From: Eledone cirrhosa
Lineage: Eukaryota
Assembly (NCBI GenBank): GCA_964016885.1
Contig: OZ024743.1
Span: forward strand, 361,150,001-361,214,000
Length of the DNA stretch: 64,000 nt
Reading direction: 5' to 3'
The notes under the pieces are model-generated. The model did not search any database. It was not told where the DNA came from and worked only from the letters and a program-made list of their open reading frames with translations. A program made the position numbers and the translations under genes. Positions 1-64,000 of the stretch are shown here, piece by piece. Positions within the stretch are counted from its first letter, which is position 1. Every line of letters begins with the position of its first letter.

Positions 1-1439
1 TGTTATCTATTGAATAAGACGGCAAAGTACATACACCGAAAGCATTTATTATTCAATGAAATTAACCGCATCCAGACATGTTTTGAATAGATCGGCAATG
101 TATTACATTAGAATCGCTATAATATGCGAAATTACTGAGATTAAGTAGAAGTCATCAAGAGAGAAGCGAGACAATTATAACTGATTGTTATATTGCTTTT
201 AGTGGTTTCTGTTCAAATAATCCTTTCACTATGGATGTCTGTGTTCTTGTGGTTATTGTTATTGATACAAGGTCAACTTGTATCTAGCATCTCTTTGTAG
301 AAAGACCTTCGCACCATGACCTCCCAATGTACTCTTCCTTCAAGAAGATGATACTCTCTTCAGTGGACTGAAAGAAAGTGCAGAACTTCTCCTGGCTCTT
401 GTGTGTGTGCGTGCGTATGCATTGTATTTCTTTTTCTCGTGTAAACCCATTCCTGATTGAACATACAAATAACACACAGGTAAACAGTCGAACGATAAAG
501 CGAGGGCCGCAGACCACGCTTCCCAGTTACACGATACTTACATCTTGGTAAGCGTCGTATTGCATGCTCCCACATGACGGATAATACAGGATGTGAGTTT
601 GAACAAATTTAATCTCCACACAGCTTAATTTGTTTATGTGCGTCTATAGATTATAGTGGTGACCACATCAGACGTGGGGTGGGGGGTAGAATCGGTCAGA
701 GAAACAGAGTCGATGTAGTTGTGGGAAAGAGAAATAATTGCTTCAGATCCTAGGTTTATATGTGGAGGCAGCTATACCGAATGACTTAGCATTTCACTTC
801 GCAATGCTGAGTTTGATCTGACAGCGATTCATTAATCATGGCCTCGGGTTGAGAAACAAAGTGCGATTGAAGTCAATTAGAAAGAAACTGTTTGGAATAC
901 TTATATTTTAAAATGGTAGCCTTGTCACACACGATGTCACGCTGTTTCTTCATACGCACAAACCTAAGGGTAAATGTCTCTATAGGATACTGAGTCTCGT
1001 ATACTATACTACGAGGAATAGACAGTTATATAGATCGAACAACTGGAACACAAATCCTTGAAACAGACTGAGAACCATTCTATTTTTCCATGTTTTAAGT
1101 GTATGTAAGTAATCTGGGTTTTCAGTGTTTAAATTTCCCTAAGGCTTTTGTGTAACTGATGAACAGTAAGGATAGTATATTAATGGAATTGATGTTTATA
1201 ATTTCGTTAATTTGAAATCATTTATATTTTTAACAAGGAAAATTATGAACATCATATGGGCTTAAGAAATCTAATTGTCCCAATGTGAATCGTGTAATCC
1301 CAAAAAATCGTGTAAAGTACCAATGGCTGAGAAAAAAAGTTGCCTGAGGCGCACGCGAATACTGCATTTAGAAACATGCCTGCGACAATGAATAATTAGC
1401 ATATATGCGTACAATCATAATTAAGCTCATTTATACGTA

Positions 1440-1473
1440 CACACACACGCACACACACACACACACATATATA

Positions 1474-1570
<97 letters not shown>
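1440..1570. repeat. (CA)n/(TA)n microsatellite
   Basis: Direct reading of the sequence. Confidence 0.98.
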
Positions 1571-1572
<2 letters not shown>

Positions 1573-2195
1573 AAGGTATATATTGAGTTAGGAACTCAAA
1601 ATAGTCTCTTACAATAAAATAGCTCTAAGAAAGAGATATTTCCGAGCCGTATATTATAATTGAATATAAAAGAAAAACGAACATAGATATATACATATAT
1701 GTGTTCAAATCGCAAGGGACCAGATTCGCTAAGGTGACAAGAATACTAACTATAGACAATAGGGTTTGCCTGTCTCAATTTAAGAAGAAATCAAGAAAAT
1801 AAATACAAACCGGAATTGTGGTAACTACCAATCACCCAGACAGCTTGGTGCTGTTTCGCAACACTAAGTAATTGTGAATAGAAATACCAAATCTTGCTCA
1901 TCAGTGGGTGACAAATTAGTATCCTAGACACTTCTAAGTATATTAAGGAACTGAATAGTGTGCTATATATAATAACGCACATGTTATATTAGCGTGTCTC
2001 ACAAACTTACACCAGTAAAAATAGCAGCCAGGTTTATTCGACATTTTATTCGACGTGTTTTTTCTTAAATTGAGACAGGCAAACCTTATTGTCTATAGTT
2101 AGTATTCTTTTCACCTTAGCGAATCTGGTCCCTTGCCAATTTGAACACATATATGTATATATCTGTGTTCGTTTTTCTTTTATATTCAATTATTA
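1571..2195 (-). mobile_element. Non-coding fold-back module (PLE pseudo-LTR-like) between (TA)n tracts
   Basis: About 1653-1790 is an inverted repeat of about 2060-2193 (e.g. gggaccagattcgctaaggtga / tcaccttagcgaatctggtccc). An HHR lies in the spacer and (TA)n flanks both sides. Confidence 0.75.
1832..1911 (-). ncRNA. Type I hammerhead ribozyme, canonical core
   Basis: Minus strand reads ucaccca CUGAUGA gcaa...uugc GAAA cagc accaa gcu GUC uggguga: 7-bp stem I, 4-bp base of stem II, 5-bp stem III, GUC cleavage triplet. Confidence 0.88.
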
Positions 2196-2196
2196 T

Positions 2197-2232
<36 letters not shown>

Positions 2233-2301
2233 TATGAAGAGAGAAGAAACATTTAGATATAATTAGTAATAAAATGTATCATACCTAAACTGTTCCTAAA
2301 T

Positions 2302-2389
2302 TCCTCGACTACGTAGTTTCGTGGCATAAACAAAAACAATATATCAAAGATATAGAGTCCTTGCGAGGTCTGCCGACTTATCAAGAGGA
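2302..2389 (-). ncRNA. Type I hammerhead, U3:A8 variant core (array copy 1)
   Basis: Reverse complement of the motif at 4180-4267. Confidence 0.8.
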
Positions 2390-2889
2390 TACCTCATTTT
2401 ACTAGTCTCAAGAACGCGTCTACACGACGTGAGAAAGAATCCCAAAAGGCGGAGGGGGAGATAGTCACGCGATATAACGGTCGAGAAACAGAGCTAAGCC
2501 TCTTATAACCACGAAGAAAATACCACGGAGGCGGAGGGGGTATTCATATCGAGGCCGCAGAAGAGGTAGTGAAGAAGGCGAGAAGTATGAGTAATGGAAG
2601 CTTTCCAGTTGTCCCCACACTTCAAAGATTGCTCGACCAGAGGGAGTTAATATATTTAGAATCACACAGATACATGCGGACACACACATATATACATGAA
2701 TGCATCCGCACCCAACTGTGAGTTAAGGGTGCCAACTTCACCGATGTTGCTCAATGAATGACTGGGACAGACCAATTCAGTTTGAACCGGACTGAACCAG
2801 TATCAGAGTTAAAAATACATTATGAAGAGAGAAGAAACATTTAGATATAATTAGTAATAAAATGTATCATACCTAAACTGTTCCTAAAT

Positions 2890-2977
2890 TCCTCGACTAC
2901 GTAGTTTCGTGGCATAAACAAAAACAATATATCAAAGATATAGAGTCCTTGCGAGGTCTGCCGACTTATCAAGAGGA
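2890..2977 (-). ncRNA. Type I hammerhead, U3:A8 variant core (array copy 2)
   Basis: Identical to copy 1, offset by 588. Confidence 0.8.
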
Positions 2978-3477
2978 TACCTCATTTTACTAGTCTCAAG
3001 AACGCGTCTACACGACGTGAGAAAGAATCCCAAAAGGCGGAGGGGGAGATAGTCACGCGATATAACGGTCGAGAAACAGAGCTAAGCCTCTTATAACCAC
3101 GAAGAAAATACCACGGAGGCGGAGGGGGTATTCATATCGAGGCCGCAGAAGAGGTAGTGAAGAAGGCGAGAAGTATGAGTAATGGAAGCTTTCCAGTTGT
3201 CCCCACACTTCAAAGATTGCTCGACCAGAGGGAGTTAATATATTTAGAATCACACAGATACATGCGGACACACACATATATACATGAATGCATCCGCACC
3301 CAACTGTGAGTTAAGGGTGCCAACTTCACCGATGTTGCTCAATGAATGACTGGGACAGACCAATTCAGTTTGAACCGGACTGAACCAGTATCAGAGTTAA
3401 AAATACATTATGAAGAGAGAAGAAACATTTAGATATAATTAGTAATAAAATGTATCATACCTAAACTGTTCCTAAAT

Positions 3478-3565
3478 TCCTCGACTACGTAGTTTCGTGG
3501 CATAAACAAAAACAATATATCAAAGATATAGAGTCCTTGCGAGGTCTGCCGACTTATCAAGAGGA
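3478..3565 (-). ncRNA. Type I hammerhead, U3:A8 variant core (array copy 3)
   Basis: Identical to copy 1, offset by 1176. Confidence 0.8.
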
Positions 3566-4179
3566 TACCTCATTTTACTAGTCTCAAGAACGCGTCTAGA
3601 TAAGTCGGCAGACCTCGCAAGGACTCTATATCTTTGATATATTGTTTTTGTTTATGCCACGAAACTACGTAGTCGAGGAATTTAGGAACAGTTTAGGTAT
3701 GATACATTTTATTACTAATTATATCTAAATGTTTCTTCTCTCTTCATAATGTATCTTTAACTCTGATACTGGTTCAGTCCGGTTCAAACTGAATTGGTCT
3801 GTCCCAGTAATTCATTGAGCAACATCGGCGAAGTTGGCACCCTTAACTCACAGTTGGGTGCGGATGCATTCATGTATATATGTGTGTGTCCGCATGTATC
3901 TGTGTGATTCTAAATATATTAACTCCCTCTGGTCGAGCAATCTTTGAAGTGTGGGGACAACTGGAAAGCTTCCATTACTCATACTTCTCGCCTTCTTCAC
4001 TACCTCTTCTGCGGCCTCGATATGAATACCCCCTCCGCCTCCGTGGTATTTTCTTCGTGGTTATAAGAGGCTTAGCTCTGTTTCTCGACCGTTATATCGC
4101 GTGACTATCTCCCCCTCCGCCTTTTGGGATTCTTTCTCACGTCGTGTAGACGCGTTCTTGAGACTAGTAAAATGAGGTA

Positions 4180-4267
4180 TCCTCTTGATAAGTCGGCAGA
4201 CCTCGCAAGGACTCTATATCCTTGATATATTGTTTTTGTTTATGCCACGAAACTACGTAGTCGAGGA
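4180..4267 (+). ncRNA. Type I hammerhead, U3:A8 variant core with branched stem II
   Basis: uccuc UUGAUAA gucggca...ugccac GAAA cuacgua GUC gagga. Stem I is uccuc/gagga and stem III is the palindrome acuacguagu. Confidence 0.82.
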
Positions 4268-4501
4268 ATTTAGGAACAGTTTAGGTATGATACATTTTAT
4301 TACTAATTATATCTAAATGTTTCTTCTCTCTTCATAATGTATTTTTAACTCTGATACTGGTTCAGTCCGGTTCAAACTGAATTGGTCTGTCCCAGTCATT
4401 CATTGAGCAACATCGGTGAAGTTGGCACCCTTAACTCACAGTTGGGTGCGGATGCATTCATGTATATATGTGTGTGTCCGCATGTATCTGTGTGATTCTA
4501 A

Positions 4502-4543
<42 letters not shown>

Positions 4544-4796
4544 ATGTCTCTCATCTCTCACTCCATTAAACAACGTTTGGCTTGTGTCAGACACTGTAAC
4601 CCCGGGTGGAGAAGCAGTACATTTGGTAGGTTTCGAAACTGCCTAAGTCAATCTAAATTCCCGATGACATTGGAGTTATCTGTCTTAAATGTGTATTTTT
4701 ATTTTAAAACAAACAACAACTTTTAAAGGCTGCTCTTAAAATAATGCTTTTCAATACGGCGAAAGGTTCTATTTCTATTATACATATGTGGACTGT

Positions 4797-4877
4797 ACCC
4801 TTTGATAAGTTCAGCTAGATTCTCGCTGTACTAATACGGCTGGCTTAGTTCGGATCTAGCTGTCGAACCGGTCGGAG
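4797..4877 (+). ncRNA. Degenerate hammerhead, U3:A8 core, long stem II
   Basis: UUGAUAA at 4802, then cagcuagau...aucuagcug stem II, then GAAccgGUC. A related partial copy at 42270-42326 (minus) keeps GAAA. Stem I is poor. Confidence 0.5.
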
Positions 4878-4905
4878 ATCAGCCGTCGGTGTCTTGACTG
4901 TTTTC

Positions 4906-4946
<41 letters not shown>

Positions 4947-5154
4947 ACAGAGTGTATTATAGTGAAAACATAACAAGGACGATTGGTTACTCCTTCATTA
5001 CATTTATTGGTTGGTGACGCGTGTTTCGCCACTGATCAGCTCAAGGTTCTATCTGTATCGATCTGTATCGATCTTACACAGATTAAGCTTGACTACAAAG
5101 GGGGTGGACATCATACTAGTACCTAGGTAAGCTTTACAAGAATTTGACGGTAAA

Positions 5155-6045
5155 TTGTGGGAACGACAGAATAGACCAGATAGCTTCGACATTACTATGG
5201 GGTCGACCGACTCCGTGCAGGTTACCGATATAGTAGGCCTATACCTCCTAAATATATTAACAGATGAGATTAGGAGCATAATTAACTTAATAGTTAAAAG
5301 CGTTTCCTCTAGAGTGTCCACCCTCTCGGCAAATAGAACTATCTTCAACCAGCACGCGGAATACTATAACTCCGCACTTGAAAAGGCTGGTTACATTGAG
5401 AAGATATTTTACAATGACCCAACTATAACTGCAACGCCGCTAAACCTAATCAGTCCCTTACAAACGAACATAGACGAGGACACCACACCTAGAACAAATA
5501 ATAACCTAAGACCCTATTTAGCCGACAGGACAGGAAGCGTTACTCACAACTGCCAAAGAGATAAAGCTATACCGTCCAACCCCAATAAGGACTCTGAATA
5601 TCGCACGCGTTTCCATAGTGATAGACACCCGAGATATAACGCCAATAGAATACTAGGAACCCCTATGTCAAATATGCCTGACCAAAACGCACCCAAGCAA
5701 CCACCTAACCACAAAAACGACACTAAACACCGTAAAGCCCGAAGTAGACCTGTGACATGGTACAACGCCCCGTATTCTATACACGTTACCACCAATATAC
5801 CGGCAACCTTCTTCAGGGCTCTTGGAGAATCCTTCCCACACAAACATAAATACCACAAGCTCTTGAATAGATACACCGTAAAATTCTCTTTCTCCACAGC
5901 ACCAAATCAAGGCCACACAATATCACACACTAATAGGACAAAAATACGCAAACACATTATAGCCCCACATCAAACCACTACCACAACCCAGAACGAAACC
6001 ACACGCACAACACAACACAACAACCCACATGCCAGATCCACATAG
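5155..6045 (+). pseudogene. PLE reverse transcriptase remnant (catalytic YxDD region deleted)
   Basis: RT motif B-like MGS..S..V.DIVGLYLL joins directly to the thumb; compare the intact YRDDG region at 47729-47980. Confidence 0.8.
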
Positions 6046-6094
6046 CATTTGAATAACCAACAACGTGCCACCAAACCTGTAACTCCCAACTGAA

Positions 6095-6510
6095 ACTGCA
6101 AAAAGCTGGTAGAATGCCCACTAAACGGGGAGTGCCTCGTTAAAAACATTATTTACCGGTGCAATGTCACAGCTGGCAATAAAGAGTAATCCTATATATG
6201 TGAGACCTCCACTACGTTTAAGGAGCCCTGGTATAGCCACAGAAGCTCATTTAAACACAGGCTCAAACGATCCCATACTAGACTAGCCGATTTTATCTGG
6301 GATCTCAAGGACAAGAACATCGAATTCCAGATCATATGGTCAGTCAAAAGATGCGTGGCCCAACTTCCCAGTGACAGAAACCACTGCAGGTTATGCTTGG
6401 CCGAGGTGGCTGAGATAATTAAATTGAAATCTGCTATAACCTCTAGGTCTGACATAATTATAAATTGTAGACACACCAAGTTGAAAACCCTCTCTGCACA
6501 AATATTCGTT
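6095..6510 (+). pseudogene. PLE GIY-YIG endonuclease remnant
   Basis: CPLNGECLVKNIIYRCNVTAG..*SYICETSTTFKE...CRLCLAE...NCRH, with one in-frame stop. Confidence 0.8.
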
Positions 6511-6569
6511 TGAGGCCCGCACACTAACCATGACTCAACATAATGATAACCACCTTTGCCTTGCCACAC

Positions 6570-7345
6570 CGTCCCTCATCTCAGTGCATTTGTTATATAT
6601 ATCATGTAACCCTTTGTAAGTTCAGATTTTGTAAATATCATACCGCATCCATCACCCCCACCAACAGACACATCGCCATACATCCCTCATCTCAGTAACA
6701 TTGTGTTATATCTGTCCTCTCTATTAGGTTTTACCATGTAAACCATAGTAACATACGGTCCTGTAAATATAATGTCGAACGTATCACCCCATCGCCACCA
6801 ACACCACCACCATACACATCGCTATACGTCCACCATTCCTCATTCATAACCTTGTTTCCCCGTGTTCCCTCTATCATTTTTTAATCTGCAATCCTCCGTA
6901 AAATTCGATCCTGTAAATATTCTGACGCACACACCATCATCCCCCCTCCCCCACCAGATACATCTCCATACTTCAACACTCATTAAACATCATTAACATC
7001 ACCAACACATATCATCCCTCCCTCTCAGAACCATTGCGTTATATCTGTCCCCTGTGTCAGGTTTTACATTGTAAACCAGCGTAACATCCGATCATTGTAA
7101 ATATAATGTCAAACATATCACTCCATCGCCACCACCACTACCACCATACACATTGCTATACGTCCACCATCCCTCATTCACAACCTTGTTTCCCCGTGTT
7201 CTCTATGTCACTTTTTAACCTGTAATCCATCGTAAAATTCGATCCTGTATATATTTTGTCGCACACAACACCACCACAAGGCACATCTCCATACTTCAAC
7301 AATCATTAACATCATTAACATCAGCAACACATATCATCCCTCCCT
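6570..7345 (+). repeat. Degenerate tandem array in the PLE 3' region (about 330-bp duplication built from shorter related subunits)
   Basis: 6681-7020 is repeated at about 7013-7344. Subunits share ccctcat...tgtaaata...acatc.ccatac. Confidence 0.8.
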
Positions 7346-7839
7346 AAAGAACGCAAGGGTGTGTGTCTGTGTGTACATTTGTGTACACATACGTATATTT
7401 ATATGTACAACGCCATCTCCACTGGCTCCTCTCTCTCTCTCTATACATATATATATACACATGTGTATGTATACTACGTTTTTGTCAGACTAAAGTGTGT
7501 CTATGTATGTATCTCCTTATTGAATTTGACTCCACCAACACTTCCATCACACCACCATAAACACCATTACCACAAGCAACAAAACCACACCTAGACCACA
7601 CACAATAATCAGCCACAAATATATGCCAACAATCTACCGACAATACACAAACCCCACACCACCGCCCACTTCAGCCTGCGACCTTCACCACTATCTCATC
7701 ATCACATCCAACTTCACATGCTCTACAGGCAAAAAATCCCTATGAACTATCCCACCAATCAAAACAAACTTTATTGACTAACATATGAACTTCTGACTTT
7801 ATCATATAGCATGTATTCATTTTCTACGAGCATTTCAAG

Positions 7840-7926
7840 TGGTCCGTCGAGCCGCAGATTACTGAGTCGGGTAATATCGATACAGATCGAACCTTCAGCT
7901 GCTTAGTGGCGAAACGCGCGTCACCA
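7840..7926 (+). ncRNA. Hammerhead-like motif in PLE pLTR, variant core CCGUCGA
   Basis: uggu CCGUCGA gccgc...guggc GAAA cgcgc GUC acca. Confidence 0.6.
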
Positions 7927-7974
7927 ACCAATAAATGTAATGAAGGAGTAACCAATCGTCCTTGTTATCTTTTC

Positions 7975-8019
<45 letters not shown>

Positions 8020-8248
8020 TATGGAAAGTTATATTTAAATTGTTGGGTTAACAACGAGTAAATATTTATAACTGATATAAAAGCACTCAACAAGTATTTG
8101 GAGTATTTTTCTTCGTTTTTCTTTCTTTCTTGCTCTCTTTCTTTTTACAACTGTCCATAATGTTTTTACTGCCAAATCAACTTCCCAAATGCAAGTCGAT
8201 TGAAAGGTATGTCGTATCTATTTATTTATAAGACTGTTTATATTGTAT

Positions 8249-8308
8249 TTTGTCTGAAGAAGGCATAACATATTGTTAATATGATATCCCTGAAATATAT
8301 ATAATGAA
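8249..8308 (+). ncRNA. Hammerhead-like motif, core CUGAAGA
   Basis: uuugu CUGAAGA agg...ccu GAAA uauau AUA augaa. Stem I is weak and wobble-rich. The module lies between (TA)n tracts. Confidence 0.5.
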
Positions 8309-8348
8309 ATAAATATGGTTTTATAAATATAGTTTCCATTTATTTAAT

Positions 8349-8435
<87 letters not shown>

Positions 8436-9615
8436 TCGATGCAAGTGACATACATATATATATATTGATGTACAGTGTGGAGCGGCATACATTATACTAT
8501 ACTATGTTTGTATAGTAATTCAAATTAGAATTAAAAGTAAAATTAAAATACATGCGACAGATAACACAGATAATGCAGGATAATAGTTCAATAATCAGAT
8601 CTAGTAGATAGTGTATGCGTTAGTCATACATGGGGCATACAAATGTGTATCATTTATATAAGAGCATTGTATGGCAAGGTATTACATGTAATGCATGCAC
8701 TTTAAGCGGGTAAGCAAGATATTATGGTGGTTGCAGGGGGGGGGGGGGTACAGATCAAATTAGTATGTGTGCAGACAAAGAAAGTTATAGTTTTCACATC
8801 CTTCACCATTTTCACATCCAGAAAGAGGAAGTTATAGTTTTCACATTCATCACATATGTTACGATGTATTCGTATTGAATGTTTGTTGTAGTAAAGGATT
8901 GTAACGCATTGAAGCTCAGTGATATATAATCCATATTTATATGCGAGAATTTACAGCGGTTTAATATCCGGAAGTAGGTATGTAATTAAGGGGAGCTAAT
9001 GCGTAAGGGGCGGTAACTAGCTGATTCTCATAACTAAATTCATTGTTCCAACATACATTATATGTTGCCTCAATTGAGTCCCTTATATATTTATATTTAA
9101 TTTCAAATACAGTCTACTCTCTCATAATGTATTAAAGGTATCTATAGGAAGTTGTTTACTCCTTATTATATAGTCCTATAATTGAATTTTCCACCCAAAT
9201 TGCTATATCTATATATCAAATTCACTTTAAATACAGTCTGGTCTCAAAACATATTAAAGGTCCACTTAGATTTTCTTCTACATAACCTTAGGTAAGCTAT
9301 GTAACAGCGTACGGTGGTTTGCATGATAAAATTAGATACATCCCTTGAGTAAACAAATTCACCCCCCATACACAATGTCATTAATATATCCACTTAGTTA
9401 TAAATGCATATATGATTCATATATAATTTATATTACATATAAGTTAGTGAAATCTCTTATGTTAATAAATTACTCCTATATATACCCAATGTTATTACTC
9501 TATACATTTAAGTACAAGTGCATGTACATTTAAGTACAAGTCATGTTCATTGTTGTATCTAATATTTAAAGTTTATATAAACTGTATTATATTTCAATCC
9601 CTATATAATTATAAG

Positions 9616-9802
9616 TAATTGTTTCTACTTTAGGCACAAGGCCAGCAATTACCAGTGCATTACTGGTACTTTATTTTATCGACCCCGTAAGGATGAAAGG
9701 CAAAGTCAACCTCGGCGGGATTTGAACTCAGATGGTAAAGGGAGGTAACTATGCTGGAAAGCATGGCGTCCGACCCTCTACCGATACTGCCAATCCACCG
9801 CC
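9616..9802 (-). mobile_element. tRNA-derived SINE, full length
   Basis: A box TGGCAGTATCGG and B box GAGTTCAAATCC on the minus strand; TSD tataattataagtaat. Confidence 0.92.
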
Positions 9803-9994
9803 CTTTATAATTATAAGTAATCAAAAGTAATTATATTAAAACGTGGTGATTATATGGATATTTCTAGGGTATAAAGATATAGATAGAATGGTTTGTGTAG
9901 AGAAAAGGGTGGATCAGAGAGTGTGGTGTAGTGGTGGAAGGCAAGCCCTTGATATGCAGTGTTAAAAGTGGTGGTGAGTTCAAATCTGACATTG

Positions 9995-10375
9995 TTATAT
10001 ACTACGTTTAAAGTTTTGGAAAGAATGTCGGAAGCGGTGTTGGCATGACGCAAACACTTCCGACTTTTTATTAAGGAGGTTAAGATTCGAAAATATTATA
10101 GTATGGGTCTCTAGTAGACATAGGTTACAGAATTTATTAGGTGGTTTATACGATGCAGCCCTACCTACTACTTCCCATTGAAGTGTACATGATTTATTCC
10201 TAGTTTTCAGATAGTGTATGTAGCTAGATAGTGAAGTGGAGTTGGCTAGATTGTGGTTTTTGAAAGAATGGAGAAGTGAGTTGTATCTCGTTTTGAAGCA
10301 GTTCGACGTAGAGCCTATATATGTTTCGGAAAAGTTGCTAGTTCTGACCGTGCATGAGTAAATGATTGCCAGATT
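9995..10375 (-). pseudogene. PLE GIY-YIG endonuclease fragment (open frame missed by the ORF track)
   Basis: Manual translation: AIIYSCTVRTSNFSETYIGSTSNCFKTRYNSLLHSFKN...STSLSSYIHYLK...WEVVGRAASYKPPNKFCNLCLLE...LLNKKSEVFASCQHR...*. Confidence 0.88.
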
Positions 10376-10379
10376 TGGC

Positions 10380-11170
10380 TGTATGGGAAAGTAGATGAAA
10401 GGACTATAAAAGCCAAAAATGAAAGGAAAAGAAGGGTAAGGAAGGTCGTTGGGACCACAGAGAAGGAGGGGAGAGGATAATGAGATCTAGGCCTAGCGCG
10501 TGGCACTATTGGGGCTGCGTCCCAGGGACAAAGCTACTAAGGTATTTCCTCAGATATTGTCCAGCAACAGCCGCTGCATCTGCCACCTCACCTCGCAGGA
10601 TCCTTCCTTAGGCGGCCTGCTAAAGTTCTGATGTTTTGAAGGAGCTTGGGAGTAGAGTATCCGAGTACGCCTGAGGCCTCGACAGCGACATGTGCGAAGA
10701 GGAAATTGCTAGAAAATCACCGGTGTTTGTTTATCTTCCGTTCCTCTGCATTGCGGGATGCAGTAAAGGGATTTGTGGCCGATGCGACTAAGTTGGCGGC
10801 AGAGAAAGTATTACAACAATTGGCGTCCCAGATGAAGGACCTACCTCCTTCGATTGGGAAGAGGTAATTCCATCGAGGCGCTTGCCGTTTCCGCGGTCGA
10901 GGCCTGCTGGCTCCAGTTGTGATGGGAAGCCAGCTGCATGCAGGCTGCTTCTCAATATGCCGTTGAAAGCGGCATGTCGAGGGAACAAGCCTGCGCTCTG
11001 GTAGCATGGCAGTAAGTGCAGGCCAACTTGTCTACGATAACCCTACAACGGCATTTATGTGGATCACACACGTGGAGGCCTAGGCTTTGGGCCATTCCGA
11101 TGTGAGTGCACTCGTCATCAAGAACGTTACGGTTTATGAAGTGGGCACCGATCTGCGTCATAAACTGCTT
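10380..11170 (-). mobile_element. 3' fragment of an RLE-bearing non-LTR retrotransposon (CRE-like)
   Basis: Frameshifted motifs CDPHKCRC, RHAAFNGIL, EPAGLDRGNGKRLDGIT, GRSFIWDANCCNTFSA, AEERK, VAVEASGVLG and QRL...GN. Confidence 0.8.
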
Positions 11171-11822
11171 TTTGGCTGTGAAGCGGATCGGAGACAGTTG
11201 AGGTGGTGTTAGAACAAGTCAGACTCGACGCACCTGAAGGAAGACCTGCATTTGATATCGAGCCAGTTAAGTTGGACATTTGAATACTGAGGGAGAGAGA
11301 AGCCTTCGCCTGCCCAGTCTGCCAGGGTGTGCTCGAGCTCTTGGGCCACGTCAGCTTCGGATGTCTTGCTGAGGACCTCACTGACGAGAATGCGACTGGA
11401 GGAGATTGAATAAATGAACGCTGGAAGTGTCAGATCTGAAGCGGATCGGAAACCGAGGCAGCCGTGTGGGTGTGTGTGTGTAGTTTCGTGTGTGTGTGTG
11501 TGTGGTTTTGTGTGTGTGTGTGTGTGTATGTGACAACTTCAGTACGTCTGAGTGTGTGTAGATAAATTCCCTTATGATAAAATTACTAACATAAATACAA
11601 TGTGTCAAATTCGACCTGAGTTATTCAGCCGATGTAGAATAGCCAGTATATGACACACCTGTCTTCAAGCTAGAATCTCGAGGTATGTGAACACATTTCA
11701 AAATAATCCTGCCTAATTACAGTAACACATCATTGTGAAACTTTCAGGTCACTACTCTCTCTTCTTTCACTTTATCTCACCAATTCATAATGATATATAA
11801 TAAAGCCATTTCATCATAATTA

Positions 11823-11915
11823 ATCCCGACGAGGTTAACTTTGCCTTTCATCCTTACGGGGTCGATAACATACTGAGATAATTGCTGGCCTTGTGCCAAA
11901 ATTAGAAACAATTAT
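11823..11915 (+). mobile_element. tRNA-SINE, 3' half
   Basis: gaggttaactttgcctttcatccttacggggtcgataa...ttgtgccaaaattagaaacaatt. Confidence 0.85.
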
Positions 11916-13716
11916 AATTAGCTATATATACTTTAATTTGACGTTTAGTTGCAATAATGTAAGTGGATGAGTTGTAGCAATAGTAGAGCAATGGTTTCTT
12001 TCTTCTCCGGCATTTCTTTATGTTTCTATGGTTCGAATTCAAATCCTGCTGTGGTTGAATCTCTAATCTATCATTCCAGATTCAATTAGAAACATGCCAG
12101 TTTAGTCCAGTTTATTACAGCGCTCTTTCTGCTACCTTTCATTTACGGAGCATTCTGTATCTATGATATAAATCCTCATAATCATAATTCAAAAACTAGT
12201 CATTTTATATAATACCTCCAGTCCGAGGTGAGAAGCCGAATGGTAGCTCAAGTCAAGTATTCAAAACCTCTCTACTGAGATGCCTCTATTTTATTTTAAA
12301 AATCTATATTAGGTGACATAGGCCCAGAGGAACATACATTTAGAACAAACGCGAAACTAAATAGTTTCGAAGAAGCATTATTAAGTACACAGCCATTACA
12401 TTAAATGAGCCATTAAACAGTATCGTTTCGTCTCATAAAGAAGTACCTGAACCCCAGCATCTACGTATTTACTAATACGCACATATGATTTATGATAAAT
12501 GAAAATTCTTAGCAAGAAACTGTCGTGCTAGGAAGGGACTCTTCACTTAGTAAAATGATTGTCTGGATCAATATCGCAGTTGCAACTATTTATAGTGAAA
12601 TAGAAACACATATTATAAACTTAAATACATAATCTGACATGTTTTGAAATAAAGGTTGGATGTAAAATCCGGATAATGTGTTATAATGTTCAATCACGAA
12701 ACCATCTAAAACCATGTTATAATCATAATAGAATTTTAAGTGAACATGCTAACACAGAAGGTCTGAAATTAAAACACAAATTACCCATAAGCACCAATTC
12801 AGCTAGACGGCTGTATTGACTGATGGTGTTACTTCTCGGTGTTCATAATTCATTCTAAAGAGTGACAATGTGTCAAAGCTAATGGGAGAAATCTATAAAA
12901 CAAAACCTATCAATTATTTGCAGTCACAGTTTTTACTAACACCTATCCGTATTTGTAGATGTATTAGATTATGCATGTACGTTTTCTCTCTAGTAATGTG
13001 TGCATGTAAACATGTATGTTATCGTATACGTACACACGCACATTTATACATATGCATATGGGTGGCTGCCAACTCGTTTTCGAGTACGGCCACTACTTTA
13101 TATCCATGTAGGAGAACCCCTACCGATGCGCTGAATGAGTGTGACATTTTAGTCCAGCCAGCGACTTGAAAACTCTGGTACAAACACTACACTTGTGAGG
13201 ATTATTGACACATAGTGCTGGGCCCATAGTACCATGTGACGACAAGTGCAGAGAGATCTTCAGATATAAAGCAATGCTTGTGCCGTGAAGCTTTTATAGT
13301 GAGCAAAGGCACTGCACAAAGCTAGTCCCACTCTCTTAACCAAGATGATATTTACCAAAAAGAAGAACAAGTCAACACCATTGGATACCATCAGAGTTGC
13401 AGGTGTTATATCAGAGTTTTCCTTCTCCTAGAATTCTGCCTTGACACAGGCTAAGGGGTCATGTCTCCCGGTGATTTTGGATGGCCATTGACTCTTAAAA
13501 GCTCCTTTGACCTTTGACAGGTTTTGTTTTTAGTCCTGCAGGATGTCCAAAGTCACCCTCCTCACCAAGAAACCTTGGTGGGGTTGCCAGTTTAGTCGCC
13601 AAGGACCCGACCATGGGACAGGTTATACTGGAATACATGTTACCAGTAGCACCAACTGGTGACCTGACATATGCATATACATACATACTTACATACATAC
13701 GCACACTCAGACACAC

Positions 13717-13719
<3 letters not shown>

Positions 13720-13761
<42 letters not shown>

Positions 13762-13833
13762 CATATATATATATAAGTATATGTAAGTATATATACGTTC
13801 ATATATATATATATATGAATGTATATATTTATA

Positions 13834-13869
<36 letters not shown>

Positions 13870-13929
13870 AGTATATCTAAGTATTTATACGTTCATATAT
13901 ATATATATATGAATGTATATATTTATATA

Positions 13930-13965
<36 letters not shown>

Positions 13966-14037
13966 AATATATCTAAGTATTTATACGTTCATATATATAT
14001 ATATATATATATGAACGTATATATACTTAGATATACT

Positions 14038-14108
<71 letters not shown>
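13720..14108. repeat. (TA)n-embedded minisatellite with internally palindromic units
   Basis: Three units of about 95 bp, aagtat.tatacgttcatatata...tatatgaa(t/c)gtatata, with the last one extended as an inverted copy. Confidence 0.85.
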
Positions 14109-14109
<1 letters not shown>

Positions 14110-14859
14110 ACACTTTTAAAGCATTGAAAGTATTTGTGAAAATTAATTTTACTAAATAGAAAATGACATTAAAAAGTACTTAATAAACACCATTGTATTT
14201 ACAGTATCTATCATCAATCATCTAAAGCTGAGTGCAAACGAATCTAAAGTCTAAATTGTATTGTTAGATGAAAGTATAACAGATATATTTGATAATGAAT
14301 AGTTATCGAATAAAGTGAAAAAGTTGTTCGTGTCATATCTCTTTTAGATATTCATTTATCTCTGTAACGCAATGTAACAAAACATGCTGCATTCTTTACT
14401 TGAGAGTGTCTTATTGCGTGGAAGCACTCAGTAAAATTTTGTAAGAAAAATACAGTTATTAGCACATGAATTTCAAATTAATTTGGTTTAGTGCTTTAAT
14501 TCACTTGAAGGGTACAAAGAACATTTACTTCTAATACAATGATGGTTATTTTCTATTCAAAATCGGGCTAAAAGCTGGAATTAAATATATTATTAAGTGC
14601 AACATTATTATTAGTTTAAATTACTTTCCAACGTTCGGGTTTCAAAAAAAAGAAAGAATAAACATTCCAATTGTGATTTATGTTGATGTGGAGCTTCTTC
14701 TTCTTCTGATGATGAGGAGGAGGAGGAGGAGGGGGGAGAGAGGAAAGGGGGAGTTAAATAATGCCATGCGGTCTGCAAATTCTACTCGAGGATACTCCAC
14801 CCACTCTGCCATGGTATCACTTCCAGCCCGGCTGTGGATATCAATCCTGTTTATGATAA

Positions 14860-15042
14860 TAATTGTTTCTACTTTTTGGTACACGGCCAACAACTACCCA
14901 GTACATTACTGGTACCTAATGTTATCGACATCGTAAGGATGAAAGGCAAAGATAGCCTCGGCGGGATTTGAACTCAGAATGGAAAGGGCTGTCACTCTAT
15001 GCGTCAAAGCATGGCACCCGAGCCTCTACCGATAGTGCCAAT
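14860..15042 (-). mobile_element. tRNA-SINE
   Basis: Similarity to the other copies. Confidence 0.88.
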
Positions 15043-15069
15043 GTGCCCTTGGTAGTGGTGTTTGGGGGG

Positions 15070-16100
15070 GTCCACCATCTGCATTGAATTATTTTGATTT
15101 CGCACCATTTATCCGAACACAAATACTACGTTGTTGTTATAGAGAATCCACGGTAACAAGAAGCTGTCCATTGGCCTATTACACTTGCAGATCCCTCCAC
15201 AACAAATCCCATGATACACGATCTTATGATTTTCGAGTTCATATGCCTTTCGAGATTATACGTAATACATCGTCGCAATAATCGTACGAGCTCTCGCAGA
15301 CTTATCACAGTGTTTAACAATTGTTCGGCTGTGCTGTATCCGAGGGGAAATCATACGGTTCTTCAGCTAGTCTGGATTCGACAATATCCCTGCATCTTTT
15401 CCAGACAATTAGCATCGACTTTACCGAAGAGGCTTAACAAAGTGACCCCTCGATAATTAAAGCAATAACTTATGTTTTTCTTTTTTGAAATATGGGGTAA
15501 TCACAGAGTGAGATAGAGAATACCTCACTTTAACGCTCTTAAAATCATGGCCAAATTTCATCTTCCCCAGAAGCCTTGGCATATTTTTACTCTTTAATTA
15601 CTCTTGTGGCCTCATGTCATTCATCCCTCCCAGAGGCACCTCGAGTAGATCAGAGGATGTTGTTTTGTCTAGTTTTCTGAGATCAGCAAAGTATTTTCTC
15701 CATCTCGCGTGGATGCATCTCTCTGAAGAGTTCCTTGTACAAGACGTGGAGGGCACCTCATTACGAAGTTCACTGATAGTCTGCCAACATACTTTATTTG
15801 CTGATCTAAAGTAGGATTCCGCGGTTATTTATTCGTCGGACAGGATCCCTCTTATATCGGAACTAACTATTATATATGGTGGCCGTGTCACGATTCTCCA
15901 TCTGCAACCCAATGCATCCGCATTTTAAAATGTATGATATAATGAGACTTTGCTGCTACCGCTTGCAAGCTCTTTAAGCTTTTGTTAAGACACCATTGTT
16001 GGAAGTGGCTTTCCTTTCTTAAAAGATACTCAGGGAAATCCTTAATTGGAGTAATTCTTTTAAGTAGAGAATGACAATGCAAACACAGTGGTAACTGTTC
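15070..16100 (-). mobile_element. Degenerate RTE-clade LINE RT fragment
   Basis: Manual translation gives KYAKASGEDEIWP and CFNYRGVTLLSLFGKVDANCLEK; boundaries are approximate. Confidence 0.65.
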
Positions 16101-16911
16101 GCGAGCCAGGGTGTAAATGTGTAATAGTTTCAGAAAATATAAAATTATTTTTTTCTGGACGATGTTTAAACTGAAAAATAGACTATTTGTTACATGTTTA
16201 GGTTACGTTGCACTACATCAGTATATCATCGTCTACTCAAGCCTGCTGTAATCAATCGACAATGGTTTTATATATATCAAAAGAGGTAAAATATTATTAA
16301 TAAAACGATTATTAATGCTAACGTTAACGAAGCACTCTAATGATAAAGAACTAATTGTAAAGGTTTGTAATATTAAATTGTACGCATATGTGTTAGATCT
16401 TTAGAGCTCAGTGGATTTATTATCATGATAATTAAATACAGCACTATACATGAAGCACAATACATTTTCACTTAGGTAAAATTAATATTCAACAAAAATA
16501 AGTATGTTCAATTATAACACTTTCCATAATTCCTTTACTTTTTCAAACATAATAGCTCAGAACTACTAAGTATTGAATGCCAATGTCTACCATGTAATCA
16601 ATAAATAAGAGGACAACAGTCGGACAAGGTTAGAGGTATATTTAAACTGATTCCAAATATAATCCTGTAATAAATGCATCTAATTAACCTATAACTTCAA
16701 CTCGGTTTGACTTCATACTTCCTAGCTGGCAAATATAACACAATAGTTCTAAATTAATTAGTAAATTTTCATATGACATTAATATCACCAATTAATCACG
16801 AGACAATTCAATTCACGAATTTCAATATATATGTGCGTGAGTGAGGTAGTATGTGTTCGATGCCTGTGTAGATGTGTATGTAGGTATGAATCCCTCTAAG
16901 TGTAACATATG

Positions 16912-16943
<32 letters not shown>

Positions 16944-17055
16944 CACGTGTATTAAAAGTTGCGTATTTAATTATTTCTCGGGATTAATCGTTCTCAAACA
17001 CACACACAAATACACACACACACACGCACACACACACACAGACACACACACGGAA

Positions 17056-17099
<44 letters not shown>

Positions 17100-17124
17100 A
17101 CACACACATAATATATATATATAT

Positions 17125-19865
17125 ATAATATAAAAGGAAGTTTGCTTGTTTGTTTGTTCGCTACTAATAACACTAAATAAAACTGGTAATAATTAAGGAT
17201 TTGTGTGTGCGTTCAACTAATCGAACTGCCGACATGCACGCCATCGACTTTTTCTCCAAAAGCGGGGTGGGGTGGGGGTTAGTTAGGGGTCTCTTTATCT
17301 TCCGAGCCTCTGAGATTTTTTCGGTTGGAATTTCTTTCAATCTTGTTTTGTTTTGTTTTTTCGTCTGTTTTCCATCGATTTGACATCCGACTCTCTCGCC
17401 AACGTTTCTTTTTTTTCCGAAAGGAGAAGCGGGAAGAGAGGGAGACGCTTGGAATTACGGATACGTAGCTCTTAGTCGTTTAAATTTATAGAAAGCGCCT
17501 CCAGTGCGTCGTGAAGTCATCCTATTTCCTACGTTTTTTTCGCGTGTTTTCAATTAATCTGACTTCTGACAGGCTCGCAGTGGGGCCGGGACGGGAGGGG
17601 ACCTACAAATTACGCGTGCAAATGCAGCAACAAGGATTTCTATGCTGCTGTGTCTGCGCTTTAAGGACAAACTATGTCCAACGAGGTGTCCAAATTCTAG
17701 CACAACCGATATATCAGCCGTAGCAAAGCATTCTAGCGCAGTTTTGTATTCCCAATTCTGGCCCATTACTGACCGGTGCAAAAACCTGGCGTCTATTTGG
17801 AAAATGGTCAGGATTGTATTTTACAGCCCAAAATAAAGATAACCAGGCATTGCACCAATTTTGGTTGCATTTTTTTTAACTTTGCAAACGTGACAGCTTT
17901 GTATGAATTCTACTATACGAACAAGAAAATGGAACCGGGGCAAACAAGGAAAACCATTAGAAAACCATCCTCAAATTCGTAAAACCGCAACACTAGTTAA
18001 GATTTACAAAATACAACCTGAACAGTACGAATGTTTACACTTGAGGACACAGCTGAATGAAAGTAGATGCCCTTAAGACTTTGATAAACACCCAAAAAGT
18101 GAATGGCACCGTGTCACCTATCAAGAGGTCTGTGGAGAGATATGTAGGAAGACGACAATCAATGGGATGCAACACTTGTGTCGTCTCAAACTCGGATCAC
18201 TAAACTTATTCGAAATTTGTTCGCAACTATATTAACATCTTGTTACATACCGAATCAATCGGCCTTTGGCTGACATAGAGGGACGACATGTCAAAGGACA
18301 TGAAACACCAGTTGAGAGTACCTGATATAGAAGTAACAATTCCAGATGAACATTATAACACAGCTTTGATCTAAATTGAAAACACACTGTCGAAAAGAGA
18401 TGCATATGATGCTTGCAGAGAGAGAACTAATTTCATGCCCTAATATTATGCAAGAAACTTCATACAACGAAGACCACATCTCATACGTAAAGGAAAACGA
18501 ACCAAATATACAACATAATCAAAAATCAGTATATAATATAATTTTTCAGTCAATTTCACATCATAATGGTGGCCTATATTTTATCGATGCTCCGGTTGGA
18601 AGTGGTAACATATTGGTAAACCAATTGTTGTCTAAAAATCGATAAGACCAAAAATTTGTTTTAGCAGTTTCTATATCTGGAATTGTCACTACATTTTTAC
18701 CTAGGGTTTGGACAGCTCATTTTGCTTTTAAATTGGACTTGAGCCTCAGTTTAAATGAAATATCCATGTGTAATATTACTGACTGACTAAGTAACTGAGC
18801 AAGTAATGCAACGATGTGTGGTAATTTTGGGAGAGGAATGCAAAATAACACTCAAGCGCATTGAATACCTTGGGCAGAACACTGAAAGATATTCAGAACA
18901 ACACAGCAAACATGGGAGAGATAACTGTTGTTTTATCAGGGGACTTCCCACAAACTTTACCTGTGATATCAAAGGGCAATCGTGCCGATCAAGTTCGAAC
19001 TTGCGTAAAATTGTCAAATTTATGGCCAAGGATTACCAAACCCAATGCAAGAACCAACATGCGGGAATAACATTTCGGAGAAAACATTTTTGCAGAGATT
19101 TCTCGAAATTTCCTGAAACTTGGTGAAATCAAACAATATCTCGATACTGAAGGATGTTTTGATCATTTATCATTTTGCACTGTTGTTGAAAGTGTTGATA
19201 GCTTAATTAATCAAGTGTTTCCAAATTTCGAAATCCACCATTCCAACCAGGAGTGGCTGTGTGAAAGAGTTATCCTTGCCTCCAAAATATCACAATGAAT
19301 GCCATCAACAGACATTTCTCTCAAATGATCCCTGGATGTAGCGACAGCTCTAAATATATCGACAAAGGCGTCGACGATGACGAAACTGCTCATTATACTG
19401 TTGAATTTCTTAACAGCCCGGAGCCCTCCTGTATGCCGTTAGACAACCTAAATTGTAGAATCCCGCAGTCACCATGCTCCTCTGGAACCTGGACCAGTCA
19501 GAATTGTGCAATGCGACACGTATGGCTGTTACCAAACTAAAGCCTCGCATTATTGAAGCCAAAATTCTCACTGGATGTGGAAATGAGACATCGTATGTAT
19601 ACGTAGAGTACCGTTAAATGCCAATAGGTGTACCCTTCTATATTTTAAAAGATTGCAATTCATAGAGAGAGTCAGTCATTTATGCAATGATCAACAAGTC
19701 CCCTGGTCAACAGACACTTCAGGTTGTCGGTCCCCATCTAAAACAGGTCTGTTTCTGATATGGTTAATTTTATGTATGTTGTTCCCGAGTAGGAAACCCC
19801 ACAAACTCTTCACATATTCTCCAAAGAAAAAAAGTTAAAAACATTGTAAATACTAAAGTTCTGTA
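17125..19865 (+). mobile_element. Helitron remnant (Rep-helicase linker plus Pif1 helicase, heavily frameshifted)
   Basis: GGLYFIDAPVGSG (motif I), VVLSGDFPQTLPVISKG, a frameshifted AMxINKSPGQ..LQVVG and EDDNQWDATL. The 5' boundary is tentative, based on a Helitron-like ataatataaaa...gtttgtttgttcgc start. Confidence 0.85.
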
Positions 19866-20038
19866 AATGTTTCATAATTTTTGTAGAATATATATATTTT
19901 TTTTATTTATTTATTACTTTCTGTACTTAAATATTCTAAATGAAATTTAAAAATTATGTTAAACAATATTTAAATATTACTATTTTTGATTTTAATGAAA
20001 ACGTGCATTACCATAATGCTAACAGATGGTTTATGAAT

Positions 20039-20240
<202 letters not shown>

Positions 20241-20875
20241 TTTCATTCTTTCTCGTGGTTAAACGTCGCTATTATGATCCTCTCATTACAATTTTTATTT
20301 GTGAGTGTTGTATCGTATCTAAACGGGTAACCCAAATATAAAAGTTGCATTTGATATAGTGTTGTTAATTTTAACTGTTCTTCCGAGTTCGATAAAATAC
20401 ACTACCAGTCAAGAAACGTATCTATAATACACATGCTTAATTGCAATAATCTCGCTTCATTTTTATAGAATTTTGTCATCTAGTAAAAATAGCTATATTT
20501 CAGTTGTAAAATCCCACAGAAAGCTCCATATTTTTAGTTTTTTTATCTTCTTTCAGTGCAAGCGACATTTTGTTGACAGTGTTTAAAAATGATGTCATAC
20601 GTCTGTGTGTGGATATGTGTATGCATATATGCGTGTGTATATATATGTGCGTGAATTTGTGTTTGCGTGTGGAATTAAGGATAATATACCGTATATAAAG
20701 ATTTGTAAACAAAACTCTGGAAAGTGAAAAATAAAATGATGCAAGATAATAGAAACATAATCCCTAACGGACCAGAGAAACGTGGTCGCCCATGGAATAT
20801 AATCGATGCTACAATCACTAAAAGTATACACAAATAATTGTTGCTATGAAATGACTTCTAGTACATATGTCTGAT

Positions 20876-21039
20876 TTAGGCATAAGGCGAACATTTTTGT
20901 GGAGTTGAAATTCTATTAAATCGTCCCCAGTGCCTTATTGGTACTATTTTATCGACCCATAAGTATGGAAGTCAAAGCTACCCTTGGTGGGATTTGTGCT
21001 CAGAACGTAAAGGGGCGTAACTCTATACTGCCAATCCAC
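20876..21039 (-). mobile_element. Diverged tRNA-SINE
   Basis: ggtactattttatcgaccc...ggtgggatttgtgctcagaacgtaaagg...ctgccaatccac. Confidence 0.8.
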
Positions 21040-22988
21040 TTCTCTTGATCATTTATAGAAATGATTCGAATTATCCCAACTGAATCTACCCAACTCTCTT
21101 TCCTATTCTTTCTGTCTACCAAATCTGACTCATAAAATAACGCAGTTGCTGAGCGAATGTCGGAATCACGTAGAAATGCCTTCGCCCATTATGAGACTTC
21201 ATAATGATGAAAGAGCAGACAACAGGCTAATGGGTTTTATAATGAGTTACTGTTCGCAATTTAGGTTTCCTTTGAGTCAACTACCTTTCCAGATGCAATG
21301 TTGATATAGAGATATTAATGTTAGATAATAAAGCATTTTTTCATTTTTCTTGATATCCAACCGTCATAAATTTGGTTTATACTAAGTCAAAACAAACGAT
21401 TATGTTCTTATAAAATTCTAATAAAAGCGTCATAATATATAGAAAAACAGGCTCGATAATTTTCCTTACAGCAACTTGTAGAAACGTTAAATCTCTATTC
21501 CAAACAGAGAAAATACATGGTAATATTGAGTTACAACATTCGTTTAGATTTCTAATCCATAATCTATAGTACTGAACTTGATTTAATCAAATATAGACTA
21601 AACCCCACCCTTTCCATAGTTTGCGATCTTCTACCTGTATTAGAAATCCCTAATGTCGTTTCTGAATATTGGCTGAAACATTAGTTATTGGACGATATGA
21701 CTTACGTTATTTTCTTCAGTTCTTTATGCTCTGTGTTCAAATCATCTGATGGTAACCATTACCATTCTTCTTTCCAGGGCTGGAAAATTAACTCATCAGG
21801 GAAGAATCGAGTCGACATAAGACATTAAAAATTAGGTGACCTAATACCTATGTTACAATCGATTTTTTCAAGGAAGATGCTGTGTTCAATATCTACTGGA
21901 TTATTTAAATAGATATTAGTTTTCGGGAAAATATGAGTTTTATCACGAATATTACAAACATATTTATAATCTAAATGTAATACAAACGACTATTGCATGT
22001 TTTATTAATGTATCAGATCAAGTACACATTTGAGTTTAAATTTTGGATTATATTATTTATCAATCTAATCTTCTGCACATAGACATTTTGAAGAACATCT
22101 GAACGTTACCAATAATATTCTAAATGATTGTTTCTTAAGGTTTTGCGATGTAAATTGAAGTGTATGCCATATGTTTCTGATAACAAAGAGGCTTTAAATT
22201 GGGCTAAGAGCCTTGGCACTGGTTCCAAATGCCATAACATAGTCTTAAACATCACATAGACTGAGGTAGAAACTTCTCTTTTCATGAAAGAGAAAGGAGT
22301 AACGAATTGTGGCAGAACATATAACCGCAATAATGGCAGATATGAGTAAATAAAACATGGCCAACTATTTAATTTTAGTTGAATAAAAAAAGTAATTACT
22401 TAACATGTTACTTTCCCATTAAAGTCACCAAAGATTAGAAAATTTGAACTCATAAATGCAGTACTAATTTCAACGACTGAAAGATGCATCGAAAATTACG
22501 GAGAATTCATTGAATCAAAAGAGATATTTTTCTTTAATACAGAAATACACAAATGCGTATTTAAAGAATGCGTTATTGAAATTGAGGTAATTGTGATTAA
22601 AAGTTCCGTCACATACAACACTTATTCTTTGAACCATTTCCGTAAAAATGTTTCCCTTTTGCATTATGAATATATGTCATCAACAAACATGTTAACATCA
22701 TGATATGGAAACGTATTCAGAATTCATTTTGACTAAATCTAATATTAATAGGTATTGATCTACAGCTTCATTTCAATGTTGTAATAGAATATCGAATGGA
22801 TAGAATTTTAATCAAAGCGTTCATCTCATTTGAGATGTGCAGAATCATTGCTCACTAAACTCACCATAACATTCTTCAATTGTAATAACATGAAAATCAA
22901 CTATAACTTATCGCTTACGTGGAATAAAATATTACTAGCAATAAAACAGAAGCAATTATTTAAAGTAAAATCCATTTTGTAATAGATA

Positions 22989-23381
22989 TAATTGTTTCTA
23001 CTTTTGGCACAAGGCCAGCAATCACCCAGTACATTACTGGTACTTTATGTTATCGAACCCGTAAATATGAAAGGCAAAGTTAACCTCGGCGGGATTTGAA
23101 CTCAGACCGTAAAGGGACGTAACTATGCTGGAAAGCATGGCGTCCGACTCTCTACTGATACTGCCAATCCACCGCCATTTTGTAATAGATATAATTGTTT
23201 CTACTTTTGGCACAAGGCCAGCAACATACCCAGTGCATTACTGGTACTTTATTTTATCGACCCCGGAAGGATGAAAGGCAAAGTTAACCTCGGCGGGATT
23301 TGAACTCAGATCATAAAGGGACGTAACTCTATGCTTCAAAGCATGGCGTCCGACCCTCTACCGATACTGCCAATCCACAGC
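22989..23381 (-). mobile_element. Two tRNA-SINE copies in tandem (22989-23176 and 23192-23381)
   Basis: Both full length; ttgtaatagatataat occurs before, between and after them. Confidence 0.92.
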
Positions 23382-23749
23382 AGTGGATAGATATAATAAA
23401 TTGTAATAGATATAATAAATATATATCATAGTTAAGACACGTAAGTACTGCATAATTTGCATGTGAACTTAAAGAATTGATGGGAAGTAACTCCAGTGTA
23501 TTTGTCTAAGTGTATCTGCCACAATAGGTAATAGCTCCTACATGTATGAGTGTATGAAAATGTGTGTATTTTGGGATATATTTTGGATATGTGAGGGTGA
23601 GGGAGTGAGTGCGTGTGTAGAAATAGGTGCATTTCTTCACTGGTGTGTCAATGCATATGTATGCTCAATATATAACAGTTTTTTAAGTGTTCTAAGTTCT
23701 CCGTGTTTGTTTCGCATTCTTGGCCTTGCACTATATGCACATTCATTCA

Positions 23750-23875
23750 TATATACATCCATCCATACATACATACATAGATACATAGATACATAGATAC
23801 ATACTTATATACATACATACACAACATACATACATACATACATACATACATACATACATACATACATACATACAT
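23750..23875. repeat. (ACAT)n microsatellite at the 3' end of the RTE
   Basis: Direct reading. Confidence 0.95.
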
Positions 23876-26800
23876 GAGGATTTCAGCGTCTTCACAGACG
23901 ATTGCCGTCTCTTATTGATTCTTCGTTATCATACCATCTGCGTCCATGACTTCATAGACGACTTTGTAGGCCAGCGGTAGATCTGTATGGTTTAGGACAC
24001 ACGTGACAGAAGAGAGCTGTGCTTTCCAGAGGACCGAAGAAGTCATCCTGTGGTATACAATGTTCATGTACCACCATGTGTTCTTTTAGCTCAGAACTAG
24101 TTCTACACACTTTGTTGCATATCACGCACGTTGTTTCGCCATGTATTTATTGAGTGGTGTTGTGGGTGGTTATAATTTCATGTGACTGCAGGTGATTAAC
24201 ATAGCCAGCCTTTGAAAGGAGTACACGCTGACAGAAATTGGATGTCCAACTACTGGTGACTTCATCAAGACTGTGAGCACAACCCTTCTGGAACTGACGC
24301 TTCAGTTGTTTATGTTCTAGACGACATTCCTCAAATGTTTTGCAACTGCCATTTATGCGCTTTCTACACTCAGCCCTATTTAGAGCTATCGCCTCCCAGT
24401 TGTCTATATCAAATACCAGATTTTTGAGGTTGTTCTTTATGCTCTCCTTGTACCTCATTTTCTGTTTGTGTTGAGGCCTTTTTCCAAGGCGGAACTCGCC
24501 GTAAAACAGTTGCTTCGGGATCCTGCTTTTTTTTCATGCAGACGATATGTCTGTCCACCGCATTTGAGAAAATTTTACTTGGGACTCAATGCTTGGACAA
24601 TCTGTTTTGATAAGGAAATGGATATCAGAAGATCTGTCTTGTCACTTGATATTAAATATGCGCCTAAAAGATTCGGCGCAGTATAGAAGAGCATACAGAA
24701 CACACGATCTACACACATACACACCTTGGTATTGTTGGTAATGTTGCGATTTGCCCAACCTTCCTTTTCCAATTTTACGAAGGCGACAGAGGCGTTCTGG
24801 GTGTTCAGATGTATTTCAGCATCCAAGAAGCCATCATTTGAGTGTGCTAACCAAGTAGACAGATCTATCAACTATTCCCAACCTGGTTCCATCAACCATG
24901 GTATGGGTTTTAGAATATGGTTCTCCAGGAGCCGGAGTAAACATTACTTTGTTCTTTTTGAGATGAGAAACGGTCCATAATGTGCCGCATGTCTACTTCT
25001 GTGTGTGCTAGGAAGTCAGCGTCGTCGGCGTAAAGAAGGTCTCTGATTAAAGCTTAACAAGTGTTTGTCTTGGCATTAAACTTTAAGAATGTGTCTGGCA
25101 CAATCATCGAAAGTATGTACGAGCAAGGCAGCACAGAGGAAAAGCGTAGGAGCAGGAATATCACTTTTTACTCTGTTGTCAATTGGTATTTCCCCAGATA
25201 GTTAACCATTGAAGGTAACCCGAGCTTTCATATTTCTGAAAATGTGATTTAGCATACACACAAACTTGGGTGGACATCCTACTTTTCCAAATATTATCCA
25301 GAATGCATCTTTGATTACTGTGTCAAAAGCCTTCGTTAGGTTGAGAAAGACTCGATATAGAGAGACACACTGCTCAACGCATTTTTCTTGTATTTGTCTT
25401 ACAGAGAAAATCATGTCAACTGTTATCCTTCCTCCCCTAAAACCCCTCTGTGTTTCTGGGATAGCTGTAGGATAGATATCCTTCTCCAGTCTGTTGAGCA
25501 AACGCCTTGCGAGAACTTTGCCAACAGCTTCCAACAAAGTGATGCGACGGTAGTTTCCATATATCAACTTTTCACATTTGTATGTGTATAATGATAACAG
25601 AATGCCGTTGATCCAGTCTTGCGGAACCGGGGCCCAATTCCAGCAATCAGTGATGAAGTTGTTTATTGCTTCTCTTACATTATCACTACCGACTTTCAGC
25701 AGTTCGACTGGGATACCATCAGCAGAGGGAAGTCGATCCATACGGTGGAATGTTTCACATTGAGGAAGGCCCTCGATTACTCCGAAATTAACTGCTGATG
25801 GATTGTCAAAGAGCTCAGTAAAATGTTCGTCCGTACAGGATTTGTTATGGCTTTTGATCCCTGAGGAGTTATTGAAGATGTTGGTGGGCCGAAGGAAGAC
25901 TTCGTGTATCAATGGGTAAAATTACTTCGAATCTTTAGTGTTAAAAGCCTGGTGGATATCCGAAGAGATATTACTCCGCCATTCACTTTGCAACCTGCGC
26001 AGTTCGCGTTGCAGTATTGCTTTGTGATCTTTGTAGGCTTTCCTGACAGCTGGTTGTGCTACGGGATTTTGATTCAGGAGCTTTTCATAGAGTGTGCTTG
26101 ATATTAGAATTGTTGTCATCGAACAGGTCATGGTGTTTCTTGGTTCTGAAGCCAAGTACCACAGCTTCCACTGAGTAAACTTGATCTCTAAAGTTTTCCC
26201 AGGTACCATCAAAATCAAGAGCATCAAATCTTTAAGTTAGGGTTGTACGCCCATCTGCTTGCCTCCGTGTTATGACATCAATACGTTTCAGTGCTTTCAC
26301 TCAGACATACGATTCATTTTGCGGATATTCATCTTGAAATTTCCTCGCACTAATTTGTTGTTAGTGCCACATTCTGCATTACGTAACACAGACACTGTTC
26401 CCACGTCCCTTAGATCTCGTTACAAATGATAATTAAATCAATCATATGTCCATGCTTGGATCTTGCATGATACCAGGCAGTTTTATATTTGAGCTTCTAA
26501 CGGAAAAGTGTGTTGTAGATGGTTAAGTTGTGGTCTATGCAGAGTTCAAGCAACCTCAGGCCACTGGTGTTTTACCAATATCAAATAGACCAAGAGCCTC
26601 TCACGTCTCCTGATCATACGAGCATTAAAATCACCGAGAAGTAATAATTTATCTTCAGCAGGTGTGCATGCAATGACAGCATGATGAGACTCATAGAAAG
26701 AATCAAGGACTACCTTACTGGCCAGTAGGTTTGGTGCATAAGTAGGTAAAGGTGTTACATAACGGCCATGTCTCAGAGGAATACGAAGCTTCGTATTGTG

Positions 26801-27410
26801 ATCGGTTACTCCAGTAGGACATTCTATACGATCAAGCAAGGATGTTCTAATTGCGATGCCAACACCGCCATCTCTCCGTTCATTTATGGGTTTACCTACC
26901 CCGAAAAGGGAGCAGCATGATGATACTTCTGTTAATTGATCTTCTCCCACCAAACGTGTTCAGATAAAGTTGCTATGTCTATGTTCAATCTTCTGAGTTC
27001 TTTTGTCACAAGTGCAGTTCCATATCCCGGATGTCCAGACGAGTTTCTGTCCAGGAGTGTCCTAATGTTCCAAAAACAAATGTTGAGTTTGACTCGATCT
27101 TTCGCGTAATATTTGCATTTTGCTTTACTCTTATACCTGATAGAGTAAGGCAAAGTAAGCTCAGGGCGCATGTGTGTAAACTTGTGACTGGTCAGGTCTG
27201 CCCATGTTACCATTCATCTATCACTGAACTATTTCAAAAATGGAATAGACGAAGAAAGATGTAAGAGACATCTGCACATCACTATATTACAGTGGTAAAC
27301 GCGTGTACAGCACGAGTACCACCCTATGAGTATCCGCAACTAGAGTCCAGTGACATGCCGATAAGATGACCGGGAGCTGCTCCAACCGCAGGTTTGAAAA
27401 GGCTTCCTTC
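23876..27410 (-). mobile_element. Near full-length degenerate RTE/BovB-like LINE (APE, RT, three C-terminal C2H2-like fingers)
   Basis: WNIRTLLD, ELRRLNIDIATLSE, GVGIAIR, LLGDFNAR, NYRRITLL, QRGFRGGR, LTKAFD and LLYADDA (about 25020-25040). Confidence 0.92.
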
Positions 27411-27723
27411 TCACTTAATGACACGCATACATACGAACGCTACCCAACAAACTCTCATGCATACAATCAAACACACACACCACTCACTTACACACACAAA
27501 AACAGACACAGACACACACATACACACGCAATCACACACACACTCACTCATATATATATATATATATAAGTAAGATGTATGGTAGGTCGTATGTGAATCG
27601 CGATGATCACGTCTGACTTACCAAATATGTGACGGTAGCTAGTTAAGCTCTATGCGTATACGCAGAGCAGAAATATTAGTGAAAAAGAACAAAGGAACTA
27701 TTATGACATTATAACAAGTTTAT

Positions 27724-27769
27724 TGCCGACAGCCGTTTCGTCCGACCCATGGTGGGACTTATCAAGGCA
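27724..27769 (-). ncRNA. Minimal type I hammerhead, U3:A8 core
   Basis: Reverse complement of 28630-28676 with a 1-nt indel in loop II. Confidence 0.8.
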
Positions 27770-28629
27770 TATAACATGTGATTGCAAGATCATTGTTTAC
27801 ATCAACGTATCACTCAAGGTAGCAGTTTGAAATTGTTGTATACATCAGCAACTCCGCTTGTATAGTTGGGGTCAATATTCTAAGGGGGGCTCTTTTATAT
27901 TAGTTGTCGGGGTCAGGGATTGAAGTTTAAAAATTAGACAAAAATATATAATTTACGCATCAACATTAAACTAAAAGACTTGGGGTCCCGTAGAAGCACC
28001 TTAGAAAATCCCTCAATGAGTGCATAAAGCATACAGGCTCCAATAAACCTAGAAGAAAATTAAGAGGCCAATAAGACTAGAAGAAAATTAAGAGGCTAAT
28101 AAAATAAGAAAATAAAAATATAAAGTTTCCCTAAAAAATATATAAAGTTCCTATGAAATTTCTTCTAGAGAAAAATAATTTTTTCCGAAAGAAAAAAACC
28201 TTCTTCCCCGAGATCACGTTTACAAAATTCAGAAAACTGAATTGAAAACTAGGTTGAAAGAAACTAATCAATTAGAGGTTAATTCAGAGAGCCTTCCATA
28301 AATCTCTCAGAAAAGGCCCCTTTAATATTTCCAATAGGAACTTCTTCCGAGAGACCCTTCGAAGAATTAAAATTTTAGAGAGCCTTTAAGGATAAATATA
28401 AAAACGAATTGAGGAAAATTATACATTAAAAGTTAAAAATTAAAATTTACGGTATTTGGGATATCCGAGGAAGTTTCAAAGGGCTGCTTCAACAGATACA
28501 ACTTAGGCATAATAGATACAATAATCTAAGCAACTATACAAGCGGAGTTGCTGATGTATACAACAATTTCAAACTGCTGCCTTGAGTGATACGTTAATGT
28601 AAACAATGATCTTGCAATCACATGTTATA

Positions 28630-28676
28630 TGCCTTGATAAGTCCCACCATGGGGTCGGACGAAACGGCTGTCGGCA
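28630..28676 (+). ncRNA. Minimal type I hammerhead, U3:A8 core
   Basis: ugcc UUGAUAA gucc...ggac GAAA cggcu GUC ggca. Confidence 0.82.
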
Positions 28677-28709
28677 ATAAACTTTTTCACTATATATATA
28701 TATATATAT

Positions 28710-28830
28710 TTGTCTTGCAAGGTTTTGGATATGAAATCGTGTGTCGAAACAAATATTGTTATACTTGTGTTCTGTTATTATTTCTGGCAATATTACAACA
28801 ATATGACCCTCCCCGAGTATAACAGTATAT
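28710..28830. repeat. Short rearranged copy of the pLTR-like family also at 40720-41130, 41948-42240 and 30265-30292
   Basis: Shared ttgcaaggtttt.gatatgaaatcgtgtgtcgaaacaaatattgttatacttg and atatgaccctcccc.agtataaca. Confidence 0.8.
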
Positions 28831-28936
28831 ATATATATATATATATAAGGGTTAAAATACTGCAGCGTGTTGGAGTTAAACACCCTCTTCGTATTATAGA
28901 AATGACAGTAACAATGTAGTTAAACAGAGCCGAAAA

Positions 28937-29217
28937 ATTATGAAAGTAAAACAAAGAAGCCTTCAATACATCAAAAGTCTTTATTAGCCAACAATGTTTC
29001 GTCCTATTAAGGACTCATCAGGGCAATTAAAACAACAAGAAGTATTATCGGCCAATACAAGCCGGAAACTCCGAAGAATATTCTTCGGAGTTTCCGGCTT
29101 GTATTGGCCGATAATACTTCTTGTTGTTTTAATTGCCCTGATGAGTCCTTAATAGGACGAAACATTGTTGGCTAATAAAGACTTTTGATGTATTGAAGGC
29201 TTCTTTGTTTTACTTTC

Positions 29218-29222
<5 letters not shown>
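28937..29222. repeat. Perfect 286-bp spacerless palindrome with a hammerhead in each arm
   Basis: Symmetry centre at 29079/29080 (gaagaat|attcttc); arms match base for base by eye. Confidence 0.93.
29135..29172 (+). ncRNA. Minimal type I hammerhead, canonical core, GUU triplet (mirror copy at 28987-29024 minus)
   Basis: gcc CUGAUGA guccu uaau aggac GAAA cauu GUU ggc. Confidence 0.85.
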
Positions 29223-29288
<66 letters not shown>

Positions 29289-29549
29289 GGAAAAAATGAA
29301 ACGAAATTTCATTTCCCACTCTTAGTACGGCTGTTACTTAAATATAAGTATGTATACGTACATACATATATGTATACAGACGTACAGTAGTATGTATATA
29401 TATTTACATACATGCACACATATATATATGTACGTATGGATTCACCGAACATTTATTATAATGCTCGGTGTGTTTGTAAACAAACAACCCGTATTAAGCC
29501 CTAGTGTCTAGCAACCACCGTTGCTCGTTTGTTCAACACTGACAAAGGA

Positions 29550-29592
29550 ACGCTGTACTAGTTTCAAGCTTGTTAGCTATCGTCAGCAACGT
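29550..29592 (-). ncRNA. Minimal type I hammerhead, core CUGACGA, palindromic stem III
   Basis: acguug CUGACGA uagcu aaca agcuu GAAA cua GUA cagcgu. Confidence 0.85.
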
Positions 29593-29940
29593 ATACCTTC
29601 CTGCCAGATTGTTGAACGTATATACTTACCTTATGCATATTAACGGCTGAGTAGCCCAATTTGTATATCGAGTGGGTTAATCGGCCGTGTGCACCGAAAA
29701 CGATAAACGAAAAAAAATGAAACGAAATATATATATATAAATACGTGAAAATACGATAGTATATATGTATGGTCTGTAACTCTTGGTAGAGAAGAAGAAG
29801 CACCATATTGTCATACGGCATTTCTTGGCCATTTCTAAGCCTAGCAGAGCCCATCCCTCTCCAGGCCTGAGTACAGCAGATTTCTTCCAGAGAAAGATAG
29901 AAAGGGAGAGAGGAAATAAGAAAGAGATATAGAGGAAGAA

Positions 29941-30097
29941 TCGACCCCAGTACAAGATTGGTACTTTTTTTAATGACATCGAAAGGATGAAAGGCAAAAT
30001 TGACCTCGGCGGAATTTGAACTCAGAGAGCAGAGAGTCTGAATGAATACTGTAAAGCATGCTATCTGACGTTCTAACGTCTCTGCTAATTCACCACC
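29941..30097 (-). mobile_element. tRNA-SINE, diverged subfamily
   Basis: gaaaggatgaaaggcaaaattgacctcggcggaatttgaactcag. Confidence 0.8.
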
Positions 30098-30104
30098 TAG
30101 ATAG

Positions 30105-30264
30105 TATCATCATCATCATCGTTTAACATATATCTTCCACGCTAGCATGGGTTAGACGGGAATTGTCCCATTTGAGGCAAGATGAGTCGGGTGACCGTGT
30201 CTCGTTAGTATAGGACGAATTGGCAGGTTTTCTACAGCTGGAAGCCCTTCCTAACACCAACCAC
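30105..30264 (-). mobile_element. 3' fragment of a second SINE family with an (ATG)n tail
   Basis: (CAT)n followed by cgtttaac...gcatgggttagacgg and ctggaagcccttcctaacaccaaccac, which resembles a motif I recall from V-domain SINEs. Confidence 0.55.
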
Positions 30265-30289
30265 ATATGACCCTCCCCAAGTATAACAA

Positions 30290-30475
<186 letters not shown>

Positions 30476-30479
30476 TCCT

Positions 30480-31270
30480 CTTATTAAGATTGAATAGTGA
30501 GTCGGCTTACTCTGGTGTCCCGCCTGTTTTTCACAGGGTAATTAGACAAGAACTAGAGTTTTAATACCAGACACAATATAAATAAACTCGACAGTTGGTA
30601 AGATTAGGACAGTGTAAAGGATTGTGATAATGGATGGTAGTGTGATTAACTATAGAATATTAACTGGGCAGTGAGAGGTATGTGATGATCGTGTAGATGG
30701 CTGTATAAGAGGGTCAGAGAAAATGTTGGTGGGATTCGCTGAATAAATTTTATAAGTTTTAAATAATTTTTTATAACTTTTTAAATATATTCCCTTGTAT
30801 GACTTTTAGATGTAGAGGTGTGTTTGTGTGTATATACACATATATTATTTATATATATCTAAGCACCTGAGTATGTAGACATAGTTTGTATGTATGTGTA
30901 GATATGTTTGTGTCTGTATGTATACCTATGTACATGTGTGTTTGTATACCATCCACAGATTTATCCTGCAAATCCTAACAGCCTTTTCTTTAACTCCCCT
31001 ATACATTCAACTTCACACTCATCACTTTCCCCTCATCGACAAGATAAAAATCTACGGCTAGCCCACTACAATCCATTATTACTACTACCCTATCTACCGT
31101 ATCTTAATGACCCCTTCTCAATTAAATCATCCCTCCTAGAGTGTCCTTTATTTATATAGTCCTTTATTTATATTGTGTCTGCTAGTTAAACATTAGTTCT
31201 TATCTGATGACCCTGTGACAAACAGGCGAAACTCCAATGTAACATGATTCACTATTTAGCCTAACTAAAA
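30480..31270. mobile_element. Old fold-back module with a degenerate hammerhead (CUGAUGA at 31204, GAAA at 31228)
   Basis: About 30480-30590 is a diverged inverted copy of about 31163-31270. Stem II is ccugu/acagg and stem I has decayed. Confidence 0.6.
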
Positions 31271-32743
31271 TGGATATTTAAATTCTCTTTACTCTTCTAC
31301 TCTTTTATCTGTTCCAGCCATCCGGGTGAGGACATGCTGGGGTACTACCCTTGTCTCTCAGTCGTAAACCCCGTAGGAATTTATTTATGGATATTTATTT
31401 ATAAGTGCATTCCAGTACGTGTATGCCAGTGTTTATGTATATTTAGTGTGTATACTTATGTGTACATATGTATAGGTGGTTTTGTTAACATTTTGGTGTT
31501 TATGCACGGTTAGTGTGTGTATGTATGTGTTTGTGTATTTGCTTGAGTGTATGAGCCAGTGTTTATGTCTGATTCGTGTAGTTGTGTGATTTATTCATGA
31601 ACCTCCCGTCAATTTTACTGTCCAGTTAATTAATGGTCGTCGGAAATCATCATTTGAATAAATGAATTTCTCTCATGTTAGCCGTAACAGTGACTTAATC
31701 AAGCAGAAGACATCAATGAATGGGAGGGGGCAATGAAATAATTTCCAAAGAATTCAAAATTAACTATATTCAATGAAATCACATTAATTAAATATTTATG
31801 TTGTTTTGCCTTATTCCTTTCTTCCTTGATTATTAGTTTAAAAACCAAACTTAAAACAAAAAATTGAATCCTTGATATCATCTCTTAATTAATAAGAACT
31901 TCACTGAGGTTTGTGTGAAGATGAAGCGAGGAATCATTATCTCGAGTATTATTTTCCTACGTACAGTCAATGTCCTGTTCATTAACTGTTACAGTAATTA
32001 TTAGAAGTGGTTGAAGTGTTACATTGAAGCTAACGAGTTCAAACCGCATATATTTGACTGTTTTTTTTCTTTCTCGGCTTAAAACAGTTTGATTCATTTC
32101 TATGATTCGTTGATGTCTTGATTATTTGCATGAAAAACAATGGAACAATCAAAAATAAAATCAAACGACGCTGTTGATTTGTAAAAAGGTTGATTTGTAA
32201 AAATGAGATAATATTTCAGTTCATATAAATACACCTAAAAATGTCTGCATGTATAGATGTTTATGCAACAAAAATACAATAATGCAAATTTAACTGGAAT
32301 TGATATTGTTAGGCACCATGAAATCGGCTAATGTGTTGGTCCTTTGTTTTCCTTTCCGGGGCTTTATTTTATGGGGAGGATGTATGAATTACCATTGTAA
32401 GCCTTCCGAACCTGTTGAGATGCATTGAATACCTGTATGTTGACATCTACAGGATATGCCCGAGCAAGAACATAGTCGACACAATTGGCACTCTGAAGAA
32501 GGAGTAGAAAATACGATTAATGCGGATCCTCGAGAATGAGATATGGAGAGTGTTAAAAAAAGTGGGCCTATTGATATGAATAGGGGCAGTAGATATACTC
32601 TATCTCAGAGATGTTTGACTTTTCTTTTATCTTGGACTATATACATATGTATATGTGTGTGTGTGTGTGTGTGTGTGAGTGCGCGTGTGAGTGTTTGTGT
32701 GTGTATGTGTGTGTATGTGTGTATTCAGATATATATAAGTGTG

Positions 32744-32789
<46 letters not shown>

Positions 32790-34556
32790 CAAGAGAATTA
32801 ATAGGGAAGAAATGCAACTAAATTAGTCCTTACCTTACAACCTTCCTTTACAAATGATACTATTTGAAAGATTTGCGAAACATTTGTAGAAATTTGTCGA
32901 GTTCTTTACACTTTTGGGGGCGAATTGCCATTACTTAAGATTCAGAGAAGGGAAAATATGTAACTTCAAATCCGCTTCATTTACTTATTTATGTAGACAT
33001 ATCATTCTAGGCATTCTATCAACCGGGGAGAACCCTCTTAATATATCCTGTTATGTTATAATCAATGTTTACATTTTACACTGTCAGTAATTTTAAGACG
33101 ACAGTATATCTATATCTGTATATATATAAGGAGGGTTAAACGGATATGTTTTGTCACTCCATTATTTATAAGTTTCTAAATTTGGAGTAAAAAGAGAAAT
33201 TATATTTGATAAGTTCTACATGAGAAGGTCAGTTACATGCATGAAATGGCGGTATACGAATTTAAAATTGAAATCATGATACAATTCCAACTCATCATGA
33301 GAAAATGTTATTTATTTTGACGCAGAAATGCAGGGGAGCGAAAAGTAGTTAAAAACGTGATATTAAGGGACATAATCCTTTTGATACCTGTCGTTGTTTA
33401 GTGTCCTCGATACTTGAAGTAACTTTTTCTCTCGCCAGACTGGGAGAGGGATATCGCGCCTGAGGAAGGAAGCCCATCGGTGGAATGGCTAAATATCTTG
33501 TCCGTGAGAGGAAGCTATGATATGTTTCAAACTTGGTTTTAGAGTTTGTCTTTCCTTCTTTCTTTGTTCTTGTGTTTTCTCTTTTATGTATAGTTTTGCT
33601 GTGAACACACTAACACTGTAATAAATTCTCTTGTCTTGTAAGATATGTAGACAATGATAGAAGGATAAACATTTATATACAATACGAGTGTAAGACGTTT
33701 ATGGCTATCTCAAATCCTTTAGAAATGTATATAAAGTATTACTAGCATTGAATATTTTTTTAAATATTAGACATCAACATTTACCCATCAATAATGATCC
33801 TTCAGTTATCTTTGAATGATGAAGGACTTCCACTTACGGACAGTCAATGTGAAACTGAATAAGGTTTATACTCTATATATAATTTCATAAAATATATCTG
33901 GACAGGAAATTGTGAATCTAAGCCATATGGTTCTCTAATACATTATGCAATAGAAATAACATCTATTAATGTAATATCTATTTAGGGATTTAAATGGTTC
34001 TTGTTAGGGAGATGTTTAATAGACTGAATTGATGCCAACATACTAAAGATATTTATGTTGTTGACTTTGAGAGCAATTGAATCAGGAATCTGTCGGAACA
34101 AAACTAATTGCCGATACAAGATAGAATCATGCCAGCTTGCTTTATCTGCAAGTCCACCACTATCTGGTAAGCAATAGTTAATGTTGTTATTGCTTTTGTT
34201 TTAAAGATAAAGTGTGCTTCAATTTAATATTTACCTATATCTAGCACAGCATACTTAGTTTGCTCATACTGATGTCCCGAAATGCCTAAAAACCTTATAA
34301 AAAATTGTATTACTTTCAAACCTGATTGGGTATCTGGCTAGTGTCTAGACTGTCAATAAACGAAAAATGAATGTAGACAATTACTCGACATCAAGATAGT
34401 ATAGTAACATTACAAAACATCGATTAAGTTCGAACCCCCAGAATAAGTAATATGGCACTTCGCTCTATCTTATGTTCAACATTGTTATCTAATATACATA
34501 AAGAATACAAATGATATATTAACGAAACACCTTAATCATAACTAACGGCTATTATT

Positions 34557-34745
34557 GATGTGGATTGGCAGTATCGGTAGAGGGTCGGACGCCATGCTTT
34601 GCAGCAGAGAGTTACGTCCCTTTATGGTCTGAGTTCAAATCCCGCCGAGGTTAACTTTGCCTTTCATCCTTACGGAGTCGATAAAATAAAGTACCAGTAA
34701 TACGCTGATTTATTGCTGGCCTTGTGCCAAAAGTAGAAATAATTA
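34557..34745 (+). mobile_element. tRNA-SINE
   Basis: A and B boxes; flanking attattgat duplication. Confidence 0.92.
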
Positions 34746-35039
34746 TTGATTATCACGATTCTTAGACAAGAATAATACATATAATAACAGAAAATCTATT
34801 TGGAAGTATCTAATGTATGTTTGCGGAGGTTGAATCCACATTCTACACCTGTGAAAGTAAAAGTGCAAAAATAATCTTATTCATTAATTTGTAGCAGCTA
34901 CCACGAACAGAAATGTTCTAGAAACAAATGTAACAAAAACAATAGAAGCAGCAACGACAACAACAGCAACAGCAGCAACAACCACAATGACAACAACAAC
35001 TGTTGATGGTGATGATGGTAGGGTCATTGACTTCTTCAT

Positions 35040-35720
35040 TTCTTTTTTTTCCTCCTCTTTCTTTTTGGAGGTGTGTTTTGTCTCGACACTCATGACACCT
35101 TGCGCCTACCTTCGACATAGACGGGTAGATGGCTGCCGTCGTCCTGGTCGATCACATCGGGGATGGCCTCTATGCTTTTATAGTTTGATTGGATGATTAG
35201 CTCCATCCCCGAGCCTGACCACTTTTCCTGTCTTATACGCATGACATCTATGATTGTTGTTGAATCCTCGACGTCAGCGAGGATGGCCGCCATCAGCCAA
35301 GCGATCTCCACTGAGGGCGGAACCTGGGTTACTCGGACTTTCGCGATCCCCTGACCGCAGTATGTGGACACCATCACTATTTCGTCACTGCGGAGTGACG
35401 TAATCGAGTGTGCTCTCGCTTTTTCCGGTGTAGCGAAGGGAACATCCACTGTGTCATACTTCGATCCTCGAGCTATGTAGGTTTTCTGTGCCCAGAAGGC
35501 ACCCATAGCCCTTTGGACCTGCGACTCGGTCGCCCGTTCGACTCGGTGCGATTTTAGTCCAAGTGTACAGGAGGAGACCGTACACAAACGTCGGTGAGTC
35601 CTACCCTGTTTCCGTTTTGTTTTTACCAACTCCTTGGCCTGCCTCATCTCCGTGTCACTGATGCGTACTCGTTCAATATTTTTGGTAGCCTTCGTGAATG
35701 ATGTAGCTTGGGCGATTCCT
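35040..35720 (-). pseudogene. Isolated LINE ORF1-like (L1/Tx1-type) fragment with zinc-knuckle remnant
   Basis: The 185-aa ORF (KVRVTQVPP...VYVEGRRK) continues after a frameshift as CHECRDKTHLQKE (CX2CX4H). Confidence 0.6.
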
Positions 35721-36519
35721 ATCTGTTGTGTGCTTTCGTCGTTACTGCTGCTTTTGTTTTTGTTGTTGCTGTTGAAGTTGCTGTTGTTGTGGTTTTCACT
35801 GTTGTTGATATAGTAGTCGTTCTGACTGTTGTTGTTAGTGTTGTCTTTTTTGCTAGTGTTGTCAGTTTTATATATATTAAGGTTTTCACTGTTGTTGTTA
35901 TTGAGGGTGTTGGTGCTGGTGTTGGCGATTGCCTGATGTGTTGTTACAATTTAAAATAATTGCGGAAGGGGCAGCGCTATTAGTCTCAACGTTTGATTCG
36001 CTGTCGCACGACAGCAAACTGAAAGTTGAGCAGAGTTGCTCTACCATGTTTTTTTTTTTCGACAAATTTTCTTTAAAACACACAACGGTTACATATTTGA
36101 GCCAAAAGGCCGAAATATTACGGGGAGTACTTTCTTGAGGGCAAGACTAAAGTCTTATGCCCCCTCTGAAACAAATATATTAATAACAAACGTATTTGCA
36201 ACCGTAGAAATAACAAACTTACTGCAGCTCACGATAGTACGTCCATTCACTTCAACGACCAATAATCATATATAATAAAGGGAGGAGTGCAGGACTGTGT
36301 CTGGAATATATTTTTTTATCTCGTTTGTAAAAGATTACATAATGGCGTGTAACACAGTCTCTCTTGAATTTCTGTGCATGTTGTCAAGTACGATTTTATT
36401 CGATGTATCATATCTACATGCATATATATTTGCATATAATACCAGTATGCACATTACACATGCTAGCGGAAAACCAAACGAAGGGTGGTTTTTCAGCTAG
36501 TAATAATAATAATAATAAT

Positions 36520-39480
36520 ATCATGATAAAAACCAAACAGATCGGACATATAACCTTATAGATATTTTCGTGCAAGCCGAGAAGAATATATCTGTAAAAC
36601 AATGGACAAACTGTCAAAATATATAGACCTGCAAAACAGAGCTCAACTGCGTGAGGAGGTTGACCACAAACACTCTCGCTTACTTCAACTTTTAGGTTTG
36701 AGGGCCTCTTAAAATCGTCTACGTCACCCTCTAGAGAGGGTGTCTCAAAAATAACAAAAGAAAATACACAGGTCATGGTGGAACCTTAAAATCCATTAAA
36801 CTTAATGAGTGAAATGAATCAAAACATTTGTTTACACAAAAATGTGAATGGCGCTGAAGCGTTTAGTGAAGGTGTCTCGTCTGCTAGGTTTACTGTGATT
36901 GAGCAGGCCCGGTCGTAAATATGACACTGCTAGAAGGAAGTGTTATAATAGGGTAAATAGGGTTGTTATTGGAGGTTAATTTAGAAGCATGTCTGTGAAT
37001 GAAAATGGCGCCATTTAGAGGATATAGACAAAGGTTGTTACGAGTATGGCAGAAGATGGAACTCTTTGAATCAACAGAAGTGAGGATTTGTGATCAGGCA
37101 AGGGCAATGCTCAAAAGCAGATGGCTATCTGAGATGGAGATTGAAATAATAAAGCAAAAGATAAGCCAGGGGATTGTGGTGGATATAAAATTTCAGGATG
37201 TTGGCGATTCAAATAGAGATGAGGGCATGCAAATGATAGAATTCAACAAGAAGAACTAAACATTCGATATGATGAGGGATTGGAGATCTCTAAATGAAGA
37301 CGAAGTAATAAAAAAGTGTAAAGAAAACGAACGTCACCTAAAAGAATAACAAACAAAGTATACAACTTCCTTGGCAAGGTACCAACCAGAACCATCACAG
37401 AAACCAACAATCTAATGAATCTACATTGGGAAAATTGGAGATAGTAACTGATATGGTAACTATCCAGTGTAGAAATATACCAAATTGGAAAGTTCCCGGC
37501 AGAGACGTTGTTCAAGGGTGCTGGTTGAAAATTCTGAGGGCCCTTGATAGGAGAATTACAGAGCAACTGAATAAGATCTTGAATATAGAAGAGAGGTTGC
37601 CACAATGGGAAACCTTTGAGAGAACGATCTTGTGTTTGAGGGACCCCAGTAATTGAAATGCAGTGGACAACTTTATATGTATCTCTTGCCTCCTCCTCAT
37701 GTGGAAGCTTATGACAGGGGCCATTGGTGGGGAAATGTATGAATACTTGGAGAATACACCACCTGAAGAGCACAAATGAGGTAAGGGAAGAAACAGGGGG
37801 ACTAAAAATCGATTTTTGATTGATAAGGCGATCCTTAAAGATTGTAAAAGAAGACTCAGCAACCTTGCCATGACCAGGATCGATTGGGGCAAGGCTGAGC
37901 CTACAGTGACACATTGGAGGTTATTAGAATGCTCGGAAATATTTGGTATTGCAGCTAACGTTAGACAGTTTCTGTTGCACAACTGAGTTGACATCATGAA
38001 GACATACATTTGTGAACATTAAGAGAGGAATATTCCAAGGAATCAGTTTTTGCCTTTGCTCTTTGTATTGTGTATTTTTCCACTTACATTAGTGTTGAGA
38101 AGGTTAAACGCTGGTTATGGGTGGCGTAAGCTTAATATAAATCACCTGCTGTTCATGAATGATCTCAACATCTTTCGGAAATCATATGATCAAATTGTCT
38201 CCCTATTACAGACAGATTCTACACCCTTATTAGAGACAGATCCTACATTCCAGACGAACAGAGGAATGGATGTTGGTATAAAAAGTGTGAGGTGTTCATA
38301 ATGAAGCGAGGTTAATTGATAAGATGGAAGGAATTGAATTACTAGGCGGTCAGGTTAAGGGACAAAATTGTCAACAACGTGTATAAGTACTTAAGCATCC
38401 TGGAAACAGACCAATTGAAAGAGAACCAAATGAAAGGACTATTATCAAAGGAATATTAACGGAGACTGGCATTTGTTTTAAAGATGAAGTTAAGTTGTAG
38501 TAATAAGATACTGGCTATCAATATATGCACTGTTGCCGTTTTAATGTATAACGATGGTTTGATAGAGTGGAGATGTTATGACTTAAGGAGCTTGATAGAA
38601 AGTGCAGGAGATTGATGGCACTACAAGGGGCTCTACACCCTAAAAGTCACATGTACAGGTTTATTCTATCACGACAGAGAGGAGGAAGCGGTATCATTAG
38701 CAGTGAAATGTGTGTGAAGTCGGAGGAAAATAATCTGGCATGGTATACAAAGATTTCAAAGGAGAAATTGATGGTAGGAGTAACAAGGATAAATGTGCTA
38801 AGCAGTGATGAATCAAAGGAAAAGGGAGAATTTCAACTAGACTGACATAATCACACCTTGAATAGATGAAAGAAAAAGATGTATGGTCAATTCTGGCTTG
38901 AAATGTCTGTGACAGTTGACAAATATAAGAACTGAGAATGGACTAGGAAAAACGACTTAACATTTGAAACTGAACTCATTCTTTTCGCAGCGCAGGAACA
39001 GCAACTGAAAATGAATTATATCAAGTACAATATTGACAAGTCAGTGAATTCCCCACTTTGCAATTTGTATGGTGAGAAAGTGAAATAATAAACCATATTA
39101 TTATTGTGGTTAGAATGACTTACATTTGTGGCATAGAAAAGAATAATAATAAGGCAATCATTGTGAATATTCTTTCACATGGGACCACAAGTTGAATGAA
39201 GACAGTGAGAAACTTCAGAAATACCAGGAGCTGTAGCGGGAAACCAGAATACTATCGAGAATCAGACACGTAAAAGAGGTACCGATTGCAGTTGACGCGA
39301 AGGAGCAGTTAGTAAAAGTTTAGATGCATGGCTTGAGAAATTAGGAATGGATGCCAGGAATAGATTGCTGCGGAAAAGAGCTTAGCTGAGGATAGCAAGA
39401 ACTCTAAGGAAGTTGTTCGCTAGAGGGTTGAAGGAAAAAGGAAGTATTCAACATACCTTTATGCATTTGCTATGACTCAC
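36520..39480 (+). mobile_element. Degenerate R4/Dong-like RLE LINE
   Basis: [81 protein letters not shown] and KYQEL. A (TAA)n tract at 36501-36519 lies upstream; the 5' limit is tentative. Confidence 0.85.
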
Positions 39481-39494
39481 CTTTTGGTATGGCG

Positions 39495-40640
39495 TCGGTA
39501 CAACATCTGCTAGAAAAAAGCATTAGGCATAACAATGCGGATAGCAGGCCCAGTATTTTGGTGCAGGCAAGCAGTCGTCGCATATTGCACACACTCCCAT
39601 CAGTCCGGAATCGGATGTAAATGCACTCCCGCAGATCTTTCTTTGCTTCGCGGAGCATCATACTGACGAAGATTGCAAGTAGGTTTGGCGCAAGATCACA
39701 GCATTGTTTCACACCATTCTCGACGGGGAATTGATCGGGGAGACAGCCATTGTGCTTCAAATGTCCCTACTATACTCTATGGAGTTGCCTCAGGATTGTC
39801 AGGAAATTTGATAGACATCCAGCTCTGTTGAGGATCTTCCAAAGTCCATCCCTAATAACTGTATCAATTGTTCGTCAGGTCAATGAAGGCAGCTACAGGG
39901 TCATATTTTGTTCACTACATTTCGCTTGCATCTGGCGGAGGACAAAAATCATGTCTGTGGTGATACGTTTGGCCTGGAATCCACATTGGCTTTCTGGGAG
40001 GCAATCTTCAGCAATGGATGCGATGAGTCTATTAAGCAGGACTCGGGCTAGATTTTGCCTGCAATTGAGAGAAACGTGATGCAGCGGTAGTTGGAACAGT
40101 CTGAGTTTTGGCCTTTGTTCTTTTACAGGGTCAATATCACGGCATCCCGGTGGTGTCTTGGGATCTCCCTTTCGACCAACACTGTACAAATAGGTCGATA
40201 GTCATATCCAGGAGTGAGCCACCGCCATACATGTACATTTCAACGGGAATACCGTCAACACCAGGAGCCCTGTGTGTTTTCAGGTGGGTGACTGCTGAAT
40301 GGAAAGGGAATTGTGTTTGGTAAAGGGGGCCATAGACTTCCCTGAGTGTCACATAGCAGGCTCTCTCTTTGCTAATATACGCATAGTGCTGGATCTTGCG
40401 GCCTATTTTGTCCAGCAGTTATTCTTGATATTCCTAAGCCTCATTTTTGTGTTGACTTGGCTGACTGGCTATTCGGGTTCGACAGCACGTTCTGGTGTGT
40501 AGAGCGTTTCTCCTGAATAAGCTTGTGGATTTCATCATCATTCTCATCGAAACAGTCTTTGTTCTTCTTTGTAGAGAAAACCACCACTTCTGCTGTTTTG
40601 CCCTGTAGCGTCCTCTCTAGGTCTCAAGGCTCAAGAGGAC
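39495..40640 (-). mobile_element. RTE/BovB-like LINE fragment (RT N-terminal half)
   Basis: RAPGVDGIPVE, LARVLLNRL...LPESQCGF..TTDMIFVLRQMQAKC, GVKQCCDLAP and IRFRTDG. Confidence 0.9.
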
Positions 40641-40660
40641 ACTACAGGACTATATAGATA

Positions 40661-40695
<35 letters not shown>

Positions 40696-40719
40696 GGCGG
40701 GGGTGTATATAATTATAAT

Positions 40720-41122
40720 TAGTTTTGCAAGGTTTTTGATATGAAATCGTGTGTCGAAACAAATATTGTTATACTTGGTGAGGGTCATATTGTTGTAATA
40801 ATTGTTTCTACTTTTGGCACAAGGCCAGCAATTATCCCAGTGTATTACTGGTACTTTATTTTATCGACCCTTTAAGGATGAAAGGCAAAGTTAACCTCGG
40901 CGGGTTTTGAACTCAGTCCGTAAAGGGACGTAACTGTGCTGCAAAGCATGGCGTCCGACCCTCTACGGATACTGCCAATCCACCGCCCTTGTTGTAATAA
41001 TATTGCCAAAAATATTAACAGAACCCACTCACTGTTTGGTTGGCTTTCGCTTTTGTATCTTTTATATCTCCATAGTTAATTTATTTGGCAATCAATGTTT
41101 ATCATTGATTGACCAACGGTTA

Positions 41123-41164
<42 letters not shown>

Positions 41165-41198
41165 ATCAAAGTCTTTCATTGCAAATCTGCAACATCAT

Positions 41199-41239
<41 letters not shown>

Positions 41240-41905
41240 GTACATTAACAACAAACACATATAAACACACACTAGTAAACAAAGATAGAATACAAAAACA
41301 AAAACACATACTCTCAAACGCGAACACACACACCAAACATTATACACATTGTAAACGCATGCGCAGAGACGGAGAGAAGAAGGAATAAATAAATAAATAA
41401 AATAAAAATGGCCTAGACATACAATACAACAGGAGGAAACAATATTACCACTGGTGATGTTGCACATGTGCAACGAATGAACTTTGATAGACTATATATA
41501 TACATATATATATATGTGTATGTATATATATATATATATATATATTGGTAAACGGAATAGAAAATGCTGACAAATTGTTCACAGTTGAAAAATAGTTTAA
41601 TTAGGAATAAAAGAGTATTAGTAATTGTATGGGTTAGTATTCAGTTATGGTTTTAAGTTTCAGAGATCAGAGCAAACAACACGGACGCTCTATCTCAAAA
41701 TTATTTTTGAAAAGCATTTAGAAATGCGCAACCGGTAAAAACTTAAAAACTTAAAACCACAACTAAATACTAACCCATACAATCACTAATACTCTTTTAT
41801 TCCTAATTAAACTATTTTTCAACCGTGAACAATTTGTCAGCATTTTCTATTCCGTTTACCAATATATAATAACTTGTGTGTTACACCTCTATTCTTTTAA
41901 CTATG

Positions 41906-41945
<40 letters not shown>

Positions 41946-41995
41946 TATTTGGCAATCAACGTTTATGATTGTTTGGCCAACGTTTAAAAATACAG

Positions 41996-42069
<74 letters not shown>

Positions 42070-42232
42070 CTGTATTTTTAAATGTTGGCCAAACAATCAT
42101 AAATGTTGATTGCCAAATAAATTAACTACGGAGATATGAAAGAATACAGAAGCGAACACCAACCAAACAGTGAGTGTGTTCTGTTATTATTTCTGGCCAT
42201 ATTATTACAACTATATGACCCTCTCCAGGTAT

Positions 42233-42240
<8 letters not shown>
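40720..42240. mobile_element. Stack of nested (TA)n-separated fold-back modules
   Basis: Inverted pairs 40765-41130/42075-42240, 41158-41199/41453-41495, 41543-41660/41748-41866 and 41948-42003/42060-42118. Confidence 0.8.
40799..40987 (-). mobile_element. tRNA-SINE inserted into a pLTR-like module
   Basis: Full length; TSD ttgttgtaataat. Confidence 0.92.
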
Positions 42241-42270
<30 letters not shown>

Positions 42271-42377
42271 AGATTCAGGACCTCGACGGCTGAGCTCCGG
42301 CCGTTTCGATAGCTAGATCCGAACTTTTTACACCACCCTATCTGATATATATATATCAGATAGGGTGGTGGAACTCT

Positions 42378-42413
42378 TCCCCCGTTGATGGGCGTGAGCC
42401 CGAAATATTGGGA
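42378..42413 (+). ncRNA. Minimal hammerhead-like motif, variant core CCGUUGA
   Basis: uccc CCGUUGA u gggc guga gccc GAAA u AUU ggga. Confidence 0.55.
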
Positions 42414-44436
42414 TTAAATCTCTACTACGGTAACCCTTCTACTTTTGTTTTGTTTTCATCTTTGTCTCTCTCAACTTTCACTTTCACCTGTTTTTCCTAT
42501 CTATATTTCACTTCCTACCTCGAGATTTCCCTTTGCATTGTTGTGGCTTTCTTAAATACGTATTTTTACACATTTCACAATGCTTCAAGCAAACTTTAAC
42601 ACCCTCTTATATATATATATATATCTTAACCTGTCGCAAGCGCTGGGACCGCACTTAGTCATGGTCAAAAGACCGCCATCGCGGTACACAACCACCGCCC
42701 ACATTAGTTAATTCTTCCTTGATAGAGAAAAGAAAGAAAAGGCCGATAAGAACTGTAACCTCCACCGAATTGCTGGCGCCCATACTAACGTCCAATGGGG
42801 TACTATTAGATGTTTTTATCCAAATAGAGTCTTTGAAATTAATCACCGACTTACGGGTATTGAGGATGTCATCAACTTCGAAATCCTTAACCACCGTGAG
42901 CGTTTTAGCGAAATTGATAGCTCTAAGAAGAAGCGATGGAGGAGTAGTAATTATTGACGTCGAATTGGATAAAACGGCAAAGTTCTTTGCTGCATATGCC
43001 ATTGAACCAAACAATTACCGCGAAAGAATTATTCAAGAGTGCAAGAAGCGCCAAGCTTCTAATTTCAGGTATAATTCTATCTAAAATCCTTTTACTAAGT
43101 CTACCTAAATCAGACTTCGTATGGTTAATTAGCCGAATAGAAGGGTTGTTCGCGAATTTGGGTTTGTAATCCTTCAGGGTAAAGTGGGGAGAAATTGGGT
43201 CCAGATATTCAGTCCGGTCCTGATGTTGAGTTCAGAAGTGATTTTAAAGCATCATCGTTAATGTTATTAATGACACTTCGATTGGTTATACGGTAATCCT
43301 TAGTTACAGCATTATATAGCAGTTGATGGTAATTACTGCCTGCCCTCCACTTGATATAGATTACCAGTTTTGTCGGAGTGGACGTGCCTGGCATTAGAAT
43401 CCTTAATAGAACGAATTCTATTCTTCAGTCGGGGGTACGTGGTTTTGTATTTGCGTGTATTTGTTCTCATCGTCCACATAATGACGCATTATCTTCGCTT
43501 TTTTCCGTTCATTGCCAGGTAACGTCTTCACGAACCAAAATATCGTCTTCCTGTTTTCCCCCGGCTGCAACGTTTTTCGAAATATTTACTTCTACGTTCA
43601 CATCACATATTGATTTTTTATATTGAGAAGATCTCGTTAAGTGTGAAAGCAGCGACTTTTGCTTAAACCTTAATCTGTTATTTTAATAAATATTTGCCAT
43701 AGGGTTCTTATACATTTGATATATATTTATCATTATCGAGCCCTCTTTGGATTTTAGTCTTCACATTTATTATTTTTACTATTTGGCTCCTTAGGTTGAG
43801 CACTCTATTGACTTATATGCATCATGCAGAAAAAAAACCCAGAATATTTCTACAAATAATACACCCGTACCTAGCAGAAAGACATATTTAAAACTTCTTA
43901 TACAAAAATCGGATTCGCTCCTTAAAAGGGTGCATTGGCGTGCCTTTTATTTCGATAACCAGGAAAAAGGGGACAATAAACAGGATAAATTTGGGTTTAA
44001 AACTTATAATAACCCTCCAAATAACCCAGCGTTGCTATCCTTCGAAAACGATGTCTTGGAACTCATACGGAGTATCAAATTTCGTAACAGGAGTAATTCC
44101 TTCCAACAGGACCTGAAGAATATAATTCGTTCTATTAAGGATTCTAATGCCATGCAAGTCCACTCCGACAAAACTGGTAATCTATATCAAGTGAAGCGCA
44201 GCATTTACCATCAACTGCTACATAATGCTGTAATTAAGGATAACCGGAAAACTAATCGGAGTGTCATTAATGACATCAACGATGCTGGGTTTAAAATCAC
44301 TTCTGAACTCAACATCCAGGACCGGACTGAATCTCTGGACCCTATTTCTCCCCACTTTACCCTGAAGGATCACAAACCCAATTTCGCGAACAACCCGTCT
44401 ATTCGGCTAATTAACCCTACGAAGTTTGATTTAGGT

Positions 44437-47308
44437 CACCTTGATCACCTTGACCGACCAGTCTGTCGGGCGTGGTCGTTTCCGCTCGCGCGGGTACCAC
44501 TCGGCAGCTGCGTGTGTTCACCGATTATCAGTGAACCCGGCGTCATGTCCAGCCCATCTGAACTAGCATTGATCTCCCCATGGCTCTTTGAGCATTTACC
44601 AGCCTCTCTCTTCTCTCTTCGTTGTAGCCCAATTTCACTGCCATCTAACATTGTAGGTAAAACTGTGCTATTGAAGAGGTTGGCGAGGGTGGTCTTGTCC
44701 AACCTCCCCTTATGCTGTTGAACACCTTCCATCCGGCCCTTACTCTCCACGAGATCTCCCTCTCAATGTCTCGGCGCATGTTCACTTCTTATCCTAGGTA
44801 GATGTATTCCTCCACCTCCTCTATTTAATCACCGCCAACCACCATTCGACCTGTTGGTACGTTGTCGGACCGCATGAACTTCGTTTTCATGCGGTTAATC
44901 ATGAGGCCTACTGCAGAGCTTTTGGTGTCGAGCTCCGTCAGCATGGTCTGAAGCTGATCCGTGGTTTCAGCGATGAGTACGATGACATCGCCTTGCCAGT
45001 TAATGCCTCTGATGATCTCCTCGAGATACGCGGTGAAAAGCTTTGGAGAGATCGTAACTCCTTGCTTCACTCCCTTCTCGACCGGCACTCGTACGGGTGA
45101 TGACAGCAGAGCTATGTCGGTAGTGCATCCGGAATTCGGCTCCTTGAGCAGTTGAACGTATTGCGCCTCTACTCCTCGCGTCTGCAGCGAGTTCAGCACT
45201 GCGTTGATTTCGACGCTGTCGAAGGCCTTCTCGTAGTCTACGAACGCGACGCGAAGAGGTATCCTGTACTCTTTCGCTCGCTCAAGCAGTTATGTCAGAG
45301 TAAATATGAAGTCCATCGTGCTGTAGTTCTTCCGGAAGTCGGCTTGCTATCTCGGTTGCTGTTCGTCCAGATGACGTGATAACCTGTTCATTATTATCTT
45401 CGTGAACAGCTTGTACACGTGAGATAGCAGGCATAAGGGTCAGTAGTTCTTCAGATTTTCTCTTTCGCCCTTCTTTTATAGCAGGATGGTATTCGACTCT
45501 TTCCACTGCAAGGTTATTCTTCCCTCCTCCAGATACTGTGTGAATCACTCGGCGAGGATTTTCCAGAGCTGCTCCCCGCCTGACTTCAACACGTCCGATG
45601 TTATACCGTCTTTCCCTGCCGCCTTTCCGCTTTTCATCAAGCCGACGGCTCTTTTGACCTCACTAACAAGGATGGGTGGCATATTTTCTTCCTGTTGGAG
45701 TGACGGCACGGCTGCACATTCCCGGCAGACTTGAAGAGCTTGGTCTAGAAGCCTTCGCAAACCTTTTCCACCTCACCCTTGTCGCTGACCGGTACTCCAG
45801 CTGTGTTCTTCAGAGTCGTCACCTTCGGTCTGTACATTGCCATGTCCCTCTCGCATTTCTTGAGGCTCTTCTATTCTTCTGCGGCCTTCAGGAGCTTCTC
45901 CATCCGGTATGCCTAGAAGTCTCTCTTCAGTTGTTGACGTATTACTCTGCTGAGAAGGGAATATTTGAGGTGATCTTCAGGTGTCCGCTTCATATTCTTC
46001 CCCTTCTCAACCAACTTCATAGTTTCTCCCGAGACTCTTCTCTTCCGCTCCCTCGGGCACACACCCTTAGCCTTCATCAAGCACTCATTCAATTTCCTTA
46101 TCAGGCAGTCGTAGTCAGCGTCTATGCCGTCTCCTTGACGCCAGTTTTCCTGCATGATGGCTTCCTGAAGCTGCGCCTCTTTGAAGACCCGGACGCGTTC
46201 TCCCTTCGACGCCAAATGCAGCGCCTTCTTCTCCCGGCTATGATCAGTGCCAGTGTTGATTGGCGTTATGACTGAGACGTCCTGCAGTATGCGTCGCTTG
46301 TTGACCAGGATGTAGTCGATCTCGTTTCGGTGCTCAGAATTTGGCGATACCCAGGTCCATCTCTTCTCCTCCTTCTTCCTGAATAGGCTGTTTCCGATGT
46401 AGAGCCGTCTCGCCTGCGCCATGATGACCAGACGCCCTCCTCTCTCATTTCGCTCTCCTAGAACGAGTCTTCCGACATACTCTTCCCATTGCCGTCCCTG
46501 TCCGACTTTTGTGTTGAATTCTCCCATCACGACGGTTTGTCTAGCTGGCAATAGAATTATTTGTCTAGCTGGCGATAGAATTATTCCACTTCATCGTCGA
46601 CCCTGGCACTTGTGGGAGCGTAGGTCCGCACGATCTTGAAGGTGGCCTTCCCTGAGAGGTTCACGTTCAGTACACCAATCCGTGACGATATGAACTGGCA
46701 AGAAGCGACCTTCGAAGCCCTTTCCTTGCTTACGATGAACCCTATACCTCCGACCGATCTGGCACCCTCTGCTTTCCAAAGTCTTACGGCGCATCCATCT
46801 TGCCATCGTGAACTCGCTTCCTTCTTCTGGAGGGTCTCGCACAGCCCTAACATGTTGCACCTGATCTTCTTCTTCTCCTCCATTAGGTGCTTCAGTCCTT
46901 GCCCCCTGCCAAAGACCTGCAGTTCTAAGAACATATGGCAAGGTTAGTCCTGTTCCATGGCGGGCTTCGGGAACTTGTGATTCTTAGCAGCCTCTTGCTG
47001 CTCGGGTTGCACTCCGTCGTCGTGGAGTGGCCCGATTGATGTGCAGGGTACTTAGGCCCTTTTCTTCGTGCTGTGTTACCCATAAGATGACGCTATCCCA
47101 CTGGCTGCGCGGGTAGGCCGCTACCTCTTCAGTTTAGCTAGCTTTTGAACACTAGAAGATGATGAATCATATCTAGGACCAATAGTCTGATACCTGTGTA
47201 GCATGGTAAAACCTGCCAGGACATTGAGTCCCGCTATCATAGCTATCAGACAGTCAGGGTCACCGCTGCGCCACTTTGAGGCACTGAAGTAGGATTTTTT
47301 GCAGAGGC
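44437..47308 (-). mobile_element. GC-rich RTE-1-like LINE inserted into the PLE ORF
   Basis: TSD tgatttaggt at 44427-44436 and 47309-47318; 3' tail of tcaaggtg repeats; motifs LGLCET, YAPTS, GEFNTKVG, NEIDYIL, TDH, GKAAGKDGI and GVKQG..ISPKLF. Confidence 0.93.
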
Positions 47309-48195
47309 TGATTTAGGTAGACTTAGTAAAAGGATTTTAGATAGAATTATACCTGAAATTAGAAGCGTGTCCCTTCTTCAAAGTGAAATAATTCTTTCGC
47401 GGTGATCGATTGGTTCAATGGCATATGCAGCAAGGAATATTGCCGTTTTATCCAATTCGACATCAATAACTACTACTCCTCCATCACTTTACCACTTCTT
47501 CTTAGAGCTATCAATTTTGCTAAAACGCTCACGGTGGTTAAGGATTTCGACGTTGATGTCATCCTCAATGCCTGTAAGTCCGTGATAAATTTCGACGACT
47601 CTATTTGGATAAAAAAAAATCTAATAGTACCCCATTGGACGTGAGTATGGACGCCAGCGCTATTCGGTGGGGGTTACATATCTTATTGGCCTTTTCCTTC
47701 TTTTTTCTATCAAGGAAGATTCCCTAATGTGGGCGGTGGTTTGTACCGCGATGACGGTCCTTTGACCAAGACTAAGTTCCGTCCCCGCACTTGCGACAGG
47801 TTTAGAAAAGAACTCACAGCTTTCTTTAAAGGCTTCAATCTCTCTATACATGTTGAGGCCAACCTTTCGGTCGTAAACTACCTCGACGTTACCCTCAATT
47901 TGTCTTATGGATTGCACTACCCTTATAGGAAGCCGAATGACACACTTAACTCCGAAGCCGAGAATCATTCGGTTTCCTAAATAGAATATTAATCTACGAC
48001 TCCATTTATACCATATACGTGGTTTTGTCATTGCGTGTATTTGTTCTCTCGCTCCACATAACGATGTATTACCTTCGCTTTTTTCCGTTCATTGCCAGGG
48101 AACGTCTTCACGAACCAAAGTATCGTCTTCCTGTTTTCCTTCGGTTGCAACGTTTTTCGAAATATTTACTTCTGCGCTCACAGATTGATTTTTTT

Positions 48196-48246
48196 AGTTT
48201 CAGAAGATCCCGTTAAGGGTGAAAGCAGCGATTCTTTGCTCAAACT
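48196..48246 (+). ncRNA. Hammerhead-like motif in PLE pLTR, core CAGAAGA (decayed sister copy near 43620-43670)
   Basis: aguuu CAGAAGA uccc guuaa gggu GAAA gca...ug CUC aaacu. Confidence 0.65.
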
Positions 48247-51200
48247 TTAATCTGTTATTTTCATATATATATATATATATATGAAAGAAATCCTCAACTT
48301 TTGAATGAGAACGATGCCTTGGCGGAAGAAATATATATGCAGTCGATGTGGATTGAGGATTTTCGAATAAATGCTGTTAAATTGTAGAAAAATGGGGGAA
48401 GTGGATTTTGAACCAGTATAATTGGTAAATCTGTTTGCCGAAATAAATAAATTTGTGAAAGAATAAATTTTGATGATTAGCTTTTTAACTGAATTTAAGG
48501 TTGTACCCGAGAATTGAAATGGACGAGATATTTTCTCAGTTACTGTGAAATATGAGCTAGAAATGAAGGAAAAATTATTTAATGCCAAATATATAATACC
48601 ATAATCATTAGTAATTCAATTCAATGAATTGGGATTAGTGTGAGTATTATAAGAGTGGCTTTTTAGTGTTTCACTGTGAATATTGTGAGAGATACGATGG
48701 TTCTTTGTGTAGTATGTTCACAAGCTCCTAATTATGAATTTTATGATGTCATTCAATACTAAAATTAATTATAGTCAACTGCGTATCTCTTTGAGTTAAT
48801 GTGCTGAATCCATCTACAATTTGATTCCTTCCTGTATTCAAATTATTCAGCATTTCTAAACAGATTCATGACAAACTTTAAAATGCTACATTGTGATTTC
48901 CTTTTGAGTTTAATACAAATATTAAAAGTATTTTGTTCATAATATTCCGTATTTCTTACTTCAGCCTTTACACATTTGAATATCACACACATAGCAATGT
49001 AATTAATTTTGGTTTCCTTTTCTTATGTGATCTGATTCACAAAGGCTGAGGTAATATATTCATTGCACAGGGATATATAATAGTCAATCATACATCTAAG
49101 GCTGTACTATTGTAGAAATAAGTCACCTTTCCTGTATTTTACTAAGATGGAGGGGTCTTTACTAGGCTTATGCAATTTAGAGATCATTTCTATAGAAATC
49201 AAATACTGTAGAATTGGATAAGCCATTATCATGAATGGAAAATACTTCTCTTTTAAGTCAGTAAATGAACATGCAGCTTGATTGCTTTCACTTGGTTTAC
49301 AAAGCAATATCCTGTATAAATTAATCGTTATCTAACCCGATTTAGCATACCTAAAACAGATTTCAAATAACCTTTTTTGTAATAATAATCTTGATACAGT
49401 AACTAGATGAGTGCATAGACACATTTGCATCATACTATAATAATCTTATTCATTTGAACTGAAAGAATTAATATAATGATTAATGTGAAGAATTTTCCCC
49501 AATGCAATAATCCTCATTAATTGAAGTCACTGCAATAATATATTCACGTTTATACGTATTTCATTTATTACATCCAGTACTCCTTATATTTTTTTATTAA
49601 TTTCTTTTTTATAGGTTTTTAATTTTTATTATTTCCCAAGTCATTTATGTTACATTATTGGCAAAAGACAAACTACTAAAACGAACATGTTACAGAATTA
49701 TAGAATTACTTTCTTAGAAATATTTCATTTATTTTCTAAATTCTTTTCTTCTATACCTGTAATATTGATTAATTTTTCGAAGTTATATTACTTCTAAATT
49801 TTTCTAATAATTTTCGTGTATTTCAGTATTCAATTTCTGCCACTAAACGTATTCGGAACTCATGATTTGGTGCAGTTTTCCCTAATAAATAGATGTGTAG
49901 TAACTAACAATATGTTTTTGCTGTTGTTAGTGTTGTTGTTACACTATAATTACCTGACCTACAATTCAATTTAATGAATTTTGGAGAACAACTCCAACCA
50001 CAGCTAATTGAAATCATTCGATTTTTCTTTAATTTGTCGTTTCATACGAAAATTTAAAAATCGAAATTCATAATAATAGAAGCATTTCATCGAAATGAAT
50101 AGAGGAAAACGGGTTTTTTAAAGAAACACTCTTAATACCTTTCGTGAAATTTTATTTTGAAATCAATGTAAACAAATTATTATTCACTGAAGTAGTTTAT
50201 AATAATAATTCGAATTTTCTTAAATTTAATTATGAACGCTAGTTGTTAATCAACTGCATACTAGTCTATAAATTCAAGCACCACTTGAAAAAAATTACAA
50301 TATCAACTCTTATTAAACGTTCCAATACAAAACTGCTAACTCTTGCTTACATCCAGAAATGTATGCAATGTAAAGAGAATTATATTGAGAAAATCATGAA
50401 TGTAAATTTTGAAAGGCAGGAATTTATCTTAAAAAACTGTTTGAACATGAATAAAATTATGTTTTCTGTTAATTAAACAACATGACTGAGGTTACACAGT
50501 TTATACAATTTAATGTTATTTTTACTGACAGCCTACATTGATATAGAGTTGTTTATTAAAGCTTTCTATAGATTTAAAGAAACGAGTTCAACAAATTACG
50601 TTCAACCTTAAACTAATGAGAAAATTAACTTTACTAATTTCAGATATATGGTGAGTAGAATTGTACAATATGGACATTTTGAGAAATTAGATAGAAATGG
50701 AAATAATGAAATAAATCTTGGCAAATATATTCAATAATTCGAAAAGAAATAAAAAAATATTAATAACATTGAGTAATGCTACCTAGCATTTCTTTCTAAC
50801 ATTTAAGTGTAATATATTTAGCTTACTGCATCCGTTAAAACACGTTATTCTTTTACTTATTCAAATCCTACTAGAAGACCATAACCGTATCAAATACAAG
50901 TGAAGCAGTACTGACATAGCTGTGGTAGAAATTAAGTAGCAATAGTTAAATGTGGCTATCGTTTGGTTTTCATTCATACCTGCTGTTATTTGTGTTCTAT
51001 TCTTTTCATGGACGAGAAACAAACTACTAGCTCTCTGTGTTCTGAGTCGAAACATACGAGAAGGTAATGTTGCTTCTCATTAATAATTGGTCAAATAAAA
51101 TATGTCCCGTTTATGTACAGTTGCCGACTCAATTGATAATACACCCCTTTAAAATGCATAGCCATATGCTATTCTAATACTCGATATTAATATTATAGCG

Positions 51201-51654
51201 GACATGATGAGTGGAACTGCGTCTATTATCGTTTGACATACTAGAAATAGCAACAATAAAATAAAAGGGAAATGTTAGGTAAAGTCGACCCAGACACTTT
51301 AGGTTTCAGCAAAGTAAATCCGCAATGGAAATGGAGGAAACGTCTTTGCTCATAGATCTGCAGTGCTGATGTGCAACTTAAAAAGTAAATTCAATTAAAT
51401 TTCTGGTGAAACTAATTCTTAATGTAGTTTTGATACTCAGTCGAAGCCCCTTTACCTATGTATCTAATGCTTCTAGGAAGAGAATATATGCCATATATTA
51501 TTATTTCTTATCTACCTCGACAAATAGAGGACTTTGTGTTGTGTTCACGATAATCAAATATGTTTTGCGTTGTTATCTAAATTAAGGGCACGACCTGGTT
51601 CACGAAACTGCCTACCTATGAGCGATCAAATTACAATCCTTTACATTCTAAATT

Positions 51655-51795
51655 AAAATGGAGCCGACCTCAGCTTTAATCATTTCCCTGTCGATAAAAA
51701 GTAAATACTGCTTCTTTTATTCATTCCACACCCACCAATCCAAAATATACGAGCAAATTGCTTATCTTGTGCCTAAGTTAGAAATAATTATTATT
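51655..51795 (+). mobile_element. Old, highly diverged SINE remnant
   Basis: gtcgataaaaagtaaatac and cttgtgcctaagttagaaataatta resemble the SINE 3' half. Confidence 0.5.
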
Positions 51796-53405
51796 GCTTC
51801 TACAATGATTTCCTCCTCCGGAAGGATGTTGAACTTCTTTGAAAAATTTCGCTAACATAAGTATCGATTAAAGTAATTATTTTATCAAAACATTAGCCCA
51901 TAGACTACTAATATTTTATTAATTAAAAGCATAGATTTTGATGTCTTAATCAATTTTTTTTTGTTCTTTTCAATAACATATATAGAATACTATCAAATAC
52001 ACGAGACATCAAAACAAAATAAAATATCGGAGCCGACTCTTTTAGTGTACACATAATTGATTAATAATAGTTGAAGCAAAGGGTTCATTTAAAGTTGATG
52101 GCATTTTTCTTGAGATTCAATAATTGATTTGTCTCTTCTTTCTCATTAAATCAAAGATAAATTTCAATTGACCAGCAGATAGTTAAATTCATTCTGTATA
52201 TTAGTGAAACCCTCTGAGAATCCATAACAATATTTGAATTTATTATTTTGTGTTCTTTGGCCGACCTTTCTCTTCAATTCGATATTGCCAATAAGCTACC
52301 CAGATGAAACATCAGAATTGAAACGAATATTATAGCTAATATTTAACACATTTTACAAATTGTAAATATTCGCTTAATTGCAGTTTGGTATCGTTTGTTT
52401 GTATGTTTCTCGTGAAATTAAAGCATTTAGTCCAATATGTATTTCCATATCGGACCGTGTAATATTTCATATGTACTTCTCTGCATGGTATACAACATTA
52501 CAAGCTACAGCTCAATACGCAAAAGCCTGAAACCTAAATTGTTTTACAATGTATTTAAGGCAAAACTATAAATCTCGAACACCCGGTTTCTATAAATTTT
52601 AGTCAATTTGATGTCTAGAAACAGAAATAGAAAAAACACTCGTTTGAAGATTTTCTAGAAAATAGATCTAGATGTTGCATTGCACTCAATAGTACTTATA
52701 TATATACGATTTGTTCAGTGTATATTTCTTTTTGTTTTCCACTTGGCTAGTTGTTCTCGAAAACATCGAGTGCTACATTGAATAAAATTATCCCTTGAAA
52801 TAAAAAAAAAAGAAATAATCTTTTTTAAAGTTTAAGGTTATACAAACGGACTTATCTAGTTTAATATGACATTTCTAATTATTGCATATTTCTATACAGG
52901 GTATATATATTATTTTGAAGTAAATTTGTAAATATATATCAGAAGGCAACAATTTCAACGTCGTTTGTTTGCTGTTATCTGACACTAGGTATTTAAAATT
53001 CAATGAATATGTCTATTAGAATGTAGGCATTAGTTCTATAATCATACCTGCTTAATCAGCTTAATGATCAGTGACTTTAGCTGTGATATTTAATAACGTT
53101 GAGATCGAAATATCATTCAGTTTCTGTTGTATCTGAATTTAGTAACTTTATTTTATTTCATTATGCAGCAAAAGCGTGGCATTGTCACAGATATCTCCAT
53201 GTTAAAATAAGCAGAAACAGACAATTTATTTTCGCCTGGAATTTCATCATCTCTTGACCTTTTATGTTAATTACTTCTGCCCCAGTGAATAATTTAACCA
53301 GTGGTTTCCATTTCAATGGATTGATCACTTGAAAATATCGCTTTTGATCTGTAAAATTATACGTTCTCATTCAGTTACTTAATGACAAGATTATCACGAT
53401 TATCA

Positions 53406-53406
<1 letters not shown>

Positions 53407-53496
<90 letters not shown>

Positions 53497-53612
53497 ACAC
53501 ACACACACACACATCATGCATTGAACCACACTGTTATTAAGACAAAACCTATATATTTGCTAGCATTGATATGCATCTGTATGTATATATATGTTACTAG
53601 ATATGAATTCTT

Positions 53613-53671
<59 letters not shown>

Positions 53672-53675
53672 TATA
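53407..53675. repeat. (CA)n and (TA)n microsatellites
   Basis: Direct reading. Confidence 0.97.
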
Positions 53676-53779
53676 TAGATATATATGGGGAGGGGGGAGG
53701 GCATAACCTTATTTAATCTTACCTGTGTTTATATAATATCCCCTTTTTTATTCCTCAATTCCTATAATGAGAAGATTGA

Positions 53780-54290
53780 TAAGAGAAACAACATCATATT
53801 AGTTTAGCAATGTCAGGATATCAGTTGACATTGTAACCCAGAGAGGTCAGCTTCGCTATGACTCTTTGTAATAGCATAGATTTGATAAATCCCTCATTAT
53901 CTATTCACAAGCAGAAGCATTGAATCTACAAATAGTTTCCACTGTACATGATTCGAGGTTAAGGATGTCATCTATTTCAAAACAGACGGGGGTGACAGGT
54001 GTAGTTAGTGAAGTTCTGATGACTAACGAGCAATGGTCTTTAGTTCCTTGATAAAGGTTCTCATTTGATATAAACACTGAAGTCACAATAAACTTTTCCT
54101 AACAACTCTGAAATCTTTGAAAACAATTCCTAATAGTATATACAATGTGGGATCTAAGTTCAGATTTGTACATTGGATACGATTCCCGATCAGCATGTGT
54201 AGAATATTTGGAATATTTATTACGTTTGAGCATGTAGAAATCAGTATCATGAGGGAAGGCACTATAAAATGCGCGCAAAGAATCATAATG
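53780..54290 (-). mobile_element. Possible highly degenerate LINE RT fragment
   Basis: IVFKDFRVVRK..ENLYQGTK weakly resembles the RTE RT segment between motifs A and B. Confidence 0.3.
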
Positions 54291-54334
54291 CAGGGATGAG
54301 TAGTATATGTGGCAGCTCACCTGTTCAAAGCATA

Positions 54335-54335
54335 T

Positions 54336-54434
<99 letters not shown>

Positions 54435-54435
54435 T

Positions 54436-54477
<42 letters not shown>

Positions 54478-54629
54478 CACTAGAATTATTAGCGACAATA
54501 ACAATAATTCATCTAAGATTTTTAGGGATATTTAAAGATATAACGCATTTGTTCTTTTTTTTATTGTTTGTGTACAGTTTCGGTATTAGTCTCCATTGGA
54601 GGACGACTAAGTAGTAGTAGTAGTAGTAA

Positions 54630-54694
<65 letters not shown>

Positions 54695-54735
54695 CTGGCA
54701 TTATTATTATTATTAGTAGTAGTAGTAGTAGTTCC
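54335..54735. repeat. (CTA)n/(TAA)n tract followed by an oppositely oriented (TAG)n tract
   Basis: Direct reading. Confidence 0.95.
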
Positions 54736-57700
54736 CTGGATGGTCATCCCCCTGTTGTGGAATGTTTCTTGTATTTTTATTGTTACTTTGTTATTGTTAT
54801 TCATATTGTTTACTCGATTTTTCTGTAAAACCCCACTGTCCCAGTCTTTTGTATTGTCCCCTATATGTCGGCCCTTGTGACCAATAAATGAAATTATTAT
54901 TATTATTATTCGGGGTCGATAAAATAAAGTACCAGTAATGCACTCATATTTCTGAGTTATCAAGTCAGTTTAATTTTAATCTTTTTAATTCTTTTGATCG
55001 AATCAGTTGACTTATACCTGCAATAATAACCCCTTCTAAAAACATAATGTTAATTTGGTTACACTACGGGATAAGTCAATCATCCAAAGACATTGAATTC
55101 TTCTCCTACCAAACTTTACTTGCAAGTGGAAACGAATTAGAGACATACATTTATGAAGTGCACTTTTAAATAAACAAGCATACCTGTGTGGTGTTGTTTG
55201 AACAAAATTTGGCTGCTCTTTTTCACGGATTGAAAAGTTACGTAAATGTTCTTCCGGAGGCTTGCTCGTAATAACAATAATATTGGAATAATAAACACTA
55301 ATCTTCTACAAAACATTTAGACATTTACGCCAATTACAAACCAATCAAAAGCCTGTTGCATTCTTTGGTTTGTGTAACTATAAATAAACCCAAACACTGT
55401 GAAATAGATTGAAAGTTATGTTCGCATGATTTTAAGAGGCGCTTCATTTAATTTGTTTGCAACAAATGTTTGTAGCGATAGCAGAATTATTGTTATCGAT
55501 ATGAAAGGAACCTAAGACCATCAGTTAAATTAATAATTGATCGCTGACGTACACGCTTCGATAGGTTTGAGAATATCATTTTCAGACTAGATTATTCCGA
55601 GTGGTTGTCAAAGAAATGAAAATAACACATCTTCCATTGAAGCAGCATTTCAAAAGTGAAAACATATTTCGAATAGAATACAGATTGCTTTGTTAAACTT
55701 GCCTGAGTCACATCCAAATTACCAAGTTCATGAAGAAGTCTTAAACCCCAAGAGAATTGAGACTGAAGCCTCACCACAACTTCAACTCGGATAGTAGGGG
55801 AAAACAATTCTTTGTGCAACTACAACAATGATAATATACAAAAAAAACATTCAGACGTTGTTTACTGAGCTTTTTTAACGAATCAGTGAAACAAAATATT
55901 TTCAATTATCATGTGCTGGAAACATACATTTGTTTATTCTAACCTATCCCAAAACCAAATTAATGTTTTCATTTCTAAGATTAAAATCACTCAAAAAGTG
56001 TGATTTTCATTTCTTTTCAGGTTTTATTTTGTTTACATTTATGTTGGTTCAAGCTGCTGGAATTGTTCCAGCTGAATGAAATATTGATGAATGTTAGATT
56101 GCCTATCCCATATTTGCAACATGTTTGTTTGAATTATGTTTACACTTCTTCGTAAAATGGCTAAGCTGCCTTACGGAAACGTTAATCTGAACCATTTTGT
56201 AATGTGCAAACATATAACATTGCACACATGTGTGAAGCTTTCGAAATAGGATACGTGTGGTCTCTTAACTACGCCAGCATAAATGAAAAGTTAGTAAGAT
56301 ACTTAACATCCTTTTAGATACTAATATTATTCTTGCAATAAGTTGCATTATAATACATGTTATACATCATAATATAGTACAATATATCATGTAATCAATG
56401 AAATGTGACATAAAACTTTGTTGACGCCAGCAGATACGCGAAAACATAATTCATGTTAACAATCTAAGCCAATATACACTGCTAATTAACACATTCCTTT
56501 TGTGCTTCTAAATTTTAAACAATAGCTTCAGAATAGGTTACAGTTTATTTAACTCAAGGATTAAATATAGAAAACAAGCAAAATTAAATAGTTTTTCTTC
56601 AGTTTCTACGGGGAGTGGTACAGTTGTTTAATCAACCGAAATACCCGCTCTTTGATATAACATGTGACTGGTAGTCCACACATCTGTTTATCCATAACGT
56701 AATCCTTATGTAGGACCAGCTAGAACTGTTTAAGACAACGTTGGAACATTGATTTATAAACCATCCGGTGTACCTATCCACACTTTTCTTCTAAAATGAT
56801 ATACTAATTTTTGTTTGTTTCATTTTTCGACCATCGGATATTTATCCTATTAATCATCAACAATAAAACAAGGAGTTCCCTATGCTACCATTAGGCTCTT
56901 GTTTTGATCCCACAGCGAGTCATTTCGGAAAAACGACATTTATCATTGCCTCGGTTCGGTCCATGCTTTGTGGCTGAAACTCTATAGACGGATACTGAAT
57001 GGAAGCCGGTCTAATAGATGCACACAAAGAGATAGTGTTTCACTCTGAAATACCTTGAGAATTACGTTAAAGCTTGGTTTCCGTATCAATTGATTTTTAA
57101 TTTCATGAGCAGGCTGTTACGTTGATGGAACGACTGGGACATTCCTCGTTAAAACCGACTTAGATCCACCGAATTGATATAACGTTTAATCTGTCTGCCA
57201 GATGCCTCTTTAATATTTAATCTACTTCACACTTCTAGAATTCATAACAAAAGACAGCAATATTAAAATCAATTAATTGTGGACCAACAAATGATGCAAT
57301 GTTATGAAGCATTGTTAGATACAGAACCATATTGAGCAGTGATTCTTCATTTGAGAATTACTAGCAAGGCGTATTAACATAGTAACTGTTAGGGTTAGCT
57401 TACAACGATAGTTATTATTCTTTGGCCATATAACGGGATTATATAGAATCCATTTAAGGTCTCAATCGAGTTATGTTACCTTATATATATATATATATTC
57501 ATAATAATGATGGTATTTTAATTTTTACGATGGTTTTCTAAATTTCTAAATGATGGTTTTCTAAATTTCAATATGATTAATGGCAAAAACGGTAAAATAA
57601 GCCCAAGATAGTTATTCGGAAATTATTTTAATCAGTGTTGGCGAGGCCTGGCCCACGACACTTGCGAGTTTTCTAAACCCCTGAGATCTACATGGTTAAT

Positions 57701-58084
57701 GTTGAATTCTAACTTATAGAGGTGTATGTTGATAGCGAAAACATGGCCATGAGAACCAGTCTATAAAACTGCTGTGAGGCGTAATGTTTGGGTAAGATGT
57801 TAGAGAGAGATGAGACATGGAAATGAGATGAGTTTAAAGGTAATTTGTAGATAGTTTGTCTGGTTGAGAGAACCAGAAGCTTTTCAATAGCAGCTGCGTG
57901 TGCGAAAAGTACAACTACCTGTTTCATATTGGTAATTGAGTCTTTTAAATACTTTCCAGCCAATTGTATTTGTCTGTTGGCAACTCTCTCCTGAATATAT
58001 GCGAAGTAAATTGTATTGTGGGACTCCAACTAATAAACATTGATGTTGTTATCATAATTTGTAATTTAAAAATATTTGAAGTTG

Positions 58085-58265
58085 TCACCATCATCATGAT
58101 TTCATCGTTATCGTCGTCGTCATCATTATCGTCGTCGTCGTCATCATCATCCTCATCAACGTCATCATCATCATCATCATCATTATCGTCGTCATCATCA
58201 ACATAGTCATTACCATCATCATAATTCACATCATCATCATAAACATCATAATTGATATCATAATA
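58085..58265. repeat. Degenerate (TCA)n/(TCG)n trinucleotide repeat
   Basis: Direct reading. Confidence 0.9.
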
Positions 58266-59939
58266 ATCCAGTGCTTCCTAGAGGTCATATGTGAAACATA
58301 ATGTATTATTGACAAACACGAAATCTAATTTCGTACATCATTTGGCTTTTTCATTTGCAATACATAGTTTGATCCACTTTGATCCGCTCACAGAAAAGCT
58401 TTGATCCGCTCACAGATCAACATTGATCGACGAATAACAATATTTTATTATTTCATTGGAATTAAATCAATAACCAGATCATTGATTAGCACACATTGCT
58501 CTAAAACCTGGAAAATATTCAAGTTATAAATTTAAAAAATTCTCTTGTCAGGGGATTAAATTAATTCTGCGTATTTTTATATATTGATCTATTTTTATTG
58601 ATTTATTCACTAAATGTTATTGCATTTATTCGCTGTTGGACCGAATATAATTATATTGCTAAACTAGATTGCTTTTCATCAGTACTCAAAGGAGTATAGA
58701 AGAAGAATGCTCAGTGGTTAGGGTTGGATATTTATTATAAATTTCTGTTACAGAACTGCCAGGTTTATCAACCATGGAAGAGAAAGTTGTTCTTGTAGTC
58801 GTTGAAATTGTGTGGGTCTTATTATACCTGGTCGAATATATGTCAGAGAAATTATCCACTCTCTCTTTTTCATCTGAAGAAATATAAGTATAAGTAGTTT
58901 TTATATATGTGCATATATATATATATATATATATATACTTGTTTATATTTGTGTGTGTGTGTGTATGTGTGTGTGTGTGTGTATGTGTGTGTGTGCGCGC
59001 GAGTGTATGTGTGTGAGTGTGTGTGTGTGTGTGTGTGTTTTCTGAGACAGGGTGTTCTCGAATTCCTCCATTGTATACAAAGGGTCGGAAGACACGCCTA
59101 ACTGTTCAGACGATTGAGACGGATATATAAATGAAAAAGTTAATTGATGAATCAGGTGGATGTATAAAAGTGAGGAGGAGAAATGTTGGGTGGCTTCTGG
59201 TAAGAATCATAAAAGGGAGATATGTGCAAAGGGAGAGAAATGAAAGAAAAAGAAGGGGAAAAGGAGGGTAATGATAGTGGGAGAGGGGTATAAAAGGGCT
59301 GCGAGGCTAGGTAGATATTAAGGAAGTTATCCCAGTTGATCAGTTTTAGTGACAAACATAAACATGAATATATAAATCAAAACACTAAAATAATACAATA
59401 TAAAATAAAACTACTTAAATGAAAATTAAATAAAGAAAATCATGTGTAGAATTGAATAAAACAAATTAAATGATAATGTAAAATAAGAATAATATAGTAT
59501 AATAAAATAAAACAAACACTTTGAAAATAAATAGAAACTGTCAGAATGTTGTAGATGCAAGCGGAATTTTAGTAATTCAGGAATGATAAATTAATACCGA
59601 AAATACAAAAAAAAAATTAAATAAACAAAAGTCAATATTTGGTAGTAGGTTCAGTGCTGTTTTCGAGAAGTAGGTGAAGAATGGAAAATGAAAAATATAT
59701 GAAACGTTTTGTGGGTGTTATTAGTAGTGAGATGGAATGGTTGATGAATGAAATTGAATATCAAGTGTGGTCTAGCAGTGATAGCGGTAGCTTTGGTGGT
59801 TAGTTAATATTTGTTAATAATTATTTCTTTATTGGCAACAAAGGCCGAAACTTCTGGAAAAAGACAAGGTCATTGGGGATTTATAAAAAAATAGAAAAAT
59901 GTGTAAACAAATAAAACAACAATAATCAATAAATTAATA

Positions 59940-61690
59940 ACAATAAAAGTTCCCCAATAGGGCGAGCACAACCTAGGGGTAAGTGAGGAAATTCAAAGAC
60001 CCTAAACCACCCTAATCTCTAAGAGCACCATAGGAATATACCCCTCTCCTCTCCTCTAGAATCGCTTCATCCAACAGACACATGTTCAGTGGGGCCATCT
60101 TCGCTACTTTGACATACCATTTATGAAAGGTTCTGGTGAGCAGCACTTGTCTGTCCATCCTCACCTTCCTTTCTATGTGGAACTTGAATAAGTCGACAAT
60201 GGCTTGGCTGAAGTGTCTGATTTCAGTCTTTTCGGTAGCGTCAAACACACTATCTACAGACACAAGACATATGAAACAGCCTGTTATTCCCGGCCAAAAT
60301 TAGGCGGTGGGACAATCTTTTCGATAGATTCGGCCGATAGCCGGATCTGTCAGACACACGATAGTAGTTGCTCGACAAAACTCCACAAACCTGTAATGCA
60401 CAGACACAGGACGAGTGCATGCCGAACGGTTTCATCTTTCTGAAGGCATATCAGACAGGTTCATCTTATAGCACTTCCAAAATTTGAATTTGTCTGAAAC
60501 ATGCAGTGTTTCTGGAAGTTGTCGATAGTCCCCGCTTGCAAGTTCTCTGGAGCAGACCGATAAATTATATTTCGTCGAAGCCCAGAGCCTCTCCCAGAAC
60601 GTTGTCGCACTTGCCCGCCCACCACAAGTCCTATATGAACTCCAGAGTGGAATTTCCACTGACCACATTACCCATATGGTAGATGGTAGTGAGCGCCTGG
60701 AAACATTCAAGATGCCATCCACCAAGTCACAGTCATCGTTTGATCAACAACTGTAGTTCAGTGAAAGAGGCAGAGCTGCAGAAAGACGTATCTGACAATG
60801 GGTGACCAAACCAGTTCAACGTTTAGGCGGAATATCTGGAGATGATGAAACCTTAATGCATGTCTGCGCATCATAATCCATGGCTTGACTTGCCCTTCTT
60901 CTGAAGTGTGCTGGCAGTAGTTGCACCGACTCCACAGAAAAACCTGTAACTTCCAAGTCTGAAGATCAACCGCTTCAATATTGTGAGGTCTGTAGCAGGA
61001 GAAGGCATGAGCATCACATGCTAATAAATGAGGGACGTGATGTCCGCGTTAACCACACCCAAACGACCTTTCAGAGAAAGTTTGTTCTCTGCATATTTTT
61101 TTGTGAGAGTGGATACCTCGGCTCAGTTCTTATCCACCTTGAGATCTGGACCAAACCACATCCAAAGCAAATTCACCGGTCAGTGCGTTTAGCTTCCGAC
61201 ACATCTTGGACGACATGAACTATCTTCTTAAGCTGCCGAGCTGCAAACCCACCGACGTTTGCAGGTCGATTTTTGCACCCGTCAATCTTTCATATTCCTC
61301 TAAAAAGTTGCCGACCACCTCGATTTATGAGGATTTCAACACCATTACCGTGAGGTTGTTCGCATATGCCGACTCAGCCATTCCCCGTCCTTGTTCAGGT
61401 GGGATGCCCTATAAAAGATCTAGCTTCCGCAGTAGTGGCTTGAAAGTTAGTACATAGATAAGTAAGGAGAGAGGGCATTATTGACGCAACGAGTGCTTCA
61501 TCTGGAGCGGTTCCGATAAGTGGCCATTTACGCTGATTAGAAGCAGTTGTGAATTCCACTGATCTATCTTCTGAAGAGACAATCCCGAAGCCAGCTATCT
61601 TGAGGACGGTCTCCATTTATCGACGGCCATTACCATAGAAAGCATGTCAGAGCCCTACTTTGAAAATACAACAATTATGTTTCACTTTGA
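59940..61690 (-). mobile_element. Degenerate L1/Tx1-like ORF2 3' part (RT plus C-terminal region)
   Basis: CPLSLLIYVLTFKPLLRKL, AESAYANNLTVMV (degenerate YADD), ISRWIRTEPR and FKFHIERKVRMDRQVL. Confidence 0.75.
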
Positions 61691-62383
61691 AGAAATCCTA
61701 TAGTGCTATTCCTTCCACTAGTATGTCGGTTGCAATGCCACACCCAAGTGCTTCATTCTCCTTTCGTTCTTTTCGCTTTTCGTTACTCCTTAACCTAAAG
61801 CCTTCGACTCTAGTCAAACCGCACTCTTTAGAGTACCTCACAACCTGTTGTTAGGGGTTGCCCTTGACAATTGCTCCTTAACTAATGTGATAAGCTGGTG
61901 ACTGTAGCCTTTACGCAACGGGAACAATATGTGAAGCTTCCAGTAACCGGGTGTATGCGTAGGAGTTCTATTTAGGTTGACCATGCAGATTGCAAATATG
62001 TGGCCTGAATAGGTGAGGATTTGAAATTGTGAACAATCTATGGTATCCCTATATGCTAATGAAATAATATACCTATGAACATACGATCTAGATAATCATA
62101 TGCGATTAGTCCGTAATCACATTGGCACATTTGGGATATCTCGTCGGTACATGTCAGAAAGTTGGTACTTTCTGATCAACATCATGAGGCTTTTGTACCT
62201 CCCGTGTTTCTATCCACTACCCCCACACAATCCCAGCGTGTCCAAGTCACCGTTCCAGTACCCACTAGTAATGGATGAGATGTTCCTAAAAAGGCTTCCA
62301 GAAGCCTGAAGAATTCCGGCCGTCCAGCTACAGTCGGGGCGTTGACGGACCCCGCTTCATAGTCACCACCATCATTATTGCTC

Positions 62384-62570
62384 GCGGTGGATTGGCATTA
62401 TCGGTAGAGGGTCGGATGCCATGCTTTCCAGCATAGTTACGTCCCTTTACGATCTGAGTTCAAATCCCGCCGAGGTTGACTTTGCCTTTCATCCTTACGG
62501 GGTCGATAAAATAAAGTACCAGTAATACACTGGATAATTGCTGGCCTTGTGCCTAAGGTAGAAACAATTA
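62384..62570 (+). mobile_element. tRNA-SINE, full length
   Basis: A and B boxes; TSD attattgctc. Confidence 0.92.
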
Positions 62571-63422
62571 TTGCTCATGCTCCGGACCACCAACTTACCT
62601 TACGGGTCCAGGAAGATCGTCCATACCTCGAGCTCCAGACATTTCCTAAACAGCCCAGTATAACGAAGAGATGCGTAAATAGATCTCAAAGTCGTCTGGA
62701 ATGGTTGTTAGAACACGCGTGTCTAAATCCCGCATGAAATGTACAGTTGAATAAGGTAAATATACGTCAACATATATATAGAAAACGGGAACACAAACAC
62801 ACGAAAAACTCGTCAATGCTCTTCCAAAATTCCACCACGGAGACTCTATATAATGCATCGAGCTAAAAGCCATATTCACAAAGAACTGGTAGGGCAAATT
62901 GAGAAAGCTAACCATATAACAGAAAATAAACCCATCTACAATAGAATGGAATAGCAACAATCCCACAAACTAGCAACTGATGACAACTATGTTATAATAC
63001 ATAGGGAACATACATAAACCTATCATCGATAACATGCAGAAATAGATTAGTAACAGTTTTGCACTGATACGAGAGAGAAAGAAAAGAAAAAGGATGAACT
63101 AGAGATTCGAACGAGTGATATATATAGATATGAGTATTGGCAAGTAAAAATACACGAAGGTTAGTGGCTGATAAAGCTGAACATCCACAAATATTCAGTT
63201 GAAAAAGTATGGACACACACACAAAACCTTACGAGAGAATCAAAACAAGACATAAAGACATATAAAATACACATGCATGCACACACATTAATGGATATAT
63301 ATACACACACAGACATTTGCATGCCAAACAGAAAAAAATATTGCAAAAGTAGTAGAATAAAATACACACACACACACGTACACACACACACACAGACACA
63401 CATATATTATATATACATATTA

Positions 63423-63480
<58 letters not shown>

Positions 63481-63840
63481 TGCATGCACATAGCAAATGG
63501 TAAGCAACAGAAAGAAAATATAATGAACTAAATGAAACGGAAGCGAGACAAAGAGAAGCAAGAAGAGTCGTAGTGAAGGGCAGATAACGTATGACAAAAT
63601 AGGTTTGACAAGTGAATGCAATTAATCTATCATCCATTTACTAAACTAACCAAGGATTGGATTAGTTACATGTCTAATAGTATAACAGAAGTCGAACTCA
63701 AATTACGCGTGTATTTTTTTTTTGTTTCATATATGTTGGCAGCTTTTCCTATGCAACATATAAAAATATCGGTTTCAGAACATAATTTAACATCATGTGT
63801 CGCAAAACAACGACAAACACCATAGACCTTTTCTTTTCCT

Positions 63841-63874
<34 letters not shown>

Positions 63875-64000
63875 CTTAGAGTTTAGACTCAAAGGGGTCA
63901 TTTACAATCATTTCAGCTCTAGGAATCGCTTCTGAGCAGTATAAATTAATATTTGAGGAACATTTACATGTTTTAGTTGCAATTGACTAATAAGATCGCT

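Follow-up and report, generated by a model that had tools for sequence, protein, structure and literature searches.

A high-copy 588-bp hammerhead retrozyme family of Eledone cirrhosa and a candidate Penelope-like route for its insertion

The 588-bp array and its hammerhead motif

The window analysed here is a stretch of 64,000 nt of the forward strand of the Eledone cirrhosa genome (assembly GCA_964016885.1, contig OZ024743.1, positions 361,150,001-361,214,000). An array with a period of exactly 588 bp was delimited in the window sequence; it consists of 2.33 units on the minus strand and 1.55 units on the plus strand, which lie head to head with (TA)n on either side (Table 1). Units were numbered on the ribozyme strand, taking the first base after the GUC as position 1 (window position 3675 = 1 and 4262 = 588). 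The two full units of the left arm were identical, and the full unit of the right arm had 4 differing positions. These coordinates and comparisons confirmed a preliminary description of this DNA, made from the sequence alone, which had reported about 2.3 nearly identical 588-bp units, an inversion and about 1.5 further units between (TA)n tracts. An assembly artefact was ruled out, since the same architecture was found at scores of separate loci.

Table 1. Coordinates of the array and its parts in the window
Feature	Position	Strand	Remarks
(TA)n target tract, left side	2200..2226	no strand	TRF 2200-2229 and sequence
Left arm, 1,372 bp, 2.33 units, unit positions 473 to 80	2227..3598	minus	outer 3' end (ribozyme sense) at fixed site A, position 80
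Complete type I hammerhead motif, U3-A8 core	2302..2389	minus	predicted cut after 2307
Complete type I hammerhead motif	2890..2977	minus	predicted cut after 2895
Complete type I hammerhead motif	3478..3565	minus	predicted cut after 3483
Head-to-head junction of two 5'-truncated arms	3595..3599	no strand	3-nt overlap or blunt join
Right arm, about 910 bp, 1.55 units, unit positions about 513 to 245	3595/3599-4507	plus	outer 3' end at fixed site B, position 245
Truncated hammerhead	3599..3679	plus	5' stem I strand and core start lost at junction
One full 588-bp unit (reference monomer)	3675..4262	plus	between successive GUC sites
Complete type I hammerhead motif	4180..4267	plus	predicted cut after 4262
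165-bp "tail", start site A (80) to start site B (245)	4343..4507	plus	at this array end only; compare the PLE tail in PMC11167929 and PMC8557442
(TA)n target tract, right side, then (TG)n	4508..4521	no strand	sequence

The unit lacks credible coding capacity, as had been claimed: the longest stop-to-stop frame in a unit trimer was 85 aa, and no match was obtained when the frames of the unit were searched against Pfam. Its GC content is 42%, and the unit folded as a circle had a predicted energy of -173.5 kcal/mol vs -134.0 +/- 6.9 in 40 shuffles. The preliminary description had considered the unit longer than those of other animal retrozymes, which is not the case, because units of 51-972 bp have been published (10.64898/2026.07.22.740005); the GC content given for animal retrozymes is under 45% (PMC7229834). 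The identification as a retrozyme was thus upheld by the tandem units, the predicted hammerhead, the non-coding nature and a size and GC content within range. By its sequence, the element is a young, high-copy, non-coding tandem retrozyme with one predicted hammerhead motif per unit. A separate element with inverted arms (1707-1790 and 2058-2141, 94%) lies between TA tracts at window positions 1640-2190; it showed very deep cover in sequencing run X2 and is probably another high-copy repeat.

Core letters and three helices served to identify the hammerhead motif. It comprises a stem I (UCCUC/GAGGA), the core UUGAUAA, the GAAA and the GUC ending at 4262, a stem II with a bulged C and an extra long hairpin within a 45-nt loop, and a stem III of 3 bp situated inside the palindrome ACUACGUAGU. 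The cut site previously placed at the GUC at 4262 agrees with this layout. Of the earlier claim of one type I hammerhead in every unit, the layout stood, but the core is the U3-A8 variant rather than CUGANGA, and four of the five motifs are complete, whereas the inversion junction interrupts the fifth, which ends at 3674. The U3-A8 core is known from Schistosoma PLEs (Penelope-like elements; PMC4209133) and is described as active in vitro (PMC3088659). The core letters were >99% invariant in about 270-290 copies, and a common variant was present at 1 of 47 core and stem positions vs 43 of 541 positions elsewhere in the unit, a difference that is suggestive only. Rfam detected no hammerhead in the array, neither at the gathering score nor at E values up to 10, and the local fold of the motif was no more stable than that of shuffled sequences (z -1.2). 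Covariation was analysed for 30 pairs in 34 hammerhead copies from two families; 92.9% were paired, but 452 of 500 shuffles were as well paired, so that no compensatory signal exceeded that of the shuffles. In vitro cleavage is reported for one of nine predicted Xenopus retrozymes (10.64898/2026.07.22.740005), and a PLE hammerhead is described as dispensable for insertion in vitro (PMC11167929).

The family in the genome and its insertion ends

A 26-nt stretch of the hammerhead had 7,260 exact matches in the 3.0-Gb genome (control 0), part of which belong to an older sister family. The first 100 matches lay in about 50 loci, which gives an estimate of ~3,600 loci for the family. The older sister retrozyme family (L201-L230) is about 80% identical, with a unit of about 585 bp and the same U3-A8 core; its units are tandem, with two ends equivalent to sites 80 and 245, and 2,199 first-look candidates were counted. 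It was considered as a bridge to a parent PLE and proved to be likewise tandem and two-ended.

One hundred and forty-one regions were studied: the window, 50 regions from the head of the 26-nt match list, the 10 top matches, 68 regions chosen by a site-80 end and 12 chosen by a site-245 end. All of them are located on contig C1, except the ten top matches and the window, and picking a locus by one end leaves its other end free. Two duplicated loci were counted twice in the end tally and left out of later counts; whole-locus duplications were seen at L043 and L154. Eighty-nine of 199 arms were longer than one unit and 22 of 199 longer than two; arms reached 6.8 units, and one locus (L081) contained 11. 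Runs X1 and X6 each gave one closed-loop contig of unit length + 30; a collapsed DNA tandem would look alike, and these contigs were left out of the evidence.

Read in the ribozyme sense, the arms ended at unit position 80 (site A) or 245-247 (site B), and 208 of the 211 ends at these sites adjoined (TA)n. Among the inverted pairs of the 141 regions, 66 combined one end at 80 with one at 245, none had two ends at 80 or two at 245, and in 9 pairs one of the ends was irregular. Of the single arms, 39 stopped at 80, 24 at 245 and 3 elsewhere, so that 63 of 66 used one of the two sites; 2 regions of the tally were complex. The junction motif of site A had 2,604 exact genome matches vs 14 for its control, and that of site B had 997 on the forward strand (control 0), the reverse-strand count being too high because matches were listed twice. 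The 5' ends of the arms were instead spread round the unit, and the arm-arm joins mostly showed a 0-5 nt overlap. High copy number, (TA)n flanks and permuted endpoints had been proposed as things to look for in the genome; the copy number and the flanks were found as described above, whereas the outer ends proved to be fixed.

The fixed outer ends and the one-of-each rule are the signature of a PLE "tail" with two start sites. A purified PLE protein, a dimer by prediction, both cleaves and elongates the two strands, and its start points are two RNA sites delimiting the tail (PMC11167929). The features of a PLE-type insertion were found in the family, namely 5' truncation, an inverted arm, a tail at one end and a microsatellite target. 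Mobilisation by PLE machinery, suggested in the preliminary description, is therefore supported by the two fixed ends, the tail and the inverted 5'-truncated arms.

Some details of the ends stand apart from this pattern. The offsets between the 5' ends of paired arms cluster somewhat at -130 to -176 (13 of 62). The arm junction at L074:5205-5462 contains short stuttered repeats of unit sequence, possibly reflecting repeated re-priming by the enzyme, and at L169:2720-3100 a short satellite with TA spacers lies beside an irregular arm end.

Penelope-like elements and mixed loci

Comparison of the unit with the terminal repeats of three autonomous PLE families, in a genome with 68,580 first-look PLE candidates, gave low-complexity similarity only. 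A short-loop hammerhead pattern with the same stem III, sought as the mark of a parent PLE, had 0 genome matches. Two candidate parents were discarded: a young PLE family encoding 830 aa, which had no match to the unit, and the PLE at window positions 4963-7975, which has a different hammerhead and no match to the unit either. The latter is a decayed element whose RT/endonuclease frames (5131-6510) are broken; its terminal arms, 100 bp long and inverted, contain a minimal hammerhead, and a repeat of 334 bp lies in its 3' region. An endonuclease fragment of the 830-aa family or a relative is present at window positions 9995-10486 on the minus strand.

One important question was whether the unit is just the pLTR of an autonomous PLE, an outcome that the preliminary description had named as contrary to its own reading. 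Of the single arms, 49 of 65 had a microsatellite on the 5' side, which indicates that the unit is more than such a pLTR. Of the other 16, whose 5' flank is not a microsatellite, twelve were inspected. A PLE frame match was present in 26 regions, and only that of L146 adjoined a retrozyme arm, in inverted orientation; no unit lying directly downstream of an RT-EN frame in the same sense was seen, and the pLTR interpretation was rejected. L119 shows a fusion of a site-80 arm with a Poseidon-like RT frame; both have the same orientation, and the join falls mid-frame.

At two loci, a retrozyme arm adjoins a PLE arm. At L146, a retrozyme arm ending at site A (80) is followed by 19 nt of the unit and then, head to head, by a 5'-truncated PLE arm ending at site B. 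This PLE arm is identical to an intact copy of its family, L236, at all 1,209 aligned bases, a single gap of 1 nt aside, and it uses the far end of the PLE, complementary to site 80 of the retrozyme. At L164, a retrozyme arm ending at site B (245) is joined to an arm of another PLE family at its near end (site A). A third candidate, L163, was rejected as a mixed insertion; both of its ends are distal, with unrelated DNA in between.

The one-of-each rule was also observed in inverted pairs of autonomous PLEs, in 4 of 4 pairs of the L236 family and in 6 of 6 and 4 of 4 pairs of two other families. The L236 family is young and has its own hammerhead, (TA)n targets and two ends about 70 nt apart. 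The 714-aa frame of L236 contains the RWK and DKT motifs, a CxCX5C linker and a C-terminal endonuclease region, read against the motifs given in PMC8557442. A Pfam scan of this protein was empty and a PDB search with it gave no match; among its Atlas neighbours, the share of members with GIY-YIG and RVT_1 ranges from a minority to a majority. By its motifs, hammerhead and (TA)n target, L236 is probably a Hydra-clade PLE. The Hydra-type PLE family of the regions L232-L260 and L261-L279 is very young; its 714-aa frames are intact, its 3' region spans 2 kb and is rich in TA/TG, and each unit carries two hammerhead-like motifs. In another PLE family (L331-L355), the hammerhead loop II is about 60 nt and the tail about 160 nt long, compared with a tail of 165 nt in the retrozyme, to which the family has no sequence similarity.

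A Hydra-type PLE may thus be regarded as a candidate helper of the retrozyme, and more than one family may serve. It stays a candidate because the case consists of two mixed loci, with two different PLE families, for which agreement with the rule has a chance probability of one in four, and because later deletions between neighbouring elements could also have produced such loci.

Template, mechanism and relation to known systems

The predicted cleavage site was crossed 285 times by the arms, and 284 of these crossings showed no indel. Thirty-two locus-unique variants were present in all the units covering their position (19 of them across both arms), 150 in a single unit and 6 in part of the units. 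The spectrum of shared changes was determined for 80 loci in which double cover sufficed, the polarity of each change being taken from the nearest other locus. On the ribozyme strand, the locus-wide shared derived changes (n=79) comprised 34 A>G and 10 T>C (P 2e-7 vs base composition), and A>G prevailed in 19 loci vs 7, whereas the changes private to one unit (n=202) leaned the opposite way, with 8 A>G and 31 T>C. With a cruder polarity, based on the majority base, the tally per locus was only 12 vs 10. A>G changes recurred at certain unit positions, for example 132, 158, 176 and 392. Neither the ADAR neighbour preference at the A>G sites (P 0.08) nor their pairing was significant. At L074, a haplotype with three A>G changes in 29 nt had 7 genome matches, all of them inside this locus, 4 and 3 on its two arms; uniqueness was checked for this one haplotype, whose parent locus could be missing from the assembly. 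The 4 private changes in the full right unit of the window were counted against a circular template.

Inosine is read as G by reverse transcriptases. Taken with this, the locus-wide A>G changes suggest that one edited RNA unit of ribozyme sense was copied repeatedly from both ends. On these sequences, the simplest reading is that the template of the shared A>G changes would be a circle, or a monomer copied with end-to-end jumps, and the L074 haplotype is best accounted for if a single RNA that had undergone A-to-I editing was copied by the rolling-circle route. The strand bias argues for a sense-strand template; antisense self-priming is favoured in the relevant part of PMC3846280. The preliminary description had likened the array to a rolling-circle reverse transcript, and the variants shared by all units of both arms lend support to that part of it.

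That description had also attributed the inversion to a template switch. If one primed cDNA folded back on itself to form the inverted arm, as in the self-priming discussed in PMC3846280, one arm should be contained in the other, and this is impossible in 20 of the 62 two-armed loci; both DNA ends were therefore likely primed. The window's own arms, which start 36 nt apart, are compatible with fold-back, so the case for two primed ends rests on the family. Arm starts lay within 33 nt of the same unit position in 9 of 62 pairs, with roughly 7 expected, so that an excess is unclear. Fold-back cannot yield arms from two different RNAs, as at L146 and L164, and leaves the one-of-each rule unexplained. 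It is excluded as a general route, and as the origin of this family's arrays it is hardly credible. Another possibility is that short PLE-type insertions were later lengthened and homogenised as DNA, by unequal crossover and gene conversion. This is the model offered for vertebrate retrozymes (10.64898/2026.07.22.740005), and the whole-locus duplications are in its favour, but it does not predict a strand-specific A>G bias, it needs conversion across inverted arms, which more than half of the locus-unique shared variants span, and the arrays are very young; we regard it as very unlikely.

The remaining alternatives concern the form of the RNA. The PLE could have primed at two ends on a linear, uncleaved multimer transcribed from a parent array, the hammerhead being slow or idle and a circle needless. 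Unprocessed RNA was the main PLE substrate in vitro (PMC11167929), the clean passage of the cleavage site fits such a template equally well and the hammerhead core is non-canonical. However, edits and errors should then differ between units, yet locus-specific changes occur in all units of both arms; moreover, a parent of the L074 haplotype is absent from the assembly, and arrays could never outgrow their parent without a further step, although L081 attained its 11 units. A linear multimer is thus improbable as the template. A cleaved linear monomer, on which the enzyme jumps from the 5' end to the 3' end and so mimics a circle, would account for the edits shared by all units, and end-to-end jumping is known from R2 enzymes. 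Arms starting exactly at position 1 (2 of 199, with 0.3 expected) and within 575-20 (18, with about 11.5 expected) are in line with it. Against this, such jumps usually add or lose bases, whereas all but one of the passes left the joint without an indel and stops there were rare; we give the monomer still less credence than the multimer.

Drawing on the observed architecture, fixed ends, one-of-each rule, locus-wide variants, A>G bias and mixed loci, we consider it probable that a PLE enzyme took a single RNA unit, likely a circle, as the template for priming at both ends of the cut DNA and made more than one turn of copying on it. In the proposed sequence of events, the ribozyme strand would be transcribed, the RNA would cleave itself at the GUC, perhaps after dimerising via the palindromic stem III, and the cleaved monomer would be ligated to a circle, which may occasionally be A-to-I edited. 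A two-site PLE enzyme, probably of the Hydra clade, would then bind at unit positions 80 and 245, strand-displacing reverse transcription would proceed from both ends of the cut (TA)n more than once round, and the two cDNA ends would be joined by 0-5 nt of microhomology. A more specific form is put forward as plausible but tentative: a two-site Hydra-type PLE would prime both ends of the TA repeat on the ribozyme-sense strand and roll round a single ADAR-edited circle, one active site being tied to the near start and its counterpart to the far start, also where the two arms derive from different RNAs, and the editing would be written into the germline and drive the evolution of the element.

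The element class itself is already known; the genomic evidence that the family offers on retrozyme and PLE insertion is unusually good. Circles as insertion templates, with target-primed copying by PLE enzymes, have been published as a hypothesis (PMC7229834, Cervera and de la Pena 2020), whereas a preprint by Li, Clavereau and Pollet (2026; 10.64898/2026.07.22.740005) proposes instead local amplification of the arrays. The origin of the inverted structures of PLEs and the template strand are called open in the relevant sections of the papers cited here. The retrozyme family gives countable evidence on all of these points, that is, circle templates vs local growth, the origin of the inversions and the template strand, and it names the ingredients for a reconstitution: an RNA of 588 nt, a pair of start sites, (TA)n as the target and a candidate enzyme that is intact. 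A literature search returned no paper joining Penelope elements, retrozymes and ADAR and, by title and opening of the abstract, nothing on two-ended rolling-circle insertion of a retrozyme.

The family resembles the animal non-LTR retrozymes in its head-to-tail, non-coding units with one predicted type I hammerhead each, a GC content of 42%, thousands of copies, a unit length within the known range and a strongly self-paired predicted circle. It differs from them in its U3-A8 core with a long loop II hairpin and in its insertions in (TA)n, which are strictly two-armed and have two fixed ends. Among three PLE families compared here, none had a terminal repeat matching the unit, whereas 24 of 57 Xenopus families are reported to match known elements (10.64898/2026.07.22.740005), and the available text of the retrozyme papers (PMC7229834, 10.64898/2026.07.22.740005) contains no analysis of insertion ends or editing signature. 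With the EN+ PLEs it shares the 5' truncation, the inverted 5'-truncated arm and the extension at one end (PMC8557442, PMC3846280, PMC11167929) and also, when PMC4209133 is added to these sources, two start sites of reverse transcription, AT-rich targets and a type I hammerhead with a palindromic stem III. Unlike those elements, the retrozyme has no ORF and forms arms of up to 6.8 units, and its tail is 165 nt long, vs 30-40 nt given for known PLEs and about 70 and about 160 nt in autonomous PLEs of the Eledone genome. The likeness to Hydra-clade PLEs (PMC8557442) is that of the candidate helper L236, separate from the retrozyme itself. In Chlamys elements of the MRC1 type, the 3' end resembles that of an autonomous partner, a resemblance not found for the retrozyme among three families, and hammerheads are mostly absent; like Chlamys MRC1 (PMC8557442), the family consists of non-coding, multicopy, head-to-tail insertions that would be moved by PLE enzymes.

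Follow-up and report, generated by a model that had tools for sequence, protein, structure and literature searches.

Metazoan non-LTR retrozymes and their circular RNAs have been described in PMC7229834, and an origin from Penelope-like elements (PLEs) has been put forward for retrozymes in bioRxiv 10.64898/2026.07.22.740005, where, of nine Xenopus retrozyme dimers tried in vitro, eight failed to cleave. As portrayed in the parts of these two sources on which we draw, they are tandem non-coding units that each contain a type I hammerhead, have a GC content below 50%, reach thousands of copies with few units per array, fold stably as monomers and share their genomes with PLEs. The element analysed here, known from DNA alone, agrees with them in all of these respects, and its 588-bp unit, longer than the 170-400 nt given in PMC7229834, lies within the 51-972 bp range of the bioRxiv study. 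It departs from them in its U3:A8 core, in a stem II of 57 nt against their 4 bp, in a predicted Watson-Crick pseudoknot where they have the canonical loop contact, and in insertions in (TA)n that have two inverted arms and two fixed 3' ends.

The hammerheads of PLEs (PMC4209133), which are slow in vitro, share with the present motif a type I fold, a stem I of 4-5 bp, a longer-than-usual helix II, a palindromic helix III for which action as dimers has been proposed, and a U3-A8 variant (about 1,300 motifs in the PLEs of Schistosoma mansoni). In the portions of that source available to us, however, helix II measures 7-8 bp with no pseudoknot described and helix III is minimal, whereas here stem II is long and carries a predicted pseudoknot, stem III is a 10-nt palindrome and no ORF is attached. 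A Watson-Crick helix between stems I and II is known from about 40% of hammerheads, in all three types, and raises their rates (PMC3088659); the same source, whose length analysis excluded repetitive type I motifs, also reports natural U3-A8 covariation and draws an Aedes repeat hammerhead with a 10-bp palindromic dimer stem III. All three features are seen or predicted here, but the pseudoknot partner in that account is a terminal loop or tail, while in our motif it is an internal loop, beyond which stem II continues as a hairpin of 13-15 bp, in combination with a dimer-type stem III. As to the insertions, EN+ PLEs (PMC8557442) resemble the present element in their 5' truncation, partial tandems, inverted 5'-truncated copy, tail at one end and bias towards (TA)n; unlike them, it lacks an RT or GIY-YIG ORF, and its two ends differ by 165 bp, against a 30-40-bp tail in the description of those elements. 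Permuted hammerheads (PMC10085705, as far as that source was available) were also considered and do not apply to the motif. The U3:A8 core, the palindromic stem III, the pseudoknots and the retrozymes have each already been published separately; their combination, including the leader-to-internal-loop build, was not found in the literature searched, subscription papers and supplements lying outside its scope.

In the window (the whole 64,000-nt stretch of Eledone cirrhosa DNA that was analysed), a type I hammerhead with a U3:A8 core, a long stem II and a palindromic stem III can be read from the letters of the forward strand at 4180-4267. Stem I pairs UCCUC (4180-4184) with GAGGA (4263-4267), core nucleotides 3-9 are UUGAUAA (4185-4191, with U3 at 4185 and A8 at 4190), and G12-A13-A14 (GAA) occupy 4249-4251. 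The GUC triplet lies at 4260-4262, C17 being 4262, and cleavage is predicted between 4262 and 4263, on the strength of the fold and of insertion arms that begin at +1 (in the unit numbering used throughout, +1 = 4263). The base of stem II (4192-4198/4243-4248) contains one bulged C and encloses an insert of 44 nt (4199-4242). The letters thus bear out the original prediction in its identification of a hammerhead with a UUGAUAA, U3:A8 core and in a 44-nt stem II insert closed by gu-c-ggca/ugccac.

To examine this fold we used an alignment (A1) of 60 distinct U3:A8 copies, comprising every one extracted; older copies had been sought since the youngest are about 98% alike. Across the 60, the whole structure is 90.8% paired, compared with 34-52% when the partners are slid, and double-sided changes are present in stem I (three of its five pairs), in the base of stem II and in stem III. 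Covariation over genomic copies, which had been named as a check on the motif, is therefore found in stems I and III. The core columns are invariant partly since the search patterns demanded them, and we do not count that invariance as evidence; position 7 is free, being U, A, C or G among 85 U3:A8 sequences. With a Watson-Crick 3-8 pair, GAA and GUC in its cores, the motif is by its fold a genuine type I hammerhead, for which self-cleavage is predicted. Standard models had been expected to overlook it, and the Rfam search proposed alongside that expectation agrees: no Rfam family reached its gathering score within the 64-kb window, and no hammerhead family was present among the 29 matches at E<=10 between 2100 and 8100. 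The miRNA-type matches in this set fall on AT/GT repeats under threshold and were rejected. Single-strand folding energies are unremarkable for the motif (z -1.45), and the core of the RNAalifold consensus, which pairs with stems III and I, was set aside as a nested-folding artefact of the palindrome, only the long helix being in agreement.

The motif is abundant. Its 18-nt 3' half has 7,696 exact matches in the 3.0-Gb genome against none for the reversed pattern, and a 17-mer matches five times in the window, where 0.09 matches are expected and five ribozyme copies are present. Searching with a pattern for older subfamilies yielded 1,013 matches against 1 in the control; among the first 100 of them listed, the 3-8 pair is U3:A8 in 97 and C3:A8 in three, with no C3:G8 or U3:G8. 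By contrast, a C3:G8 pattern with a 25-65-nt gap and no pseudoknot term recovered 2,365 long-stem-II motifs against 17 in the control, and these sister families are arranged in tandem units of about 483-485 bp. This distribution supports the view that U3:A8 is a compensatory alternative at the 3-8 pair, the older relatives being mainly U3:A8 and the sister families of the same build C3:G8. The original prediction also called the variant known but rare; it is indeed known, but hardly rare, given the roughly 1,300 Schistosoma motifs noted above and the several unrelated U3:A8 families present in this genome.

A number of related motifs were seen alongside. One separate and abundant U3:A8 family (L040-L069) combines a canonical 4-bp stem II and a 6-nt loop with a stem I that is long and interrupted; the 3-8 swap is thus present in this genome in short as well as long builds. 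The closest view of this swap inside one lineage is offered by L162 and L140/L141, which are related and have a common leader-loop pair, one being C3:G8 with GUA and the other U3:A8 with GUC. In the window, a second U3:A8-type hammerhead-like motif at 4780-4890 (+), with relatives L044 and L060, has a different long stem II and is damaged at GAAA; there, the leader and a strand from the 3' side of the stem II insert seem to be complementary. In a C3:G8 sister family (L160, L161; G000:C1:152230232-152234272), six consecutive 485-bp units alternate A-B-A-B-A-B at one base, as a two-unit circular template would give.

Stem III (4252-4261) is a perfect 10-nt palindrome, predicted to form a 10-bp duplex between two ribozymes. 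Its calculated energy is +1.5 kcal/mol as a hairpin and -12.9 kcal/mol as a two-copy duplex. The inner two pairs of the palindrome, which are impossible within a single strand, show double-sided changes in 17 and 13 of the 60 copies, respectively, although these represent few independent events; in addition, the sister families bear different 10-nt palindromes among the matches listed for a pattern without a palindrome filter. The proposal that a self-complementary stem III lets the ribozyme cleave as a dimer is strengthened by this covariation, and it is likely, on these sequence comparisons, that the ribozyme cuts as a pair through the palindrome. The alternative that fares best is cleavage as a monomer, in which a stem III of three pairs and a 4-nt loop would be stabilised by the pseudoknot described below and dimers would be optional. 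Pseudoknots give high rates in other hammerheads (PMC3088659), invertebrate retrozymes with a short helix III cleave as single motifs according to the part of PMC7229834 that we draw on, and many insertions here carry a single copy. We nevertheless regard the monomer as unlikely, given the instability of the stem III hairpin, the covariation of innermost pairs that no single strand can form and the maintenance of different 10-nt palindromes in the sister families.

The ribozyme sits in a tandem array with a period of 588 bp. One unit, taken from cut site to cut site (3675-4262, +), corresponds to a predicted monomer RNA of 588 nt, which has a GC content below 50% and folds stably (z = -4.6 against 40 shuffles); no ORF of at least 120 aa was found in the array (2227-4507). 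The array consists of two arms. The forward arm (3595-4507, +, 913 bp) ends at +245 in (TA)n, and its first ribozyme copy (3597-3679) is without the leader, the 5' strand of stem I and U3. The inverted arm (2227-3598, -, 1,372 bp) ends at +80, likewise in (TA)n, overlaps the forward arm by 4 nt (3595-3598) and contains three consecutive complete ribozyme copies with leader, identified by sequence match (3478-3572, 2890-2984 and 2302-2396, all on the minus strand), the arrangement expected of a tandem-unit retrozyme and the tandem context that had been proposed for the motif. The unit is present in four contig runs, one of which joins 4507 back to 3920; a DNA tandem would give this join too, and we attach no weight to it.

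This organization is not peculiar to the window. In a survey of 40 loci, the first listed of the 7,696 matches, together with the window, 65 arms reached at least 85% identity, and 60 of them end in (TA)n at either +80 (30 arms) or +245 to +247 (30 arms). Nineteen of the 22 adjacent inverted junctions, one of the nineteen being a duplicate, join one +80 arm to one +245 arm; the three exceptions involve an internally deleted arm, a short arm ending elsewhere and an older element. An overlap of 1-11 nt between the two arms is present in 15 of these 19 junctions. Two fixed ends are likewise found in older subfamilies and in two sister families. The insertion flanks consist of (TA)n, in which a target-site duplication cannot be read. 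Divergence amounts to 0.31% between units of one arm, 0.36% between the two arms of an insertion and 2.08% between different loci; since the arms are about as close to each other as the units within one of them, a single template would serve both, and the sequences point to one molecule, or one source, behind both arms. These same values do not support the idea of two different RNAs brought together by the palindrome, each templating one arm.

If the ribozyme cleaves in vivo, the starts of the arms may carry a trace of it. With a start at +1 accepted only where three mismatching bases precede +1, 19 arms begin exactly at +1 and four at +17; all 19 are genuine junctions, of which 16 are left once three duplicates of a single event are removed, and L338 has both of its arms starting at +1. 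The direct comparison of +1 with +17 is not significant alone (p = 0.086), while the +1 starts exceed an estimated uniform expectation of 4.7-6.8 (p = 0.00003-0.002). Among 36 distinct (TA)n-joined starts, counted by hand in the first 100 of 500 matches listed, 29 fall in +1..+17 and seven in -17..-1 (p = 0.00016). The enrichment of arm starts at or just 3' of the cut site is therefore suggestive of a trace of cleavage, and only suggestive, because stalling of the reverse transcriptase at the fold could give the same step of 29 to seven.

This ambiguity feeds a second alternative, in which the fold is a binding or packaging signal for a Penelope RT, or a stall site, with negligible cleavage in vivo and arrays copied from uncut tandem transcripts. 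Besides a structured RNA that could halt the RT just 3' of the fold, it draws on the inactivity of most tested retrozyme dimers (bioRxiv 10.64898/2026.07.22.740005, in the part consulted) and on the finding that the cut site is passed in most arms, which run on for up to about five units; for this, either a ligated circle or an uncut tandem transcript is needed. On the other side stand the retention in all families of the core, the GUC/GUA triplet and the 3-8 covariation, partly imposed by the search patterns, the 16 independent arms at exactly +1 where about 5-7 are expected, and the start of both arms at +1 in L338. Taken together, these leave a purely non-catalytic role quite unlikely, and we retain the reading of the fold as a self-cleaving ribozyme.

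Stem II (4192-4248) is best described as unbranched: a basal helix, an internal loop, a long helix (4206-4212/4232-4238) and a distal hairpin (4215-4220/4224-4229). The long helix is paired in 86.3% of cells in the 60 copies of A1, where four of 15 pairs change on both sides and eight on one side, two central pairs being open in 37-40 copies, and it is recovered by the RNAalifold consensus. The original prediction instead closed stem II in a multiloop of two small hairpins. The distal one is real, as the tip of the long hairpin; the other, ccu-cgca-agg, is paired in 57.8% of cells, with two of its three pairs unpaired in 37 and 39 of the 60 related copies, and has a probability of 0.000 in the stem II ensemble, where the rival long helix exceeds 0.99. 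For the window copy, the unbranched fold is favoured by 7.4 kcal/mol (-13.6 against -6.2 kcal/mol). The letters do permit the multiloop in the youngest subfamily, and C-G is kept at both variable pairs in 21 of the 60 copies, but the A-to-G changes that allow the small hairpin (21 and 23 copies) turn A-U into G-U wobbles in the long helix, and the hairpin would block the loop strand of the pseudoknot, with which it shares bases. The broken pairs in relatives and the energy difference refute the branch, leaving the multiloop very improbable; comparative and modelled data alike make one long hairpin the likely form of stem II.

The internal loop of this hairpin appears to be engaged from outside the motif as first delimited. 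A leader strand 5' of stem I, UGAGGU (4173-4178, +), is complementary to the internal-loop strand ACCUCG (4200-4205, +), and the two are paired in 92.5% of cells over the 60 distinct copies, the leader having been absent from the search patterns. A pattern without the loop motif gave 75 matches (control 34), among them more distant subfamilies in which the loop strand is retained. Both strands change together over four families, three of which have ordinary C3:G8 cores, the leader/loop pairs being UGAGGU/ACCUCR, UGAAAAGA/UCUUUUCA, GGAAAAU/RUUUUCC and CGAGU/ACUCG, and the register is nearly constant between families. After filtering on stems I and III, 129 distinct motifs remained, which we assigned to these families (85, 24, 14 and 6 motifs) using neither strand. 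In all four, leaders score highest with the loops of their own family (diagonal 12.8, 13.4, 14.2 and 15.7; off-diagonal 5.1-11.5), and a permutation over 30 clusters gave p = 0.0001. At least five contiguous pairs are possible in 64/85, 22/24, 12/14 and 6/6 motifs, and shuffled leaders reach five pairs in 8%, 67%, 52% and 20% of cases, in the same family order; families B and C (67% and 52%), whose A/U-rich strands often pair even when shuffled, would by themselves lend the pseudoknot weak support. Within the U3:A8 lineage the pseudoknot is mostly invariant (three double changes at one pair and one at another), so the covariation rests on the four families, whose common descent is presumed. 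From these comparisons, a 6-bp pseudoknot likely ties the leader to the internal loop of stem II. A 4-bp hairpin between the leader and the 5' strand of stem I (4176-4184) is also possible in the youngest subfamily, where it would compete with stem I and the pseudoknot; this hairpin, a possible off state after cleavage, is missing from older subfamilies.

The suggestion that the hammerhead belongs to a Penelope-type context is supported by the form of the insertions. The array carries no RT or GIY-YIG ORF of the kind an autonomous PLE would have, and shows the marks of a non-autonomous one: a fixed 3' end, 5' truncation, an inverted arm and a microsatellite target. A satellite origin, in which unequal crossing-over or duplication at the DNA level spread the array and the ribozyme is a decayed passenger, would account for the near-identical tandem units and for the one whole insertion duplicated in L327. 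It can hardly be credited, since the arrays are short and dispersed, have inverted arms, vary at the 5' end while sharing two fixed 3' ends, and target (TA)n, all of which are marks of PLE retrotransposition in the account of PMC8557442.

A candidate partner was sought among the PLEs of the same genome. An intact family of 713 aa, with RT plus GIY-YIG at the C-terminus, shows the same two-end inverted pattern in (TA)n; from its motifs we take it to be Neptune-like. A second PLE family encodes 600-770 aa. No Pfam family was assigned to four PLE proteins. No homology links the 588-bp unit to the 3' end of the intact 713-aa PLE, and comparison of the unit with 75 loci of the two families gave no significant match except one nested copy; nor was such a ribozyme seen near the 3' ends of either family. 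Two loci in which an ORF neighbours a ribozyme (L156 and L203) were rejected as partners, being separate insertions that meet at (TA)n.

Several PLE remnants lie in the window itself. A decayed element at 4963-7975 retains the C-terminal part of an RT and a GIY-YIG at 5131-6510, with three stops, and is bounded by inverted ends of 100 bp bearing a degenerate hammerhead whose stem II is long. Further fragments were seen at 9995-10486 (-), 42600-44500 and 47160-48270; that at 43-44 kb is from a young family in which no canonical hammerhead was seen; its members include many intact 713-aa ORFs, the 3' UTR measures 1 kb, and the two fixed 3' ends are separated by about 100-120 bp. Short U3:A8 hammerheads at 27705-27790 (-) and 28610-28695 (+) form an inverted pair that ends an insertion of about 1 kb in (TA)n, decayed between them. 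Fragments with endonuclease and RT pieces at 44825-46983 and 24147-26959 are, judging by their motifs, presumably two LINE-type elements.

Overall, we consider it probable that the locus holds a type I U3:A8 hammerhead in a 588-bp non-coding retrozyme, likely moved by a PLE, with a predicted pseudoknot and unbranched stem II, and that cutting takes place after GUC in a dimer. Of this account, what has been observed comprises the elements of the fold, the number of copies, their covariation, the fixed 3' ends, the inverted insertions with two arms and the identity between arms; the steps that would connect these are as follows. In transcripts that span the array, neighbouring ribozymes would fold into a dimer, with the pseudoknot, instead of the customary non-canonical loop contact, keeping stems I and II parallel. 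Through two cuts, a 588-nt monomer would be freed and probably ligated to a circle. A Penelope-type endonuclease would then nick (TA)n, and from each of the two DNA ends reverse transcription would be primed on a single template, at two fixed AU-rich sites (+80 and +245). Both cDNAs would end at variable positions and be joined by microhomology, yielding tandem arms in inverted orientation.

A broader reading, which we hold tentatively, is that these motifs form a distinct architectural class of animal retrozyme hammerhead, uniting the leader-to-internal-loop pseudoknot, an extended stem II and an obligate dimer through a 10-bp palindrome, with at least four families and more than 11,000 copies in one genome, whose insertions record both cleavage at GUC in vivo and a mechanism with two primers and one template. 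If true, such a mechanism would explain the inverted arms and the one-sided tail of PLEs, and a large class of animal hammerheads would be escaping the Rfam models. The correction of the fold supplies four natural strand pairs for direct mutational tests. The strict pairing of +80 and +245 arms from one template would, in turn, provide thousands of natural records of how PLEs produce inverted and tailed insertions.
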